From a virus, in IMG/VR virus record IMGVR_UViG_3300037042_001212, positions 1 to 64,000 of that record: 64,000 nucleotides of DNA, one strand, 5' to 3'. Made by a program: the position numbers and the translations under genes. The first letter of the stretch is position 1. Each line of letters opens with the position of its first letter. Below are positions 1-64,000 of this stretch, one piece after another. The notes under the pieces were generated by a model. That model did not search any database, was not told where the DNA came from, and saw only the letters and a program-made list of their open reading frames with translations.

Positions 1-628
1 TCTCAACCGCCACGCCCATGCAGTCATCAATCGTCGTGCCATTCGGGTCATACAGGAAATTCTTGGGGTTTACAGGCACAATCTTCACCGCAATGCGGCT
101 TTTTTCCACTACGCCAATAGCCGCCTGCCCCATCTCACCAGGAATCGGCTTTGTCGCCGGCTCAAATATCTGCTCCGTCTTGACAATGATCTCGCCAATG
201 CCGGTTCCGTAGATTTCCGCCATCAGTTCAATCTGGTCAATCGACTTGCGGATCTTGTCTACCTTGAAATCCTCCATCATCTGCAATTTCAAGGCTTCAA
301 CGTCCAGCGGATTGCCGTTTACATCCTGCAAATCGTCTTTGATGTCAAAAAAGTCACCCTGGCCAAAGATCGCTTCCATAATCTCAGCATGGCGAGTTTC
401 TACAGCTTGTTGAGTAGCAGGGGTCACAATCCGGCTGCGCTCTGATTCGCGGGTTTTATCTTCTGGCGCCCACTCACCACGGAAAATACGCTCATATTCA
501 AGATACAAGCTCATGAAATTGGTGTTTCGGTAGTCGCGCCACCGGTCGCAGTGGTCAACGACAAACGCTGTCAGTTCTTTGTCGTTATCAGTGGGTTGCT
601 GGTATTCGTTTTGTTCTAGATCGGCCAT
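1..628 (-). CDS. Portal protein, N-terminal part (runs off the left edge)
   Basis: Not in ORF track. ATG at 628 with GAGG upstream; reads MADLEQNEYQQPTDNDKELTAFVVDHCDRWRDYRNTNF...ESERSRIVTPATQQAVE, open to the window edge; lies directly downstream of TerL; resembles podovirus portal N-termini. Confidence 0.8.
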   Translation of the reverse strand, partial: MADLEQNEYQQPTDNDKELTAFVVDHCDRWRDYRNTNFMSLYLEYERIFRGEWAPEDKTRESERSRIVTPATQQAVETRHAEIMEAIFGQGDFFDIKDDLQDVNGNPLDVEALKLQMMEDFKVDKIRKSIDQIELMAEIYGTGIGEIIVKTEQIFEPATKPIPGEMGQAAIGVVEKSRIAVKIVPVNPKNFLYDPNGTTIDDCMGVAVE

Positions 629-658
629 CGTTAAACCTCGTATCCGTTATGCGCCACG

Positions 659-1921
659 TTACACACCACTTAAAATGTCCATTGGCTTCCAGATGTAATC
701 TTCGTTTTCTTCCTCAAAGTAGCTTGTCACCGCCAACTGGTCGATATAGCTCAACGCATCCGGCAAATCGTCGTGAACCCCTTGCGCCGGAAACATAATA
801 AGCTGGTCTACAAAATCAGACCAATCCTTCTTGCTGTTCAGAACAATCCGACCATGCTCAAACCTGCCCTGCAATGACCAGATGATTCTATCAGCTTTCT
901 TTCTGTTGCCATGCGTGAGGTCGATGATGTGGCTGTAGACGTTGTTCTTCCGCATCAAGTCCGACAAATACGGCAGCACAGCATTTTTCAACGCCCCACG
1001 CTCAATCCCAACGCTTATCGGCTGGTAATCCCGCATCTTCATCAGTATCTTGGCAGAAGTCTCGCGTATATCCCAACGTCCATGCTCGATCTCCTCCACA
1101 AACCACTGCCCGTCCTCCGTCACCTTCACCACCGCAATCGCAGACTCGTCCAGGCGCTTCTTCACATTCGCAGCCTGCTTCGCCACTTCCTCAAAGCCAG
1201 CCAAGTCTACCGCTACAAAGTAGCTACCATGCTCCGGTGCCTCGCCATACTTCAGCCATTCCTCTTTGAAGATGTCCGATCCCGCATTGCTGAAGCTTGC
1301 CATGTACTCTTGCTTGAAGGAAAAGCTGGATAGCGTCTTTTTCGCAGACTCAATCTCAGTCGGGTCAATCAACGGATTGTCGGCAGTCGTAAAGTGCCAG
1401 GACTTCCAATCGCTATCCTGCTCATCCTGCCCCAAATTCCACAGGTCAAAAAACCAGTTTCGGCCCTTGGGCGTGCCAATGAACATCGCCGCACCCTTCT
1501 TGTCCGACAGACTGGCCCTAATGACCTGCTCCCAGGCCGCTGGCTTAATGTCCGCTACCTCGTCCAACACCGCATACGTTAGTGACACCCCGCGCAAGGT
1601 ATCCGGTCTATCAGCCCCGCGAACATAAATCCTTGCGCCATTGATCATCGTAATATCAAGATTGTTTACGTGGCTGGACTGAATCACCTCCCGGCCCAAG
1701 TCCAGCAGCAAATCCCAAATGATCTGCCGCGACTGCCCCATCGTTGGCGAGACATACAGCACCGCACTACCCGCCGGGCAGCGCAATGCCTCAATCAACA
1801 AAATCGTTGCCGCCAGCCTAGACTTCCCACACCGCCGGCCAGCAGCAATAACCTTGAACCTCGTCCTGTCGGTGTAGACAGTCTGTTGCCAAGGGAGCAG
1901 TTGGAAGTTCAGGTCAGACAT
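659..1921 (-). CDS. terL: Terminase large subunit
   Basis: Walker A AGRRCGKS, Walker B VLDE, coupling motif GTP, RuvC-like nuclease motifs VDLAG and HDDLPDAL. Confidence 0.95.
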   Translation of the reverse strand: MSDLNFQLLPWQQTVYTDRTRFKVIAAGRRCGKSRLAATILLIEALRCPAGSAVLYVSPTMGQSRQIIWDLLLDLGREVIQSSHVNNLDITMINGARIYVRGADRPDTLRGVSLTYAVLDEVADIKPAAWEQVIRASLSDKKGAAMFIGTPKGRNWFFDLWNLGQDEQDSDWKSWHFTTADNPLIDPTEIESAKKTLSSFSFKQEYMASFSNAGSDIFKEEWLKYGEAPEHGSYFVAVDLAGFEEVAKQAANVKKRLDESAIAVVKVTEDGQWFVEEIEHGRWDIRETSAKILMKMRDYQPISVGIERGALKNAVLPYLSDLMRKNNVYSHIIDLTHGNRKKADRIIWSLQGRFEHGRIVLNSKKDWSDFVDQLIMFPAQGVHDDLPDALSYIDQLAVTSYFEEENEDYIWKPMDILSGV

Positions 1922-2285
1922 CCGTCACATCCCTCGCGTCGCCCGCGTCAATGGTGGCCGGCTCAACCACCGCACCCAACCCCGTAATATTGATCGTCAC
2001 CGCGCTCCGTTGCTGCTTATCCTTCTCAAACAGGCTCACCGGCAAAGTCCTGTCCATGCACAGCTTTATCATCGCAGCCTGCGCCGGGTGGTTGTCGTTC
2101 ATGGCAATCTCAATAGCCTTCGTCACCACTAACTCACCAGCACCATCCAGCAACAGATTCTTTAGATCGTTAATCTTCTGGTGATTGGTCTTTACCAACA
2201 TTGTTGGTGGTCGACCAATCATTTTCGTGCCGAGAGGCCGACCTACGTTGCGCTTGATCTTGGTTTCGTTCTCAGTCATGTCCAT
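1914..2285 (-). CDS. Probable terminase small subunit
   Basis: 123 aa, overlaps terL start, GRP motifs at N-terminus, helical core, C-terminal beta strand (VTINITGL). Confidence 0.7.
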   Translation of the reverse strand: MDMTENETKIKRNVGRPLGTKMIGRPPTMLVKTNHQKINDLKNLLLDGAGELVVTKAIEIAMNDNHPAQAAMIKLCMDRTLPVSLFEKDKQQRSAVTINITGLGAVVEPATIDAGDARDVTDV

Positions 2286-2577
2286 GCCCGTAAAGTAGCA
2301 TATTTCCTAGTTTCACTTTTTTTGTGGAGGGGAGGGTGCAACAATAATTCCGCCGAGCGCCAGGCCCACCCCCCCCCATACCGTCGTTTCTGGAATTTGA
2401 CATAATATGCATTATACGATATTGCGCTGCAACAACCTATAAGAATCAATGAGTTATAGCGGTCAACACACTGTCGATCAGCTCAAAAGCCCATGTTGCA
2501 CTGCATTTCGCATAAAAAGTCCACAACCTGAACGCTCGATGCCCACAGTCTGGACAGTCGGAGGCCGAAACCACCCA

Positions 2578-2616
2578 AAAGTGACAAAAATTGTCACTTT
2601 GTGACAAAAATTGTCA
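2578..2616. repeat. Tandem palindromic sites GTGACAA-AAA-TTGTCAC with 20-bp period
   Basis: aaagtgacaa aaa ttgtcacttt (10-bp arms, 2578-2600) immediately followed by gtgacaaaaattgtca (2601-2616). Confidence 0.85.
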
Positions 2617-2716
2617 GAAAGTGACGCTGATGGTCACTCCCACGCCATCCTACCCTTCCATATTTAATATCACAATACCCTGAAGAACCGCCAGAACGCT
2701 CACCAGTGCATCCGAA

Positions 2717-2938
2717 TCACTTGCCATGGGGCATGGCTACGCTGACGCACTCCAACGTCATGTCGGGCCTATAGCCGAGGTTGTGGGCATGACGATAGAG
2801 ATCGAGCACCACCAAAAATCCGGCGCTAATATCACCCTCACCAGCCTCAAGCAGAATCTGTCGCTCGATCTGTTTAAGAGTCCGCTGGAAATACTTTGTG
2901 TGCAGCAGAGCTGGCCTGCCGATCCCGTCGATTGCCAT
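2717..2938 (-). CDS. Hypothetical protein
   Basis: 73-aa ORF with ATG, same strand as its neighbours; no motif recognised. Confidence 0.35.
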   Translation of the reverse strand: MAIDGIGRPALLHTKYFQRTLKQIERQILLEAGEGDISAGFLVVLDLYRHAHNLGYRPDMTLECVSVAMPHGK

Positions 2939-3023
2939 ATGTCATTACTCTCTTATCAAGTATTGGTGTAAATTGGTGAAGTCCACAATGTATATAACTT
3001 TACCCCAATTTGTCCGCATCCCA

Positions 3024-3139
3024 TTGCCCCTCCCTGCCCCTAGCCTATAGGCTATAGGGGCGATTAGGGGCGATTTAATGGGCTTTTGCCCCTATTGCCC
3101 CTAACCATCCCTAGGGGCGATTGGGGGAGTTAGGGGCGA
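3024..3139. repeat. Iteron-like cluster, putative replication origin
   Basis: About 8 copies of TAGGGGC(G/A)A in both orientations, perfect palindrome TAGCCTATAGGCTA at 3041-3054, AT-rich flank at ~2940-3010, at the 3' end of the primase-helicase gene. Confidence 0.65.
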
Positions 3140-5184
3140 TTCTTTGCCTCACTTTTCTGCATCATCATTGCACTGGATTGCACCTGATTGATAAAAATCC
3201 AGCCATGTTCGAGTGTCTCTAGCGTGCCTGAGTTGAGGAGTTGAGCGATGATTCCCTCTGGCCTGGATGCCTCGGTTTTGTTCTTGGCGGTGCGCTCGGC
3301 CATGCCATCCTTGACCAGTAGATCGCGCAGCGCCGACCGGCTTATGTAAGGCTGGCCGTTGCGTTCCTCGGTGCCGGATGCCCACCAAGCACGCTCGACT
3401 GTCCGGTTGTTTTCGTCATTTTTTGTGGGTTTTTTGTGTGGTTTTGTGGCATTTGATTCTTCGTCTGGGATGGCCACGCAGGTGGTTGCAGGGCCACCGA
3501 ACTTGGATATTCCCATTTCGACCACTTCCAGCTTGAAGTAGATAGCCTCGCCTTTGCTTGGCAGTTCGCGCTGTTTGGTCACATGGACCATGCGGATGCC
3601 ATCTTTCTCGATCACCTCAATCTCAGTGTCGATGTGCGCTCGGATGCCTGACCAGCCTCGAGCACCTTTGGCTGCGTCCTTGCCGTTATGGTGGATAATC
3701 ATCAGGGCTGCGCCGGTTGCAGTGGCTACCTGGTCGAATCTGGCCATGACCGGCCCCATGTCCTCGCCGCTGTTTTCGTTGGCTCCTGCGCTCATTCTGG
3801 CCAAGGTATCGCCAATGATGAGTCGCACCGGCTTGCCTTTGATCTGCTCAATAGTCCTGACCAGTTCGATCACATCGCTGGCATCCTGATCGCCGTTATA
3901 GAAATTCATCGGGACTGGCACCATTGCAAAATTCTCAAGGCCGCAGGAATGGTATTTTTTAATTGCCTGCATTCTTGATCGGATGCTAGCAGGGGCTTCG
4001 CTGGCCAAATAAACCACCAAGCCAGCATCGGTTTTCCTGCCGTAGCATTTGGTGCCTGTGGCAATGGCAGCGGCCACTGAAAGCGCCCAAAATGTTTTTC
4101 CTGAGTTGCTGTCGCCGTATACCACCACTGAGCTGCCAATGGTCATTAAGCCTTCGACCAGCTCGTCTGGGGCTTCGTAGTCGTTGCCCAGTTGGTCACC
4201 AAATACGACTTTTAGCTTGTCAATTACTACGGTGCCGGTTTGCTGCATCAGGATGGCTGATAGGTTGTTTCCTGCCTGGACGTAGTCGTTTGCATCCATA
4301 CCCTCGATCGGGGGAATAACGACTCTGGCCCCATATTTTGCGCTGGCTTGGTCTGCATACCGTTGCCCCACTCCGTGTTTGTCATGGTCTGCCACGATCA
4401 CAATGTCCTGAGTTGCGCCATACATTTCGCGCAGGTTGGCGGTAACTGGCACCAAACTGCTGGCGCTATAGGCCACCACGCAGGGGCGGCTCGTGGCCTC
4501 ATAAATGGTCGCCGAGGTTGCGAATCCCTCGGCTACATACAAGGTGCCTGGCTCATCCAGTGAGCCTATCATCCAATATTTACCGCCTGTTTGCCCACCT
4601 GGGTGATACAGCTTGCCGCCATCCTCATCGATGTATTGGAGTGTGGCGAGGGTGCCGTCTGCATCGTATAGAGGCACCATCAGTCGCCCATCGCCTGTGG
4701 TGCGGACTCCATGCGTCTGGATGCCCTTGCGTTTGAGATAAGGGTGATCGGGATGAGCTGCGACACCACTGAGCCATATCTTCTCGACCGTCTCACTCGC
4801 CACTTTGTGCTGGCGTTCTTGGGCCGCTTCGCGCAGGACTTTGGACTCGTTTATTCGTCTGGCGTGGGCCATTTCCTCAAATTCGGTCAGCTTTCGCCCA
4901 ACATCTGCACGCCATGTAATTTCCATGCCTGCACGCCAGCAGCCGAACCGCCCTGCCGGGATGCCATCACCGAACACCAGATACCAGCCAGGCTTGTCAC
5001 CGTGGCCGGGGGAGCCTTTGGTGCCTGACCGGAAGCGGTGGATTTTCCCGTCAAAGTGGATTTCCTCTGGCGGTTCCAGACCGGCTGCTTTCATGGCATC
5101 GATCAATTGAGCACCGGGCGGGGCTACCAGCTTCTCAGGGGGTGGGGCCCAAGGGCCACCTAGGACGTTTTCCAGGCTAGACAT
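3130..5184 (-). CDS. Primase-helicase (TOPRIM plus AAA_25/RepA-like SF4 helicase)
   Basis: TOPRIM motifs AEGFAT and ADHD...DAND; Walker A GDSNSGKT; IIGDT; IIHH; ARGWSG. Confidence 0.9.
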   Translation of the reverse strand: MSSLENVLGGPWAPPPEKLVAPPGAQLIDAMKAAGLEPPEEIHFDGKIHRFRSGTKGSPGHGDKPGWYLVFGDGIPAGRFGCWRAGMEITWRADVGRKLTEFEEMAHARRINESKVLREAAQERQHKVASETVEKIWLSGVAAHPDHPYLKRKGIQTHGVRTTGDGRLMVPLYDADGTLATLQYIDEDGGKLYHPGGQTGGKYWMIGSLDEPGTLYVAEGFATSATIYEATSRPCVVAYSASSLVPVTANLREMYGATQDIVIVADHDKHGVGQRYADQASAKYGARVVIPPIEGMDANDYVQAGNNLSAILMQQTGTVVIDKLKVVFGDQLGNDYEAPDELVEGLMTIGSSVVVYGDSNSGKTFWALSVAAAIATGTKCYGRKTDAGLVVYLASEAPASIRSRMQAIKKYHSCGLENFAMVPVPMNFYNGDQDASDVIELVRTIEQIKGKPVRLIIGDTLARMSAGANENSGEDMGPVMARFDQVATATGAALMIIHHNGKDAAKGARGWSGIRAHIDTEIEVIEKDGIRMVHVTKQRELPSKGEAIYFKLEVVEMGISKFGGPATTCVAIPDEESNATKPHKKPTKNDENNRTVERAWWASGTEERNGQPYISRSALRDLLVKDGMAERTAKNKTEASRPEGIIAQLLNSGTLETLEHGWIFINQVQSSAMMMQKSEAKNRP

Positions 5185-5359
5185 TGGCTGTTTCCTGACT
5201 TGTCAGGTAATCACTCAGCAATTTGACCGTTTCGTAGGATGGCTGGCTGTCAGGCTGCATAAAACGATAAACCGTGGCCGGATGAACACCAGCTTTTACC
5301 GCCACACGTCGCAAATTAGCGTCCGTAAGCCTTTGTTTTACTTCATTAATTGTTAGCAT
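5177..5359 (-). CDS. Cro-like HTH regulator
   Basis: MLTINEVKQRL...VAVKAGVHPATVYRF HTH pattern; AAGGAAG RBS upstream of ATG 5359. Confidence 0.8.
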   Translation of the reverse strand: MLTINEVKQRLTDANLRRVAVKAGVHPATVYRFMQPDSQPSYETVKLLSDYLTSQETANV

Positions 5360-5371
5360 GTGCGCTTCCTT

Positions 5372-5422
5372 GTAAATATATTTACGAATATGCTTGCACA
5401 TCATATCACAAACGATTATATT
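5372..5422 (+). promoter_or_regulatory. Divergent control region: sigma70-like promoter plus palindromic operator
   Basis: TTGCAC(5394-5399)-N17-TATATT(5417-5422); perfect 14-bp palindrome GTAAATATATTTAC at 5372-5385. Confidence 0.55.
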
Positions 5423-5477
5423 ATCTACATCGCCTCACCCAGACATTTCTGACCGAGGCATAAAAGGAGAAGCAAAG

Positions 5478-5783
5478 ATGAACACTTCCAAAAAAATCAC
5501 ACTCGCGACGTTTAAATCTTTTGTCAAAAAAAATCGTGAGCAATTGCTGATCAACGTCGGCAGCAAATTTGACGGAATGACCGATTGCGTTCAATCGACA
5601 AACCACGGTGGCTTTTCCGCAGCACTTAATTCTGACACGCCGTTTAGTAACAATCTCGGCATCGCTGGTGTGTGGCTTGTTGGCGGTTCGCGTGATTATT
5701 TTTCCCCGATCAACGAAAACGGACTCAGCGGCATCAGAGCATCAAATTGCTGCGGTTCATTCACGATCGCTGTCCGCGCCTAA
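5478..5783 (+). CDS. Hypothetical early protein
   Basis: Strong AAGGAGA RBS before ATG 5478 (MNTSKKITLATFKSF...). Confidence 0.7.
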   Translation: MNTSKKITLATFKSFVKKNREQLLINVGSKFDGMTDCVQSTNHGGFSAALNSDTPFSNNLGIAGVWLVGGSRDYFSPINENGLSGIRASNCCGSFTIAVRA

Positions 5784-5790
5784 TAACCGC

Positions 5791-5806
5791 CGCCCCTTCG
5801 GGGGCG
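5791..5806 (+). other. UUCG-loop hairpin without U-tract
   Basis: cgcccc ttcg ggggcg just after the stop codon. Confidence 0.55.
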
Positions 5807-5834
5807 CACTCAACCGATTAAGCGAGGAAATAAA

Positions 5835-6212
5835 ATGCAAACACCAGAACGCTGCATGTGCGGTGCCACCGATTGCCCTCGCTGCTATCCGGGCAACCGC
5901 CCAGAGCCGAGCGATCGGCACATAGAGCTGGCGCTGGATACGGTGATTGATATTGCGTTGGATTACGGCCAGTGGCCTCCAAATGGTCGAGCCAGATTCG
6001 ATCTTTACGATTTTCTGCTTGAGGAGCGCGACCCGTCTTTCGCGTGGGAAATGTATGTGGCCAGTTTTTCATCCAACACGGAAGCGTTTGCCGACCGCAT
6101 CGAGCGTGAGAGCAAGAAAGTCAGATGCATGATCGAAGATCATCTGATCGACTCCGACATCGTTTACGACTTGGCCTGTGAATACGCCGCCGAGCAGGAG
6201 GACGAACAATGA
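5835..6212 (+). CDS. Hypothetical protein with N-terminal CxCxxxxCxxC
   Basis: GAGGA RBS; 125 aa. Confidence 0.7.
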   Translation: MQTPERCMCGATDCPRCYPGNRPEPSDRHIELALDTVIDIALDYGQWPPNGRARFDLYDFLLEERDPSFAWEMYVASFSSNTEAFADRIERESKKVRCMIEDHLIDSDIVYDLACEYAAEQEDEQ

Positions 6213-6294
6213 GTATTTCCGAGGTTTCTTTTTGGGCTTGCGTTGTTTTAGGAATAGTTGTTTTTGCAATCTTAATTTTTACTGAGGGAAAATA

Positions 6295-6972
6295 ATGGCT
6301 GTCAAACTGAAAAACACAGGAAGCCTTGCTGAGAATGGGGTGAAGCTGCTGGTATACGGTGCCGCTGGTGCCGGTAAGACCACCCTGATCAAGACCCTGC
6401 CGAACGTGATTGTGCTGAGTGCCGAGGGTGGACTGCTCTCCATCCAGGACGCCAATTTACCCTACATCGAGATCGGCAGCATGGACGATCTGCGGGAAGC
6501 CTTTACTTGGTGCAAGGAAACCAAGGAGGCCACTGGCTTTGAATCTGTGGTGCTGGACAGTATTTCCGAAGTGGCCGAGGTGGTGCTGCACGAAGAACTG
6601 AAACGCCAGAAAGACGGGCGGGCAGCATATGGTGAGATGAACACCACGATGCAGGACTTGATCCGCGCCTTCCGCGACCTGCCCGGCAAGCACGTTTTTA
6701 TGACCGCCAAGCTGGAAAAGTCAGCCGACGAAATGGGGAGAATTCTCTACAACCCTGGAATGCCGGGCAAAAGCCTGACCCAAGGCTTGCCCTACTTTTT
6801 CGATGAAGTCTTGGCGCTGCGGGTTGAGAAGGATGCCGAAGGCACGACCCAACGCGCTTTGATGTGTGACTCTGACGGGCTGTGGCTGGCCAAAGATCGG
6901 TCGGGCAAGCTGGAAGCCTGGGAAGCGCCTGATCTGGGTGCCATCATTGCCAAGATTGCGGCAAAAGCATGA
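6295..6972 (+). CDS. AAA_24 / Sak4-like ATPase (recombination)
   Basis: Walker A GAAGAGKT, SAEGG, VVLDSIS, C-terminal AKDR; next to SSB and nuclease genes. Confidence 0.85.
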   Translation: MAVKLKNTGSLAENGVKLLVYGAAGAGKTTLIKTLPNVIVLSAEGGLLSIQDANLPYIEIGSMDDLREAFTWCKETKEATGFESVVLDSISEVAEVVLHEELKRQKDGRAAYGEMNTTMQDLIRAFRDLPGKHVFMTAKLEKSADEMGRILYNPGMPGKSLTQGLPYFFDEVLALRVEKDAEGTTQRALMCDSDGLWLAKDRSGKLEAWEAPDLGAIIAKIAAKA

Positions 6973-7355
6973 GCGACCTTAAAACCCTGAGTGCCGAGTG
7001 GCTGGTCTTTAAATACGCCGAGGAAAAGGCCACGGCAGATCGCCGCAAGGTTGAAGATCAGATGGTCAAGCTGCTGGCGATTCCGCCAGACTTTGAGAGC
7101 ACCGAGACCGCCAAGCCGGAAGGCTTTGTGGTCAAAGTCTCTGGCCGTATCGACCGAAAAGTTGATTCGGTGAAGCTCCAAGAGTTGGCCACTGAAGCCG
7201 GATTGTTAGATCACCTTCCTAACCTTTTCAGGTGGAAGCCTGAGATCAACATGGCGATTTGGAAGGCATCCGACGAATCAATCACCCGCCCTTTAGCTGC
7301 TGCAATCACGGCCAAGCCTGGCCGCCCGTCTTTTAAAATTACTTTCAAGGAATAA
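6969..7355 (+). CDS. Conserved phage replication-module protein
   Basis: ATGA-coupled; ends KPGRPSFKI, a pattern typical of proteins between Sak4 and SSB genes. Confidence 0.7.
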   Translation: MSDLKTLSAEWLVFKYAEEKATADRRKVEDQMVKLLAIPPDFESTETAKPEGFVVKVSGRIDRKVDSVKLQELATEAGLLDHLPNLFRWKPEINMAIWKASDESITRPLAAAITAKPGRPSFKITFKE

Positions 7356-7360
7356 ATATC

Positions 7361-7870
7361 ATGGCTTTTTTAACTGAAGAATTTAACGTCGATGAACTGC
7401 CGCAAGGCAATGGTAACTTTGAGCCGCTGCCGGCTGGCTGGTATTCCGCCACCATCTCGCAAAGTGAACTCAAAGACACGAAGGCCGGGAACGGTCAATA
7501 CATCAAGCTGCGCTACGACATCACTGGCCCCACGCACCAGGGCCGGGTGGTGTTTGGGAACTTGAACATCAAGAATAAGAACCCGAAAGCCGAGGAAATC
7601 GGGAGACAGCAGTTGGGTGACATCATGCGAGCCATCGGGCTGGCCAAGGTGACCGACACTGATCAGCTCATTGGCGGCGAGATCGTGATCAAGCTGGAAG
7701 TTAAGCAGGACGAGCAGTATGGGGCCGGGAACGAGGTCAAAGGCTTTAAGTCTGCCTCCGGCAGTCCGGCACCTGCTGCGGCGGTAATCCCTGCCAAGGT
7801 CGCTTCAAAGGCACCTGCACCTGCAGCAGCGCCTGCCAAGGCCGCACCGCCTTGGGCCAGTAAGAAGTAA
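7361..7870 (+). CDS. DUF669-type single-stranded DNA-binding protein
   Basis: FEPLPAGWY...GRVVF..LN...NEVKGF; Ala/Pro tail ending PPW. Confidence 0.8.
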   Translation: MAFLTEEFNVDELPQGNGNFEPLPAGWYSATISQSELKDTKAGNGQYIKLRYDITGPTHQGRVVFGNLNIKNKNPKAEEIGRQQLGDIMRAIGLAKVTDTDQLIGGEIVIKLEVKQDEQYGAGNEVKGFKSASGSPAPAAAVIPAKVASKAPAPAAAPAKAAPPWASKK

Positions 7871-7873
7871 GAC

Positions 7874-7906
7874 AAAAAAAGCCCCGGCCTGGATTCCAGC
7901 CGGGGC
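7874..7906 (-). terminator. Intrinsic terminator-like hairpin (U-tract on the minus strand)
   Basis: A7 followed by gccccggc...gccggggc 8-bp stem. Confidence 0.55.
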
Positions 7907-7920
7907 AACTTGGAGACGAT

Positions 7921-8943
7921 ATGAAAATTCCTGAATCAGAGCATACCATTCAAAGCCTGATTGACAAGCACCATGAGGGCCAGGCCGAGGTGCCGCGCCC
8001 ACACCTTGGTGCCAGCACGCTTGGCCACCCCTGCGACCGCTGGCTGTGGCTGTCGTTCCGCTGGGCGGTGCAGCCGAGCTTTCCTGGCCGAATCCTGCGC
8101 CTGTTTCGCCGGGGCCGTGAGGAAGAAGTTAACATTATCAACGACCTGCGTGCCATTGGGATGGACGTTCGGAAAGTGTCGAGCCAGCATCGGGTGGACT
8201 TTGGGAGCCATGTGTCGGGAAGCCTCGATGCCATCATTGATTCTGGCGTGCCGGAAGCGCCGAAGGCAAAACACATTGCCGAGTTCAAAACTGCGTCAAG
8301 AAAGGCATTTGATGATCTGGTCAAGCAGGGCGTAGAGAAGTCCAAGCCAGAGCACTTTATTCAGATGCAGGTTTACATGGCTGGCACAAAGATCGACCGC
8401 GCCCTGTATCTGACCGTCTGTAAAGACGATGACCGCATCCACACCGAGCGAGTCAAATACGATAAGGCTGTTGCAACCAAGGCCATTGAGCGAGGCAAAC
8501 GCATTGCTCTGGCTGACCGGATGCCGGAACCGATCAGTTCAGACCCGTCCTGGTATCAGTGCAAATTCTGCGATGCTCACGACTTCTGCCACGAATCCAA
8601 GATCACCAAGCATGTGAACTGCCGCACCTGCGCCCATGCTACGGCATTGCAGGATTCGACATGGCATTGCGCCAGATGGGATGCTGTAATTCCTCTAGAT
8701 ACCCAAAAAGAAGGCTGTGAATCTCACGTTCTGCACCCTGATCTGGTGCCGTGGAAACGGAAAGACGGGCCGGATGAATGGACAGCAGTTTATGAAATCA
8801 ATGGGGTCGATCTGGCCAACGGCGAGGGTGACGCGAATGTTTACACCAGTAAAGAGTTACTGGCCAACCCTGCTGCCTGCGCTGGTGGAGATCCGTTTGT
8901 CGCTGAGTTGAGGCAGGACTTTGATGGGAGGGTGGTGGGGTGA
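7921..8943 (+). CDS. Cas4-like PD-(D/E)xK exonuclease
   Basis: GAS..GHPCDR, GSLD..AEFKT, QMQVYM, CKFC...C Fe-S-type cysteines. Confidence 0.85.
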   Translation: MKIPESEHTIQSLIDKHHEGQAEVPRPHLGASTLGHPCDRWLWLSFRWAVQPSFPGRILRLFRRGREEEVNIINDLRAIGMDVRKVSSQHRVDFGSHVSGSLDAIIDSGVPEAPKAKHIAEFKTASRKAFDDLVKQGVEKSKPEHFIQMQVYMAGTKIDRALYLTVCKDDDRIHTERVKYDKAVATKAIERGKRIALADRMPEPISSDPSWYQCKFCDAHDFCHESKITKHVNCRTCAHATALQDSTWHCARWDAVIPLDTQKEGCESHVLHPDLVPWKRKDGPDEWTAVYEINGVDLANGEGDANVYTSKELLANPAACAGGDPFVAELRQDFDGRVVG

Positions 8944-9734
8944 TAGAACAAGGGGAATTAAATGAGTTGGCTCTTTTCGCAGGCGCTGGTGGAGGAATTC
9001 TCGGCGGCAAGCTGCTTGGATGGAAAACCGTCTGCGCTGTTGAGTGGGAACCCTATCCAGCAAGCGTATTGTGCGCCCGACAAAATGACGGACTTCTCTC
9101 GCCTTTCCCGATTTGGGATGACGTTCAAACCTTTGACGGCAGACCGTGGCGAGGCATTGTTGATGTCGTATCTGGCGGGTTTCCATGCCAAGACATCTCC
9201 GCAGCAGGAAAAGGAGCAGGAATCACCGGCAGCAGGTCAGGACTCTGGTCTGAAATGGCAAGGATTATTGGCGAAGTACAACCACGCTACGCGTTCGTGG
9301 AAAACAGCCCAGTCCTCACTTCTCGCGGACTTGGAACAGTCCTTGGAGATTTGGCCGCGTTGGGGTTCGATGCGAAATGGGGTGTCGTATCAGCAGCAGA
9401 CGTTGGTGCGCCGCACCTCAGAGAAAGAATCTGGATTATGGCCTACCCCCGATACACGGGGATTTGTAAACGAAGGCAGCATAGCGATGTTGGCGAAAAA
9501 GGCTGGCAGTCATGCGGAATATGTGGCGATGGGTTATCGGGCAGCTGCGAAGAAGAAAGAAAAATATTGGCCGACACCTTCTGCAAGCGACAACAGAGAT
9601 CGGGGCAATCTTTCAACTCCAGCCATTCAGCGCAGATTATCCAAAGGGAAGCAATTGATGCTTTCAATGGTTGTGTCGGAGGTCAGTGGGCAACTGAACC
9701 CAACGTGGGTGGAAAAGTTGATGGGATGGCCTGA
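8940..9734 (+). CDS. C5-cytosine DNA methyltransferase, alpha polypeptide (motifs I-VIII; stops just inside the insertion)
   Basis: FAGAGG (I), GFPCQD (IV), ENS (VI), RERIW (VIII); lacks motifs IX and X. Confidence 0.9.
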   Translation: MIEQGELNELALFAGAGGGILGGKLLGWKTVCAVEWEPYPASVLCARQNDGLLSPFPIWDDVQTFDGRPWRGIVDVVSGGFPCQDISAAGKGAGITGSRSGLWSEMARIIGEVQPRYAFVENSPVLTSRGLGTVLGDLAALGFDAKWGVVSAADVGAPHLRERIWIMAYPRYTGICKRRQHSDVGEKGWQSCGICGDGLSGSCEEERKILADTFCKRQQRSGQSFNSSHSAQIIQREAIDAFNGCVGGQWATEPNVGGKVDGMA

Positions 9735-10272
9735 TGATTGGACTTCGCTGCAACCCATGAGCCATGTTAAAATGTGCTTTTGGCTTATGGGTTCGCACAA
9801 TGGAACGGAAACCGGAAGAAGCGAAGTTCTGCGAGTGTTGCGGATTGGAAATGCAGCGCAAGAGATTCAACGGGAGATTGGAAGACCTGTCGGTGTTCAT
9901 GAAGCGGCGCTTTTGCTCGCTGAGTTGTGCGAACACGCGAACCGACCTGACGAAGCACGGGTATTCATGGCGTGCGCGAAAGCACTTGAAGAAGAATTGC
10001 GAGGCGTGCAGCTACGCGAGGGCACTACAGGCGCACCACATCGACCAAGACAAAACCAACAACGAGCCGGAGAACATCCAGACTCTGTGCAAGCACTGTC
10101 ACGATTTCTGGCACACCACGGCCAAACGTATTGGCAGGACGGTCGCTGGGAGGATGCCACGCTTCGAGTGGCTCATGGGGTGGCCGCTAGGGTGGACAGA
10201 CTTAAATCCATTGGAAACGGACAAGTTCCAGCAGTGGCTGCAACAGCATGGAGAATCTTGAATGCTCCGTGA
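8962..10272 (+). CDS. C5 methyltransferase beta polypeptide in an overlapping +1 frame (WPTP repeats, motif IX, linker, motif X)
   Basis: Own AAGGGG RBS; LNPTWVEKLMGWP (IX) and RLKSIGNGQVP (X); stays open through the insertion. Confidence 0.75.
   Translation: MSWLFSQALVEEFSAASCLDGKPSALLSGNPIQQAYCAPDKMTDFSRLSRFGMTFKPLTADRGEALLMSYLAGFHAKTSPQQEKEQESPAAGQDSGLKWQGLLAKYNHATRSWKTAQSSLLADLEQSLEIWPRWGSMRNGVSYQQQTLVRRTSEKESGLWPTPDTRGFVNEGSIAMLAKKAGSHAEYVAMGYRAAAKKKEKYWPTPSASDNRDRGNLSTPAIQRRLSKGKQLMLSMVVSEVSGQLNPTWVEKLMGWPDDWTSLQPMSHVKMCFWLMGSHNGTETGRSEVLRVLRIGNAAQEIQREIGRPVGVHEAALLLAELCEHANRPDEARVFMACAKALEEELRGVQLREGTTGAPHRPRQNQQRAGEHPDSVQALSRFLAHHGQTYWQDGRWEDATLRVAHGVAARVDRLKSIGNGQVPAVAATAWRILNAP
9711..10164 (+). 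mobile_element. 454-bp HNH-encoding insertion in the methyltransferase
   Basis: Removing it restores both frames: alpha EPNVG|RVAHGVAARVDRLKSIGNG and beta LNPTWV|EWLMGWPLGWTDL. Confidence 0.8.
9764..10261 (+). CDS. HNH (homing-type) endonuclease fused to the ancestral beta C-terminus
   Basis: CECC, FCSLSC, CEAC, HHIDQDKTNN..ENIQTLCKHCH; real start may be ATG 9800. Confidence 0.85.
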   Translation: MLKCAFGLWVRTMERKPEEAKFCECCGLEMQRKRFNGRLEDLSVFMKRRFCSLSCANTRTDLTKHGYSWRARKHLKKNCEACSYARALQAHHIDQDKTNNEPENIQTLCKHCHDFWHTTAKRIGRTVAGRMPRFEWLMGWPLGWTDLNPLETDKFQQWLQQHGES

Positions 10273-11863
10273 ATACCAACAACGCACCATTGACCAACTC
10301 TACGCATGGTTTGAGGCAGGCAACGCTGGCAATCCTTGCTTGGTGCTGCCGACCGGTTCAGGCAAGAGCCACATCGTGGCTGCGCTGTGCAAGGATGCCA
10401 TCCAGAACTGGCCCGAAACCGTTGTGCTGATGCTGACTCATGTGAAGGAATTGATCGAGCAGAACGCTGAGAAGATGCGCCAGCACTGGCCGGGTGCGCC
10501 GCTTGGCATCTACAGCGCCAGCATTGGCCGCAAGGACTTGGGTGAGCCGATTACCTTTGCCGGAATCCAGTCAGTGCGAAACAAGGCAAAGGAGCTGGGC
10601 CATGTCGATCTGGTGATCATCGACGAGTGCCACTTGGTCAATCATAAGGATGAGGGCGGCTACCGCAAGCTGTTGGGCGAGTTGAAGGCCATCAATCCGC
10701 ACCTGCGGGTGATCGGTCTGACCGCCACGCCATACCGGTTGGGGCATGGCCTGATCACCGATGAGCCTGCCCTGTTTGACGATCTGATCGAGCCGGTCAG
10801 CATCGAGGAGCTGGTGTTTAAGGGCTACCTTGCCACCCTGCGGAGCAAGATCACCAAGGCCAAGCTGGACACGACTGGGGTGCATAAGCGCGGGGGGGAG
10901 TTCATTGAGTCCGAGTTGCAGGCCGCTGTTGATACCAAGGAAAACAACGAGCGCGTGGTGCGCGAGATCGTCGAGCTGGCAGACGAGCGTAAAGCATGGT
11001 TGGTGTTTTGCACAGGCGTACAGCACGCGGAGCACATTGCCTCAGTCCTGCGCCAGCATGGGGTGGCAACAGAGTGCGTGCTGGGAGAAACGCCGAAAAA
11101 AGAACGTGAGCAAATAATTGCAGATTTTAAGGCTGGTCGAATCAGAGCATTAACAAACGCAAATGTGCTGACCACGGGATTTGATTACCCTGACATTGAT
11201 CTGATTGCCATGCTGCGCCCGACCATGAGCGCCAGTTTATATGTGCAGATGGCTGGCCGCGGCATGAGGGTCAAGAGCCACACCGATCACTGTTTGGTGC
11301 TGGACTTTGCCGGTGTAGTGGCAAGTCACGGGCCGATCACCAACGTGCAAATATCAAAAAAAAGCGGCACTGGCAACGGAGAGATGCCGGTCAAGGTCTG
11401 CGACAAATGCGGAGAGCTTGTCCATATTTCGATAATGATCTGCCCGGCCTGCTTGCATCCATTCCCTGAGCCTGAGCACAAAAAGCTGGAACTGCACCAC
11501 GATGACATTATGGGCTTAGAAGGCAAAGACCTTGAGATTAAAAGCTGGAACTGGCGCATTCATACCAGCAAAGCAAGTGGGAAACTGATGCTGGCCTGCA
11601 CGTATTACGGTGACTTGTCTGATAAGCCAATAACCGAATACCTGCCGGTGCTGCATGACGGCTATGCAGGGCAAAGGGCAATGCAGCAATTGTTCACGAT
11701 GGCCGCATCGTCTCGTGCCAATCTTGCCCCGGCATACACCCTGCAAGATGAAGATTCGTTGAATTATATTTCAACAGAGATGAGCAATTCAGAGCCGCCA
11801 AAGCTGATTGAATACCGCAAGGATGGGAAGTTCTTTCGAGTCATTAAAAGGAATTGGGAATGA
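10262..11863 (+). CDS. SF2 DExH helicase (RadD/YejH-like) with zinc finger
   Basis: LREYQ, PTGSGKS, DECH, TAT, TTGFD, QMAGRGMR, CDKC..CPAC. Confidence 0.92.
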   Translation: MLREYQQRTIDQLYAWFEAGNAGNPCLVLPTGSGKSHIVAALCKDAIQNWPETVVLMLTHVKELIEQNAEKMRQHWPGAPLGIYSASIGRKDLGEPITFAGIQSVRNKAKELGHVDLVIIDECHLVNHKDEGGYRKLLGELKAINPHLRVIGLTATPYRLGHGLITDEPALFDDLIEPVSIEELVFKGYLATLRSKITKAKLDTTGVHKRGGEFIESELQAAVDTKENNERVVREIVELADERKAWLVFCTGVQHAEHIASVLRQHGVATECVLGETPKKEREQIIADFKAGRIRALTNANVLTTGFDYPDIDLIAMLRPTMSASLYVQMAGRGMRVKSHTDHCLVLDFAGVVASHGPITNVQISKKSGTGNGEMPVKVCDKCGELVHISIMICPACLHPFPEPEHKKLELHHDDIMGLEGKDLEIKSWNWRIHTSKASGKLMLACTYYGDLSDKPITEYLPVLHDGYAGQRAMQQLFTMAASSRANLAPAYTLQDEDSLNYISTEMSNSEPPKLIEYRKDGKFFRVIKRNWE

Positions 11864-12057
11864 AAACAAGACCGCCAGCGCCGCAATTCGTCACCGACTA
11901 CCGGGAATGGGTCAAGGCTGGCCCTCCGAAATGCTGCCATACGTGCGAGAGTTACGGCACTGATGGACTGTGCACCGAGTTCTTCATGGAGCCGCCGGCA
12001 GAGTTTGCTGAGACCGTCGATGTTTGCCCGAAGTGGGAATGTGAAGTTCCTTTTTGA
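11860..12057 (+). CDS. Small Cys-rich hypothetical protein
   Basis: ATGA overlap with the helicase stop; CCHTC...C...C. Confidence 0.65.
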   Translation: MKTRPPAPQFVTDYREWVKAGPPKCCHTCESYGTDGLCTEFFMEPPAEFAETVDVCPKWECEVPF

Positions 12058-12073
12058 TGAATAGGAAAATAAA

Positions 12074-12259
12074 ATGAACGAAAAACTAGAGGCTGCAATC
12101 GCTTACCTGCGGAGCCGCAACAAATACGTGCTTGATGCAGGCTGCAACTTTGTGCCAACGAAATCAGTGCAGACCGATGTTGCCGAGACAATTCGCATTT
12201 ATCGGCGGGAGGTTGAGGAGGTCAAGCCGATCAGCCTGGTGAAAGGCAAGAAGAAATGA
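12074..12259 (+). CDS. Hypothetical protein, paralog of 16656-16844
   Basis: AGGA RBS; about 70% identical to the 16656 ORF by manual alignment. Confidence 0.8.
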   Translation: MNEKLEAAIAYLRSRNKYVLDAGCNFVPTKSVQTDVAETIRIYRREVEEVKPISLVKGKKK

Positions 12260-12534
12260 AGTGTGACTGCGGGTCAAAAACGCGTGTGCTGGACAGCAGG
12301 GGGGTCAGCCGGCGCAGGGAGTGCCTGAAATGCTTTATGCGTTTTTCGACAGAGGAAGTTGTTGTCACCAAGCCGGTCAAGTTTATTGAGAAAAAGAAAC
12401 GCCAAACTAAAAAGCGCGTCAAAAACATCTTGCCGACAAACAACTGGCAACAAGTGGCAAAGAACATTAGCGCACGCCGGAAGCTGGAAGAACTGCGCGA
12501 CAACGTAAAAGAGGGTGACTATGAAAATTATTGA
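12256..12534 (+). CDS. NrdR-like zinc-ribbon protein
   Basis: MKCDCGSKTRVLDSR...RRRECLKC..RFSTEE. Confidence 0.7.
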   Translation: MKCDCGSKTRVLDSRGVSRRRECLKCFMRFSTEEVVVTKPVKFIEKKKRQTKKRVKNILPTNNWQQVAKNISARRKLEELRDNVKEGDYENY

Positions 12535-12880
12535 CCGGATTCCGACAGAGCACGAAGAACAGCGTCTGCTGGTGTGGTGGTTCCGCCGTAAATGGCCTGA
12601 CGTTCGCATCTTTGCCATCCCTAACGGCGGGGCAAGAAGCATTATTACCGCAGGGCGGTTGAAGGCCGAGGGCGTGTCTCCGGGCGTTCCTGACCTGTTT
12701 ATACCGGCCTGGAAGCTATGGATTGAGATGAAACGGGCCAAGGGGGGGAGTTTAAGTGCCGAACAAAAGGATTTCATCAAATACCTTGAAAGTGTTGGAT
12801 TCTCGTGTATAGTGGGAAAAGGTAATCAGGATGCACAGGACAAGATTACTGCCTTTTTCACCAAAAACGAGGGGTTATGA
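12515..12880 (+). CDS. VRR-NUC domain nuclease
   Basis: EHEEQ, AIPNGG, GVPDL, IEMK, LSAEQ. Confidence 0.85.
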   Translation: MTMKIIDRIPTEHEEQRLLVWWFRRKWPDVRIFAIPNGGARSIITAGRLKAEGVSPGVPDLFIPAWKLWIEMKRAKGGSLSAEQKDFIKYLESVGFSCIVGKGNQDAQDKITAFFTKNEGL

Positions 12881-13074
12881 AATGAAAAACGAAATTATTG
12901 ATATTGGTGGCCAAAATTGGCTGGTTAAAGAATCTGTGTCAAAGGATGAAGCCCTGAACGCAATTGCACACGCTCGTTGCACTGGAAGCCTTGGCTCTAA
13001 ACACGTTGAGAATTGCAACGGCATTGAGCGAGTGTTGGCTGACGTTAGCCGATCTAACTAATGGATTTAATGAA

Positions 13075-13230
13075 ATGACCACCAAAATCAAAGACCGCTA
13101 CATGACCATCCGGCTTCCTGCCGACATCGAGCGCGAGCTTCGCAAGATGGCCGAAGCGAATACTCGCACGCTGGCTGCGGAGATTCTGCACTGCGTGAAG
13201 ATCGAGATTGCAAAAAAAGAACAATCATGA
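13075..13230 (+). CDS. Arc-like ribbon-helix-helix protein
   Basis: MTIRLPADIERELRKMAEANTRTLAAEI. Confidence 0.75.
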   Translation: MTTKIKDRYMTIRLPADIERELRKMAEANTRTLAAEILHCVKIEIAKKEQS

Positions 13231-13394
13231 ACATGAGCAAACAATACAACCACGACCCGCGACATTTCCGCTTTCCACGCACGATGGAGAACACCGGCTA
13301 TGCAATTCAGGACTGCACCGGCCAGAGTCGATTGGCCGACAAGATTGTTTTTGTTGGCGCAATGGCCATTTTTCTGATGTTGGTTTTGGTATGA
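13227..13394 (+). CDS. Small membrane protein (55 aa, below the ORF-track cutoff)
   Basis: ATGA-coupled at both ends; C-terminal hydrophobic segment. Confidence 0.55.
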   Translation: MNMSKQYNHDPRHFRFPRTMENTGYAIQDCTGQSRLADKIVFVGAMAIFLMLVLV

Positions 13395-13555
13395 GTGCCA
13401 ATCAAGTGTGCAACGGCAACTGCAACCAAGGCCGAAGCTGCGACTGCGTGACGGATTACGTATTCGATGGCCTGTTTACTTTGGGTTTCTTGGTGACGGT
13501 GCTGGCGGTTGGCGGCATCGTCGGGTTTTTAATTGGCTATCTGATGGGGGAGTGA
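13391..13555 (+). CDS. Small membrane protein with CNGNCNQGRSCDC motif
   Basis: ATGA-coupled; hydrophobic C-terminus. Confidence 0.6.
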   Translation: MSANQVCNGNCNQGRSCDCVTDYVFDGLFTLGFLVTVLAVGGIVGFLIGYLMGE

Positions 13556-13556
13556 A

Positions 13557-14153
13557 ATGAAAACAACACTAAACGCAATTCGCAAGCATGACCCATGCGC
13601 TGATGGCTGGAAAAAACTGTTGCAATACTTGGGCAAAACCGAGGCTGATGACGAACCACTTTTAATCAGCACAATCTTGAGCAGCAACGGCCTCGATGAT
13701 GCGCTGTGGTGCTTATGCGCCGTTGATGGTCACGACAAAGAGATACGTCTCTTGGCTGTGGCGTATGCCCGGAAAGTGCAGCACTTGATGACTGACAACC
13801 GAAGCATTGCGGCACTTGATGTCGCAGAGCGACATGCTCATGGCAAAGCATCTGACGATGATTTGGCTGCTGCGGGGGCTGCGGCGGGGGCTGCGGTGGA
13901 TGCGGCGTGGGCTGCGAGGGCTGCGGCGAAGGATGCGGCGATGGCTGCGGCGTGGGATGCGAGGGCTGCGGCGAGGGATGCGGCGTGGGATGCGGCTGCG
14001 GTGGATGCGGGGGATGCGGCGTGGGATGCGGCGAGGGATGCGAGGGATGCTGCGAGGGCTGCGGCGAGGGATGCGGCGAGGGATGCGGAAAAAGAATCGC
14101 AGGCAATCATGCTGCTGGATGTTTGTAAAACGATAGAGGAGACTGAGAAATGA
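13557..14153 (+). CDS. Phage protein with Ala-rich (AARD/AAWD) tandem repeats
   Basis: HDPCADGW...GLDDALW N-terminal domain; 12-nt repeat tract at ~13868-14088. Confidence 0.75.
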
Positions 14154-14620
14154 CCGACACGAAGCCGACGATTGAGGAACAGATTGAATGGGCCGAAGTA
14201 TTGATTAAGTGCGATAGCGGTATTGCACCAGCAGTCCTCGCCAGCCTCAAGCGACTGCAAGCTATTGAGGCGCAGCCGGTGCCGGTGGAGCCTGCTTATA
14301 TCCGTCATTTACGCGCATTGTTAGGAGGGAAATGTGCAGATTTTTACGACATTGGATCAGATAATTTAAAGCTGATACTCGCGCATATCGACTCCCTGCA
14401 ATCCGCGCTACAGGTGGCGCAGCAGGAATTAGAAGTGCAAATGGTAGGCTGGTCTGACTGCGAAGAAAAACTCACAAAAGCCGAGGCCTGCAACAAGCAA
14501 CTGGTGGAGTTGTTGAAGGAATTGCTAGGTGCGCTGAAACATCCGGTGCCGCCGACACAAAAACAGTGGGATGCAATCGGGGTCGTATCAGACAACATTC
14601 TGCGGGAGATGGGGAAATGA
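14150..14620 (+). CDS. Hypothetical protein
   Basis: ATGA-coupled; coiled-coil segment. Confidence 0.65.
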   Translation: MTDTKPTIEEQIEWAEVLIKCDSGIAPAVLASLKRLQAIEAQPVPVEPAYIRHLRALLGGKCADFYDIGSDNLKLILAHIDSLQSALQVAQQELEVQMVGWSDCEEKLTKAEACNKQLVELLKELLGALKHPVPPTQKQWDAIGVVSDNILREMGK

Positions 14621-14829
14621 TCAGCCATCCAGACAGAGTAGAACTTTACGGTAACGGGAAACTACTTGTTGCTCTTGACTCGTCAATAGTTCCGGCAGTC
14701 GGCAGTTTTGTCAGTATTCGCGGAGAAACGTGGAAAGTTGACCGCGTGACTTACGCCGTCGATTACGCTGACAAAATGATGGAGAGATACATGCGGGCAA
14801 ATGTTGAAATGAAAAAGGCTAAGAAATGA
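14617..14829 (+). CDS. Hypothetical protein
   Basis: ATGA-coupled start at 14617. Confidence 0.6.
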   Translation: MISHPDRVELYGNGKLLVALDSSIVPAVGSFVSIRGETWKVDRVTYAVDYADKMMERYMRANVEMKKAKK

Positions 14830-15155
14830 CCCTACCAACTGACAAGGTAAACGCTTTGTGGGTCAAAGCATCCGATGATGCGGAAGGTATGCGACTAGGT
14901 TACACAATGCAGCATCATTATTTCGCCGCCCTGATTCAGCGGGAGATGGATGCCGAGAACGCGGAACTGCGGAAGGATGCTATTAAATGGCTTGAAGATA
15001 ATCACACGCTGCATACATCAGTAGAAATTCTCTACGTTGTTGACGGCTATGAGGTTACAGTAATGCACGAAAACGGAGTCACGCCGCTTTCTAAAACTTA
15101 TCACGGCGAGACTTTGCTTACCGCCATCGACAGAGCAAGGAGCGCAAATGAGTAA
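14826..15155 (+). CDS. Hypothetical protein containing AENAELRKDA
   Basis: ATGA-coupled. Confidence 0.65.
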   Translation: MTLPTDKVNALWVKASDDAEGMRLGYTMQHHYFAALIQREMDAENAELRKDAIKWLEDNHTLHTSVEILYVVDGYEVTVMHENGVTPLSKTYHGETLLTAIDRARSANE

Positions 15156-15284
15156 CGAAGCACTTGTAAAGCAGCTACGGAAGCTGGCACCTATATGCCG
15201 AGGCAAATCAGAGATTTACATTGAAAAGGCAGCGGACGAAATTGAACGGCTGCTGGCCGAGAACGCGGAACTGCGGAAGGATGC
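14952..15284 (+). repeat. Perfect 29-bp direct repeat (14952-14980 and 15256-15284)
   Basis: gccgagaacgcggaactgcggaaggatgc, in the same coding phase in two adjacent genes. Confidence 0.95.
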
Positions 15285-15420
15285 GGAACGGGAGTGGGTA
15301 GGTCTGGCGGATGAAGAGATCAAGGACATCGTAGGGCGCAATGACCCCGGTGGAATTGGTCGATACACACGGGATTTGTTCATGAAGATTGAGGATAAGT
15401 TAAGGGAGAAGAACGGATGA
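15148..15420 (+). CDS. Hypothetical protein containing AENAELRKDA and WVGLADEEI
   Basis: AAGGAG RBS. Confidence 0.7.
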   Translation: MSNEALVKQLRKLAPICRGKSEIYIEKAADEIERLLAENAELRKDAEREWVGLADEEIKDIVGRNDPGGIGRYTRDLFMKIEDKLREKNG

Positions 15421-15623
15421 AACTGTTCATGAAGTCGCACTTTGAGAAGGAAGCGCGTGAGGTGAAGCCTCCGCTGGACTACGAAGCGGTCTGCGTGTCA
15501 TGCGCGGGCAAGCTGGGTGGTAAGGTGGATCGCTGGTTGAAGTCCAAATGGACACATGCGAAGTGCGATGTGTGCGGTCACAAGACTGAAGTGACAACCC
15601 CGAAAGAATTCATCTGGAGATAA
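15417..15623 (+). CDS. Zinc-finger hypothetical protein
   Basis: CVSC...CDVC; ATGA-coupled. Confidence 0.65.
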   Translation: MKLFMKSHFEKEAREVKPPLDYEAVCVSCAGKLGGKVDRWLKSKWTHAKCDVCGHKTEVTTPKEFIWR

Positions 15624-15625
15624 TT

Positions 15626-15880
15626 ATGGAAATCTTTAAAATTATTATAGTGGTTGTTGCTATGGCCCTTGCGGTTTGGGTTTTGTACACGCTGGTTAAA
15701 CTGTCGGACAAAGCGAAGGATATGCCTGATGAAGCACCATACAAACTTGAAGCTACCGAAGACGTGGCCGTTTCTAATAAACCCAAGCGCAATTACACCA
15801 AGCGCAGCAGCTACTGGACAGCCAAGCGGAAAAAAGCAGCGGCCAGCAAAGCCAAGAAGCAAACCAGTAAATCTAAATGA
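15626..15880 (+). CDS. Membrane-anchored basic protein
   Basis: GGAG RBS; N-terminal TM segment; Lys-rich tail. Confidence 0.65.
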   Translation: MEIFKIIIVVVAMALAVWVLYTLVKLSDKAKDMPDEAPYKLEATEDVAVSNKPKRNYTKRSSYWTAKRKKAAASKAKKQTSKSK

Positions 15881-15892
15881 GGAGGCATTGCT

Positions 15893-16465
15893 ATGAAGTG
15901 GGAAGAACGAATACTGGCGTATGAAAAAGCAACTGGTTTTCCACGCAGTATGTTTGTCGCAGCGGATGGCAGGGTTGTCGGTACATGGATCATGGGGAAC
16001 GACTACCGAGTGAAGTCAACATACTACGGCGGCTACCCTGCGGGATACCTTCGTAGAATCAAGGCGCTGTTTCCCGACAAGCAAAAGGTTCTGCACTTGT
16101 TCTCCGGCAAAGTAGACACGGCGCTGTTTCCGGGGGACACGGTGGATATCTTAGCTGCAAACAACCCTACATATGTAGACGACGCGCAAACGCTGACGAA
16201 GGTTCCGTTGCACTCTTACGATTTGGTTATGGCTGACCCCCCGTATAGCGTGGAAGACTGCGAACACTATCAGACCACAATGATAAAGCGTAACGTGGTG
16301 ATGCGTAGTCTCGGGGAGCGCTGTAGCCCGGGGGCGCATGTCGTGTGGCTGGATCAGGTGCTCCCCATGTATCGTAAAGACCAATGGGTTATGGAAGCAG
16401 TGATCGGTATGGTGAAAAGCACCAACCACCGGTTCCGCGTTATAACTATTTTTAGGAGGCGTTGA
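15893..16465 (+). CDS. Compact amino-(N6A/N4C) methyltransferase
   Basis: Motif I-like LHLFSG followed by DPPY; GAGGAGG RBS. Confidence 0.75.
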   Translation: MKWEERILAYEKATGFPRSMFVAADGRVVGTWIMGNDYRVKSTYYGGYPAGYLRRIKALFPDKQKVLHLFSGKVDTALFPGDTVDILAANNPTYVDDAQTLTKVPLHSYDLVMADPPYSVEDCEHYQTTMIKRNVVMRSLGERCSPGAHVVWLDQVLPMYRKDQWVMEAVIGMVKSTNHRFRVITIFRRR

Positions 16466-16466
16466 T

Positions 16467-16646
16467 ATGATTACGCGAGACATCACTACAAACGGCATCA
16501 AGCGGACAATAACCGGCAAGCTCTTTGACGAGGAGTTGCGCGTCTACAGGATCGAAGGCGACATCACTGACACAGAAGAACTCAAGGCAATGGCACAGGA
16601 GCTGGCCTTCATGTTTAACTGCAGCAAAGTAACGCTGCGTATCTGA
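16467..16646 (+). CDS. Hypothetical protein (59 aa, below cutoff)
   Basis: AGGAGG RBS; MITRDITTNG...KVTLRI. Confidence 0.6.
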   Translation: MITRDITTNGIKRTITGKLFDEELRVYRIEGDITDTEELKAMAQELAFMFNCSKVTLRI

Positions 16647-16655
16647 GGAGAAACC

Positions 16656-16844
16656 ATGAGACAAGACAAACTTGAAGCCGCCATCGCATACCTACGCGGT
16701 CGCAAGAAGTACAGCGTTGACCCCGGCTGCACGTTCGTGCCGACCAAGCCGGTGCAAACCGATGTGGCCGAGACCATCCGCAAGTACCGTATGGAGGTGG
16801 AGCAGGTGCCCATCATGACGTTTGTGCGTGGGAGAAAAAAATGA
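16656..16844 (+). CDS. Hypothetical protein, paralog of 12074-12259
   Basis: GAGGAG RBS; shares KLEAAIAYLR...FVPTK.VQTDVAETIR. Confidence 0.8.
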   Translation: MRQDKLEAAIAYLRGRKKYSVDPGCTFVPTKPVQTDVAETIRKYRMEVEQVPIMTFVRGRKK

Positions 16845-17010
16845 GACGCGTCTTTGCAGATGATGACGTTCCAAGAGACGCACCTCGCGAATTAAAACCG
16901 TGGGGTAAACCGTTTCGGTTGCAGACCGCTTGGCACACAGCGTTCCCGTGGGCTGATCTGGATAATGTTGGAAAAGAAGATACTGATGATATCTCGAAAG
17001 CAGTTGTCGT

Positions 17011-17190
17011 ATGCCCGGAGTAAAGAACAAGCTGGCCACCGAAGCGGTTACGCGCACTACCGGAACACGCTGGTGCAGTCACTGTCAGAGACACAAGCCC
17101 ATTGAAGGCGGGCGCATGACGGGCGAGTCAAAGAAACCGCAGTACCGGCGCTGGATATGCGCCGGGTGTAACGCACGACGTACACACTAA
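17011..17190 (+). CDS. Small zinc-finger protein (59 aa, below cutoff)
   Basis: WCSHC...WICAGC. Confidence 0.6.
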   Translation: MPGVKNKLATEAVTRTTGTRWCSHCQRHKPIEGGRMTGESKKPQYRRWICAGCNARRTH

Positions 17191-17202
17191 AAGGAGTAAC
17201 AC

Positions 17203-17529
17203 ATGGCATCAACACCGGAGTCGAAAGTGAAGCGTAAAGTCAATGCGATACTTTCCGCGCTGGATTGCTACTTCTTTTACCCGATGACCGGGGGGTATGG
17301 CCGGTCTGGTGTGCCTGACATCATCGGGTGCTACAAGGGTTTGTTTTTTGGTATCGAGTGTAAAGCGGGCAAGGGCAAAGCCACCGCGCTGCAGTGCGCC
17401 AACATTGATGAGATCAACCGCACTGAGGGGCATGCGTTTGTTGTCCGCGAAGATACCGCCACGCTGGAGTTTATTCGAGAGGAACTGGATCATGGCCTTG
17501 CCAATGTCCGCGCTGTCGGAAGACAGTGA
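17203..17529 (+). CDS. VRR-NUC domain nuclease (second, unrelated copy)
   Basis: TPESKVK, GVPDII, GIECKAG, TALQ. Confidence 0.85.
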   Translation: MASTPESKVKRKVNAILSALDCYFFYPMTGGYGRSGVPDIIGCYKGLFFGIECKAGKGKATALQCANIDEINRTEGHAFVVREDTATLEFIREELDHGLANVRAVGRQ

Positions 17530-17743
17530 AGAATCAAAGCAGGAGCACCTCAACTACATCACCAGTATCGTCTGTGAGTGCCTGTGGGGAGAGAACGGTC
17601 ATAAAGCGGTGCTCATACACTGCAATCCCGAAAACAAAGCGCTCGGGGTTTACGCGCTGAACGCTAACAACGAAGAGGTACAGATCATGATTCACGCTGT
17701 TGCACAGCACTACATCCAGCCGCGCCCCGAGGTGCTGCAATGA
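17504..17743 (+). CDS. Hypothetical protein
   Basis: 3' part of the 17297 ORF; stop is coupled to the polymerase start. Confidence 0.5.
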   Translation: MSALSEDSEESKQEHLNYITSIVCECLWGENGHKAVLIHCNPENKALGVYALNANNEEVQIMIHAVAQHYIQPRPEVLQ

Positions 17744-19722
17744 GTCAGCCGTTTGAAGACCTGATCGTTTTGGACTTTGAGACTGCGTGGGACAAGAAGG
17801 AATACACGCTGTCGAAGCTGTCTACCGAAGCGTATATCAGAGACAAGCGCTTCAAGGCGTGGGGGTTGAGCTGGAAGTATTACGGGGAGGGGGTGGCTCA
17901 GTGGGTGAGCCACCGGGACATCCCTGCGTTCTTTCAGAGCATCGACTGGTCGAAGACTGGGGCGCTGGCGCACAACGCACAGTTCGACATCGCCATCATG
18001 TCGTGGGTCTACGGGCACATCCCGTGCTTCATTGTGGACTCGCTGAGCATGGCCCGGGCGCTACGCGGGGTGGAGGTGGGCAACAGCCTGCGCCGCCTCG
18101 CTGAGCAGTTTGGTCTACCCCCCAAGGGTGACGCTATCCACAGCACGGACGGCATACTGGACACGCTGCCGCTGCACGTTGAGCGAGAGCTGGCGGAGTA
18201 CTGTAACCACGACGTGTTTCTGTGCGAGGGGGTCTTCGATAACCTGCTCCCCGGGTACCCCGCCAGTGAGCTGCGTCTGATCGACCTGACCCTGCGCATG
18301 TTCGTGGACCCGGTGTTGAAGCTGGACCCGCACATGCTGACAGTGGCGATCGAGGAGGAGCGCGTCAAGCGGGAGGGGCTGCTCAACCGTCTGGGCGTGG
18401 TAGACAAGGACTTGGCCAGCAACGACAAGTTCGCCACGCTGCTGCGCTCCCTCGGCGTCGAGCCGCCCCTGAAGAAAAAGAAGCCGACGCCCAAGACCCC
18501 GAACCCGGAGGGCATGATCTTCGCGTTCGCCAAGAACGACGCCATGTTCCAAGCGCTGACCAACAGCGACAACGAGGACATCGCGCTGCTCTGCGAGGCA
18601 CGGCTGGCTGTCAAGAGTACGTTGGAGAGAACGCGGGCGCAGCGGTTCTTGGATATTTCTCAGCGAGGCACGCTCCCCGTACCGCTGAACTACTACGGGG
18701 CACACACTGGACGGTGGGCTGCGTCTCGTGGGTCGGGTTTAAATATGCAGAACCTGAAGCGGGGGTCGTTCCTCCGCCGCTCCATCATGGCCCCTCCGGG
18801 CCACCTGATCGTTGTGGCTGACCTCTCCCAGATCGAGCCCCGCGTGCTGGCGTGGCTGGCTGGATATCGAGACTTGCTGCAGATTTTTGCTTCAGGACAG
18901 GATGCCTACGCGGCGTTCGGTGCCAAGATGTTCGGCATACCCGGCATGACCAAGACGACGCACCCCGACCTGCGGCAGTCCGCCAAGTCCGCGCTGCTGG
19001 GCGCAGGGTTTGGGTTGGGGTGGGCGTCCTTCGCTGCCCAGCTGCTCACCGGCTTCCTCGGTGCACCGCCCACGCGCTACGACAGGGCGTTTGCAAAACA
19101 GCTTGGGGTAACCGGCGGTATGGTCAAGGACTTCATAGCCTATGAGCCCAACATGATCAAGGCGCTGGAGATTCCCCGACTGTGCACTGATGAAGAGATT
19201 GTTGTGCACAGCGTTGCAGCCAAGAGGATCATCGACGTGTATCGCGACGAGGCGAAGCCGGTGGGGGACTTCTGGGGTTTGTGCGATGACGTTCTGGTGA
19301 GATCGCTAGTGGGTGGGCGCGAGTACAAGCACAAGTGCCTGACCTTCCAGAAGGAGGCGATCCTGTTGCCAAACGGTTTACATCTGCGGTATCCTGATCT
19401 CACAGGAAAACCCGACGAAAAAGGCCGGGTGCAGTGGACTTACGGCGACAAGCACAAGAAGCTTTATGGAGGGAAGCTTACCGAAAATGTCGTGCAAGCT
19501 GTTGCTCGCTGCGTTATGACGGACGGCATGCTGCGGATACAGAAACGGTATCCCTGTGTTTTAACCGTGCACGATGAAGCTGTGGTGCTGGTGCCAGAGA
19601 ACGAAGCAGTTGAAGCAGAGAAGTGGGTGTTGGAACAGATGATCAAGGAGCCGAAGTATCTCCCGGGTATTCCACTAGACGCAGAGACAGGAGTGGGAGA
19701 ACGCTACGGTGACGCTAAATAA
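17740..19722 (+). CDS. polA: Family A DNA polymerase with 3'-5' exonuclease
   Basis: DFET, HNAQFD, YCNHD exonuclease motifs; HTGRW, NMQN, DLSQIEPR (A), RQSAKSALLGAGFG (B), VHDE (C). Confidence 0.95.
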   Translation: MSQPFEDLIVLDFETAWDKKEYTLSKLSTEAYIRDKRFKAWGLSWKYYGEGVAQWVSHRDIPAFFQSIDWSKTGALAHNAQFDIAIMSWVYGHIPCFIVDSLSMARALRGVEVGNSLRRLAEQFGLPPKGDAIHSTDGILDTLPLHVERELAEYCNHDVFLCEGVFDNLLPGYPASELRLIDLTLRMFVDPVLKLDPHMLTVAIEEERVKREGLLNRLGVVDKDLASNDKFATLLRSLGVEPPLKKKKPTPKTPNPEGMIFAFAKNDAMFQALTNSDNEDIALLCEARLAVKSTLERTRAQRFLDISQRGTLPVPLNYYGAHTGRWAASRGSGLNMQNLKRGSFLRRSIMAPPGHLIVVADLSQIEPRVLAWLAGYRDLLQIFASGQDAYAAFGAKMFGIPGMTKTTHPDLRQSAKSALLGAGFGLGWASFAAQLLTGFLGAPPTRYDRAFAKQLGVTGGMVKDFIAYEPNMIKALEIPRLCTDEEIVVHSVAAKRIIDVYRDEAKPVGDFWGLCDDVLVRSLVGGREYKHKCLTFQKEAILLPNGLHLRYPDLTGKPDEKGRVQWTYGDKHKKLYGGKLTENVVQAVARCVMTDGMLRIQKRYPCVLTVHDEAVVLVPENEAVEAEKWVLEQMIKEPKYLPGIPLDAETGVGERYGDAK

Positions 19723-19728
19723 CGAAAG

Positions 19729-20190
19729 GTGAATATGAAGACTTTGCAAATTGGTAGCCGCGACTACCAGATACATGTTGTTAATTACATACGCGGTGCT
19801 CTGGGTCAGATTTACTACAAAGCAGGAGTGATCGAGTTGGCGGAGCGTTGTGCTGTGAGCGGGTATAAATACTCAAAGCACGAACGCACGGTAGCGTTCT
19901 GGCACGAGGTAGTTCACGGCATCTTGGAAGATATGAAGAGCCTTGCCGCGTACGACGAGCGCTTCGTTACCAAGTTTTCTAGAGTCTTAACCGAAGTTCT
20001 TAAACAGGCGTATCCCAATGAACGTAACATGGTCACACAGCTCCTTAAAGGAGTTCGAGCAGTGCGCAAGAAAGTACCACGAGACAAAGGTGCTGAAGAA
20101 CTACCCGTTCGTAAAAAGCAAGGAAGCAGCATACGGCGACCTCGCACACAAAGCCGCCGAGATGTACCTAAAAGGAAACCCGCTCGATAA
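19729..20190 (+). CDS. Small HExxH zincin-like protein
   Basis: FWHEVVHGIL...DERFV; C-terminus overlaps the next gene. Confidence 0.6.
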   Translation: MNMKTLQIGSRDYQIHVVNYIRGALGQIYYKAGVIELAERCAVSGYKYSKHERTVAFWHEVVHGILEDMKSLAAYDERFVTKFSRVLTEVLKQAYPNERNMVTQLLKGVRAVRKKVPRDKGAEELPVRKKQGSSIRRPRTQSRRDVPKRKPAR

Positions 20191-20677
20191 GGAGTTCGAG
20201 TTCATGCAGCCGGTGCTCGACGCACTGATCGCCAAGTCCGGTTCCAAGCATGCGGAGCTGAAGCTGGCAGCGACCAAGGACTTCGAGCCATGCAGCTGGT
20301 TCTCTAAAGAGACATGGGTGCGGGGCATCATCGACCTGTTGATTTTGGATGAAGAGAACAAAGTGGCGTGGGTTGTGGACTACAAGACCGGCAGCGACAA
20401 GTACCCAGATCGGGATCAGCTGGAGTTGATGGCGTTGCTGACGTTCGCGCACTACCCGCAGGTAGAGAAGGTCAACGCTGCGCTGCTGTTCGTTGTCAAG
20501 AACAGCATGACCAAGCACAAAGTGGACGCTGCGAGCACAGACAAGATTCTGTGGAGCTACCGAGAGCGTGTTGCGCGAATCGAAGATGCTTATGAGGCAG
20601 GTGTGTGGAACCCCAAGCAATCGGGGCTCTGCCCGTGGTGCCCTGTCAAGACCTGTGAATTTCACCCTGACCATTAA
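20018..20677 (+). CDS. PD-(D/E)xK (RecB/Cas4-like) nuclease
   Basis: WSHSSL..FEQC, GIID, VDYKTG, QL, CPWC....C. Confidence 0.88.
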   Translation: MNVTWSHSSLKEFEQCARKYHETKVLKNYPFVKSKEAAYGDLAHKAAEMYLKGNPLDKEFEFMQPVLDALIAKSGSKHAELKLAATKDFEPCSWFSKETWVRGIIDLLILDEENKVAWVVDYKTGSDKYPDRDQLELMALLTFAHYPQVEKVNAALLFVVKNSMTKHKVDAASTDKILWSYRERVARIEDAYEAGVWNPKQSGLCPWCPVKTCEFHPDH

Positions 20678-20688
20678 AGGAGAACGGC

Positions 20689-20955
20689 ATGCCCTACGTG
20701 AACAAGAAGCGCCCCTACAAACGCGAGAACGAGCTTTACAAGAGCAAGCCCGAGCAGATCGAGAAGCGTGTGCAACGCAACGCCGCCCGCCGTGAACTCA
20801 TGCAGGAGGGTGTTGTAGAAAAGGGCGACGGTAAAGAAGTGGATCACATCAAGCCGCTGAGTGCTGGCGGCACTAACAAGCGCAGTAACCTGCGCGTCAA
20901 GACAGCGAAGGACAACCGATCGTATGCAAGAAAGGCTAATCACAAGCCTAAGTAG
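20689..20955 (+). CDS. Small HNH endonuclease
   Basis: GDGKEVDHIKPLSAGGTN..SNLRV.....NRS. Confidence 0.85.
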   Translation: MPYVNKKRPYKRENELYKSKPEQIEKRVQRNAARRELMQEGVVEKGDGKEVDHIKPLSAGGTNKRSNLRVKTAKDNRSYARKANHKPK

Positions 20956-21309
20956 TCGCGGGGTGTCGAAAGCTTTCGCATCGATAGACCGGTATTTCTT
21001 AGGCATCCGAGGAAGCGTTTGCGCCGCGCACCCGGATATTTTTAGCAAGTGGGGCGTAGACGAGTTGGAGACACTGTGGCGAGCTAAGTTTGGCTATGTC
21101 TGCAGACTGCATTTACCGGAATCCGTAGTAGCGGACTTCGGCCACTATGGGTCGGATGGACACGCAAGAGTGGCGCATACAGTTGAAGAGTTGTTTTGGT
21201 TGGCCGTGTCACTCCGCCTGTTCTTCGAGAAAAAACTGACACGAAGGGACACGCACGAGATGGCTGGAGCGTGTGTACAAATAGCATTTACAATAAACGA
21301 AGGGTAGAA

Positions 21310-22887
21310 ATGGAGATTGTTGAAAACAAAGCGCTTGTACTCCGCACACGCAACCCCTCCAAGTTCGACATCATCCCGCGCAGCAAGCACATTGGGGAGA
21401 TCGGTAACGGCGTGCATGAGGTGGCCGTCTATTGGGGCTTGGATGAGGCGCGTGTACTGAAGAACTTGGGCGTGCGCGATGTGCCATCGCCCATCCTGCG
21501 CAAGTACAACTGGCCGGGGAAGTACAAGCCGTTCGAGCACCAGATAGAGACAGCATCGTTCTTAACGCTACACCGCCGCGCTTTCTGCTTCAGTGAGCCC
21601 GGCACCGGTAAGACGCTTTCAGCACTGTGGGCGGCGGACTACCTGATGTCCGTTGGTGCGGTGCGGCGCTGCCTCGTCATCTGCCCGTTGTCGATCATGC
21701 AGTCCGCGTGGTTGGGCGACATATCCAAGAGCGTTGTGCACCGCACCGCTGCCGTGGCGTATCACACCCAAGCAAGTCGGCGTATCGAGGTGGTGCAGAA
21801 CGATTACGAGTTTGTGATCTGCAACTTTGACGGGCTGGCTATTCTGGCGAACACGATTTTGGAAGACGGTCGCTTCGACCTGATCATCGGAGACGAGGCC
21901 AACGCTTGGAAAAACGCCAGCACGGATCGCTGGAAGTACCTGAATAAGCTGCTGAAGCCTGAGACAACCCTCTGGCTGATGACAGGCACTCCGGCTGCGC
22001 AGTCCCCGCTAGATGCGTATGGGCTGGCTAAGCTGGTCAACCCTACGTCGGTGCCCAAGTTCGCTACGGCGTGGCGTGATCGAGTCATGCTCCAGCTCAG
22101 CAAGTTCAAATGGATACCAAAAGAAGATGCCGACACCACTGTGCACACAGCGCTTCAACCCGCAATACGCTTTACCAAAGCACAGTGCTTGGACCTACCA
22201 CCAGTTGTTACGGTGACGCGTGAAGTCCCCCTTACGGCACAACAGCTAAAGTGCTACCGCAACTTGCGCGACTTGATGATGATTCGGGCAGCGGGTGAGA
22301 CCGTCACCGCAATCAACGCTGCGGCGATGGTGAACAAGCTCCTGCAGATATCTGCGGGTGCCGCCTACACCGACGCCAACGAAGTCATCGAGTTCGACTG
22401 CAAGCCTCGGCTGAACGTGTTGCTGGAGGTACTGGCAGAGACACCCCGCAAGGTGCTGGTGTTCGCGCCCTACCGTCACAGCATCGACACGATCAGCGAC
22501 TTCCTGACCAAAGAGAAAGTGCCCTTCGCCAAGATACATGGAGACGTTAGCGCAAGCGCCCGGAGCCGGATATTCGAGCAGTTTCAGACCACCCCGGAGC
22601 CCCGCGTGTTGGTGATACAACCCCAAGCGGCATCGCACGGGGTGACGTTGACGGCGGCGGACACCGTAGTGTTCTGGGGGCCGGTGATGTCTGTTGAGAC
22701 CTACATCCAGTGCTGTGCTCGATCAGACCGGCAGGGGCAAGACTCAGACAAGGTTACTGTGGTGCACATTCAAGGGAGTGATATAGAACGGCGTATGTTT
22801 AAGAGACTAATGGGCCGGGTATTGGATCACGGCGAGATGGTTAAACTTTACGAAGAGGAGCTTGCAGACCCAGAAGTAGGTGTGTAA
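21310..22887 (+). CDS. SNF2-family helicase
   Basis: PFEHQ, PGTGKT, DEAN, TGTP, HGVTL, QCCARSDRQGQ; probable start MEIVENK at 21310. Confidence 0.9.
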   Translation: MEIVENKALVLRTRNPSKFDIIPRSKHIGEIGNGVHEVAVYWGLDEARVLKNLGVRDVPSPILRKYNWPGKYKPFEHQIETASFLTLHRRAFCFSEPGTGKTLSALWAADYLMSVGAVRRCLVICPLSIMQSAWLGDISKSVVHRTAAVAYHTQASRRIEVVQNDYEFVICNFDGLAILANTILEDGRFDLIIGDEANAWKNASTDRWKYLNKLLKPETTLWLMTGTPAAQSPLDAYGLAKLVNPTSVPKFATAWRDRVMLQLSKFKWIPKEDADTTVHTALQPAIRFTKAQCLDLPPVVTVTREVPLTAQQLKCYRNLRDLMMIRAAGETVTAINAAAMVNKLLQISAGAAYTDANEVIEFDCKPRLNVLLEVLAETPRKVLVFAPYRHSIDTISDFLTKEKVPFAKIHGDVSASARSRIFEQFQTTPEPRVLVIQPQAASHGVTLTAADTVVFWGPVMSVETYIQCCARSDRQGQDSDKVTVVHIQGSDIERRMFKRLMGRVLDHGEMVKLYEEELADPEVGV

Positions 22888-22927
22888 AATGTTTGACGTA
22901 GCATAAAAAACCAAGGAGATCACAACG

Positions 22928-23329
22928 ATGGAAGAGCAATCGATACCAATGGATAAACTCGCCAAAGTTTATCTGAAGATTCGCACCGAGATTCAAATGC
23001 GCACCAAGGCGTTCGAGGAAGAAATCAGCGTTCTTGAAGAGCAGAAGAAGGAAGTGTCCGACGCTATGCGGGAGCAGATGAAGGCTATCGGTTCCAAGTC
23101 TGTGCGCACGGACTTCGGCACAGTGGTCATGAAAGTGAAGACTGTGTTCGGCATGCAGGACTGGGACGGCTTCAAGCATTTCATTGTGGAACACAACGCA
23201 CTGGACTTGCTGCAGCGGCGCATAGCGCAAAAGAACATGGAGGCGTTTCTGGAGAGCACTCCCGACGTGCAGGTGCCGGGACTGACCTCCAACTCCGAGT
23301 ATGAAATCACTGTTACTAAACCGAAATAA
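22928..23329 (+). CDS. Conserved replication-module protein
   Basis: AAGGAG RBS; coiled coil followed by SVRTDFGTV...DWD.F..FI. Confidence 0.75.
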   Translation: MEEQSIPMDKLAKVYLKIRTEIQMRTKAFEEEISVLEEQKKEVSDAMREQMKAIGSKSVRTDFGTVVMKVKTVFGMQDWDGFKHFIVEHNALDLLQRRIAQKNMEAFLESTPDVQVPGLTSNSEYEITVTKPK

Positions 23330-23338
23330 GAGGACATC

Positions 23339-24379
23339 ATGGGAACCAACGTAGCAGCATTCAACGCAGCAAAACTCCCCTCGTTTGCCAAGAAGCGCAG
23401 CGGCCCCCCTTCGGCGCTGACCAAGGCTCTTGCTGGCAGCGGTGGTGGTGGATACCCCCGTAAGATTTCGATCAAGGGCGGCGTGTTCCGCTTGGTCGCG
23501 GACGGCAAGGAAGTGGCGGCGATCGAGGAGCGCTACCTCGACGTGGTGCTGGTCAACGCTGCGCCGACCGTTTCGCGGGCGTACTACGACAAGAAGTTCA
23601 AAGACTCCGAAAGCTCCGCGCCGGTGTGCTGGTCGGACAACGGTGATGCGCCTGACACCACGGTGCCGAGCCCCCAAGCTGCGCAGTGCGCCAAGTGCCC
23701 GATGAACATTAAGGGCTCGGGCGAGGGTGACACTCGTGCGTGCCGCTTCAACCAGCGTATTGCGGTAGTGCTGGCTAACGACATGCAGGGCGAGATCATG
23801 CAGATGACGGTGCCCGCCAAGTCGCTGTTCGGCAAGGAAGACAACGGCAACTTCCCGCTTCAGGCGTATGCACGGTGGCTGTCGGCACAGGGCATCGAGC
23901 CGAACGAAGTCATCACGCGCATGAAGTTCGACACCAAGGAAGAATCGCCCAAGCTGTTCTTCAAGACCATGCGCTGGTTGGAGGACGAAGAGTTTGAGAT
24001 GGTGGACGTGCAGTGTAAAGCTGAGAACGCCACCAAGGCTATCGAGACTCCGACGTACGGTAATTCGGGCACCAAGCAGTTGGCTGCTCCCAAGGCCAAG
24101 GCCAAGGCCGAGGACGACGAAGAGGAGTTCGAGACCAAGAAGAAGGCTCCGGCACCCACGGACGACGAGGACGCGCCGCCTCCGGTGCAGAAAAAGAAAG
24201 CCGCTCCTTCTGATGACGAGGACGCGCCGCCCCCGCCCGCAGCCAAGAAAAAGAAAGAGGCTGAGCCCGAAGACGAAGACGCTCCCGAGCCGACCAAGAA
24301 GAAGTCGGCGGCTGCACCGGCACCGACGGGGCGCAAGGCTCTGGGTGCTCTGGTCTCCGACTGGGATACCGACGACTAA
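23339..24379 (+). CDS. Probable SSB/annealing protein with charged, disordered tail
   Basis: ISIKGG.F, P.CWS, CAKCP...GS...RAC; acidic/basic repeats; ends WDTDD. Confidence 0.7.
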   Translation: MGTNVAAFNAAKLPSFAKKRSGPPSALTKALAGSGGGGYPRKISIKGGVFRLVADGKEVAAIEERYLDVVLVNAAPTVSRAYYDKKFKDSESSAPVCWSDNGDAPDTTVPSPQAAQCAKCPMNIKGSGEGDTRACRFNQRIAVVLANDMQGEIMQMTVPAKSLFGKEDNGNFPLQAYARWLSAQGIEPNEVITRMKFDTKEESPKLFFKTMRWLEDEEFEMVDVQCKAENATKAIETPTYGNSGTKQLAAPKAKAKAEDDEEEFETKKKAPAPTDDEDAPPPVQKKKAAPSDDEDAPPPPAAKKKKEAEPEDEDAPEPTKKKSAAAPAPTGRKALGALVSDWDTDD

Positions 24380-24391
24380 TCAACTAAAGGG

Positions 24392-24409
24392 CGGGGGCTT
24401 CGGCCCCCG
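24392..24409 (+). other. C(UUCG)G hairpin after the SSB gene
   Basis: cgggggc ttcg gcccccg; no U-tract. Confidence 0.55.
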
Positions 24410-24416
24410 TACACTT

Positions 24417-24695
24417 ATGCCTTACGCACCTAAGCTTTCAAAAGACATCCGCCGCGCCCCTGTTTCATTGGGGAATACGCTTGGCCTACAGGCACTTAGG
24501 CTTGACCTCTCCGTCATACGTATCTCCAAGTCAACCGGCGCTACGCGACAAACTATTTACAATTGGTTCGTCGGTGGTAAAGTAGCGCCCTTCTACCGGG
24601 AACGTGTATCAGCGCTCGTTGATATCATGTCCAAATCCAAGACTGCTGAACACGCATGGAGGACCGCATGCTCTCGTTTCAACCTACGCACATGA
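24417..24695 (+). CDS. HTH DNA-binding protein
   Basis: ISKSTGATRQTIYNWFVG; start MPYAPK. Confidence 0.75.
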   Translation: MPYAPKLSKDIRRAPVSLGNTLGLQALRLDLSVIRISKSTGATRQTIYNWFVGGKVAPFYRERVSALVDIMSKSKTAEHAWRTACSRFNLRT

Positions 24696-24856
24696 TGACC
24701 AGTGAGCTTCTCCGTAGCGTACACATGTCCGCTGATAAGGTGTCTGAAGCAACAGTCACCGATCTGCGGCTTCGCTTGGAAGAGGTCGCAGACATTGTTA
24801 CTTCGCGCACGGACCCGGATACCAAGATAATCCAACTCCGCCGACTGATGGCCTAA
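24692..24856 (+). CDS. Hypothetical protein
   Basis: ATGA-coupled small ORF. Confidence 0.45.
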   Translation: MMTSELLRSVHMSADKVSEATVTDLRLRLEEVADIVTSRTDPDTKIIQLRRLMA

Positions 24857-24869
24857 CACTCGGGGTAAC

Positions 24870-27791
24870 ATGAAACCGCTTGAATTTGTAGCGGCTGTCG
24901 TGCCGTCAGCGGGTGTTTTATGCGTGGCGGAGTTCAGCTCAAAAAAGAAACAACATGTATTCGCGGAAGACGTCGAAGGTCTCGCCCCCGCGATCAAGCA
25001 ATTTACCGATGAGAAAAAGGATGTGTACTTCGCGCTGGCCAGCTTTGTCGAGAGCGGCAAGCGCACCGCTGGTAACGCCCTGTTCATGCGCTCTGCGTTC
25101 ATGGACATCGATTGCGGAGAGGGCAAGGCGTATCCCAACAAGAGCACGGCAGGGACTGCGCTGTATGACTTTCTGCAGAATACAGCACTAGGAACGCTGG
25201 GCAACCCGTGGGTAGTCTCTTCGGGCGGGGGCATTCACGTCTACTGGCCGTTCACGGAGAACGTGCCGATCATTGAGTGGCGCGTGGCTGCGGAGAACCT
25301 GAAGCGGCTGTGCAAAGAGAACGACCTGCACATCGATTTCACAGTTACAGCCGATGCAGCGCGGGTGCTGCGTGTTCCGGAAACGATCAACTGGAAATAC
25401 AAGGACAAGCCCCGCAAGGTCAAGGTGCTGGAACACGGTGCCAAGTTCACGTTCGCGGAGTTCTGCGTGGTAGTGCAGCCGGTCAACGGGGTGGCGCATC
25501 CAGTGAGCCGCCCCCCCACGCTGGCATCGATCCCCGGCAAACGCCCTACCCGCAATCGGGAGAACGCGACCCAGATTAAGATCATAGAGAACAGCGTCAC
25601 CAAGTTCCGCAACATCATCACGCGCACCGAGCAGGGCACGGGCTGCAAGCAGTTGGCCTACTATGCCGAGAACGCCCAGAAGGATGGCATGGAGCCGCTG
25701 TGGCGGGGGCTGCTGTCGTTGGCCAAGTCGTGCGAGGATGGGGAGAAGGCTGCACGCATTCTCTCAAAGATGCACCCGTATGATGAAGACCGGATGCACC
25801 AGAAGCTGCGCGAGATCAAGGGCCCTTACTCGTGCATCAAGCTCGACAGCGAGAACCCGGGCGTCTGCACGGGGTGCCCGCACTTTGGGAAGATCACCAA
25901 CCCGCTCATGCTGGGCCGGGAGCTGGCGACCGACAACGCCCCCAAGGAAGTTGTTATCGAGCAGCATAGTGACTCGGTATCCAAGTCCCCAGACCAGATC
26001 AGGGTGACGCGTGCCAAGCCCCCACGCGGCTTCTCCTATGGGAAGAACGGTGGCGTATACCGTGAGGCGGAGGTGCAGGACGAAGAGGGCAGCACGATTA
26101 AGAAACAGGTTCTGGTATTGCCCTATGACCTGTTTGCCGTCGATCTCCTGAACGTGCAGGGGGAGCACATGGTGCACATGCTGGCCACGCGGCCCGATGG
26201 TGCAGTCAACATCACCCTGCCGCAGAAGGCTGTGGTGAGCAAGGACGATACGGTCAAAGCGCTGGCTTCCCAGAACATCATCGCGGCTTACGGCTCGGGC
26301 AACGACAAGAACCTGTTCGACTACGTTAGGGGTTGTGTAGAAGATATTTCTACAAACAAGCATGCGATAGCCGTGCCCAGCAGCTACGGCTGGCAACCGG
26401 ATGGTGGCTTCGTTGCGGGGGGCAAGGTCTTCCTGCTCGACGGCACTGTGCGGCAGATACCGATGCCGGGGCTGGAGAACCTGACGCATGCCTGCCGTAG
26501 CCGGGGGGACTTGGAGGCGTGGCGCAAGTACGTCAACATCTTCGTGTCACGCAAGCTGTGGGACATTCTGGCGATCGGGGCCGGGGTTGGCTTCGGCTCT
26601 CCCTTGATGGAGTTCTCCGGGCTTGATGGGCTGACCTTCCACGCGGGCTCCACGCAGTCGGGCACCGGCAAGACCCAGATACTGCAGATGGCCGCATCGA
26701 TCTGGGGGCACCCGAGAGACTACTGCGTCAACAAGAGCACGTCAGCTGTTGCGATGCAGCAACGGGCCGGGCTGCTGCGCAACCTCCCGCTGATCAGCGA
26801 CGAGATCACCAGCAAGAACCGGCGCGACATGGAGTGGTTTCCAGAGTTTGTTTTTGAGATAGCAGAGGGCCGCGCCAAGGAGCGCATGGAGTCCGGGGCG
26901 AACAAGGAACGCCTGAACACTTCAGTCTGGGCGCTGCTGGCGATCGTCTCGTCCAACACTCACGTCATGGACTACATGACCGGGGGGCGCAAGCACTCCT
27001 CCGAGGGGGAGATTCGCCGGATGCTGGAGTGGACCACCACGGAGTCGCTGACGTGGGACATCCACGAGGTCGAGGTGATCAAGTCGCTGCGCCAGAACTA
27101 CGGCCACGCGGGAGACATCTACGGCAAGTGGCTCGCGCTCAACCGCGCCACGGCGATGTCGGTCTACCAGCAGGTCTATGCCAAGATTCGCGACGAGTTT
27201 CAGATGTCGAACGACGAGCGCTACTGGCACGCTGCCGTTGCCGCTTGTCTGGCGGGGTGCATCCTTGCCGGATCGCAGTATTCAGGCGTGGTGGACATGC
27301 CGATCCAGCCTTTGATCGACAGCATGAAGCGTCTGGTGGAGAAGGCCCGGGGCACGGTTCGGGCCAACGTGCGCAGCGCAGAGGATGTGCTGAACGCCTA
27401 CATCCGGGAGCACTACGGCAAGTTCATCAGCGTGCGCGTGACCAACGACGGCACGATCGAGGCGACCTACGCCAACTCCCAGATCACTGACGAGTCCCTT
27501 ACCCGGACACAGGTGTTTGGGCGTGTAGAGCGCCACATCACCCCCGGTTTCGTAAACTTCTTTATAGAAGAGGCACTACTGAAGAACTACTGCTCCAGTA
27601 TGAGCTTCGGCTACGCCGATCTGCGGCGCGACTTGGAGAAGCTATACCGGGTTGACTACGTGAAGAAGGACATGTTGGCCAAGACCAAGGGCCCTCAGAT
27701 GCGCGTCAACGCGCTGAAGATCAGCCGTCCCGAGTCCGACGTGTTTGAGATGAACATCGATGCGCCTCAAAGTCCACTACCCGTGGCCTAG
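24870..27791 (+). CDS. AEP/RepB-type primase fused to DUF927 and a P-loop helicase
   Basis: FMDIDC, SSGGGIHVYW, RVLRVP; Cys cluster; YGWQ; SGTGKT; ISDE. Confidence 0.88.
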   Translation: MKPLEFVAAVVPSAGVLCVAEFSSKKKQHVFAEDVEGLAPAIKQFTDEKKDVYFALASFVESGKRTAGNALFMRSAFMDIDCGEGKAYPNKSTAGTALYDFLQNTALGTLGNPWVVSSGGGIHVYWPFTENVPIIEWRVAAENLKRLCKENDLHIDFTVTADAARVLRVPETINWKYKDKPRKVKVLEHGAKFTFAEFCVVVQPVNGVAHPVSRPPTLASIPGKRPTRNRENATQIKIIENSVTKFRNIITRTEQGTGCKQLAYYAENAQKDGMEPLWRGLLSLAKSCEDGEKAARILSKMHPYDEDRMHQKLREIKGPYSCIKLDSENPGVCTGCPHFGKITNPLMLGRELATDNAPKEVVIEQHSDSVSKSPDQIRVTRAKPPRGFSYGKNGGVYREAEVQDEEGSTIKKQVLVLPYDLFAVDLLNVQGEHMVHMLATRPDGAVNITLPQKAVVSKDDTVKALASQNIIAAYGSGNDKNLFDYVRGCVEDISTNKHAIAVPSSYGWQPDGGFVAGGKVFLLDGTVRQIPMPGLENLTHACRSRGDLEAWRKYVNIFVSRKLWDILAIGAGVGFGSPLMEFSGLDGLTFHAGSTQSGTGKTQILQMAASIWGHPRDYCVNKSTSAVAMQQRAGLLRNLPLISDEITSKNRRDMEWFPEFVFEIAEGRAKERMESGANKERLNTSVWALLAIVSSNTHVMDYMTGGRKHSSEGEIRRMLEWTTTESLTWDIHEVEVIKSLRQNYGHAGDIYGKWLALNRATAMSVYQQVYAKIRDEFQMSNDERYWHAAVAACLAGCILAGSQYSGVVDMPIQPLIDSMKRLVEKARGTVRANVRSAEDVLNAYIREHYGKFISVRVTNDGTIEATYANSQITDESLTRTQVFGRVERHITPGFVNFFIEEALLKNYCSSMSFGYADLRRDLEKLYRVDYVKKDMLAKTKGPQMRVNALKISRPESDVFEMNIDAPQSPLPVA

Positions 27792-27993
27792 TGTGCCGGA
27801 AGGGGGCAGCTTCTTCGTCCCCTCGCTGGCCCCGTTCAAAACAAAAGAAGCAGGACTGAAGGCTGCGCTACATCACCGCGTGGCGGCTAAGGCAACCTTC
27901 GGCCTGCTGAACGGTCAGCACGGCGTGCTGTTTACGCGGCCTCGCGCAGTGCGTCGCGGTAAGCCTTTGCAGTCTCAATCTTCTGACGCCTGA
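27760..27993 (+). CDS. Small conserved phage protein
   Basis: YPW...EGGSFFVP pattern. Confidence 0.6.
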   Translation: MRLKVHYPWPSVPEGGSFFVPSLAPFKTKEAGLKAALHHRVAAKATFGLLNGQHGVLFTRPRAVRRGKPLQSQSSDA

Positions 27994-30900
27994 TCTCGTC
28001 CAGTTTCTCCCGCTTCTCTGAGGGCAACATCTCTTCGTCGGCACGAATAGCCTTCTCATAGTCCGTCAGCTGCTTCATCGCGTCCTTGAAGTTAGGCTCA
28101 CTGTCAGCCAGCATGATGCGGTCGATGTTCGCGTTGAGATACGCCTCAGCCTTGTCCTCACGCTTTTCTTCCAACAGCTTGGTATACGTGTTCTTTGCCT
28201 GAACAGCTTCTTCCATTTTCTCGTATACGCGATCGATGACGGCCCCGGCGTCGGTAGGCTGGAACATGCCGCCAACTAACGGATACTTGGAAGGCTTCAT
28301 CGACGCCGACGGCGGGTTATCTCCGGCCAGCAGCGGGTTGGCAAGCGACACTAAGGACAGCAACGTGCCGGAGCCAATATCCTTGATGAATTGATCGATG
28401 CGTGCGGGGGAGATATTGGCCCCCGCGCCCAGCATCTTGGCCAGCTCGGTGGTGCCTTCCTTATACCTCTCAGCAGGATCAAGCTTCTGCATGGCGGGAG
28501 TCTCGACATTAGCGCCCGTGAACAAATCAACGCCCGTTGCCTGACTGATTATTGGTTTGGCGATCTGGGGCATAAAGTAGCTACCCGCTCCCGGTATGGA
28601 GTTAGCCGCCATCTTGGCAAGCGCCTTGCCTACTGGAGCAAAATCTTCTTTGGAGAACGCAGCGTGGTAAATAGCTTCGGGGATTGCTTTAAACAGCAGT
28701 CCGTATTCAAACGGAATCGGAATTTTCAGCGGCGCGTCAACACCCGGGATGCGCACAAACCAGTTGGCCAGTCGTGCTTCGGGGGAGGCATTCTGATACG
28801 CCTCATCATCTTGCATCATCGCAGCATACGCAAGCGTCATAGCGCCAAGAGTGAGACCACGACGAATAAATTTATCTTGAATTTTTAACCGGTCGTTCAT
28901 CGGCATGCGCCCAGACATGGCGCGGTACATGATGCTCAAACCTTGGAGCTGAGTAGCAAAGAAAGGATACATCGTGTTGGCAATGTAAATCATCGGGGAC
29001 GTACCCTTGCGGTTGTAGTCCATGATCTCATTGGTTGCCACCCAAGCACGCACAGGGTTTAGCTTTTGCTTAATGAAGCTGTCGTACGCTGTTGCGCGGA
29101 TGGCCGTGTCCGACAGCATGCTCGTGGCTTCCAACCACGCAAGCGCAGTGTTCCACGTAGTTTTTCCACTGGAGATAGAACGAAGAATTTTTGCCATTTC
29201 TTCGTTACCGGATATTCCCGACAGCAGCTGGCCACCGCCAAGCCCCTCACGCTGTAGCTTTTCAACCGTCTCACTTTTTTTACTTACCGCTTTAGCCAAA
29301 TTTTTGATCGGATCAAGGATAGGCGTGAAATCAGCGCCGGAAGTACCCCACGCGGACAGGGACTCGCGAATTATTGAACGGATCGGGTATATTGGGCTCA
29401 AGACAATAAAATGGCGCAGTAGCTTGGCAGGTAACCCAAGCAGCCGCAGCGTGGGCGGAAAGGTAGTTTTAATACCCTCCATACCTTTCACCAGCAACTC
29501 AGCCGGAATCTCCTCGAAGATCGTGCCTTCCGTCTTTACTTTTATGTATACGTCTTCGCCGTCTAGTTTAAAGCGCAATATGTTCGGGCCTGCAGAACCC
29601 ATGCCCTTAAATATCGTGTTTTTCTGGTCGGGTTTTTTCTTGCTGGTGTAGGTCTCTGTCATACCAAGTTTGGACAGCAGCATCGCTGTGTCTTTAGTCG
29701 CCAAATTGCGCAGAGCCATATCTGTAAGCATGCGAGTGTTTTGCACCGCGCTTTGAAAAATAGGCAGTATGCGCTGATCTCCACCAACAAGTTCGTGTAG
29801 ATACGGTTGGTCTTTTATGTTGCCTATGCTAATAGGCGTAGAACCGTCGTCAAACACAAGCTCAAACTCGCCGTTTTTTTCCCGGTAAAACGGAATAAAG
29901 TCTTTCTTTGCTTTTAATACAGCTGCCAGTTCTTTGCTAAGCGCTCCTGCTTGGACAGCAAAGTTTATAAGGCCCTCGTTATACGCATTGTAAATACGCC
30001 GGGCTTCCTCAAACGCATCGGATACTTTTTTGTTTGACGCAATTTCTTTTTCAAACTTTGTCAGCTTTTCTTCCGTAACTAACAAGTTCCCGTTTTTGTC
30101 TTTACGGTAGCTCAACTTGGCAATGCCAACGCCTTCGTTCTTGATGCGCTTCGACGCCAGAAACAACGTAAACAGCGAGTCGTATTGTTCTGGAGTAAAA
30201 CCTGATTTATCCAACGAAGCAAATACTTTAAGCAACGTCGGGACGTCTTTGCCTTCTTTTCTTGTAACCTGCCAGTACTTCTCGCCATCTTGTTCTTTAT
30301 ACACAAGCTCACGCGGTCCGTTTTGCACGGTGTCCAGTGTATGGTTGGTAACCTTGCCGTGCTGTGACAAGGTGTAGATGTTCTGCACCGCTTCCATATC
30401 GGAGATAAGGCCCTTCTTCACCCCAATTTCCGCAGCCATCTTTACTGGAGCTTTGCTATCAAACGCAGTTGTCGCTGCAATACCAAGCAACTTAGCTTTG
30501 GTTTGGTCCTGCCAGCGCTTACCGTCGCTTCCAACCAACGCGTTCGTGAGTTCCCACGCGTCGTCCGACATACCTTCGGGTTTAGAGGTAGCGCTTCTAA
30601 ATACGATCTGCCCGTCAGGTGACTTGTAAATGCCCAAGCGACCACGCGACAGCGCTCGCTCAGCGTCATTGAGAATCTTCTGGATTGCCTTGGTGTCTGC
30701 CTTGGCCAAGTTGCTGAGCCCCGCGTTGCGGAAGAATCCACGCACCTTGGAGATCACGTCACGGATGAACGTCTTGACCTTCTCTGCAAAACGTGGTGCA
30801 ACACGACGCCCCTCGGCAGCGTGGGCAATCATCTCACGAACAAGAACGGTCATAACCTGTTCGTTTGGCTTGGTCGGCATGGCCATGCGAGCCGTGGTGA

Positions 30901-33900
30901 CATCCGGGAATAAACCCAGACCCGTGGCCACCTCGGCAATGTGGTCCAGACCCTTCTTGGTCATGTCGGCAACCATCGCCTTCATGCCCTCGGGGCCCAG
31001 CACCATGTCGGCACCGTAGTGGCCGATCAGTTCATGCGCGATGGTCTCTTCAACGTCTTTGGGAGAGCTGTGCGCTTCACCAATAACGACGACACGGCCA
31101 TCCGGCATGACTGCGCCCTTGGCAGCTTTACGCCCAGATGCAGCAACAGCTTCTTGAAAAGCAGCGGGGGCGTCGGCCAGCGTGGGGGCGTATATGAAGT
31201 CCACGCCCTCCGGCAGCGCAGCTTTTACCCGATCGGCTATCGCCTGTGCTTCGGCAAGATCAACCCCGGTGTCTGCGTCCGTGGCGTCGCGGAAGTCAAC
31301 GCCGTCGTCCGCTGCGCGGCGCTGCTGGCCCAAACCAGCTTGATCTACGGTGTCACGGTCCGTGGTGAACTCCGGGGTGTATCCCGGAAGCCCAGTCTTT
31401 AGTGGCGCGGGGGTGCGCTTGCCTTGGCGGTTTTCTGCAAATATCGTTTCACGCACGACGCGGGCTTGAAGAGCCTCTGACTTTTTAGCATTGCTTGATA
31501 TACCGAATCCCGCGTCACTCAGCGTCTTGGTCATTTTTGCCAACGTCTCTGCGCCACGACCTAACAGCGCCCGCACTTCTTTTGCGCGTTCAAGAGCTTT
31601 CTTAGCGCTGAGAAGTTCAGCTTCTCTTTGCCTAACTTTTCCCGCTTCTGCCCATGCTTTACTTGACGCCGTTTCGCCAAAACTGGCAACCTCAGCCGCC
31701 CCTTTCTTGGCGCTTTCCAAAGTCTCCGTAGTTTTTTCTACATCGGCGGTGCGGGCTTTTACATTTTCATTTGTACCAAGTCTACGATCCTCGATAGCTT
31801 TCGTTACCTTGGCTGCAAGCGCAGCCCGCTGACGACGCAACTTTAACAGTATTTCTTCTTGCGCAGCCTCCTTAGCACGCTCCTTTGCGGTTGTACCAGT
31901 TTCAATATCCGTTTGCCCCGCCTCTATTTCGGATAAATCCGACGGGCCTTCCAGCGACTTTTGTTGGTAAACAACCCCGATAGTTCGTTTAAGTTCTTTA
32001 ATGCGCCTACGCAGCGCTGCAGCAGGGCGTTTCTTCGGGTCTAGTTTACGTAGCTGGTCTTCAAGGTCTGTGACTTCCTGTTCTTCTTTAAGCGTAAGCG
32101 TCTTCTTTGGGACACCGCGCAAACCTTCAGACCCTTTAATACTTCCTTGTGCGATGTCCGCCAGAATATCTTCTACACGCCTAGTTTCAGCAACCTGTGC
32201 TTCTTTCGTGCGCTGCATGCTGGCGGCTACGGCATCGAGAGACTTCAATACTCGCGCCCGTAAAGCTTTTACGCGTTGCTCTTGGGCAATTGATGCTTCT
32301 TTTTTTTGCAACGCCTTCAGCTGTTCTTTAAACGGCTTCAAATCTGCTTTGGCCTTCTGCAGTACCGCGTTTTCTTTTCGCAGCTTCTGCCTAAAACTTT
32401 CTAAGGAAACCACTTTCCTATACGCGTTTGCATACCTAATATTGATCCGCGCTTCAGTCTTTAGCTTGGCAATATCAGCATCTGACAACCCCGCCGCAAA
32501 CTCCATGTCTGCAAGCAACTCCAAATCCTGACGAGCATACCCTCGCCCTTTCAGCGTGTCGGAAAAGTCTTCAGCTAAAATGTCATCAATACGTTTAATC
32601 TCTGCGTCTATTGTTTCTTCAGCCTCGGCCACAAACGCTTCTTGCGTCTCAACACGCTCGCGTATATTTGTCATCGCGTCGCGATCGGCTTGTTCTTCTG
32701 GAGTAACTTTTTTAGCGGGGGGGCGGCTGTCTTCAGGAGTAATGACCTGACCTGCAGGCACAAACTGCTTGGGTTTTTGTTTTTCCTGTAAAGCTGCAGT
32801 AGCTTTTTCTCTCTTATCAGCGGTAGCTACTTCAGCCTGTGTTTTTGTAATCAGAGCGTTTACCGCATTAAGTTGAGCGTCCAACCCACGCAAATATTGT
32901 TTTGTCTCACCGCTTAACTGAACGCTCGTAAGTTTGCTCAAGCTATCAAAGCTTTTAAGCTTGATTTTTGATTTTTGCGATTCTTTAAGAACCTGACGGG
33001 TAAGCCGATCACGTTGCTCCGGTTCGAGCCCGTCTGCGTACTCTATGTTTGCTAAAACAGATTCAGCCAATGGAGCCAAACGCTCGGCCTCTGCATCCGC
33101 TTTGGCTTTGGCAATTTCATTCTCCAGCTTGTCTTTCAGGGTGACAAGACTTGCCAGCCGCTCTTTAGCGTTGCGCTTGCTAACTTCCTTCTGCTCCGCC
33201 CGCAGCTTTTGCCGGATGTCTGCCATAAGCGCACGACGTTCCAGCCTGCGCTTTTTCTTTTCTTTCTCCGTAGCTACTTTCTGCAGCAGCGCTTTGGTTT
33301 CTTCCAGCTTCGCCTGCTTCTTGCTCTCCACAGTCGCGGTGCGTTTCTCCACGGCTTGCTTCTTCTTGGTGACCTCTGTCACCGACCCCGGGAACATTTC
33401 CCGCTGTTTGCCGCTAAGGTCAGGCTCCGGCGCTTCTTCCGGCACCGCTGCCGCTTGCTGCGCGTCGTAGCGATCCGACAACACCGCTGCGGACTGCTGC
33501 GTAAGCCCGAACGGGCCCTTCTGCTTCTTCGGCTTCTCCCGTTTGTATTTCTCAACCGCCCGCAGGATCAAACGATCGACGCCTTGCTGCAGCCGAGCCA
33601 ATTCACCGGTTTTAGTGTCGGTAATGGTCATGCCGCGATCGATAGCGCCTTGTTTTACACCTAGCTTATCCCGCAGCTCGTTTTGCAAAGCCCCCTCGGG
33701 TTCTCCCGGCTTGGCATTCTTGGTTATCCGGCTCAACCACAGCTTCACTTCCTGCTCAAGACGTTCCTGCGCGGGTATCGACATCTGCACGCCCGTCTGC
33801 TCAACGCGCTTGGCCGCTTCCATTTTGGCCAGCAGTGCAATCTGCTCAGCACGCAGCTCCGCTGCACGGCGGGATACATCCCCTACGTTGTCGCCTTTAC

Positions 33901-36340
33901 GCAGAGAGTCAATCTCGTTGCCCCAGTTAAACATCTGATCACTGCGCTGCTCCGCAAACTTGCTAATATCCGTGGCGCGTTTGAGTGCGGCTGCTTTTTT
34001 CTTTTCTTGCTGCTCGGCTGAAACCTCCCCCTTCCCAGTGGTCGCCTCCAATACACCCAACAACCCTGATTCTGCTGGAGATAGCCCAGTTTTCTGCACA
34101 GTACTCTGCGCCGCAAGCTGCAGGCGTTTCAACTCCCCGATCGTGGCTTCCACCCCCATGAGGCGCTGCCCGTCTTCAGTAAGCATCCCGTTTTTAACCA
34201 GCTCTTTGTCCGGAAACTCCGTTATGCGTGCTTGGTTAAGCTCACGTAGACGCGTCTCGATTACTTGAAGCGCCTGTGCAGCTTGATCCGGCTTGGACAG
34301 GTCGAAGCTTGCGCGGGAGAGGCCCAGCAAAGACGCAACCTTCCCGGTTATTTTTCCCGAGTCAATTACTTTCTGCAGCTTGTCTAAGCGCTCCTGCATG
34401 GTGTCAAGATTGCCGACCTTGATCCCGCGCCCGAAGAGGATCGCTTTAAGCGGTTGCGTTCTGGAAAAGCTCTCCGCCCGCCCGCCGACCTGATCGATAT
34501 CGGCCAACTCCTCTTGCTGGCGTTTGTACTCCTCGTAACGCCGCACTTTATCTTGCTGCGCGGCGTCCAGCTGGTCCATGATCTCGTCCGCAAACAGGGT
34601 GTCTTGCTTCGGCTGCTGTTGAACCTGCGCCTGCGGGTTGCGCTCATCGAAGTCGATGTTTGTGCGGTCTGTGGCGGTGAGCATATCCAGCTCAGGCACA
34701 CCAGCGAGAAGGTCCCCGCTCTGCGCCAAATCCTGCTTGAGTTTAACCACCTGCTTAGTAAGCTGACTAACTGCGGCTATATCGCCCTCTGTCTTGGCTT
34801 TCTCCATCTGCTTGTTCAGCGCTTTGAGCTTCTTCTCTGCTTGCTCACGCGACGAGCTGGGAGGTGCCTGCTTGATCAGCGCATCCACACGCACCAATTC
34901 CCGCGCAAGCGCTTCGTCTTTTTTGAGTATCGCGTCTATACCGTCGGAATCTTTTCCCGCCAGCGCGTTAGCCTGATCAGTGAGCGCATCCCTAGCATCT
35001 AACAGCTGCTGCCGACGCTGCGCCAACGCTTCCGGGTCATTTAGTTCACTCTGCAGCCGTTGCATGTCGTTGCGCAGCTGCGAGGCCCGTTGTGTATCGC
35101 CGTTAGCCTCAGCCTCTTGCATCTGTTTGTAGAGCTGCTGCATGTTGCCCGCCACCGGCAGAGGTGTTGCCTCTCCACCAAACAGACGCCCTTGACCCTC
35201 GGGGGCGTACCCGGCCTCAACCGTGGCCTGCCGCTGCTGTTGGAGAGCTTGTTTTTGCTGCTCCGCAACAAAGGCCTGTTGCTGCGCAATTTGTGCTGCT
35301 CGCGCATCGCGTTGGTTACTCAGCTCCTGCAACTTGTCCCGTGCCGCGCTGCGACCAGAAATACCACCGGCAACGCCAAACACAGCGCCCGGGCCAGCCA
35401 CGCCTACAGCCGTCGCCTCGTATTCTTTGCGGGCGTCTTCATCGAACAGGTTGAGCCCTGCTTGTGCCCTCTCCAAAACAGCTTGTGCAATCTCCGTCGG
35501 CATCTCGACCGCGACACCCTTCGCAGCGCCCGTCGCCCCGGTGCGCAGCAAGCTTGCCTGCGCGGTGCGGGCCAGCACCTCTTCTGCTTTTTTGATGCCT
35601 ACTTTCTCAGCAATACCTTCCAGAGTCTTGGTGAGGGTAGCGCCCATGCCCAGCTTGCCCAGCACAAACAGCGTGCTGATCGCATCCACCCCGGCTTGAG
35701 GCACCGCTGCTGCCGTCGCGATGCCGTAGTCCAGCGCTTCTTTTTTACCCGCTTTCTCTTGCTCGTCGGCCTGCCGCTTGACGTTGGAGCCGATGAAGCC
35801 CGGGATGCTTGCGCCGAGAGCGCCCAGTGCGCCACCAACCAGAGGTGCAACAGGGGCTGCTGGGCCAAGGAAGGGTGATGCCAGCGCACCCGCTCCAGCG
35901 CCAAGCCGCGCTCCAGCTATCGTAGCGCCCATCTGCGGTAACGACTCACCTAGCTGCCCACGCCACATGCGCATGAGCTGGCTCAACCCACCGCGCTGTT
36001 CTTCCTTCTCGCCACCAAACACGCCGTATTTGGCAGCGGCTTCCTTTACCTCTTCATAGTTTGGCGTCTTCGATGTTTCCATCTGCCGCGCCTGATCTTG
36101 TGCGATCATGCGGCGGGTTTGATCGTCTGACATGCCGAGGAGCGGTGCCGCAGCTGTCGCCACGTTGGAGGCCAGCCCCATCGCTCCCGATTTGATGCTG
36201 GGGATCAGACCTTCCTCGGCCTTGCGAGTGTCAGCGAACTCTTTGGGAAACTTGCTTTTGGCGAGATCAAGCGCCTCTTCGTCAGACAGACCTTCAGGGA
36301 CTTTGATCAGCTTACCGCTGAGAGCACGAATGAACGGCAT
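27932..36340 (-). CDS. Large polyvalent / ejection protein with metallopeptidase-like and LPD38-like domains
   Basis: 2802 aa; N-terminal hydrophobic Gly/Ala segment, long coiled coils, IAHELIGHYG (HExxxH), C-terminal KIPIPFEYG.LF...PII...TG...FTG; last gene of the virion operon. Confidence 0.85.
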   Translation of the reverse strand: MPFIRALSGKLIKVPEGLSDEEALDLAKSKFPKEFADTRKAEEGLIPSIKSGAMGLASNVATAAAPLLGMSDDQTRRMIAQDQARQMETSKTPNYEEVKEAAAKYGVFGGEKEEQRGGLSQLMRMWRGQLGESLPQMGATIAGARLGAGAGALASPFLGPAAPVAPLVGGALGALGASIPGFIGSNVKRQADEQEKAGKKEALDYGIATAAAVPQAGVDAISTLFVLGKLGMGATLTKTLEGIAEKVGIKKAEEVLARTAQASLLRTGATGAAKGVAVEMPTEIAQAVLERAQAGLNLFDEDARKEYEATAVGVAGPGAVFGVAGGISGRSAARDKLQELSNQRDARAAQIAQQQAFVAEQQKQALQQQRQATVEAGYAPEGQGRLFGGEATPLPVAGNMQQLYKQMQEAEANGDTQRASQLRNDMQRLQSELNDPEALAQRRQQLLDARDALTDQANALAGKDSDGIDAILKKDEALARELVRVDALIKQAPPSSSREQAEKKLKALNKQMEKAKTEGDIAAVSQLTKQVVKLKQDLAQSGDLLAGVPELDMLTATDRTNIDFDERNPQAQVQQQPKQDTLFADEIMDQLDAAQQDKVRRYEEYKRQQEELADIDQVGGRAESFSRTQPLKAILFGRGIKVGNLDTMQERLDKLQKVIDSGKITGKVASLLGLSRASFDLSKPDQAAQALQVIETRLRELNQARITEFPDKELVKNGMLTEDGQRLMGVEATIGELKRLQLAAQSTVQKTGLSPAESGLLGVLEATTGKGEVSAEQQEKKKAAALKRATDISKFAEQRSDQMFNWGNEIDSLRKGDNVGDVSRRAAELRAEQIALLAKMEAAKRVEQTGVQMSIPAQERLEQEVKLWLSRITKNAKPGEPEGALQNELRDKLGVKQGAIDRGMTITDTKTGELARLQQGVDRLILRAVEKYKREKPKKQKGPFGLTQQSAAVLSDRYDAQQAAAVPEEAPEPDLSGKQREMFPGSVTEVTKKKQAVEKRTATVESKKQAKLEETKALLQKVATEKEKKKRRLERRALMADIRQKLRAEQKEVSKRNAKERLASLVTLKDKLENEIAKAKADAEAERLAPLAESVLANIEYADGLEPEQRDRLTRQVLKESQKSKIKLKSFDSLSKLTSVQLSGETKQYLRGLDAQLNAVNALITKTQAEVATADKREKATAALQEKQKPKQFVPAGQVITPEDSRPPAKKVTPEEQADRDAMTNIRERVETQEAFVAEAEETIDAEIKRIDDILAEDFSDTLKGRGYARQDLELLADMEFAAGLSDADIAKLKTEARINIRYANAYRKVVSLESFRQKLRKENAVLQKAKADLKPFKEQLKALQKKEASIAQEQRVKALRARVLKSLDAVAASMQRTKEAQVAETRRVEDILADIAQGSIKGSEGLRGVPKKTLTLKEEQEVTDLEDQLRKLDPKKRPAAALRRRIKELKRTIGVVYQQKSLEGPSDLSEIEAGQTDIETGTTAKERAKEAAQEEILLKLRRQRAALAAKVTKAIEDRRLGTNENVKARTADVEKTTETLESAKKGAAEVASFGETASSKAWAEAGKVRQREAELLSAKKALERAKEVRALLGRGAETLAKMTKTLSDAGFGISSNAKKSEALQARVVRETIFAENRQGKRTPAPLKTGLPGYTPEFTTDRDTVDQAGLGQQRRAADDGVDFRDATDADTGVDLAEAQAIADRVKAALPEGVDFIYAPTLADAPAAFQEAVAASGRKAAKGAVMPDGRVVVIGEAHSSPKDVEETIAHELIGHYGADMVLGPEGMKAMVADMTKKGLDHIAEVATGLGLFPDVTTARMAMPTKPNEQVMTVLVREMIAHAAEGRRVAPRFAEKVKTFIRDVISKVRGFFRNAGLSNLAKADTKAIQKILNDAERALSRGRLGIYKSPDGQIVFRSATSKPEGMSDDAWELTNALVGSDGKRWQDQTKAKLLGIAATTAFDSKAPVKMAAEIGVKKGLISDMEAVQNIYTLSQHGKVTNHTLDTVQNGPRELVYKEQDGEKYWQVTRKEGKDVPTLLKVFASLDKSGFTPEQYDSLFTLFLASKRIKNEGVGIAKLSYRKDKNGNLLVTEEKLTKFEKEIASNKKVSDAFEEARRIYNAYNEGLINFAVQAGALSKELAAVLKAKKDFIPFYREKNGEFELVFDDGSTPISIGNIKDQPYLHELVGGDQRILPIFQSAVQNTRMLTDMALRNLATKDTAMLLSKLGMTETYTSKKKPDQKNTIFKGMGSAGPNILRFKLDGEDVYIKVKTEGTIFEEIPAELLVKGMEGIKTTFPPTLRLLGLPAKLLRHFIVLSPIYPIRSIIRESLSAWGTSGADFTPILDPIKNLAKAVSKKSETVEKLQREGLGGGQLLSGISGNEEMAKILRSISSGKTTWNTALAWLEATSMLSDTAIRATAYDSFIKQKLNPVRAWVATNEIMDYNRKGTSPMIYIANTMYPFFATQLQGLSIMYRAMSGRMPMNDRLKIQDKFIRRGLTLGAMTLAYAAMMQDDEAYQNASPEARLANWFVRIPGVDAPLKIPIPFEYGLLFKAIPEAIYHAAFSKEDFAPVGKALAKMAANSIPGAGSYFMPQIAKPIISQATGVDLFTGANVETPAMQKLDPAERYKEGTTELAKMLGAGANISPARIDQFIKDIGSGTLLSLVSLANPLLAGDNPPSASMKPSKYPLVGGMFQPTDAGAVIDRVYEKMEEAVQAKNTYTKLLEEKREDKAEAYLNANIDRIMLADSEPNFKDAMKQLTDYEKAIRADEEMLPSEKREKLDEIRRQKIETAKAYRDALREAA

Positions 36341-36351
36341 GGACAGTCCTC

Positions 36352-38895
36352 TTACTTTGTTGCGTCGAAGTAGCTACCTGCAGCAGCGTCGGGGATTTGA
36401 ATGCTTGTTGGCGCTGCTGAGGCAAAAGAGTAACCCTCCGGTGATAGAGACGTAAGCTCCTCTTGGTATGCACGGTTCTGTAGTTCCGCCACGCCCACTC
36501 CGGGGTTCTTCTTCTTGTAGTCCATCAGCCATTGCATATTCTTAAAGTTTTTGGCTACGTTGTCTTTTGCTTTGTCCTTGATAGCCGATTCTTGAGCAGA
36601 CGTTAAACGTCCTTTACCCTCTGCCCGAGCCATTCCGGTATCACGAAGCATAGCCGTATGCGCCGCCTGCGCTTTCTCCGTAGCCCGGTTGTGGCGCTGC
36701 TGCTCGGTTAGTTGTGTGCCTTGTAGTGCAACCATTGCCTCGCGATACACCGTCTGCGCAGCCAGCTCCGCCGCCTTTATCTTCCGATCCTGCGACTGGC
36801 CCATCAACTTGGAGCCCAGCTCGAAGTCACCCTGTTTGAAGGCCAAGTCCGCCTTGGCCATATCCATCCGTGACTTGTCCAAGTCTTTTTCAAACCCGCG
36901 CTTCTCCTTGCCGTATGCAGCTCCGGTCTCACCAGCGGCACCGAAGGCGGCACCAAGCGATTCGATACCCCCTCGACCGCGTTTACCCAGTTCAGCGGCA
37001 GCACGCAAGGCAGCTACGCCACGCGATTCGTCCCGCAGTGCAGCAAGACCTGTCTCGCCCTTTGTCTGCGACTCCTGCTCCGCTCTGCGCAGTGCTTCAC
37101 GTTCGGACTTCGTATAGGTGCCCGCCTGCTCAGCGAACCGCTTGAGCATGTCCTCATCGGATTCTTGCGCAGCACGAGACAACCCCGGGGCCATTCCCTG
37201 AACCGACGACGGGCCGTCTGCGGCAGCATCCGGTTCGCCACCTGAAGACGGTATCAGTGCAGCGATACCCGGTTTGCTGACAGGAGCGCGTGGAGCGTTA
37301 TTACGTGGGGCGTTTCTACCCTGCGCCGGAGTAGCCGCAACGTCTGCAGCCGTAGGCTCGGGTAAACCCCCTTGAACATCCATATTCCCCTCCCCGGGGA
37401 TAACTCGCAGCCCAGTCGAAGACTCTTGAAACAAAGAGGCGGGGTCTTGTTCCGGGGGCGGGCCCATCGGATACCCAAACTCGGGATAGGGCAGGGGCTT
37501 ACCCGCCTTCGCCGCAATTTCATTCTGTTTCTGGCGTGTAATACGTTCGGCCCGTTGCATGGGGTTAAGCGTGGCGGGCTCTCCGGTCAAGTATCGACCT
37601 GTCCTGCCGCCAACCTGATACCGACGTATTTCTCCGCCCTCAAACATCGCGACGGGCTCTTCTTCACCGGCAATCCCACCATCTGGGATGTCCATGTTTT
37701 CAACCGGAACGGCTTCAAGGCCAGCCTGTGCAACTTGTTGCTGCAAGACGGACGGCTGGTTCGCTTCAGACTGCGCAGCCATGCCGTCTTGCGCAACTTG
37801 TGTTTTCTTCTTGAGGGTGTGCGCCAGCATGGCCGAGGTCACATCCACCGGCCCCGGTTCCCCGCGCATAATTGCTTCGAGGCGAGCCATTGGCATCGTA
37901 AGCGCAAGTTCGTATTGCTGCTGCGGAGAGGTACCACCAACGATACCACCAACGGCGTAGCCCTTAATTTCACCGCCATCCTTAGCACCAAACAGCTTGG
38001 ACGTGCCATACGCGCCCAGACCAAGTGAGGCTATTTGATTTGCGGCGGTTGCTGGGGCCTGATACTGATACATCGTCTGGTTCGGGCTCACGGGGACACC
38101 ACGGAGGAGTGAACTGTAGAACTGAAGCTGTGACTGCGGGAACGTCTGCTGCTGCATGAAGTCTTCGTAACGCCTGTTGAGGACGTCCTGCGACTGCGCT
38201 TGCTGCGTTGCACCAGCCGCTTGTTGAGCCTGAGCTGCAGCTGCCTGTTGACCAAACGCCGTCTGACCCAGTTGACCGAACTGCTGGCCCATCTGGCCAG
38301 CCAGCCCCAGACCTTGAAGCCCAAGCTGGGAGCCAAACTGCAGGTTCTTGTTGGCTTGTTCAAACGCTCGTTGTGAGCCTTGGGCTTGAATGTCGCCAAG
38401 CGTGTTCTGCAGGTTGCGCTGGGCTTCCGACTCCACGATCGCCTGACGAGAACCACCAAAGGCCCCTGCGCGGGATGCCGCCGCTTGTTGACCCGGGAGC
38501 TGCCGACCGTAGTCGTCAACGGCTTGCGTCTTCTGAAAGTCCACCACGTTCTGCATGTAGGGCGACATGTAGGCTTGCATGGAGCCGGGGGACGTTGCCT
38601 GCTGTGCGTAGTTCTGACCTGCGCCAAGAGCACCAAGCCCAGCCGCGCCTGTCATTCCAGCAGCTGGTGCGTTTAGCGCAGAAGGGCCGAGGCCCTGAAC
38701 CCCCTGAAACCCCTGCTGCTGCAACGGGCTGAACCCCGCAGTTCGCTCCCCACCATACGGCTGGTACTGCACTTGCGAGGCCGTTTGGCCGCGCTGCATG
38801 AGGTCCTCAAAATAAGGACGTGCATACTCCGGCAGGTTGCTCTGGTTTACCTGCGAAGTGGTTGGTGCCGGTGATCCGCCGCCGCCTTTACCCAT
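36352..38895 (-). CDS. Internal virion / DNA ejection protein
   Basis: MGKGGG start; LPEYARPY, YMSPYMQNVV, AGAFGGSRQA, Gln/Gly-rich. Confidence 0.8.
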   Translation of the reverse strand: MGKGGGGSPAPTTSQVNQSNLPEYARPYFEDLMQRGQTASQVQYQPYGGERTAGFSPLQQQGFQGVQGLGPSALNAPAAGMTGAAGLGALGAGQNYAQQATSPGSMQAYMSPYMQNVVDFQKTQAVDDYGRQLPGQQAAASRAGAFGGSRQAIVESEAQRNLQNTLGDIQAQGSQRAFEQANKNLQFGSQLGLQGLGLAGQMGQQFGQLGQTAFGQQAAAAQAQQAAGATQQAQSQDVLNRRYEDFMQQQTFPQSQLQFYSSLLRGVPVSPNQTMYQYQAPATAANQIASLGLGAYGTSKLFGAKDGGEIKGYAVGGIVGGTSPQQQYELALTMPMARLEAIMRGEPGPVDVTSAMLAHTLKKKTQVAQDGMAAQSEANQPSVLQQQVAQAGLEAVPVENMDIPDGGIAGEEEPVAMFEGGEIRRYQVGGRTGRYLTGEPATLNPMQRAERITRQKQNEIAAKAGKPLPYPEFGYPMGPPPEQDPASLFQESSTGLRVIPGEGNMDVQGGLPEPTAADVAATPAQGRNAPRNNAPRAPVSKPGIAALIPSSGGEPDAAADGPSSVQGMAPGLSRAAQESDEDMLKRFAEQAGTYTKSEREALRRAEQESQTKGETGLAALRDESRGVAALRAAAELGKRGRGGIESLGAAFGAAGETGAAYGKEKRGFEKDLDKSRMDMAKADLAFKQGDFELGSKLMGQSQDRKIKAAELAAQTVYREAMVALQGTQLTEQQRHNRATEKAQAAHTAMLRDTGMARAEGKGRLTSAQESAIKDKAKDNVAKNFKNMQWLMDYKKKNPGVGVAELQNRAYQEELTSLSPEGYSFASAAPTSIQIPDAAAGSYFDATK

Positions 38896-39319
38896 TGCTA
38901 TCTCCTAGTGGTAACTCACAGGTTACCCATCGAAAGTTATTGCCGTCACCGGCGAAGATTTTGGCCCAGCCTTTGCGCCCTGTGAATTCAATGGCGTCGC
39001 ACTGCGTATCCGTAGCCCAGCGGCGCAGTATCGCCAGCATGGGTTCTTTCCATCGTTCAAGCTCTTCACCCCCACAAAAGTGCATATTCAGCACCCGCTT
39101 GTTGGGGTATTCAGTGAACCCGGTCACCACAGCGCCATAGTAGGTCGGACCGTCGTCGAAGGCAACCCACAGGTGATGATCATCCCGCTGTGTTACAAGG
39201 TCAAAAATGTCCTCGTCGTGGAACCGCCCGTGAGTCTGCTTCGCCGCCATCTCCATGTAGGGCTTAACATACTCCCAGCAGCTATGGACGTGCCCCGGTG
39301 GCACCATACTTACTTTCAT
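38888..39319 (-). CDS. GNAT-fold-like protein among the ejection genes
   Basis: LWV...GAVVT....YP....L...FCGG...GRKGW; position comparable to P22 gp14 / T7 gp13. Confidence 0.65.
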   Translation of the reverse strand: MKVSMVPPGHVHSCWEYVKPYMEMAAKQTHGRFHDEDIFDLVTQRDDHHLWVAFDDGPTYYGAVVTGFTEYPNKRVLNMHFCGGEELERWKEPMLAILRRWATDTQCDAIEFTGRKGWAKIFAGDGNNFRWVTCELPLGDSNG

Positions 39320-40545
39320 GCGGCACGGCGCTTCGCGTCTTGCTCGGCTTGGCGCATCAGGGCATACAACCGCTTCGCCCCGCCAGCCTGTTTGACACGT
39401 TTCCTCGGTACATAAGCTTCGCCGTTGGACACTTTGGCAGGCCGCACCCCGTCGATCGTCGTTGGAATAGAGTCGCTGGTACCAGTTCCCGGGCCCCTGA
39501 TGGGGATCGCCCCAAGACCGGCAGCAGCTTCACGTTGCCCACCCATGCCATCCACCGCCTTCTTGGTGAGAACGAAACCGCCATCCTCGAGCTCCGGCAC
39601 GGAGTGCATCTCACCACCCTTGGCAGCATAGGTTGGCTGCAGGGTGCCGTAGTCAGTGAAAAGGTTACGCTCGGGGTCGTAGGGCCGACGGACAGGGCCG
39701 GAGAGTCTGGCTGTTGAACGCGGTTCCTGCGGCATCTCGGGGAGTCCGGGCTGGTCAAACGCACCTACCATGCCAAGAGCGCCAAGACCCGCAGCACCCT
39801 TGCTCATGCCGGTTGGGAACTGCTGGCCGAGGGCATCCGTGAAGGATGGTTTGGAGTAGGTTTCCATCCCCGGGCTGCGAGCACCAATAGCCCCGTCAAT
39901 AGCGTATGGATCGACGGCTGTGGCGGCAGGTTGGGCCAAAGTAGGCACACTGGCCAAATTCGGGTTTGTGGACATTGCGTTGGTGATGCCAGATGTGCGG
40001 GCGGCGGATTCAGCTGCGTTCAACGCTTCAATCTGGGAGGCGTTACCCCCCGAGAGCCCGACATCAGCCATCCCAGCACCAGCAGCCTCAGTACCCCCAA
40101 ACAACCCTGACTGCATACCCGCACCCATACCGCCGCCGACGCCGTAGCCACCAAGCCCACCCATCAACGCACCCTGTAACCGGTTCTCTTTGTTGGTTAG
40201 CGCCCCTGTCGCGGCTCCAGCCAGAGCCCCTGTTTGTGCGGCAGTCAACCCCATAAGTCCTGCTGTACCAGCAGCACCAGTAACAGCACCCGCAGCAGCA
40301 GCACCCGGAGCAGCAGCTAAAGCAGCGCCACCCGTAAAATAGACCGCAGCCGCAGCCGCGATAGCGGGGAGGATGTTCTTCAGGAACCCAGCCTCTGCAA
40401 GTCCGGTATGTGGGTTGATGGTCAAAGAGCCGCCGTGAGCGAGCGCAATAGCTTGAAGACCTCGCACCTCGCCGGGGGTCATGTGAACAAGCATTTTGTC
40501 TTCGCCACGACCGAGGGCGGCAAGTCCGGCAGCAGTTCGTTTCAT
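39316..40545 (-). CDS. Internal virion / ejection protein
   Basis: GRGEDKMLVHMTPGEV, TINPHTGL, TM-like Ala/Gly segment, GPGTGTSDSIP...SNGEAYV. Confidence 0.8.
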   Translation of the reverse strand: MKRTAAGLAALGRGEDKMLVHMTPGEVRGLQAIALAHGGSLTINPHTGLAEAGFLKNILPAIAAAAAVYFTGGAALAAAPGAAAAGAVTGAAGTAGLMGLTAAQTGALAGAATGALTNKENRLQGALMGGLGGYGVGGGMGAGMQSGLFGGTEAAGAGMADVGLSGGNASQIEALNAAESAARTSGITNAMSTNPNLASVPTLAQPAATAVDPYAIDGAIGARSPGMETYSKPSFTDALGQQFPTGMSKGAAGLGALGMVGAFDQPGLPEMPQEPRSTARLSGPVRRPYDPERNLFTDYGTLQPTYAAKGGEMHSVPELEDGGFVLTKKAVDGMGGQREAAAGLGAIPIRGPGTGTSDSIPTTIDGVRPAKVSNGEAYVPRKRVKQAGGAKRLYALMRQAEQDAKRRAA

Positions 40546-40575
40546 AGGTAAACCCTCAAGATTTTTAACATATTA

Positions 40576-41229
40576 TCACGCGTAGATACTCGAAACCACA
40601 TCCGAAACCCGGGTGGCAGTTAGGATCACCGAAGGCACAGCTGGACGGGTTGGGCTTGTGCCTGCAACGTAGTGTTCGATCCGAGCGTCAACGCTTGTGG
40701 TATTCCACATCAGCTGGATGTAGTCGGCAGCTTGAACGGTAACCAAGAAATTCAGAGCCGCAACGATGTGGTACGGATCACCGACTCCTTTTCTGGCGGC
40801 AAGGCCAAACCGGCTGTTTGAGTTGGCGATGTCCGTCCCGTTCTTCCGGAACCAGATGTCAATGTCCTGCGGAGCAGTTGATAGGCTAGACAGTTGTATG
40901 CTGAACTGAATGTTGTATACCCCGGCATCTGCAAAGGTAAGCTGCGAGGAACTTGCAATCGATACCCCCTGCGAGATATCAGTGGTGTTCAGCGTTATTG
41001 CATAGGCCACCGTGGTGCTGACAGCGGTCTGATCCGTGGTGTCGTAGAACGACCCGTAGGAAAACGTCAGGTAGTCTCCACCTTTCGGGCCAAATACCGC
41101 CTGCAACGCATTGTCCAGCGTGTTGAAGTAGACCCGAAGCTCCCGGTAGGTCTGGTCGTAGTAACGCGCCTCATACTCCTGCGGCGCATTGATTAGGTTT
41201 GGAGCCTTGGTGGCGCGGAGGACAGCCAT
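40576..41229 (-). CDS. Tail-associated protein (N-terminal helix plus C1q-like beta sandwich)
   Basis: Directly follows the nozzle gene; YGSFYD, GVYNIQFSIQL, DYIQLMW. Confidence 0.6.
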   Translation of the reverse strand: MAVLRATKAPNLINAPQEYEARYYDQTYRELRVYFNTLDNALQAVFGPKGGDYLTFSYGSFYDTTDQTAVSTTVAYAITLNTTDISQGVSIASSSQLTFADAGVYNIQFSIQLSSLSTAPQDIDIWFRKNGTDIANSNSRFGLAARKGVGDPYHIVAALNFLVTVQAADYIQLMWNTTSVDARIEHYVAGTSPTRPAVPSVILTATRVSDVVSSIYA

Positions 41230-43376
41230 TACTTGCGACCGTCAGGGCGAATATCTACACGCGGCACACCCAGTTGCCATGCCACACCCTGCTCCGTTGA
41301 CCTGATCTCAAACGACATCTGACGGCCCCGCACCCTCGTGTAGACCTGACCCGTGTATTGCTGCACGGCGTATACCCGCTCTGTGTTGTAACTCTGGGCG
41401 CTGGTGACATCCGGCGAGCTTGGTGTTCCATATGCCGAGCCTGAGAACTGCCGGGGTTTGCATACCATCGTCACTGCGGGGTAGTTCGGTGCCGGAGTTG
41501 TAGAGCCGTCGAACGTCAGGTCGGGGATAATCCGCCAGACAAACCCAAAGTTGTGGCCATCACCAATGTCAAAGTCCGAAGAACTGACATACGCCTCAAT
41601 CGGGACGGCGGTGGGGGTAGTCAAGTCATCGTTGCCAGACTCGTGGAACATAACCTGATTAGGTATCACCAACCCTGCCGTTGAGTAGGCAACATGGGAG
41701 GCAGCGGTAGTGCTGTTTAAACCGCGAGTACAGCCGCTTAAAGCCGTGGTCGTCCGGCTGGTGTAAGAGATTTGCTCGCTATCAATGAGCACAACACCAA
41801 CGTATGGGTAGGAGGCGCAGTCAATGACGTTCAGCGTGGTATCCGTGGATAGAGCTGCGGCGGACAGGTAGGTCGTCCGGACACTGAACGAAGCCATCGG
41901 GCGCTGACGCAGGGGAGAGTCCAGCCACGCTGCTCGGTTCATTAGGCCGTAATACCACGCGTTGTCGAGGTAGTTGTAGATGACGTAACTATCATTCACA
42001 TTGCTGCCAGCGGAAGGGTAGTGCCACCAGACCTCACTGTATTGCTCGTTGCCACCGGCAATCACCTGAAAGCTCTGGTCGAAGTTGAAGTTGTCAAAGA
42101 CGTATTGCCGCACTGTGCAGGGGAGCGTTTGGACACGACCGTCGTACATATAGAACTTGTCCACACCCATCCAGAACATCAGGTTGCTCGCGCCCACTAC
42201 TGCGTTGGGGGAAGCAATTGATATCCCATCCATTAGCAGGTTCACACCCCAGACATAGGGTGGCCCAAGATACTGCATGGAGTAGATGGCACTGTCAGAC
42301 CAGACCACAAACTCCTGCCGACCATGCCTTCCCGTGACCAACTGGGAGCCGTGCGAGAAGCGAAGCTCACCAGCCTGATTGTCCGCAGCAGGAACCCACT
42401 GGTAGATGTTCTCTTGGTCAGACCAGCGCACCAACATAGGGTCAAAAGTTGTCTCAGCGTCCAATGGATCATATGGGTTAGCGCCGATACAAATACCAAA
42501 ACGCTGAACACCGGAAGTATGAATCTCGTAAACCCTGTTGGGGACAAACGTACCGCCGTAACCTGCTGCGGTAGCAAGACTCTCCAGCGTTACCGCCCGA
42601 GGCGGTGCGGTAGTTGTATCCGCAGCCCAGTAGTAGATAGCGCCTTCCCGGATAGCTGATATCAAGTCCTGCCCGTAGTTATCGAGCGACCACAGACGTA
42701 GCTGAGTTGTTTCTTGAACAATGGCAGTCCCGGAATACTCTTCGCCCCAGCCATCTCGACTCCACGGGCCGGTGCCCCAGCCTGTGCCAACCGATGCAAC
42801 CGAGTTGCCGGAGTTCACCTGATAGGCGGCGCTCACTACAGCACCACCACCAGAACCAGTTGCGGCGGCGGCGGTCGGGAGGATGATCTGGTAGCTGTTC
42901 GCATTAACAACAACGACCACCTCAAACTCAGCGTTGAAGGCGGTGTAGTTTGCCCCGGTTGCGCCAGAGAACGTCACATAAGTGCCGACGGTTACGCCGT
43001 GCGCGGTGTCTGTTACGACTGCCAGCTTGGAGCCGTTGGTTATAGCAAATGGGTTGTTGTTGATCGTGCTGGTGTCCCGGATCGGGGTGATGTCATAGTA
43101 AGCCCCGCCATTCTCGACGTAGAGCTTCTGTTCCGTCCCCAGAGCCAGCAGGTTGCTACTGTTCAGTGTGATCCAGTTCCACAGGTTACGGCACACACCT
43201 TTAAACGTGTTGGCCGTGCCCGACACGAAAGCCGCGAAGTTCTGCCAGCCACCGATCTTCTCCGGGAACCCAGAGCGGAAGCGAATCTTGTCCCCGTCGT
43301 ACCAACCCCCCTCACCGGCGTAGTTGGTGTTCTCTCTGTTGATCCCGGGCTTGAACTGGAGTTTGGATAATGGCAC
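41229..43376 (-). CDS. Tail nozzle / stabilisation protein (P22 gp10 or tubular protein B-like)
   Basis: 715 aa beta-propeller-like; RWSDQE, FWMG...FY.YDG, EVWW.YP; ends PDGRK. Confidence 0.8.
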   Translation of the reverse strand: MPLSKLQFKPGINRENTNYAGEGGWYDGDKIRFRSGFPEKIGGWQNFAAFVSGTANTFKGVCRNLWNWITLNSSNLLALGTEQKLYVENGGAYYDITPIRDTSTINNNPFAITNGSKLAVVTDTAHGVTVGTYVTFSGATGANYTAFNAEFEVVVVVNANSYQIILPTAAAATGSGGGAVVSAAYQVNSGNSVASVGTGWGTGPWSRDGWGEEYSGTAIVQETTQLRLWSLDNYGQDLISAIREGAIYYWAADTTTAPPRAVTLESLATAAGYGGTFVPNRVYEIHTSGVQRFGICIGANPYDPLDAETTFDPMLVRWSDQENIYQWVPAADNQAGELRFSHGSQLVTGRHGRQEFVVWSDSAIYSMQYLGPPYVWGVNLLMDGISIASPNAVVGASNLMFWMGVDKFYMYDGRVQTLPCTVRQYVFDNFNFDQSFQVIAGGNEQYSEVWWHYPSAGSNVNDSYVIYNYLDNAWYYGLMNRAAWLDSPLRQRPMASFSVRTTYLSAAALSTDTTLNVIDCASYPYVGVVLIDSEQISYTSRTTTALSGCTRGLNSTTAASHVAYSTAGLVIPNQVMFHESGNDDLTTPTAVPIEAYVSSSDFDIGDGHNFGFVWRIIPDLTFDGSTTPAPNYPAVTMVCKPRQFSGSAYGTPSSPDVTSAQSYNTERVYAVQQYTGQVYTRVRGRQMSFEIRSTEQGVAWQLGVPRVDIRPDGRK

Positions 43377-43386
43377 GTTTAAACTC

Positions 43387-43827
43387 TCACGAGAAAGGGC
43401 GGACGCCCTGCTTGTCGATAATCAACCGGGAATTGCGCGGTTGGGCTCCTTCAAGGCTCGGCACCGAGATATGCGTCCATGAATCAAACTCAAGGATGAT
43501 CTGGTCGAACGGGACTTCCGCCTTGATACAAGCCTCCACAACCTCGCGGGGCTTCATGCCCGGCACCCGGATATCGGCAGCACATCCAATCCGGTGCTGG
43601 CTGCTGTCTTTGGAACCTACGGAGTCGTTCACCTTCTTCGACCGGAAGCCGGAATTGATCATGATCGGCTTGCCCCCCAAGGCCGTCTTAACCTGTTGCA
43701 AAAGGATAGCCAATCGATTCAGGTTCGCCGTTTCCTGCTCGTTGGGGGTGTTGTCCCATCCGTTGCGATCCGCAGCCTCTGAGCGCGTCAGTTCCTCAAG
43801 AGAGAAGTTTGCCGTCAGTTGGGTCAT
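43387..43827 (-). CDS. Endolysin, peptidase M15 family
   Basis: NFSLEEL, SGFRS..VN..VG....SQH..G.AAD, WTH. Confidence 0.9.
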   Translation of the reverse strand: MTQLTANFSLEELTRSEAADRNGWDNTPNEQETANLNRLAILLQQVKTALGGKPIMINSGFRSKKVNDSVGSKDSSQHRIGCAADIRVPGMKPREVVEACIKAEVPFDQIILEFDSWTHISVPSLEGAQPRNSRLIIDKQGVRPFS

Positions 43828-44297
43828 TTCTTGTCCTTCTCCTTGCTACCAATCGAAGAGCCAAGCCAGAAGTTCAGCATCGTTGCAATCACGGTTCCAA
43901 GCAGGAAGCCGAGGATGGTGTCTGCGAACCTTACGTTGTTGGCAGGAATTTCGCTGAACGTCACAAAGCCAATATAAATAACGGCTGCAGCACTCCAAAA
44001 CATCGTCAGATACATGACGAACCGCTTGGAGAATTTGTCGTCTTGTTGCAGAGCAATCTTCTGCATATCCCGAGCATCGGCAGTGTTCTTATTGCTTTGC
44101 TCGATCATGAATTCTTCGTGCTTCATAGCGGCCTGCTTTGTGGCCTCAATCTCCTGCGGACTCATGTCAGGCTTTAGCTCAACACCGAGCTTATCGCTAA
44201 CGTAATCAATGCCCTTATCAACCACAGCCTGCGCCACTTTAGGCAGGTTGTTCTGCAACAGCATACTGACAACGCCAGAGATAAGAGCCGGGATCAT
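43824..44297 (-). CDS. Holin-like membrane protein
   Basis: Two TM helices, FWLGSS.GSKEK C-terminus, adjacent to the endolysin. Confidence 0.7.
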   Translation of the reverse strand: MIPALISGVVSMLLQNNLPKVAQAVVDKGIDYVSDKLGVELKPDMSPQEIEATKQAAMKHEEFMIEQSNKNTADARDMQKIALQQDDKFSKRFVMYLTMFWSAAAVIYIGFVTFSEIPANNVRFADTILGFLLGTVIATMLNFWLGSSIGSKEKDKK

Positions 44298-44557
44298 TTT
44301 GCTTTCTGCCTTTCTTCAGTCATTCGGGTTCGCACATGAAGTTCGTGAAGTTCTTTAAATACTTCTTCCTTGAGTTTGTGCCGCGCTTCTGCGGACAACG
44401 GACTATCGGTAGGAACGCCAGCGGGCGTAATCAGTGCGGGCATCTGCCCTTCGATCTTGGTCAGTCGCGTATTAAAAGAGCTAACTTCCCCCAGCAGCCA
44501 TGCCAACGAGGCCACCACTATGGGGATTACAGCCTTCAGTACGTCAGACCAGTTCAT
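44294..44557 (-). CDS. Small membrane protein in the lysis cassette
   Basis: One N-terminal TM segment plus coiled coil. Confidence 0.6.
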   Translation of the reverse strand: MNWSDVLKAVIPIVVASLAWLLGEVSSFNTRLTKIEGQMPALITPAGVPTDSPLSAEARHKLKEEVFKELHELHVRTRMTEERQKAK

Positions 44558-44773
44558 TTAACCTTCTACCGAAGAACCACTAAACGGAATCTCGGAGAAC
44601 GCTGCGCCAGCGAAAGCCCCAGACGAATTATCCGATGGGTATACCTGACTCCATACTCCGCTCTGCTTGATGTAAATGGCTGCTGGGGACTTCCAAGTGC
44701 CCGCGTCCTTTACATAGGCTTGAACCACGGGCTTGAAGACTCCGCCTTGCTTTACGGAGATGGAACGCGGCAT
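44558..44773 (-). CDS. Small fibre-tip protein ending in an F..AAFSEIPFSG motif
   Basis: TAATG-coupled start at 44773; VK..G.W repeats. Confidence 0.7.
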   Translation of the reverse strand: MPRSISVKQGGVFKPVVQAYVKDAGTWKSPAAIYIKQSGVWSQVYPSDNSSGAFAGAAFSEIPFSGSSVEG

Positions 44774-45405
44774 TACGAAGCAACCCGGTACCAGATGTCT
44801 CCATCGGCACCACCAGTCGGAGTGCTTGTTGACACCGTTCTCGTTCCGTAGCCGTTGGAGGTGGCAGTGGAGATGGTTATTGGCCACGCCCCGGTTGCGC
44901 CGGTTCCATCAAGAGCAGGAACCCCAAGGCTAGTCCGCGCATTTGCAGCGGTGGTAGCGCCCGTGCCGCCATACAGAACCGGAAGCTGGGATATTTGCGG
45001 AACAACATTGGTGCCATCGACGTAAACCACAAGGTATGTGCCGCTTGCTACGGTGACCCCGGTTCCCGCAGAGGTCTTGACGACAATGCTCTGGGAGCCT
45101 GTGGTGTTGTTGCGGATCAGATACGCTTTTTGAATCGTCGGGACAATCAGGTTCCGCGTAGTCGTGAGCGATCCAGTGGAGGTGACATTCAGTGCAAGGT
45201 TCCGTGCCACTTGCGTAGCATTGGAATCCGTCAGGGTGATCGTAAGGTCGGCATCGGTCGTGAAGTTCGGATTGCCGTAGCCCACAATGGCTTGCTCAAG
45301 CGCAGTACCAAGGTTGGCGTTGGTGGTAGTGCCCCAAGAGCCTGTCTGGTCACCGAGCGACATAAGCTCGATCTTGAGGTTAGTAGAGTAGGTCGATCCG
45401 GGCAT
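44773..45405 (-). CDS. Short tail fibre (anchor domain)
   Basis: STYSTNLKIEL...GDQTGSWG..TN.NL; GGTGATTA..AR..LG; C-terminal GDIWY. Confidence 0.75.
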   Translation of the reverse strand: MPGSTYSTNLKIELMSLGDQTGSWGTTTNANLGTALEQAIVGYGNPNFTTDADLTITLTDSNATQVARNLALNVTSTGSLTTTRNLIVPTIQKAYLIRNNTTGSQSIVVKTSAGTGVTVASGTYLVVYVDGTNVVPQISQLPVLYGGTGATTAANARTSLGVPALDGTGATGAWPITISTATSNGYGTRTVSTSTPTGGADGDIWYRVAS

Positions 45406-45432
45406 GTATTCCCCCGCCTTTATCTGATGTTT

Positions 45433-45678
45433 TTAAGGCCGCGGCGCATTAACAACTGGATTGATTTCCCCTAAAACCGTGTCATACCAAAATTGGTCGG
45501 CAACAACGGAAGGATCGCAATCTACCCAAAATAAAGGCTCGGATACTGGGAAATCAGTATCTGAAACTTCGCAAACCCTAGCACTATCCGGATAGGTCGC
45601 ATACACAGGTTCAAGCGGGGTTCCGCTCCAGTTTTCGACATACTGAACGGGAAAACGATTATCAATTAGTGCTTTCAT
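45433..45678 (-). CDS. Fibre assembly chaperone-like protein
   Basis: RVCEV....FPV...LFWVDC; follows the Gly-rich fibre gene. Confidence 0.55.
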   Translation of the reverse strand: MKALIDNRFPVQYVENWSGTPLEPVYATYPDSARVCEVSDTDFPVSEPLFWVDCDPSVVADQFWYDTVLGEINPVVNAPRP

Positions 45679-45681
45679 GGG

Positions 45682-46563
45682 TTATCCAATATATTGAATG
45701 TAAACAGCGCCACCGGTGCCGCCAGAAGCATCGGATGCGGTAGTTCCACCAGCACCAGTTGCGCCGGGAACGCGGTTTAGAGCCGCAGTCCATGTTACAG
45801 CCGCCGTAGCAGATGCCCCATTTGCGCGTGCTGTCAAACCAACAAAGTCACCGCCAGCGCCATAAAGGACAGAACTGTTGGCAGTAACCCCGCTTGTGCC
45901 AGCGCCAGCCGCGCCATCAGCGCCGCTACTGTTTCCAGAAACTCCACCACTGCCCCCGGTTGCGGACAACAACGAGCCTAAAGAACTGGTTGCGCCAGCA
46001 CTACCGTTTGTTGATGCTGTATTTGTGCCTGCCCCGCCAGCGCCAACGGTTGCTACGTAGCCAGTGCCGGGAACTACTGTGTAAATGCCGACAGCAATTC
46101 CGCCAGCACCGCCACTGCCGCCGTTATTAGGGCCACCAGCATCATGGTTGCCACCACCGCCACCGCCGCCGATACAGATAACTTTGACTCTAGTAACTCC
46201 GGTAGGAGCAGTCCAAGTCGTTGCGCCAGAAGTGTATAGGTCGTATTGCGGCTGCTGCAGAGCTACACCAGCAGGAAATGTGCAGAATACGTCTTTGGTT
46301 CCGGCAGAAAAGTTCACCAGCGACCCGGAGTTCGATGACGACAAAACTGTGGTTCGAGACAGCGTGGTTCCAGACGAGGTGTAGGTTCCAATGCCAACCT
46401 CAAACTCTGATGTTCCTTGGCCAGCAATGCAGTAGTAGGTCTCGTTGGCGTTACCGATGACGGAGAACGATTGAAACCCAGTAGCCGCACCAGATAAAGT
46501 AACGGTTCCTGTGCTAGTAGTGGTGGTTGTCTCTTTAACTCGATCCTTCACGACGAATGCCAT
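45682..46563 (-). CDS. Fibre/spike protein with Gly-rich C-terminal domain
   Basis: N-terminal DRVKETTTT..TGT...FEVGIGTY...FSAGTKDVF module; WTAPTGVTRV.V..IGGGGGGG. Confidence 0.75.
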   Translation of the reverse strand: MAFVVKDRVKETTTTTSTGTVTLSGAATGFQSFSVIGNANETYYCIAGQGTSEFEVGIGTYTSSGTTLSRTTVLSSSNSGSLVNFSAGTKDVFCTFPAGVALQQPQYDLYTSGATTWTAPTGVTRVKVICIGGGGGGGNHDAGGPNNGGSGGAGGIAVGIYTVVPGTGYVATVGAGGAGTNTASTNGSAGATSSLGSLLSATGGSGGVSGNSSGADGAAGAGTSGVTANSSVLYGAGGDFVGLTARANGASATAAVTWTAALNRVPGATGAGGTTASDASGGTGGAVYIQYIG

Positions 46564-46572
46564 ACTATCTCC

Positions 46573-49500
46573 TTATGTTTCGGTTACTTCCCAGTCAGGC
46601 TGTTGCTGAGTATCGATATCTTCCCAGTCATCAGCACTCGGTGTTGTTGCAGTAGACCATGCCGCTGATTGTGTATTCGGAATATTGACCCAACCGCTGC
46701 CACCGCTACCCTGAATCGTTGACCACCCGGAACCCTGTGCAGTTCCAACCGGGCTCCAAGTCGTTGACCCGCTGGGGTCAATCATACTCCAGCTTACTGC
46801 CTGCGTAGTGCTGACTGCCGTCCAGCTACCGTCCGGGCCCGCCGCAACCAGACTCCAACCAGCGGACTGCGTAACCCCCACTGGCGTCCAGCCGCTGCCA
46901 CCGGAGGTGCCTATATTTTGCCAGTTTGGGGTCTGATTGTCACTGATCAGTTCCCACGGCGGCGGGGCGAAAACGAACCCAACGGCACCGGTGGCAAACA
47001 CCCCGGTCAGGGTTGCACCGTAAACGACTTGAACGCCACCAACTTCACCCGCAGCCGAGACGCCCGACAGGGCTACGGTCAGGAAAACGCCGAAATCCCC
47101 AACAGACCCTACCAACTGGACGCCTGACAGAAGTTGTCCGCCTTCAACCGTTCCGACTTCCCCGGATGCGAATACCCCAGTCAGGGCTACCGTAACGCTC
47201 ACCTCCGGGGTTCCGGCCTCGCCGGTGGCCTCTACACCGATTAGGGTGACCGGCGTTGACGCTTCTATGTCACCAACCTGCCCTTCCGCTTGGACAAGCG
47301 GCATCCCTGCATAGCCACTGAATGGCGCAAAGGCGAAGGGCGAATCACCAAAGGCACCGGCACCCGCATACCCGCTATTGATCTCCACGGTAATGGAGGG
47401 GGTAACGCTACCGACTTCTCCGGTGGACTCAACACCGGTAAGGTCTTCTTCAGGGACTACATAACCAACCTCGCCAGTGGCGGATACCCCGGACAAGGTA
47501 ATGTCCAATACCGCGCCAACAGCGCCGATCTCGCCACGAGCGACCGCGCCGGAGGATGCGTCATCACCGCTAAACGCTGTTTCAGAGAAAGCCCCGCTGC
47601 TGAACCCGCCACTCGAAACGTAGGCGGTGATCGGAACGGTCAGGGACGGGGCTTGGGTGCCGGTGCCTGAAACTGCTTCAACACCGGTAAGGTCTTTTTC
47701 AGGGGTTACATAGCCAACCTCACCGGTTGTAGAGACACCCGTAATATCAACCGGGAAGGTGGAAGTAACGTCCCCGACCTCACCGATTGAGACGGCCCCG
47801 GAGTAGGAGGAGACGCCGCTAAATGCGTCTTCAGAGAACGCGCCGCTGCTGAACCCGCCGCTGGATATGTATTGCGTGATCGGGACTGACAGGGAAGGCG
47901 TAAGCGAACCGACACTAGTTGCAAGCGATACACCGCTTATTTCTACGGTTGCTTCCGTCCCGACATTACCGACTTGGCCGGTGGCTATTACCCCGTCTTC
48001 TTGTTCAGAGGTAGAGCCGGTAATATCACCAACAGCACAGGTTGACTCAACACCTGTCAGCGATATCGTGGTGCTGGGGGTTAAGCTGCCAACATCACCT
48101 GTGGCCTCTACCCCGGTAACGACTATGTTGTATTCGACATCCCCAACCTGACCGGAGGCGTAGACCCCGGGCGGAATGGACTCACCACCAAACGGGGTGG
48201 CAGAGAACGATGCGTCACTGAAGGCACCGATGCTGCTCCACGCGCTGATCTCGACGGTCGTGGATGGGGATTGGTTGCCAGCGGCACCGGTGGCATCGAC
48301 ACTAGTTAAAGCAGGAGCGGACTCAGCAGATACGTTCCCTACCGAGCCCGTAGCCTCAACGCCGGTAACGGATACGCTAAGGTTGGCCGTGACATTGCCA
48401 GCAGACCCAGTTGCTGAGACACCGGATATCTCCACTGAATACAGAACATCACCGACCTCACCTGTAGCTGACACCCCGCTCAGTGTTACGGAGGACGATG
48501 GCGTCACACTACCAACATCGCCGGTTGCCGCTACACCGCTGATCGTTACATCAATGTTCGCTGTGACGCCGCCTACCGCACCGGTTGCCTCTACGCCGGT
48601 CAGGGCAACTGTAGTGCTTGGTGCTACGGTTCCGACGCCGCCTGTCGATTCAACGCCGGATATCGAATACGTCTTCTCGCCAACTACGTCCCCTGTTTCA
48701 CCGGTGGCCTGAACAAGTGGCATCCCGGCATAGCCACCGAACGGTGCAAAGGAGAACGAGGCATCACTGAAGGCACCAGCGCCTTCGTAGCCGCTATTGA
48801 TCCCAACGCTGATGTCTACAGATACGCTGCCGACACTGCCAGTCGCTTCTGTGCCAGTTATACCTACCGTGGACTCAGTGCCAACATTGCCGACCTGACC
48901 CGTGGCAATAACACCGTCTTCCTGCTCAGAGGTAGAGCCGGTAATATCACCAACAGCGCAGGCGGAAGAGACGCTAGTTAGAGCAACACTGGTCGACGGG
49001 GCTACATTCCCAACGCTACCTGTGGCCTCTACTCCAGACAGGCCCACCGCATACTGAACATCACCAACGCTACCTGTTGCGGATACACCGGTTACATCAA
49101 GAGTGGTACTGGGTGAAACAGAACCGACAGCCGCCGTTTCTTCAACTCCGGATAGAGCGACAAGACGCTCGCCCATCGATACGACACCAACGTCGCCGGT
49201 GGCCGAAACTCCGTCTTCATCGACCGTGGTGTTGGCGGTTACAGAGCCAACCGCGCCGGATGCTTCAACCCCGGATATGGGGACTGCGTAGCCAACGTCT
49301 CCCACCGCGCCCGTTGCTGAGACGCTGGTAAGGGCAACATCAACCTGAACGCCGGTGTTACCTACCTGACCTGTAGCAGTAACCCCAGTGAGGGCTACAT
49401 CGACGCTCCCTGTGACGCCGCCTACCGCGCCGGTAGCCTCTACGCCGGTCAGGGCAACTGTAGTGCTGGGGGTTACGGTGCCAACACCACCAGTGCTTTC

Positions 49501-50016
49501 AACGCCGGTGAGGGCGGCTTCTTGGGTGATTACCGCGACTACATTACCGACCTGACCAACGGCAGAAACGCCCGGGCCACCGAGAGTCCCGGTAAACGGT
49601 ATCGTAGAGAACGGGGAATCACTGAATGCACCATCAGCACTAGACGATGCCGTGGGGACGGTAGTGGTTGGCGGAAGAGTCCCGGCACTGACCGTAGACG
49701 CAACGCCAGATAGGGCAACGGTGTAACTCAGGTTGTCTACAGCGCCAGTGGCCGCTACACCACTGATCGCTATATTAGGGTTTGGTGATGCAGTCCCAGC
49801 ATCTACGGTCGCCGTAACGCCGTTTAAACTGGTTGTGGAGGTTACGCCAAGACTGTCTACGGCACCGGTGGCCGTATTACCCGTGGCAGCTACGGATACT
49901 GACGGCGAGACTGTGCCTACCGCCCCGCTGGCGGATACGCCAGATAGAACAACAAACGCCAGTACCGCTGCTGTGGCACTGAATGGCGTTGCTGAAAACG
50001 GGGCGTCACTGAACAT
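46573..50016 (-). CDS. Long repetitive fibre protein
   Basis: 1147 aa; dozens of ~21-aa LTGVSATG.VG.V repeats, seven Phe-rich motifs, Trp-spaced C-terminal repeats. Confidence 0.8.
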   Translation of the reverse strand: MFSDAPFSATPFSATAAVLAFVVLSGVSASGAVGTVSPSVSVAATGNTATGAVDSLGVTSTTSLNGVTATVDAGTASPNPNIAISGVAATGAVDNLSYTVALSGVASTVSAGTLPPTTTVPTASSSADGAFSDSPFSTIPFTGTLGGPGVSAVGQVGNVVAVITQEAALTGVESTGGVGTVTPSTTVALTGVEATGAVGGVTGSVDVALTGVTATGQVGNTGVQVDVALTSVSATGAVGDVGYAVPISGVEASGAVGSVTANTTVDEDGVSATGDVGVVSMGERLVALSGVEETAAVGSVSPSTTLDVTGVSATGSVGDVQYAVGLSGVEATGSVGNVAPSTSVALTSVSSACAVGDITGSTSEQEDGVIATGQVGNVGTESTVGITGTEATGSVGSVSVDISVGINSGYEGAGAFSDASFSFAPFGGYAGMPLVQATGETGDVVGEKTYSISGVESTGGVGTVAPSTTVALTGVEATGAVGGVTANIDVTISGVAATGDVGSVTPSSSVTLSGVSATGEVGDVLYSVEISGVSATGSAGNVTANLSVSVTGVEATGSVGNVSAESAPALTSVDATGAAGNQSPSTTVEISAWSSIGAFSDASFSATPFGGESIPPGVYASGQVGDVEYNIVVTGVEATGDVGSLTPSTTISLTGVESTCAVGDITGSTSEQEDGVIATGQVGNVGTEATVEISGVSLATSVGSLTPSLSVPITQYISSGGFSSGAFSEDAFSGVSSYSGAVSIGEVGDVTSTFPVDITGVSTTGEVGYVTPEKDLTGVEAVSGTGTQAPSLTVPITAYVSSGGFSSGAFSETAFSGDDASSGAVARGEIGAVGAVLDITLSGVSATGEVGYVVPEEDLTGVESTGEVGSVTPSITVEINSGYAGAGAFGDSPFAFAPFSGYAGMPLVQAEGQVGDIEASTPVTLIGVEATGEAGTPEVSVTVALTGVFASGEVGTVEGGQLLSGVQLVGSVGDFGVFLTVALSGVSAAGEVGGVQVVYGATLTGVFATGAVGFVFAPPPWELISDNQTPNWQNIGTSGGSGWTPVGVTQSAGWSLVAAGPDGSWTAVSTTQAVSWSMIDPSGSTTWSPVGTAQGSGWSTIQGSGGSGWVNIPNTQSAAWSTATTPSADDWEDIDTQQQPDWEVTET

Positions 50017-50047
50017 ACGCTACACGGGGTTCCCCCCGCGCCCCGGG

Positions 50048-50506
50048 TTACGCGAGGCGAATAAGAGCAGTCGCCGCTGCGTTGGCTGGCATCGTCAGCG
50101 TGAACGTACCGGCAGTCACCGTCTGCGAACCAAACGTATGAACGCTCACTGCGCGGTTGCCCTGCGTGTTGTTATAGATCAGCACCGCATCAAACGCGGT
50201 AGTCAGCGTCACGGTCGTGTAGGTAATGCTGCCCGTTGGCGTAGTGAACCCGGTTGTGCCGCTGGTTGACGGAGCGTTCCATGCGCCGGTAGTAACGCCA
50301 CCAGCCGTGTAGCCAGTGCCCGACACTTCGCTGGTAGCCGTGTAAGCCGTGGCGGTAGCGTTCATCGTGGCTGATGCTAGATACAGTGCCGCTTTAAACG
50401 CGTCAGCCGTATTGAGAGTATGCGCGGGGTTGGCTGCGCTAAAGTTGTGATAAGCGTTCAGGAGTTCACCCTTGAACGAAGTTGCCATTGCTTGGGTATT
50501 TGCCAT
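50048..50506 (-). CDS. Fibre subunit, GYTAGG family (paralog 1)
   Basis: FK.AL Y...EVSGTGYTAGG...LIY...ALIRLA. Confidence 0.75.
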   Translation of the reverse strand: MANTQAMATSFKGELLNAYHNFSAANPAHTLNTADAFKAALYLASATMNATATAYTATSEVSGTGYTAGGVTTGAWNAPSTSGTTGFTTPTGSITYTTVTLTTAFDAVLIYNNTQGNRAVSVHTFGSQTVTAGTFTLTMPANAAATALIRLA

Positions 50507-50525
50507 TGCGGTTTCCTTTTTTAAA

Positions 50526-50720
50526 TTAGGCGATCATTGCTGCAACGCCATCTGCCAAAACATTCTTTTTAAGAACAACATGAACAGAGCGGTGAACAAG
50601 TTCACCTTCAAGCCAGTATTCAATCCATTGAGTCATCTCATGATCGTTATCGATCATGCCTTCTTTTTTCTCAAGAAGTGACTCGTCCATCTCGCCTTTT
50701 GTCGTTGTCACTATTGCCAT
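50526..50720 (-). CDS. Small conserved virion-cluster protein
   Basis: TTKGEMDESLL...EYWLEGELVHRSVHV. Confidence 0.7.
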   Translation of the reverse strand: MAIVTTTKGEMDESLLEKKEGMIDNDHEMTQWIEYWLEGELVHRSVHVVLKKNVLADGVAAMIA

Positions 50721-51444
50721 ATGTCGCCTCTTTAATTACTGGAACAGCCGAACCTTCAAACAAATACGACCCAGCATGGCCGAGCCGAACCCAAGGAGCA
50801 ACGTGTATTTTAATCCCGTTCTGTCTGCACAGGTAGCAAAACGCGTAGTCTTCCGAAAGCTGCCTCCCGGTCTCCGGGTCTTTCATAAGAAAGAAGAAGC
50901 TGTTTACGGTCTTCTCGCTGGTACTGTCAACGTAGGTATCTGTGTGGGGCGCTAGAGCCTCAAAAACAGACCGCTTAATCAGCATAAACCCCGTGCCAGC
51001 GCCAAAAACTTCAGCGGGGTCATTGACGCTGACCACCCGCTCCTTCTCGTTGTTCAGCAGGTTTACCACCAGCGTTCCAGTATACCGAGACAGATCATCC
51101 GGCCCCGCGCCAGCCAGCGCCATCTTATGAACCATATGCCAGTTGATTTCCTTCTTGGGGTATACCCCGGCGATCACATCCTTGTCGGCCTGCAGCATCT
51201 TCCAAATATCGGCAGCGTCAAATTTGATGTCCGCATCGATGAAAATCATGTGGGTGAAGTCATGCTGCAACAGGATTGCGGCAAGCTGATCCCGGGCGCT
51301 GGTGATCAAGCTGTTGTTGTAGATGTAAGCGAACGCAACATCAACGCCGTGTCCGTTAAGGGTCGGGATGATGCCAAGAGACGAGCGTGCGTATTCACCC
51401 GCACACATCCCACCAAACATCGGCGTAGCCACAAGGAGTTTCAT
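50671..51444 (-). CDS. GT-A fold glycosyltransferase-like protein
   Basis: ATPMFGG, SLITSAR, FIDAD (DxD), GTGFMLI, SED..FC, LGH.G. Confidence 0.8.
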   Translation of the reverse strand: MKLLVATPMFGGMCAGEYARSSLGIIPTLNGHGVDVAFAYIYNNSLITSARDQLAAILLQHDFTHMIFIDADIKFDAADIWKMLQADKDVIAGVYPKKEINWHMVHKMALAGAGPDDLSRYTGTLVVNLLNNEKERVVSVNDPAEVFGAGTGFMLIKRSVFEALAPHTDTYVDSTSEKTVNSFFFLMKDPETGRQLSEDYAFCYLCRQNGIKIHVAPWVRLGHAGSYLFEGSAVPVIKEATYGNSDNDKRRDGRVTS

Positions 51445-51887
51445 GCAAGCCTCAGAATCGCTGAAGTGCTGGATGCTGTCGGGAACTGCACTTGGAACGT
51501 GGTCGTTGAGGTCTTGTCAGAACCGAAGTCTAGAACAAAAACCGCAGGGTTGGTCGTGCCGTTAAACTTGTAAACCAGCGCTCCGCGAGCGGTGATAGCA
51601 CCAGACCACGACGCATTCGAGAAAGAGATATACGCTGAAGCACCGCTTCCGGTCTGAGCCCCGATGGTCGGCACTTGGCTGATGGTCAGGGTCGCACCAC
51701 CTGCGGTGTACCCGGAGTCAGTAACCTCACCCGTAACGGTGTAGGCGGTCGTGTCGGAGTCCAGTGTCGCAGCGTTGGTATACAGCGCGATCTTGTAGAC
51801 ATCAGTCGTGCCTGTGCCGAAGTCGTAGGTGCCGTCCAACAGGCCGGTCTTGAATACGTTACACGCTGCATTTCCGGTAAAGGCCAT
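51441..51887 (-). CDS. Fibre subunit, GYTAGG family (paralog 2)
   Basis: YKIALYT...EV..SGYTAGG...ARGALVY...AILRLA. Confidence 0.75.
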   Translation of the reverse strand: MAFTGNAACNVFKTGLLDGTYDFGTGTTDVYKIALYTNAATLDSDTTAYTVTGEVTDSGYTAGGATLTISQVPTIGAQTGSGASAYISFSNASWSGAITARGALVYKFNGTTNPAVFVLDFGSDKTSTTTFQVQFPTASSTSAILRLA

Positions 51888-51888
51888 A

Positions 51889-52593
51889 TCAGCTTACAGG
51901 GACGCGAGGCGTCCCGCTCCGGTATTGATCTTGCTTCTCCATGCCATCACCAAGGCGCTTTGCCATCATCAACGAGTCCTGATACTTCTTCTCGTAGGTG
52001 GTAATCATGTCGGCCTCACCTTTCATAAAGGTGTACGCCTCCACCAGAGAGCCATACAGCAGCACCGGATCAAAGTTCTCAGCAAGCCAGCTATTGCCAC
52101 TTGCCGCGACCGTGATGGACTCGGGCACATAATAGTAATGTAGCTCCACCACATAGGCAGCGTCAGGCGTAGGCCCAAGAAGGAACGTCAGTTCAGTCTC
52201 GTCCGTGGATAGCGGGCCGAACATGGAGTAATACTGCGGTAGGCCAGTAACAGCTGGAACCGGAAATGCCGCACGGATAAAGCTCACATCCTTGTTCAAC
52301 AAGAACTCATAAGCCCCGGTGCCATCCACCACCGCCATCGAAAAGACGGCGAGGAAGTCTGTCGGACAGTTCAGATACTTGTTGCTGGCCGTAGTAGAGC
52401 CGGTAACATTTTTCCGCAGTGCGGGGAACAGGACGGTGTTGTAGATTCGCTGTTCGGCCTGCGTGATGAAGATGTTGATCTGCTCGGCACTGGTGATGGC
52501 GACCGTCGATCCGGTGCTACCAGTAAAGCTGGTAGTTGGGAACTCATTCTCAAGATATCCCTTGATCGTTGTAAACAGTGTCGAGTAGTTCAT
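51889..52593 (-). CDS. Head-tail adaptor-like protein
   Basis: MNY..L...I..Y.E, FITQAEQRI, G.PQYY, GPTPD..Y.VEL.Y, LLYG.L.EA. Confidence 0.7.
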   Translation of the reverse strand: MNYSTLFTTIKGYLENEFPTTSFTGSTGSTVAITSAEQINIFITQAEQRIYNTVLFPALRKNVTGSTTASNKYLNCPTDFLAVFSMAVVDGTGAYEFLLNKDVSFIRAAFPVPAVTGLPQYYSMFGPLSTDETELTFLLGPTPDAAYVVELHYYYVPESITVAASGNSWLAENFDPVLLYGSLVEAYTFMKGEADMITTYEKKYQDSLMMAKRLGDGMEKQDQYRSGTPRVPVS

Positions 52594-52601
52594 GCTTCAC
52601 C

Positions 52602-52796
52602 TCACGCCATCGGGCCGCGAGCGGTAGTCCCTTTGGTAGCCGCACCGTTGCCACGAGTCTTGATACCCGAAGACTTCGGCTCGGCGTAACCCTTGCTGCT
52701 CAGATTAGCAACGGAGACCCGCAGGTCGTTGATGGTCTTCTGATTGTCAGCAGCGCCAACCTTGACAGGGGCTACTTTCTTGATCTTGTCCATCAT
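52602..52796 (-). CDS. Small basic virion-cluster protein
   Basis: GIKTRGNGAATKG...RGPMA. Confidence 0.65.
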   Translation of the reverse strand: MMDKIKKVAPVKVGAADNQKTINDLRVSVANLSSKGYAEPKSSGIKTRGNGAATKGTTARGPMA

Positions 52797-52939
52797 TTGC
52801 CCCTTTGGTTTTTGGCACGAGCCATGTTGCGGCCAACAGCCTTCATTGCCGCCGAGGTCACGCCACCCTTCTTAAAGGTCGCGGTCTTGCCCGGATGCAT
52901 GTTCTTTTCGTGCTTTGTGACTGCTTTCTTTGCGTCCAT
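52793..52939 (-). CDS. Small basic protein (48 aa, not in ORF track)
   Basis: AGGAG RBS; MDAKKAVTKHEKNMHPGKTATFKKGGVTSAAMKAVGRNMARAKNQRGK; ATGA-coupled to the next gene. Confidence 0.75.
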   Translation of the reverse strand: MDAKKAVTKHEKNMHPGKTATFKKGGVTSAAMKAVGRNMARAKNQRGK

Positions 52940-52948
52940 GTGGTTCTC

Positions 52949-53329
52949 CTAGGTAACCGCTATTGTAACCGTGCCAATACTAACCGTTAAAGCCAAATTA
53001 TTTGGGGTCAACGCCGCATTAGAGCCGCCCACCGGGTTCCAGCCCCACTGGATGATCCTGCTACCCCCGCTAGGGTATCCATCGCCCCCTACCCCGGACG
53101 TTACATAGCTCGTATCAGGGCGGGGGTTGCGTACAGCCTGTGGGTCGTTGACCGGATATAGACCCAGCGACAACTGCGGCTGGTCAGGCTCCCAGCATGT
53201 CGGGCAAACGAGGATATTGGTTATTTTCGTCTTGATCGTTAGCGGCTTCAGCGCAGTCAATTTATACCGGAACCCGCACCTATCGCACTCGGCTATGGAA
53301 TTTCTAGCACTGGCAAATTGATTGGGCAT
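52949..53329 (-). CDS. Zinc-binding neck-region protein
   Basis: CDRCGFRY...VCPTCWEPDQPQ...DPQA..NPRPD. Confidence 0.75.
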   Translation of the reverse strand: MPNQFASARNSIAECDRCGFRYKLTALKPLTIKTKITNILVCPTCWEPDQPQLSLGLYPVNDPQAVRNPRPDTSYVTSGVGGDGYPSGGSRIIQWGWNPVGGSNAALTPNNLALTVSIGTVTIAVT

Positions 53330-53332
53330 TCC

Positions 53333-54055
53333 CTACCCTATGAACATCTGGCGCGGAACAAAGCGCACCGGAGCCTTCTCCCGGTCTTCTTCGGCGGCAA
53401 GGGCAAACTGTTGCTCATAGTCAGCCTTCAGCTCCATCCGCCGCCCCGGGTCTACATTCGGCAGCTTCATGGACAGGTAGTAGGCCAAACCCGCCACCAT
53501 GCACGGAAGGAACCGGAAGGGGATGTCTTGCCCGTTGATGCCGTTGCCAGCGTCCTGCATACGCCGCAGCCGCCAGTAGACAAAGGTGTAGGTCTGGGAG
53601 TTGTCGGGAGTCGGCCAGACGTGAATCTGGGGGTACTCGACGACGTTGGTGGAGTCCGTTGCCCCGGTCTTGCGCTGGAACCACAGCTGAATCGGGCGAC
53701 CCGTAGCGTTCTTGTTCGGGATCGTGGCGTAGGTCGAAACGCTGATCCGGGAGATGTTGATGTCCGTCTGGTTGGTGCCGGTGCCGGTGCGGATAACGTG
53801 ATCCAGAAGGTCAATGGTGTCCACCGGCATGTCGTAATCTGCCGTTCCGGAAGTCAGCACCTGCGACCCCTGCTCAATAGTCCACAGGTTAATGCCGCGA
53901 TTGGCCCACTCGATGGTCAACAGGTTAAGCGACCGCCGCGCAGTGCGTAGATCGTAGCCGGAGCGGAGTTCCGCCCCGCAGCGCTCGAACGACTCCTCAA
54001 CCAGCTGGTTCAGGTCAAGGTTGAACGCGGTTGTATCAGTGGTTTTCAGGGCCAT
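53333..54055 (-). CDS. Head-tail connector/adaptor protein
   Basis: ARRSLNLL..EWANRGINLW, GRP, WPTPD, P.RFL....AGLAYY. Confidence 0.75.
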   Translation of the reverse strand: MALKTTDTTAFNLDLNQLVEESFERCGAELRSGYDLRTARRSLNLLTIEWANRGINLWTIEQGSQVLTSGTADYDMPVDTIDLLDHVIRTGTGTNQTDINISRISVSTYATIPNKNATGRPIQLWFQRKTGATDSTNVVEYPQIHVWPTPDNSQTYTFVYWRLRRMQDAGNGINGQDIPFRFLPCMVAGLAYYLSMKLPNVDPGRRMELKADYEQQFALAAEEDREKAPVRFVPRQMFIG

Positions 54056-54288
54056 TATCTATATCCCGCTGTTTTTCTAGCTACGCTCTTGGGTTGAGCT
54101 ACAAATTGCTTACCTGCTGCCTTGCCTTTGCGTTTAGCCTTGGTAGTAGCAGCATACTCAGCGGGACTGAGAGCCTTGATAGCGGCTTCCGGCAAATACC
54201 GCTCCCCGGTCTTACTGGAGGGCTTACCTGACTTAGTGCGCCATTTCTGGTCGCCCCAACTCTTAAGGGATTGCTGAGGGGCTTTCAT
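54055..54288 (-). CDS. Small basic protein (DUF5872-like C-terminal half)
   Basis: QQSLKSW..QKWRT...ERYLP..A...LS..EYAAT..AKR. Confidence 0.7.
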   Translation of the reverse strand: MKAPQQSLKSWGDQKWRTKSGKPSSKTGERYLPEAAIKALSPAEYAATTKAKRKGKAAGKQFVAQPKSVARKTAGYR

Positions 54289-54875
54289 CCTTTGTACCCG
54301 CCGCCCTTGGCCTTGTAATTCTTTGCCAACAGCTGTGCCTTACGAGCACTCCACTGACCTGCACCCGTACCCTGCACCGCCCGAGCCTTGATGCTTTTGA
54401 ACATCGACTCGCGCATACCGGGTTTAGTGTAGTTGCCTGCCTGATTAACTTTAGATTTGGTAGTTGCGCCGCCGGACTTAAACCGCTTGTTATACACCAC
54501 GCCTGCACCCGTAGCCCGGCCCGTTAGTTTATGGTCTTCGGGCTTGACAACGAACCCTTGAATGTAGGGAGATAGAGTAGCGTTTATGCCTACCGGCATG
54601 TCGTAACTTAGACGCCCGCCCACACTTGTCGCGTACTTATCTTTGCCACCACTGCCTTCAAAACGGAGGCCAGAAGGGTTATCACGACGTTGTTTTCGTT
54701 CTTCTACATCCTGCGCCATATCCTTCTTGTCGGACTTGCCGCCCTCGTTAAAGCGCCGCACCTTGCCGCCCTTCTTGTAGAGCTTTACAGGCTCGTCCCC
54801 ATCCCGCTTCTTCACGGTCCGGGTTCTGGGCATTTTACTGGGGGCAATCGCCCCCATGCCGCGAGAGGGGCGCAT
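54285..54875 (-). CDS. Basic modular protein with GG motifs, a beta-rich insert and a DUF5872-like N-terminal half
   Basis: YKKGG, FNEGG, FKSGG; NYTKP.MR...GQWSARKAQLLA..YK..GGGY. Confidence 0.75.
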   Translation of the reverse strand: MRPSRGMGAIAPSKMPRTRTVKKRDGDEPVKLYKKGGKVRRFNEGGKSDKKDMAQDVEERKQRRDNPSGLRFEGSGGKDKYATSVGGRLSYDMPVGINATLSPYIQGFVVKPEDHKLTGRATGAGVVYNKRFKSGGATTKSKVNQAGNYTKPGMRESMFKSIKARAVQGTGAGQWSARKAQLLAKNYKAKGGGYKG

Positions 54876-55129
54876 CAGCAGGCCCGACCGCCCTTAGCCA
54901 TCTTGACCATCGTACCCTTGGTTTTGCCGCGAGACTCAATACCGCCGCCCTTGGCGAACTTCGGGGTCTTCTCTTCATCCTTTTTCTTGAAAAGGAAAAA
55001 CGGTTTCTTGCCCGACTTTTTTTCAGCTTTCATGTTCCCACCTTTCGACTTGGTTGACTCAAATGGCATGTCAAGCTTCCCATGCGCGGTGTCGGGTCGG
55101 TTGATCTTGGCTTGAGTGCTGGCACCCAT
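54875..55129 (-). CDS. Small basic protein with GG motifs
   Basis: FAKGG, MAKGG, GIESRGKTKG. Confidence 0.7.
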   Translation of the reverse strand: MGASTQAKINRPDTAHGKLDMPFESTKSKGGNMKAEKKSGKKPFFLFKKKDEEKTPKFAKGGGIESRGKTKGTMVKMAKGGRAC

Positions 55130-55437
55130 CAGATCATCCGGCCCTTGGTCTTGCCCTTGGTCGCAATGCCGTCAGCGCGGCGGGATGCGGAGGATTTTAT
55201 GGAACCACCCTTCTTGAACAGCTTACCCTTGCCCATTTCAGTTCGGGTCGTTGGAGCGGTTTTGTAACCCTTATCTGTCAACCTATCCATTTCTCGGTAC
55301 GCAGCGTCAAGCTCTGGGACAGGTTTCCCCGCCTTTCGATCCGCTTCCAAAGCGCGAATCCGGTCTTCCAATGGTAGTTTAGGCGCAGGCGGGGGTGTGG
55401 GCGCGGGTGTAGATTTATCAGCCATATCATTCTCCAT
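55129..55437 (-). CDS. Small basic protein with GG motif
   Basis: FKKGG...ASRRADGIATKGKTKGRMI. Confidence 0.7.
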   Translation of the reverse strand: MENDMADKSTPAPTPPPAPKLPLEDRIRALEADRKAGKPVPELDAAYREMDRLTDKGYKTAPTTRTEMGKGKLFKKGGSIKSSASRRADGIATKGKTKGRMI

Positions 55438-55446
55438 TTGCTTCGT

Positions 55447-55638
55447 TCATATTGATTTATCCCTAACAAATAGTTTACTGATGGGTTTGCCCGAGACCAT
55501 CTCGATAATCCGCATACCTGTCCAGATGATACTAAACAGCGCCGCGATGGCAGGCAACATCTCAAAAAAAGCACCGAACGCTGTAAAGATTGAAGCGGCG
55601 TCAATGAGTGACTTTACTTGATCCGTGGGTTCCGTCAT
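55447..55638 (-). CDS. Small membrane protein (holin-like)
   Basis: LPAIAALFSIIWTGMRI hydrophobic segment. Confidence 0.65.
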   Translation of the reverse strand: MTEPTDQVKSLIDAASIFTAFGAFFEMLPAIAALFSIIWTGMRIIEMVSGKPISKLFVRDKSI

Positions 55639-55639
55639 G

Positions 55640-55888
55640 TCAGCATTTCCATGCTCGAAGGCTCTTGTTAATTCTGCTGTTCGGGTCGTTCGCGGTCTTC
55701 TTGGAAGTCAGCTTCTTTTTCATACCGGACATTCTGGCACAGAAGCTGTCTTTCCTTGAGCCACCCTCGGGCTGCGGCGCTTTCAATCCGGGCTTTCCGG
55801 GATTGGCCGCGTTGTAAGAAGCCCTCCCTCTCGCGTTCAGACCACCCTTGGGGTTCTTGCCTTCTTTTCTTGTCCATGCTTGTGTCAA
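55640..55888 (-). CDS. Small basic protein (DUF6321-like)
   Basis: Probable TTG start at 55888 (GGAG RBS, TTGA overlap); AWTRKEGKNPKGGLN..GR...SFCARM...SLRAWKC. Confidence 0.75.
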   Translation of the reverse strand: MTQAWTRKEGKNPKGGLNARGRASYNAANPGKPGLKAPQPEGGSRKDSFCARMSGMKKKLTSKKTANDPNSRINKSLRAWKC

Positions 55889-56073
55889 TTTCCGCTCCAA
55901 ACTGGTTTCGGGTAAACGTCTTCCGTTTCTTCTACGAGGCCGCACTTGTCGCAAACATGGGTGAACGGCTTATCCTTATACTTAACACTGAACTTGTGCT
56001 GGAACTCACCGCCACAGTCACACATCAGGCGCTCTACCACCCAAGTAATCGGGGATACTGTTACGTTGCTCAC
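55885..56073 (-). CDS. Zinc-ribbon protein
   Basis: CDCGG...HVCDKCG...YP; coupled at both ends. Confidence 0.7.
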   Translation of the reverse strand: MSNVTVSPITWVVERLMCDCGGEFQHKFSVKYKDKPFTHVCDKCGLVEETEDVYPKPVWSGN

Positions 56074-56822
56074 GCCGCGTCACTCATGGTTTGCTGCGAG
56101 ATCATGGACGGGTACAGCACGTCAGCACCAAAGTCGCTCTTATGCTCAATCACACCCATGTGACCCAGCTTGATAGTCGGGTCAACCCACACCTCAAACC
56201 CAGCCTCACGCGCACGATCACAGAAGAGGAAGTCCTCGCCAATCATGCCTTCAGGGGTAACCAAGAAGTCAAAGAAGCTGTAGAGCGTTTGCGGGCTGTT
56301 GGTATCCATATGCTTCCACTCAGGATGCTGTTCCGCCAGCGTGGTGAAGACTTGCTTCTGGATCATCATAAACCCAGTGGCCACGCGGAAAGCCCTAACA
56401 AGACCGTCTTCGTCCATCGTGACTTTGCCGCGAGCGCCGTTGATTCCGTCACCACCATCCAGCGACAGGATGTAGGTCTTCGGTTCTTTGCGGGCTAAGT
56501 AAGCACCGGCAACAATCCCACGGGTCTGGCCCCATGCCATCAACCGAATGACTGACTCAGGCTCAAACGTCATGTCCGCATCGATGAACATCAGGTGATC
56601 ACAATCAGACTCCAAGAACTGCTTGGCAATGACGTTACGCGCACGGGAGACAACAGAACAACCACAGATGCTATTCACCTGTATATCAATCCCGTGCTGC
56701 AACACGATCTGGCTGAGTTTCATCAACGAAACCGCCATGCTTACAGTTACTTTATGATCGTAAGCCGGAAGGCCAATCATCAGCTTCTTACCGGCCAGAT
56801 TAAACCCTTTGTTGGTTTGCAT
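56070..56822 (-). CDS. GT-A fold glycosyltransferase-like protein (second paralog)
   Basis: PAY, SVVSRARN, FIDAD, ATGFMMI, GED..FC, LGHMG. Confidence 0.8.
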   Translation of the reverse strand: MQTNKGFNLAGKKLMIGLPAYDHKVTVSMAVSLMKLSQIVLQHGIDIQVNSICGCSVVSRARNVIAKQFLESDCDHLMFIDADMTFEPESVIRLMAWGQTRGIVAGAYLARKEPKTYILSLDGGDGINGARGKVTMDEDGLVRAFRVATGFMMIQKQVFTTLAEQHPEWKHMDTNSPQTLYSFFDFLVTPEGMIGEDFLFCDRAREAGFEVWVDPTIKLGHMGVIEHKSDFGADVLYPSMISQQTMSDAA

Positions 56823-56859
56823 TGCGTTCCTATTTCGCAGGGGGGTAGTGTGCGTCCAT

Positions 56860-56887
56860 ATTATCCGTATTTCGAGCTAAGTTGCAA
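56860..56887 (-). promoter_or_regulatory. Possible sigma70-like promoter for the glycosyltransferase
   Basis: TTGCAA-N16-GATAAT on the minus strand, in the intergenic gap. Confidence 0.35.
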
Positions 56888-56892
56888 CCCGC

Positions 56893-57699
56893 CTAATCGT
56901 CAAATATGTAGATCGGCCGCATGGCTGCAGGCGGCGCGTAGGTGCCTGTGTAGATACCACCGGGGCCGTAAATAACTCCCAAACGAACGTCAGCTTCTGC
57001 AGGATACGGTGAAAAGTAAACAAGAGTCGCGTTATTCCCGGTATAGGCATACGCCCCAGCGTTGGCCGTCAGGAACCGACCCCTTGCCAGTGACGCATTC
57101 TGACCCGTGTAGGCATAAGCTCCGGCGCTGGCAATAATCCCCCGAGCAACCTGCAGAATCGCTGACTGTCCGGTGTAGGCATAAGAGCCGGTGCTGGCAG
57201 TGAGAGTCCGCCCTCTGGACAGGGATGCGTTCTGACCGGTGTATGGGTAGCTCCCGGCATTGGCAGTGAGTGATTGGGCGACGTTTAGTGCTGCTGTCTG
57301 GCCCGTATACGCGTACGAACCAGCGTTGGCCGTTAGCGTGTAGTTAGTTGACCCAGCCGTGTAGGTGAGGTCTGCGGTCTGTCCGGTGTAGGCGTAAGCA
57401 CCGGCATTGGCAGTTAGGGCATATGCACGACCTAGAACTGCTGTCTGGCCTGTGTATGCGTAGGAGCCAGCGTTAGCGGTGAGGGAGTAGCTCCTCCCAA
57501 GCGTTGCTGTCTGACCGGTGTAGGCGTAAGAGCCTGCATTCGCCGTAAGCGTATACGCAACCGGCCCAACATCACTGATGTTGATCGGCGGATTCGGATC
57601 GTGCCCTGCGGTTCCCGGTTGCCACTGCCAGCTAGGTGCAAGCTGGTCGTTTTGCAGGAATACTGCAACGCCGTTAGGGGCTACTACCCTGTTTGTCAT
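56893..57699 (-). CDS. Repetitive fibre protein (eight ~22-aa LTANAGSYAYTGQ repeats)
   Basis: Repeats read directly from the translation. Confidence 0.8.
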   Translation of the reverse strand: MTNRVVAPNGVAVFLQNDQLAPSWQWQPGTAGHDPNPPINISDVGPVAYTLTANAGSYAYTGQTATLGRSYSLTANAGSYAYTGQTAVLGRAYALTANAGAYAYTGQTADLTYTAGSTNYTLTANAGSYAYTGQTAALNVAQSLTANAGSYPYTGQNASLSRGRTLTASTGSYAYTGQSAILQVARGIIASAGAYAYTGQNASLARGRFLTANAGAYAYTGNNATLVYFSPYPAEADVRLGVIYGPGGIYTGTYAPPAAMRPIYIFDD

Positions 57700-57716
57700 G
57701 GGCTACCCCTTACGCG

Positions 57717-58853
57717 TCAGCCGCTAAGTAGCGTTATGAATCCCGCATAAGTCGTTGCAGTTGTGGCGCTCTTGAAGTATTCGAGGAACGTCAAGGCGGC
57801 ATCGTCGTAGATGCGCTCCAGATTGAACGACGAGTTAATACCGTCAAGAACGACTGACTGGTGGGCCACACCGGCGGCGGGAAGCAGTGCAATCGGGTGG
57901 GCGATCATCTGATCCACGTTACCGGTCGCTGCGGCGGACAGGTTGTGAACGGTGATGTTTCTCAGTCCGGTATCCCCGCTGTTCAACGGGTAAAACCAAA
58001 CAGGCTGCGTATACGGTATGGTGCCGACCGCCGAGGATACCCGAATTGCTAACGCTGACCCTGCTTCAGCGGTATTGCCGTCCTGATCCACATAAGTCAG
58101 GGTAAGGTTATTGGAGGTAGCGTTAAGAACGGTAGTGACATTAGCGGAGATAAAGTTCCCCGGCGCTGTCGTGGCAGTCTGATACCGCGTCGGAACACCG
58201 GACACCGCGACGTTGCCACTGGTCGCCATGTTGAAGTTGGCACCAAAAAGCAAGTCCACGAGCATCAGGCTCGTGCCACCGGCAAGGGTGTTGGTGCCAA
58301 TCCAGTTGACAAAGTGGAGCGTGTCGCCCACACCAGCATTAAACTGTTTCAAAGCGCCGGTGGTTGCGTTGGTGTATACAGTTCCGCCCGGGGCAACGGC
58401 AGCAACTGCGCCGGAGCTTGGGAGTGTGGCATTACGCCACAGCCATTGCGAGGAGCCAATCGCTGGCGCAGTTGCGCCGACCTTCTGATAAATCGATGTC
58501 TGCTTCTTACTGCTAACCGTGGCTTCCGAGATCATGTCGGACAGTGAGGTGAACCCGGCGTTTAAACTGCCATGCCGAACCCGTGCGGCTCGCTTTACCC
58601 GGCCTGCGATGTAATCAACCAGATTGCCGTAATAGCCGCCACGTATGGGGCCGCAGAAATCGCCATCCCCGCAGGCGTAGACGCGCCCGGGAACACCAGC
58701 AATAGGCACGGGAGGGCCATACCAACCCTTCATCCGCTTCGATATGGACTCCACTTCTTCCGCCCCAAGCCAACGCTCCAGCTTCTGCGCCGGGGTGGCC
58801 CTAACCAGATAGCGGTCAATATCGAGGGTGTTGTCGCTGAATACAGTTTTCAT
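57717..58853 (-). CDS. Virion beta-sandwich protein, tandem paralog B
   Basis: TAATG-coupled start at 58853 (MKTVFSDN); homologous over its full length to the next ORF. Confidence 0.75.
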   Translation of the reverse strand: MKTVFSDNTLDIDRYLVRATPAQKLERWLGAEEVESISKRMKGWYGPPVPIAGVPGRVYACGDGDFCGPIRGGYYGNLVDYIAGRVKRAARVRHGSLNAGFTSLSDMISEATVSSKKQTSIYQKVGATAPAIGSSQWLWRNATLPSSGAVAAVAPGGTVYTNATTGALKQFNAGVGDTLHFVNWIGTNTLAGGTSLMLVDLLFGANFNMATSGNVAVSGVPTRYQTATTAPGNFISANVTTVLNATSNNLTLTYVDQDGNTAEAGSALAIRVSSAVGTIPYTQPVWFYPLNSGDTGLRNITVHNLSAAATGNVDQMIAHPIALLPAAGVAHQSVVLDGINSSFNLERIYDDAALTFLEYFKSATTATTYAGFITLLSG

Positions 58854-60031
58854 TAGCCACTCGCAAGCATGATGGTTCCGGTATAGGAAGTCGCCCCAGT
58901 CCCGCCCTTGTAGAACTCCATCAAGGCCAAGCAAGCGCCATTATATACGCGCTCAAATTGAAACGCGCTATTTACGCCGTCAATGACAGACCATGCTTGG
59001 CCGGTGATAGCGCCCCCCTGATTGATTGGAATGATAGCCAAAGGATGGGCGATCATACGGGCTACATAGCCGCCGTTTCCTGCGCTGAAGGCGATGTTTG
59101 TTGCGTTACGCAAGCCAGTATCACCAGCGTTTAAGTTAACAAACCAAATTGGCGGGGTATGCGGAATAGTCCCGACTGCAGAGTTGATTCGGATTGGAAG
59201 CACCGTAGCCATGGCTTCAGGGGCATTGCCATCCTGATCGACGTAGGTGACAGTTAGGTTGGCAGCGGTAGCGCCTAGCGTCGCAGTAGTATCGCCAGAC
59301 ATAAAGTTTCCGGGAGCGGTAGTCGCTGTTTGATACCTTGTCGGAACACCGGTGATGGGGTTGCTCGTCACGTTGTATTGGACGTTGGCGTCCCACAGAT
59401 AATCCACCAACATCAAAGAGCCACAGGCTGCGGTTTGAGCGCCAACGCCAGCGCCACTGATGAAGAATGTAGTATTTGTTCCGGCATCTGATATTTGCCT
59501 GAACCCGCCGACAGACGTATTGGTGTAGGCGGTGCCCCCGGGCGTGGTTGCAACGGAACCCGGAGCAGCCCTTTGGATTGGAACGGCCCCTTGGTGAAAC
59601 AACCATGCTGATGCGGATGCAGAGGGCTGGGTAACGCCGGTCTTGTAGAAGTTGAACTTCTGACCAAGGCCACCGTATTTTACGTCGTTAATGAGGGCTT
59701 CCAGCGAAGCAAAGCCCGAGTTTAACTGATACTGAGGACGCGCAGAGACTCGCAGGAAATTGCGAACTCGTGAAGCAGAGAATTCGAGAAGATTACCAAA
59801 GTAACCGCCATAAATAGGGCCGCAGAAATCACCGCCTGCACAGGCATACACCCTCCCCGGAATACCAGCGACAGGAATTGGCGGGCCATACCAATTCCGC
59901 ATCTTCATTGAAATGCCTTCGACGGTCTCAGTCCCAAGCCAACGCTCCAGCTTTTGGGCTGGCGTAGCTCTCAACAAATACCTGTCGAGGTCAACGGTGT
60001 TACCTGAAAATACGCTCTTTACGCTACGCAA
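58853..60031 (-). CDS. Virion beta-sandwich protein, tandem paralog A
   Basis: Shares RATPAQKLERWLG, PGRVYAC..GDFCGPI, PTRYQTATTAPGNF, TYVDQDGN, GDTGLRN. Confidence 0.75.
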   Translation of the reverse strand: MRSVKSVFSGNTVDLDRYLLRATPAQKLERWLGTETVEGISMKMRNWYGPPIPVAGIPGRVYACAGGDFCGPIYGGYFGNLLEFSASRVRNFLRVSARPQYQLNSGFASLEALINDVKYGGLGQKFNFYKTGVTQPSASASAWLFHQGAVPIQRAAPGSVATTPGGTAYTNTSVGGFRQISDAGTNTTFFISGAGVGAQTAACGSLMLVDYLWDANVQYNVTSNPITGVPTRYQTATTAPGNFMSGDTTATLGATAANLTVTYVDQDGNAPEAMATVLPIRINSAVGTIPHTPPIWFVNLNAGDTGLRNATNIAFSAGNGGYVARMIAHPLAIIPINQGGAITGQAWSVIDGVNSAFQFERVYNGACLALMEFYKGGTGATSYTGTIMLASG

Positions 60032-60228
60032 GGGCCAGCCCAGTCTTCAACGGGCTCCGGAACCACCCAAGAGCCAGAGCCATCAGGAACCGGATTAGGT
60101 GAACCGTAATCCGGGTGAACAAACTCAATAGTAACGCCGCACAAGGAGCAGTTGAAAGTTACCCCGTGTGGTGCGTCAGAAACTACTGAGAAATTATGGG
60201 CCAACTGTGAAGACTCCGTTCGCGGCAT
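60019..60228 (-). CDS. Small CxxC protein (start uncertain)
   Basis: Fills the gap in the operon; FNCSLCG. Confidence 0.45.
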   Translation of the reverse strand: MPRTESSQLAHNFSVVSDAPHGVTFNCSLCGVTIEFVHPDYGSPNPVPDGSGSWVVPEPVEDWAGPCVA

Positions 60229-60613
60229 CCAACGTCACGGCAAACGTATCGCCTGAAGTCAGCGTGATGGACGAGCCGTAGTCCCAGTAAGCAATTGGCT
60301 GCAAAGTCGTGCTGTTCCAGAGAATCGCGTAGCGAAGCGGCCCAACGGAGCCGGTGGCCGTCCACGTTGTCGGGGAGTTCAGCACCAGCTTATAGACCCC
60401 AGCCGTCTGCGTGGATGTAGACGTTGTGGCAGGACTGCCCCCTGCTGTGTACCCGTTACCGGTAGCAAGGTCAGTCGTGCCTGAAGTGAAGGTAGTGTCG
60501 GCGATGTTGACAGTATTCGCCAAAGCAACATACCACGCATTGGTTCCAGCGTTGATCCCTTCGACAAGGAACTCAACACCAGAGGTGTATTTGACATAAG
60601 AAGCGGTTGGCAT
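60194..60613 (-). CDS. Fibre subunit, GYTAGG family (paralog 3)
   Basis: TGNGYTAGG, WTATG..GP.RYAIL.N, YWDYGSSITL..GDTF. Confidence 0.75.
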   Translation of the reverse strand: MPTASYVKYTSGVEFLVEGINAGTNAWYVALANTVNIADTTFTSGTTDLATGNGYTAGGSPATTSTSTQTAGVYKLVLNSPTTWTATGSVGPLRYAILWNSTTLQPIAYWDYGSSITLTSGDTFAVTLDAANGVFTVGP

Positions 60614-60614
60614 T

Positions 60615-60956
60615 TCAGATTTCCTCTAGAAGAAAGGTGACAGCCACCTCGGCGGCTTCACTCAAATTCACAATCAGTGAGGCATCGACTGCACCGGTGG
60701 TCATTTGCCTCTTGCTAATCGCATACACCCTGTATTTCTCCTGCGCCCCGAGAAATATCTTGATCAACGGAGACGCCGCCGAACCGGGGTCATTGATAGC
60801 GTAGCTCCATCGCAATCGAACGCGCTTGCCTGATGCCGGGGTGTATATAGTCGTGCTACCGGATGCAATGATAGTGCCGACAATATGAGTAAACTCTTGT
60901 TCAGCACTGTCACCGTCATAGTAGTAGCTCATGCCACTGCCGACTACCCCAGCCAT
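60615..60956 (-). CDS. Small beta-sandwich virion protein
   Basis: In operon; TIYTPASGKRVRL. Confidence 0.65.
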   Translation of the reverse strand: MAGVVGSGMSYYYDGDSAEQEFTHIVGTIIASGSTTIYTPASGKRVRLRWSYAINDPGSAASPLIKIFLGAQEKYRVYAISKRQMTTGAVDASLIVNLSEAAEVAVTFLLEEI

Positions 60957-60957
60957 A

Positions 60958-61482
60958 TCAGCCGATCTTCGCTTTCAGGCTTTCAAGTGCGTCTTCGATT
61001 GACTTCTTCTTGGCTTCAAGCGCCGTAATCTCAACTTCGAGATCGGCCTTCTGCTGCTTGGCCTCGGCGTTGGCCTTGGCTTTTGCAACAGCGGCTTCAC
61101 GCTCTACGGACTGCAACTCGGAACCGGCAGCGGTAGCCTTCGCTTTGATGCGGGCAACCTCCACCTCAACCTCTTCGTCAATCTTAACGATGTGAGCCTT
61201 GGCGTCAGCAACATACTTATCGTATCCGCTCTTGGCTTCGGCTTGGCTCTCATTCAGCTTCTGGATGTTCGCGGCAACGGACTCACGAACCGGATCGATG
61301 CGGGCCTCTTCGTCAGCAATTTTCTGCTGGACAGCTTGAAGCTGCCGTTCGATGGTAGCAACACCGCGCTTTAACTCTTCCTCACGATCAGCGGCCTCAA
61401 TAACCGCAGGCAAAGCCTGAAGCATCGGTGCCCACAGATCGTAAAACTTCTGAAGCTCTCTTGGATTGAGATTCATGCTCAC
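60958..61482 (-). CDS. Coiled-coil protein
   Basis: Heptad-rich E/A/K composition. Confidence 0.7.
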   Translation of the reverse strand: MSMNLNPRELQKFYDLWAPMLQALPAVIEAADREEELKRGVATIERQLQAVQQKIADEEARIDPVRESVAANIQKLNESQAEAKSGYDKYVADAKAHIVKIDEEVEVEVARIKAKATAAGSELQSVEREAAVAKAKANAEAKQQKADLEVEITALEAKKKSIEDALESLKAKIG

Positions 61483-61484
61483 CT

Positions 61485-61820
61485 CTAACCGTTAGCCACG
61501 CCAGCCTGCACAGCGGTCATTGTTGCGGTTCCGCTTGCCCAGACAGTCACATTAAGTCGAATCGCCGTCACCGGGTAGGCGTAGTTTCCGTCGAACGAGG
61601 TCGTTTTATTGACCATCGTTGCGTGGGAAAACCAGTTTGCCGTAGCCGGATCAAACGTGGAAGACCAGATATCGTCAAACGTATGCTGCACCGTGTAGGT
61701 CAGGGAAGCGCCAGCACTGAGGCTGACGCCAATACCGATGTTAAACGGCGAGATGTACTGGTCGAGCGGGATGGTGTTGGATGCCGCAACCGCGCCAACT
61801 GTTACTCGAATGGGTCTCAC
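61485..61820 (-). CDS. Small virion (head decoration-like) protein
   Basis: TYTVQHTFDD...W...P.TAIRL.V jelly-roll-like pattern. Confidence 0.7.
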   Translation of the reverse strand: MRPIRVTVGAVAASNTIPLDQYISPFNIGIGVSLSAGASLTYTVQHTFDDIWSSTFDPATANWFSHATMVNKTTSFDGNYAYPVTAIRLNVTVWASGTATMTAVQAGVANG

Positions 61821-61832
61821 GACACCCCCTTA

Positions 61833-62372
61833 TTAGGACGTAGCAAACGGAGTAGCGACGACGCCAGAACCCAGAGCAACACCGTTGACCATGTACTTCA
61901 GCGCGTCGATGGCGAAAATCTCCACCCACGTACCAGCAACGCCACCGGTGGTGCCACCATTGAAGTTGATGAAGTCATCCGAAGCGCCAGCGATAAATCC
62001 TACAACAGCACCAGAAGTGTCGGTGTCAATTGACAAAACAGAACCAACAAACTTGTCTGTGCCGTCCGTGCCGATCTTCAGGCTGCTGGTGGCGATGGTG
62101 GTCGGAACCCAGATCGTGTAGACCACACCTTCGTTGTTCAGGGTGTTCGGGTCATTACCCGGGCCGGAGGCGGAGGTGTTGGCCGAGGCAATGATCGGCG
62201 GCAGGGTCAGTACTACGTCCGCCGCCAGAGTGCCGCCAACGGCGATGATGCGACCGGCGTGAGCGGTGGGGTTCAGGGTGGTGCTGGAAGTGATCGTAAC
62301 AATGGTGGACGGGCCTTGCTGAAACAAACCGCCAAGCGAGCGGATCGGGCCGTCAAAAGACGTAATAGCCAT
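61833..62372 (-). CDS. Head decoration/spike-like protein
   Basis: T.F.GP.RS..G N-terminal arm; first gene after the capsid gene; AGGAG RBS. Confidence 0.7.
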   Translation of the reverse strand: MAITSFDGPIRSLGGLFQQGPSTIVTITSSTTLNPTAHAGRIIAVGGTLAADVVLTLPPIIASANTSASGPGNDPNTLNNEGVVYTIWVPTTIATSSLKIGTDGTDKFVGSVLSIDTDTSGAVVGFIAGASDDFINFNGGTTGGVAGTWVEIFAIDALKYMVNGVALGSGVVATPFATS

Positions 62373-62387
62373 GAATATCTCCTAGTG

Positions 62388-62455
62388 TGTTAGCACATCC
62401 GCATAGAGTCTCTAACAAGTCTGCTGGGGCAGTCGCTATGCGTAAAAAATCCCAG
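62388..62455 (-). ncRNA. Structured RNA with three interlocked helices; candidate Mu-gpT-DE motif
   Basis: Pairings 62451-55/62424-28, 62436-42/62400-06 and 62412-17/62388-93; located downstream of a Mu gpT-like capsid gene. Family assignment is from position only. Confidence 0.55.
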
Positions 62456-62456
62456 A

Positions 62457-62538
62457 TAAAAGAACAAGGGTGGCTGCGTGGTAACGGGCTTATCGTTCCT
62501 GTCCACACTCCAGATGCTGCCAGATCACCACCCTTGTT
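62457..62538 (-). terminator. Terminator-like 11-bp stem with a large structured loop after the capsid gene
   Basis: aacaagggtgg (62463-73) and ccacccttgtt (62528-38), followed on the minus strand by CUUUUAU. Confidence 0.5.
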
Positions 62539-62553
62539 TACATCATACTACAG

Positions 62554-63462
62554 TTACGAAGAACCAGACGCGCCGAAGATACCCAGCGGGTCAGAAGCGC
62601 CGAAGCTGTAACGCTCACGGGACTTGTAACGTACGTTGCCCGTATCAAAATCTCCATCCATGGAGTTAGACAGAGGCGTACGCACGAAGTGTTTCAGACC
62701 GTTCGGTACATCCGTGGTCAGGAACCAAGCATTGGTATCAGTCAAGAAGTGATTGATGCAATACCCGCCCGGGATCGAGCCATTGTTCTTCAGTGCATTG
62801 ATGTCGTTGTTGTTGGTGCTAACACGCAGTTCCGTTTCCAGAAGACGCGTTCCAACAAACATCAGTGCCGGAGGAAGAACCAGCTTGACCGGCTTCGCAG
62901 CGATGAGCAGACCGCGCTCATCCGTCCAACCAGCGATCTGAATGACAGCAGCCTCAAGCGAGGTTTCATTCAGGTCAGCGGCACCACCCGTGTTGCTGTT
63001 CGTACCGCCAGAAACCAGCGGGTGGGCAGCGGAACACAGGACAACGCCGTCGCCGTAGGTCGGGCCACCAGCAAATGCGGTGTTAAGGATTGTAGCGGCC
63101 TTAACTTGCTTGGTGTACGCCATGGCACGAGCCAGACCTTTGGTATAACGAGCCGACAGGCTGTCATACAGGTTGTCTTCCACCGCTTCTTCAGTGATGG
63201 AGAAACCCAAGGCAATGGTTTCGTGTTGGTAACGGGCAGTCCATGCTTCTTGGGCGTTGTCATAGGCGATTGCACTGCCTTCAGACTTGACCGGAGCAGC
63301 CGAGAAACCCGACAGTTTTGTTTCTTCTTCAAAAGAACGCTCAGAAGTCTCAGTTTCAAAGATTTCCTTGTGCTCTTCACCATACTTCTTGTACTCAAGA
63401 CCAAACAAGGCATTCAGCCCCGGAAGGAGTTCTTTAAGTAGTTGTGCGCGTGAGATAGCCAT
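62554..63462 (-). CDS. Major capsid protein (Mu gpT-like, HK97 fold)
   Basis: MAISRAQLLKELLPGLNALFG, EG..I.YD, ITEEA.EDNLY, DG..L.S..HP, YKSRERYSFG..DP. Confidence 0.9.
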   Translation of the reverse strand: MAISRAQLLKELLPGLNALFGLEYKKYGEEHKEIFETETSERSFEEETKLSGFSAAPVKSEGSAIAYDNAQEAWTARYQHETIALGFSITEEAVEDNLYDSLSARYTKGLARAMAYTKQVKAATILNTAFAGGPTYGDGVVLCSAAHPLVSGGTNSNTGGAADLNETSLEAAVIQIAGWTDERGLLIAAKPVKLVLPPALMFVGTRLLETELRVSTNNNDINALKNNGSIPGGYCINHFLTDTNAWFLTTDVPNGLKHFVRTPLSNSMDGDFDTGNVRYKSRERYSFGASDPLGIFGASGSS

Positions 63463-63473
63463 TATTTATTCTC

Positions 63474-64000
63474 CTAGACCGCAGTTGCAAGGCGGTATTG
63501 ATGAATGCCTTGGTTCCACGACACCAGAACTTCGACAAAGGAACCGGTAGCCGGTGCGGTATCCGGCACAACATCCACAACTTTACACGGGATTGCTGCC
63601 GTGGTTGCAGTGCTGTTCAGAACGCAATGTGCGCTGTTGCCGGTGGTATTACTACCAGCATTAACCACCAGCGAAGCATTGCCACCAACCATAGTCGCAC
63701 GGGTAGCTTGAGCGACAACAGTAGTGCCAGAAACAATCGCGGTCTTCATCACCAGATCGGGATCATCCGCAACATACGCGGTAATCGCGCTCGTGGTGTC
63801 CGGGGTGCCGGTAGTCAGGGCGGGGTAATACTGAGCAAAAATGCGCTGGCCCGATGAGTTGATGTAGCTGCAACCCATAAAGATACCAACGACATTAACC
63901 GTGGTAGCGGTCAGGACAGCCGTAGTGATACAGCCGTTCGAGGACATCAGAACCACGTCACCAAAGTAGATGCTGGTGCCGTGTGCCGTTTGGATCGGAA
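63474..64000 (-). CDS. Capsid cement/decoration-like protein (start lies beyond the right edge)
   Basis: Frame open to the edge (IYFGDVV...VGIFMGCSY...AYVADDPD); immediately upstream of the capsid gene. Confidence 0.7.
   Translation of the reverse strand, partial: PIQTAHGTSIYFGDVVLMSSNGCITTAVLTATTVNVVGIFMGCSYINSSGQRIFAQYYPALTTGTPDTTSAITAYVADDPDLVMKTAIVSGTTVVAQATRATMVGGNASLVVNAGSNTTGNSAHCVLNSTATTAAIPCKVVDVVPDTAPATGSFVEVLVSWNQGIHQYRLATAV

Follow-up and report, generated by a model that had tools for sequence, protein, structure and literature searches.

How can a homing-endonuclease gene settle in a methyltransferase gene, in a length that breaks the reading frame, and leave the enzyme apparently usable? 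The question is raised by a locus in the window, by which we mean the whole 64,000-nucleotide stretch analysed (IMG/VR virus record IMGVR_UViG_3300037042_001212, positions 1 to 64,000). The reading that we favour, with a probability of roughly three in four, is that a phage C5-methylase encoded in two overlapping frames received an HNH cassette and that its motif X was transferred from the alpha chain to the beta' chain. The features on which the argument rests are collected in Table 1.

Table 1. Features of the methyltransferase locus and its insert (window coordinates)
Feature	Position	Strand	Remarks
alpha' ORF, catalytic chain	8940..9734	+	264 aa, motifs I-VIII; Pfam DNA_methylase 1e-31; phrog_363 3e-59
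beta' ORF	8962..10272	+	436 aa, +1 frame; domain order: N-terminal domain, WPTP-type target-recognition region, motif IX, ~150-aa spacer (HNH+2 frame), motif X
Variable target-recognition cassette of beta	9445..9710	+	WPTP at 9439 and 9568
Motif IX as now used by beta	9694..9744	+	LNPTWV/EKLMGWPDDWT; second half (after the slash) insert-derived
Insert	9711..10164	+	454 bp, 3n+1; diverged beta-tail copy (about 9711-9805), then HNH gene
HNH ORF	9764..10261	+	165 aa, third frame; Zn-finger module, then HNH core (HH..N..N..CxxCH)
Dual-coding stretch	9800..10163	+	about 364 bp; HNH in one frame, beta spacer in HNH+2
Old shared 3' end	10165..10272	+	motif X in beta' frame (RVDRLKSIGNGQVP); GNGQV at 10213-10227

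In the proposed course of events, the ancestral gene would have encoded two chains: alpha, which is catalytic and has motifs I-VIII and normally also X, and beta, read one base out of frame, which recognises DNA and has WPTP repeats as well as motif IX. A 'hidden' homing-endonuclease cassette of the HNH type, itself mobile, would have been copied into a site that separates motif IX from motif X. Besides the HNH gene, which lies in the third frame, it would have brought a diverged version of the shared 3' segment, placed ahead of that gene. Since the cassette is 3n+1 long, alpha would end just inside it, and beta would read through the HNH gene and gain motif X. The HNH+2 frame would then be translated as a spacer of about 150 residues in beta', and the resulting enzyme would consist of alpha' (I-VIII) and beta' (target-recognition region, IX, spacer, X), a motif distribution like that of M.AquI, with the genes still overlapping.

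The two-frame methylase is a family trait. Among 72 complete relatives in IMG/VR, about 65 have both frames open end to end, whereas the third frame closes after 24-39 codons; for the given alpha protein, an open +1 frame has a probability of at most 1.4e-3, and in 98 of 98 loci an AAT codon preserves the beta ATG. In the window, all three ORFs announced by an earlier, sequence-only reading (overlapping alpha and beta, with HNH in a third frame) were found, the host being a two-frame C5-methylase. The GTG start of alpha' shares bases with the stop of an upstream Cas4-like exonuclease (GTGA), and its catalytic residues (FxGxG, GFPCQ, ENS and RxR) are invariant in 33 aligned relatives, 11 of them insert-bearing. 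Residues 41-262 of beta' match phrog_1008 (1e-21). Within beta, the target-recognition cassette differs blockwise from that of L035, an allele that is 98-99% identical elsewhere.

Comparison with insert-free alleles defines the insert. Removal of 454 bp had been predicted to give a particular junction and to restore both frames, and four empty alleles (L035, L043, L075 and L097) show that very junction: aligned to them, the window has a single gap of exactly 454 nt (window 9710-10163), whose boundary can slide by 1 nt (9710/11-10163/64). The empty-allele junction reads ...CCAACGTGGG T/CGAGTGGCT.ATGGGG (slash, the joint), and the DNA there encodes ...LNPTWVEWLMGWP. An assembly error is contradicted by contigs from four independent studies that bridge the junctions, and by 27 IMG/VR loci in which a C5-methylase gene harbours a relative of the HNH, the window's own layout recurring in 21 of them. 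Empty and filled alleles are both present as DNA in the same metagenomes, with empty-site joints in the DNA runs. An HNH is present in only 3 of the 80 closest alpha relatives; L035 has flanks 98-99% identical to those of the window, yet no insert, and one target-recognition class was found both with and without it.

At its 5' end, the insert is similar to the host sequence that follows the insertion site (EKLMGWPDDWTSLQP... from 9712 onward against EWLMGWPLGWTDLNP... from 10165 onward). The first ~30 nt had been thought to recode the second half of motif IX. The insert does supply EKLMGWPDDWT, but the copy is longer than that: its first ~95 nt (EKLMGWPDDWTSLQP...) form a diverged copy of the entire beta tail, and the similarity covers all of the ~31 aa. 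In related loci, EKLMGWP lies at -52 nt relative to the HNH ORF start. As to the proposal that the element recodes its own target site, the sequence shows that the entire shared 3' segment has been duplicated and has diverged; a recoded target would be an interpretation of this.

With the insert in place, the read-through frame is beta upstream; downstream it is the one in which empty alleles encode motif X of alpha. The 454 nt are 3n+1 and not a multiple of three, and the same polypeptide does not continue on both sides. As the earlier reading had it, alpha stops 7 codons into the insert, at the TGA of 9732-9734, and motif X is thus absent from alpha'; beta crosses the whole insert stop-free, gains motif X and outruns the alpha' stop by 538 nt in the window. 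The region 10165-10272 matches the C-terminal end of phrog_363, and its GNGQV is invariant across 13 beta' sequences. The old beta-tail reading of this region survives in the HNH frame only, the HNH ORF continuing from 10165 into EWLMGWPLGWT.... The old beta tail has passed to the HNH, as the earlier reading stated, in the window and in L011, in which alone such a fusion occurs; this is incidental, because the other 17 distinct relatives have a stop at the junction.

The inserted ORF carries the marks of an HNH endonuclease. Its best PHROG match is phrog_1271 (3.9e-10), with 17 other families named HNH endonuclease also matching, and its Pfam HNH match (4e-4) misses the Pfam cut-off. The invariant columns are H79, H80, N88, N92, C97, C100, H101 and H105, and the structure model shows a beta-beta-alpha core (strands 76-80 and 93-97, helix 98-110; pLDDT 75-86). 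A Foldseek search of the PDB with this model returned no row at E<=1e-3 (best E = 0.064, the weak top rows being mostly HNH nucleases), and a PDB sequence search with the ORF gave nothing under E = 0.4. Its conserved start is probably the ATG at 9800. A search for a recognisable ribosome-binding site or promoter for the HNH found none, and a scan of 8600-10500 found no promoter and no plus-strand terminator. The nuclease would cut empty alleles and spread by homing, with co-conversion of the neighbouring target-recognition region.

If the insertion had simply truncated alpha, the methylase would be dead and the long beta frame a leftover awaiting decay. Phage methylases are often dispensable (PMC11855218, discussion), and two loci look damaged: L015 has a frameshift near motif IV and L105, which belongs to the second HNH family, has one stop within its spacer. 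The record of the window-type cassettes speaks against this account. In 19 distinct cassettes there are zero stops from motif IX to motif X in the read-through frame, although they differ at about 17% of nucleotides; changes at HNH codon positions 1, 2 and 3 number 50, 57 and 120, and not one of the minimum of 120 third-position changes makes a stop. T occurs at 0 of 695 stop-prone third positions against 309 of 1585 elsewhere, a count over 19 cassettes whose HNH are 72-95% identical, many of them kin and hence not independent. In the window itself, T occupies 0 of 46 at-risk third positions and 19 of 119 elsewhere (Fisher p = 0.002), and synonymous resampling of the HNH ORF gives a probability of 5e-5 that the beta frame is open; across loci the same resampling gives 5e-5 to 1e-3 per locus, so that an open frame by chance has a probability of at most 1e-3 at each. 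The HNH+2 frame is open in 27 of 27 loci. The alpha catalytic residues and motif X are also invariant, and we consider a dead methylase very unlikely. The beta read-through of the HNH gene is, by this pattern of substitutions, under selection against stops.

As the HNH diverged, the frame thus stayed open and the insert length stayed 3n+1 (454, 460, 391 and 373 bp). Stops, had they been common in homologous inserts, would have spoken against the sequence-only reading; 19 of 19 distinct cassettes are free of them. Amino-acid identity is 83% for the HNH and 67% for the spacer. Because the HNH is the more constrained frame, the element appears to be alive and the spacer merely kept open. Decay of alpha downstream of motif VIII, expected in insert-bearing loci, is seen only in L007/L008 and L026; in the remaining ones alpha is open up to the junction, including through the target-recognition region, despite not reaching motif X, so that either relaxation is not visible or alpha still requires that segment.

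An unrecognised self-splicing element that removes the 454 nt from the RNA would restore normal alpha and beta and make the read-through irrelevant. Exact excision would indeed restore both frames, and unorthodox phage introns exist, as far as they are cited in PMC11855218. A scan of 8700-10500 against Rfam, however, gave no match at E<=1, and the HNH ORF occupies nearly the whole insert and crosses its 3' boundary, so that a ribozyme core, even of an undescribed kind, is unlikely to fit in. Were the RNA spliced, strong selection to keep the spacer frame open would serve no purpose. DNA runs contain the joined form, which therefore exists as an allele. One RNA-library contig of a relative of ~92% identity keeps the whole insert unspliced, possibly through DNA carry-over, the RNA runs having covered only small shares of the stretch. 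For an intein, no Hint or intein Pfam match was found in beta at E<=0.1, and the spacer is modelled as helices, unlike the Hint fold. Splicing is accordingly the least probable of the alternatives weighed here, and the RNA of the locus is presumably not spliced.

Modelling of the alpha/beta complex, which had been suggested as a check, is consistent with the transfer of motif X. The complex is predicted with an ipSAE of 0.91 against 0.00 for the best control (the mark used for this score is reached by 58 of 80 solved complexes and by 2 of 110 mismatched pairs), a score that was obtained with our own alignments as input and that may be a memory of monomeric C5-methylase structures. The runs share at least 83% of contacts, with a partner pLDDT of at least 73. 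In the model, motif X of beta (409-434) docks onto motif I (15-27) and motif VIII (146-167) of alpha, and motif IX of beta (253-268) contacts alpha 37-52. On the favoured reading, alpha' and beta' together would methylate DNA. Whole beta' modelled alone by AlphaFold2 is poor, and its mean pLDDT of 41.7 means that this model says nothing on the N-terminal half or the target-recognition region.

The spacer might also be held open for another reason, as a folded domain with its own role (e.g. regulating or assisting the nuclease) or by ribosome traffic for HNH expression. HNH+2 is always the read-through frame, whichever supplies it, alpha, beta or a single-chain methylase, and residues 255-345 model as a five-helix bundle (pLDDT 67-84, from only 13 sequences). 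The spacer nevertheless evolves faster than the HNH; Pfam gives it no match, only sub-threshold TPR noise, and in a wide structural search with the beta' model it matches only generic helical bundles (Z<=6.5), so that its fold is not assignable. In every case, moreover, the open frame joins host motifs on either side. We regard a separate role for HNH+2 as unlikely, if somewhat less so than the two alternatives above. Such a role is compatible with the main explanation.

The transfer of motif X to beta' is not the only arrangement in the family. A second HNH architecture, with another domain order, occupies the same site with 3n+1 inserts of 373 and 391 bp, so that 3n+1 is constant over inserts of 454, 460, 391 and 373 bp and two HNH domain orders. 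More distant relatives have the 3n solution, in which alpha reads through instead of beta; L027 and the phiKX1 type are examples of 3n loci. L015 was considered as a single-chain host and rejected, its alpha and beta frames having been swapped through an indel near motif IV. We give an even chance to the idea that HNH+2 is an evolved, portable 'pass-through' spacer, with which a 3n insert lets alpha keep X and a 3n+1 insert lets beta take it, an EcoHK31I-like enzyme becoming AquI-like without loss of function. If so, a selfish element with at least two HNH architectures would repeatedly re-partition the motifs of a heterodimeric enzyme, and motif X, carried in trans behind a 150-residue spacer, would be functional.

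Several known systems share parts of this arrangement. MobE is a free-standing HNH endonuclease in nrdA of phage Aeh1 that splits its host gene into functional pieces. Like mobE, the window has a non-splicing homing endonuclease gene within an enzyme gene, which would be tolerated because the pieces reassemble; mobE, however, cuts nrdA into two separate ORFs, whereas in the window translation of one host frame would continue across the nuclease gene. C5-methylases tolerate division into separate chains, as M.AquI, M.EcoHK31I and fragment complementation demonstrate (PMC3404938, PMC2836561). M.EcoHK31I is described as a natural heterodimeric C5-methyltransferase with beta nested in an alternative alpha frame (Lee, Kam & Shaw 1995, via PMC2836561 and PMC3404938). 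By those accounts, it resembles the window in making two chains from two frames of one DNA stretch and in having motif IX on the alternative-frame chain; its alpha comprises I-VIII, X and the target-recognition region and its beta motif IX only, whereas in the window beta also carries a WPTP recognition region, has acquired motif X through the insertion and extends past alpha. The two are likened by layout. In M.AquI, according to the same literature, alpha carries I-VIII and beta IX-X (Karreman & de Waard 1990; Pinarbasi et al. 2002, via PMC3404938), the distribution that alpha' and beta' share; as described there, its genes are separate, adjacent and non-overlapping, without a IX-X spacer and without an internal nuclease gene, unlike those of the window.

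The closest precedent is the ShiLan domain and the Pacc40 gp60 insertion, in which DNA methylase genes of actinobacteriophages conceal an out-of-frame HNH (Arsenault, Gosselin & Gogarten 2025, PMC11855218; Gosselin et al. 2023, PMC9957025). A phage methylase is read there stop-free through an out-of-frame HNH, and the 5' end of the insert mimics the sequence downstream of the site (PMC11855218). The sequence-only reading knew of no description of this strategy, a claim that has to be withdrawn: the core idea, recoded flank included, was already in print in 2025. The likeness extends to a sporadic insert in a phage methylase, a stop-free host frame, a Zn-finger-containing HNH encoded in a different frame, the lack of a recognisable intron or intein signature, first insert residues that mimic those just downstream of the site, and a host protein presumed to carry the insert as a loop. 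ShiLan/Pacc40, however, have a one-polypeptide host and a 3n insert, and the same chain continues; the window has an alpha/beta host and a 3n+1 insert, its other subunit reads through, and motif X changes owner. The relative frame of the HNH also differs, the read-through being HNH+2 in the window, and a search for a close mycobacteriophage relative of the window HNH gave no match at E<=1e-3. It is well supported that the new part is the frame switch that hands motif X to beta, the general strategy being known since 2025.

The locus holds about 364 bp of two-frame coding inside an already dual-coding gene, with three frames in use on one strand within 1.3 kb. Gene callers see one long 'hypothetical' or 'methyltransferase' ORF in such a place, and the nuclease and one subunit are missed. 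The coexisting 3n and 3n+1 forms amount to a natural experiment on the supply of motif X, in cis and in trans, in C5-methylases. On the favoured reading, the locus illustrates one way for a homing endonuclease that does not splice to be tolerated without restoring the host gene: the shared 3' segment is duplicated, each copy keeps one of its two readings, and a motif of the catalytic domain passes to the other subunit.

Three overlapping ORFs, all on one strand, were found at 8940-10272 of the window, as the sequence-only reading had described. Alpha matched Pfam PF00145 (1e-31) and phrog_363 (3e-59). No Pfam match was obtained for beta; its residues 41-262 matched phrog_1008 'DNA methyltransferase' (1e-21), and it carries WPTP elements, motif IX (LNPTWVEKLMGWPDDWT) and, at its extreme C-terminus, motif X (RVDRLKSIGNGQVP). 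The HNH ORF hit 18 PHROG families annotated as HNH endonuclease, the best at 3.9e-10, and gave a weak match to Pfam HNH (4e-4); it is present as a single copy in the source virus record (80.5 kb, judged complete). The methylase locus is flanked by genes for a Cas4-domain exonuclease and a helicase, and a promoter/terminator consensus scan gave no hit within it. Packing is tight: the alpha GTG and the exonuclease stop overlap within GTGA at 8940-8943, and the helicase gene starts with the ATG at 10262, 8 nt ahead of the beta stop and immediately adjoining the HNH ORF stop (10259-10261).

Coordinates of the methylase and HNH reading frames in the window and of the second-architecture HNH genes in three IMG/VR loci
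Feature	Location	Strand	Description
alpha	window 8940-9734	+	264 aa; N-terminal part of C5 cytosine methyltransferase, motifs I, IV, VI, VIII
beta	window 8962-10272	+	436 aa, +1 frame
HNH ORF	window 9764-10261	+	165 aa, third frame
second-architecture HNH	L087 1965-2324		same methylase site, insert 391 nt = 3n+1; beta reaches motif X
second-architecture HNH	L100 2678-3025		same methylase site, insert 373 nt = 3n+1; beta reaches motif X
second-architecture HNH	L105 2867-3244		same cassette as L087/L100; stop in spacer frame

Alignment with four alleles lacking the insert (empty alleles), three of which have the window's recognition-cassette class, left a single gap at 9710-10163, at the junction predicted from the sequence alone. 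The insert is 454 nt, that is, 3n+1, and the frame consequences foreseen for it were confirmed: alpha terminates at TGA 9732-9734, and beta crosses the HNH gene in the HNH+2 frame and reaches the codons that specify alpha motif X in empty alleles. At its 5' end the insert repeats, in diverged form, the second half of motif IX and the entire beta tail. The window HNH frame runs on into the old beta tail; this inheritance, also part of the earlier reading, was found again only in L011; in the 17 remaining distinct cassettes a stop occurs at the junction, so that the fusion is incidental. L035, an IMG/VR locus without the HNH, shares 98-99% identity with window 8800-9444 and 10165-10285 and has an unlike recognition cassette. 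Between these flanks the cassette is swapped as a block (window 9445-9710 vs L035 2506-2875), with the breakpoint exactly at the first WPTP, which suggests cassette exchange or co-conversion along with the HNH.

The insert is not an artefact. The left junction is bridged by DNA contigs from two studies, one with 0 differences over 639 nt, and the whole insert is spanned by one further contig and by one RNA-library contig (~92% relative). DNA runs also contain joints skipping 454 nt; both alleles, empty and filled, therefore exist side by side as DNA.

The openness of the beta frame was examined in 27 usable loci from an HNH-protein search of IMG/VR (42-95% identity). Across the HNH ORF, the HNH+2 frame was open in 27/27 loci and the HNH+1 frame closed in 27/27. 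Together with the window, 21 of these loci represent 19 distinct cassette sequences with the window layout (EKLMGWP at -52 nt from the HNH ORF start, GNGQV at +449), and no stop lies between the two motifs in any of them. A stop arises in HNH+2 if an HNH codon ending in T precedes a codon beginning with AA, AG or GA. In the 19 cassettes, T occupied 0/695 of these stop-prone third positions vs 309/1585 of the remaining third positions, and in the window by itself 0/46 vs 19/119 (Fisher p = 0.002). By synonymous resampling, the HNH+2 frame would be open by chance with a probability of 5e-5 in the window and of up to 1.2e-3 in relatives. In 15 cassettes, minimum changes at HNH codon positions 1/2/3 were 50/57/120, so that third positions dominate, and amino-acid identity was 83% for the HNH vs 67% for the spacer (the part of the beta chain read from the HNH gene), with nucleotide identity of 83%. 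This bias and this difference mark the nuclease as the more constrained reading, with the spacer merely held open. Alpha catalytic residues and beta GNGQV are invariant in insert-bearing alleles. RNA splicing of the insert is unlikely, because there would be no point in selection for an open spacer if the RNA lost the insert; Rfam gave no match at E<=1, and the HNH ORF occupies almost all of the insert and extends over its 3' boundary.

The two-frame arrangement was also found in insert-free phage homologues. In a Caudoviricetes metagenome genome, Acinetobacter phage ABMM1, Salmonella phage S9-5 and Ralstonia phage Gerry, both frames are open over the full 684-915 bp, the first with motifs I-VIII plus X, the +1 frame with MSWLFSQALVEEYS..., WPTP... 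and LNPxWVEWLMGWPxGWT in succession. A search of IMG/VR with the N-terminal part of alpha gave at least 600 matching stretches; of the best 80 loci, 72 are complete, and in ~65 of these both frames are open throughout, with lengths within ~5 codons. The third frame is closed after 24-39 codons. Openness holds across recognition cassettes of widely differing length, and with the alpha protein held fixed, the +1 frame was open in at most 0.14% of synonymous resampling trials. The Asn codon generating the beta ATG was AAT in 98/98 loci. On this comparative evidence, two-frame coding is a trait of the methylase family. The principle is that of M.EcoHK31I, whose beta chain is read from an alternative frame of alpha (PMC2836561, PMC3404938); unlike in M.EcoHK31I, the recognition region, besides motif IX, is here on beta. 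Two-frame alpha/beta methylases are very common, and in many phages the beta ATG lies 4 nt after the alpha ATG (ATGAATGAG). Public annotation gives a single frame: three phages have alpha, and Ralstonia phage Gerry has beta under the name 'hypothetical protein'. Loci L028 and L029 (about 1100-3100) carry a different, well-known methylase family that is likewise two-frame (N-terminus YNEFDP/YNEIDP..., C-end DWLFCRDGKWRPV...RLRGYGNAIV; GWPTP repeats and SRWLMGLP in the +1 frame).

In C5-methylases the large domain comprises motifs I-VIII together with X, the small domain the recognition region plus motif IX; M.AquI is naturally split, with I-VIII on one chain and IX-X on a second, and fragments of monomeric enzymes complement each other (PMC3404938). 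The complex of alpha 1-264 with beta 150-436 was predicted alongside three controls. It scored an ipSAE of 0.91 vs 0.00 for the best control, this mark being reached by 58/80 solved complexes and 2/110 mismatched pairs; contact agreement between runs was at least 83% and partner pLDDT at least 73. The modelled complex places beta motif X (residues 409-434) on alpha 15-27 (motif I), 119-121 and 146-167 (motif VIII), and beta motif IX (residues 253-268) on alpha 37-52. These predicted contacts are those that an enzyme assembled from the two chains requires, which supports binding and does not show it; the score may reflect memory of monomeric structures, and own alignments were used for the prediction. 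The beta chain alone gave a poor model, except for a five-helix bundle at residues 255-345 (window 9724-9996; pLDDT 67-84), for which a structural search gave no specific fold match. The spacer models as a compact bundle despite evolving faster than the HNH.

Variant cassettes were found as well. In a second HNH architecture the domain order of the window HNH is reversed, the HNH core preceding the Zn ribbon; it shares only the 40-54-residue core with the window HNH and again gives 3n+1 inserts. A 3n form occurs in farther relatives of the window HNH, namely L027 (67% identity), L028 (52%), L029-L034 (42%) and Komagataeibacter phages phiKX1 (about 1800-3100) and phiKX2 (52%). There, the HNH lies in the beta frame immediately after the beta stop, or in L028 is fused to beta without a stop, and alpha, as before the HNH+2 frame, crosses the insert and retains motif X. 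The abutting beta stop and HNH start suggest translational coupling. In L027, alpha has a WWxxEPxxG..DG segment on either side of the insert. Staphylococcus phage CUB-EPI_14 (1345-3150) encodes a single-chain methylase of 601 aa, annotated DNA-cytosine methyltransferase, whose +1 frame contains, between the recognition domain and motif IX, a related HNH with 33% identity to that of the window; the phage genome is AT-rich with other frames full of stops, and the host frame is open for ~150 codons. In L015, an indel near motif IV (about 1850-1900) exchanges the alpha and beta frames mid-gene; this is a sequencing error or else marks an inactivated copy.

The interpretation offered by the sequence-only reading is largely borne out by the comparative tests that it proposed; its claim that the strategy was undescribed was too strong. 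Arsenault, Gosselin and Gogarten 2025 (PMC11855218), in wholly computational work, described the 'ShiLan domain' and a second such case in Pacc40. The ShiLan domain is an insertion that occurs sporadically in mycobacteriophage methylases, is free of stops and has an HNH encoded in its other frame; it lacks intron or intein features, and its first 11 residues are similar to the 11 that lie downstream of the site. Because the ShiLan domain shows both the core strategy and the recoded flank, these were already published. The window adds the 3n+1 form, where a different chain does the reading and motif X passes from alpha to beta, together with evidence for the conservation of this form, its recurrence with a second HNH architecture and its coexistence with the 3n form.
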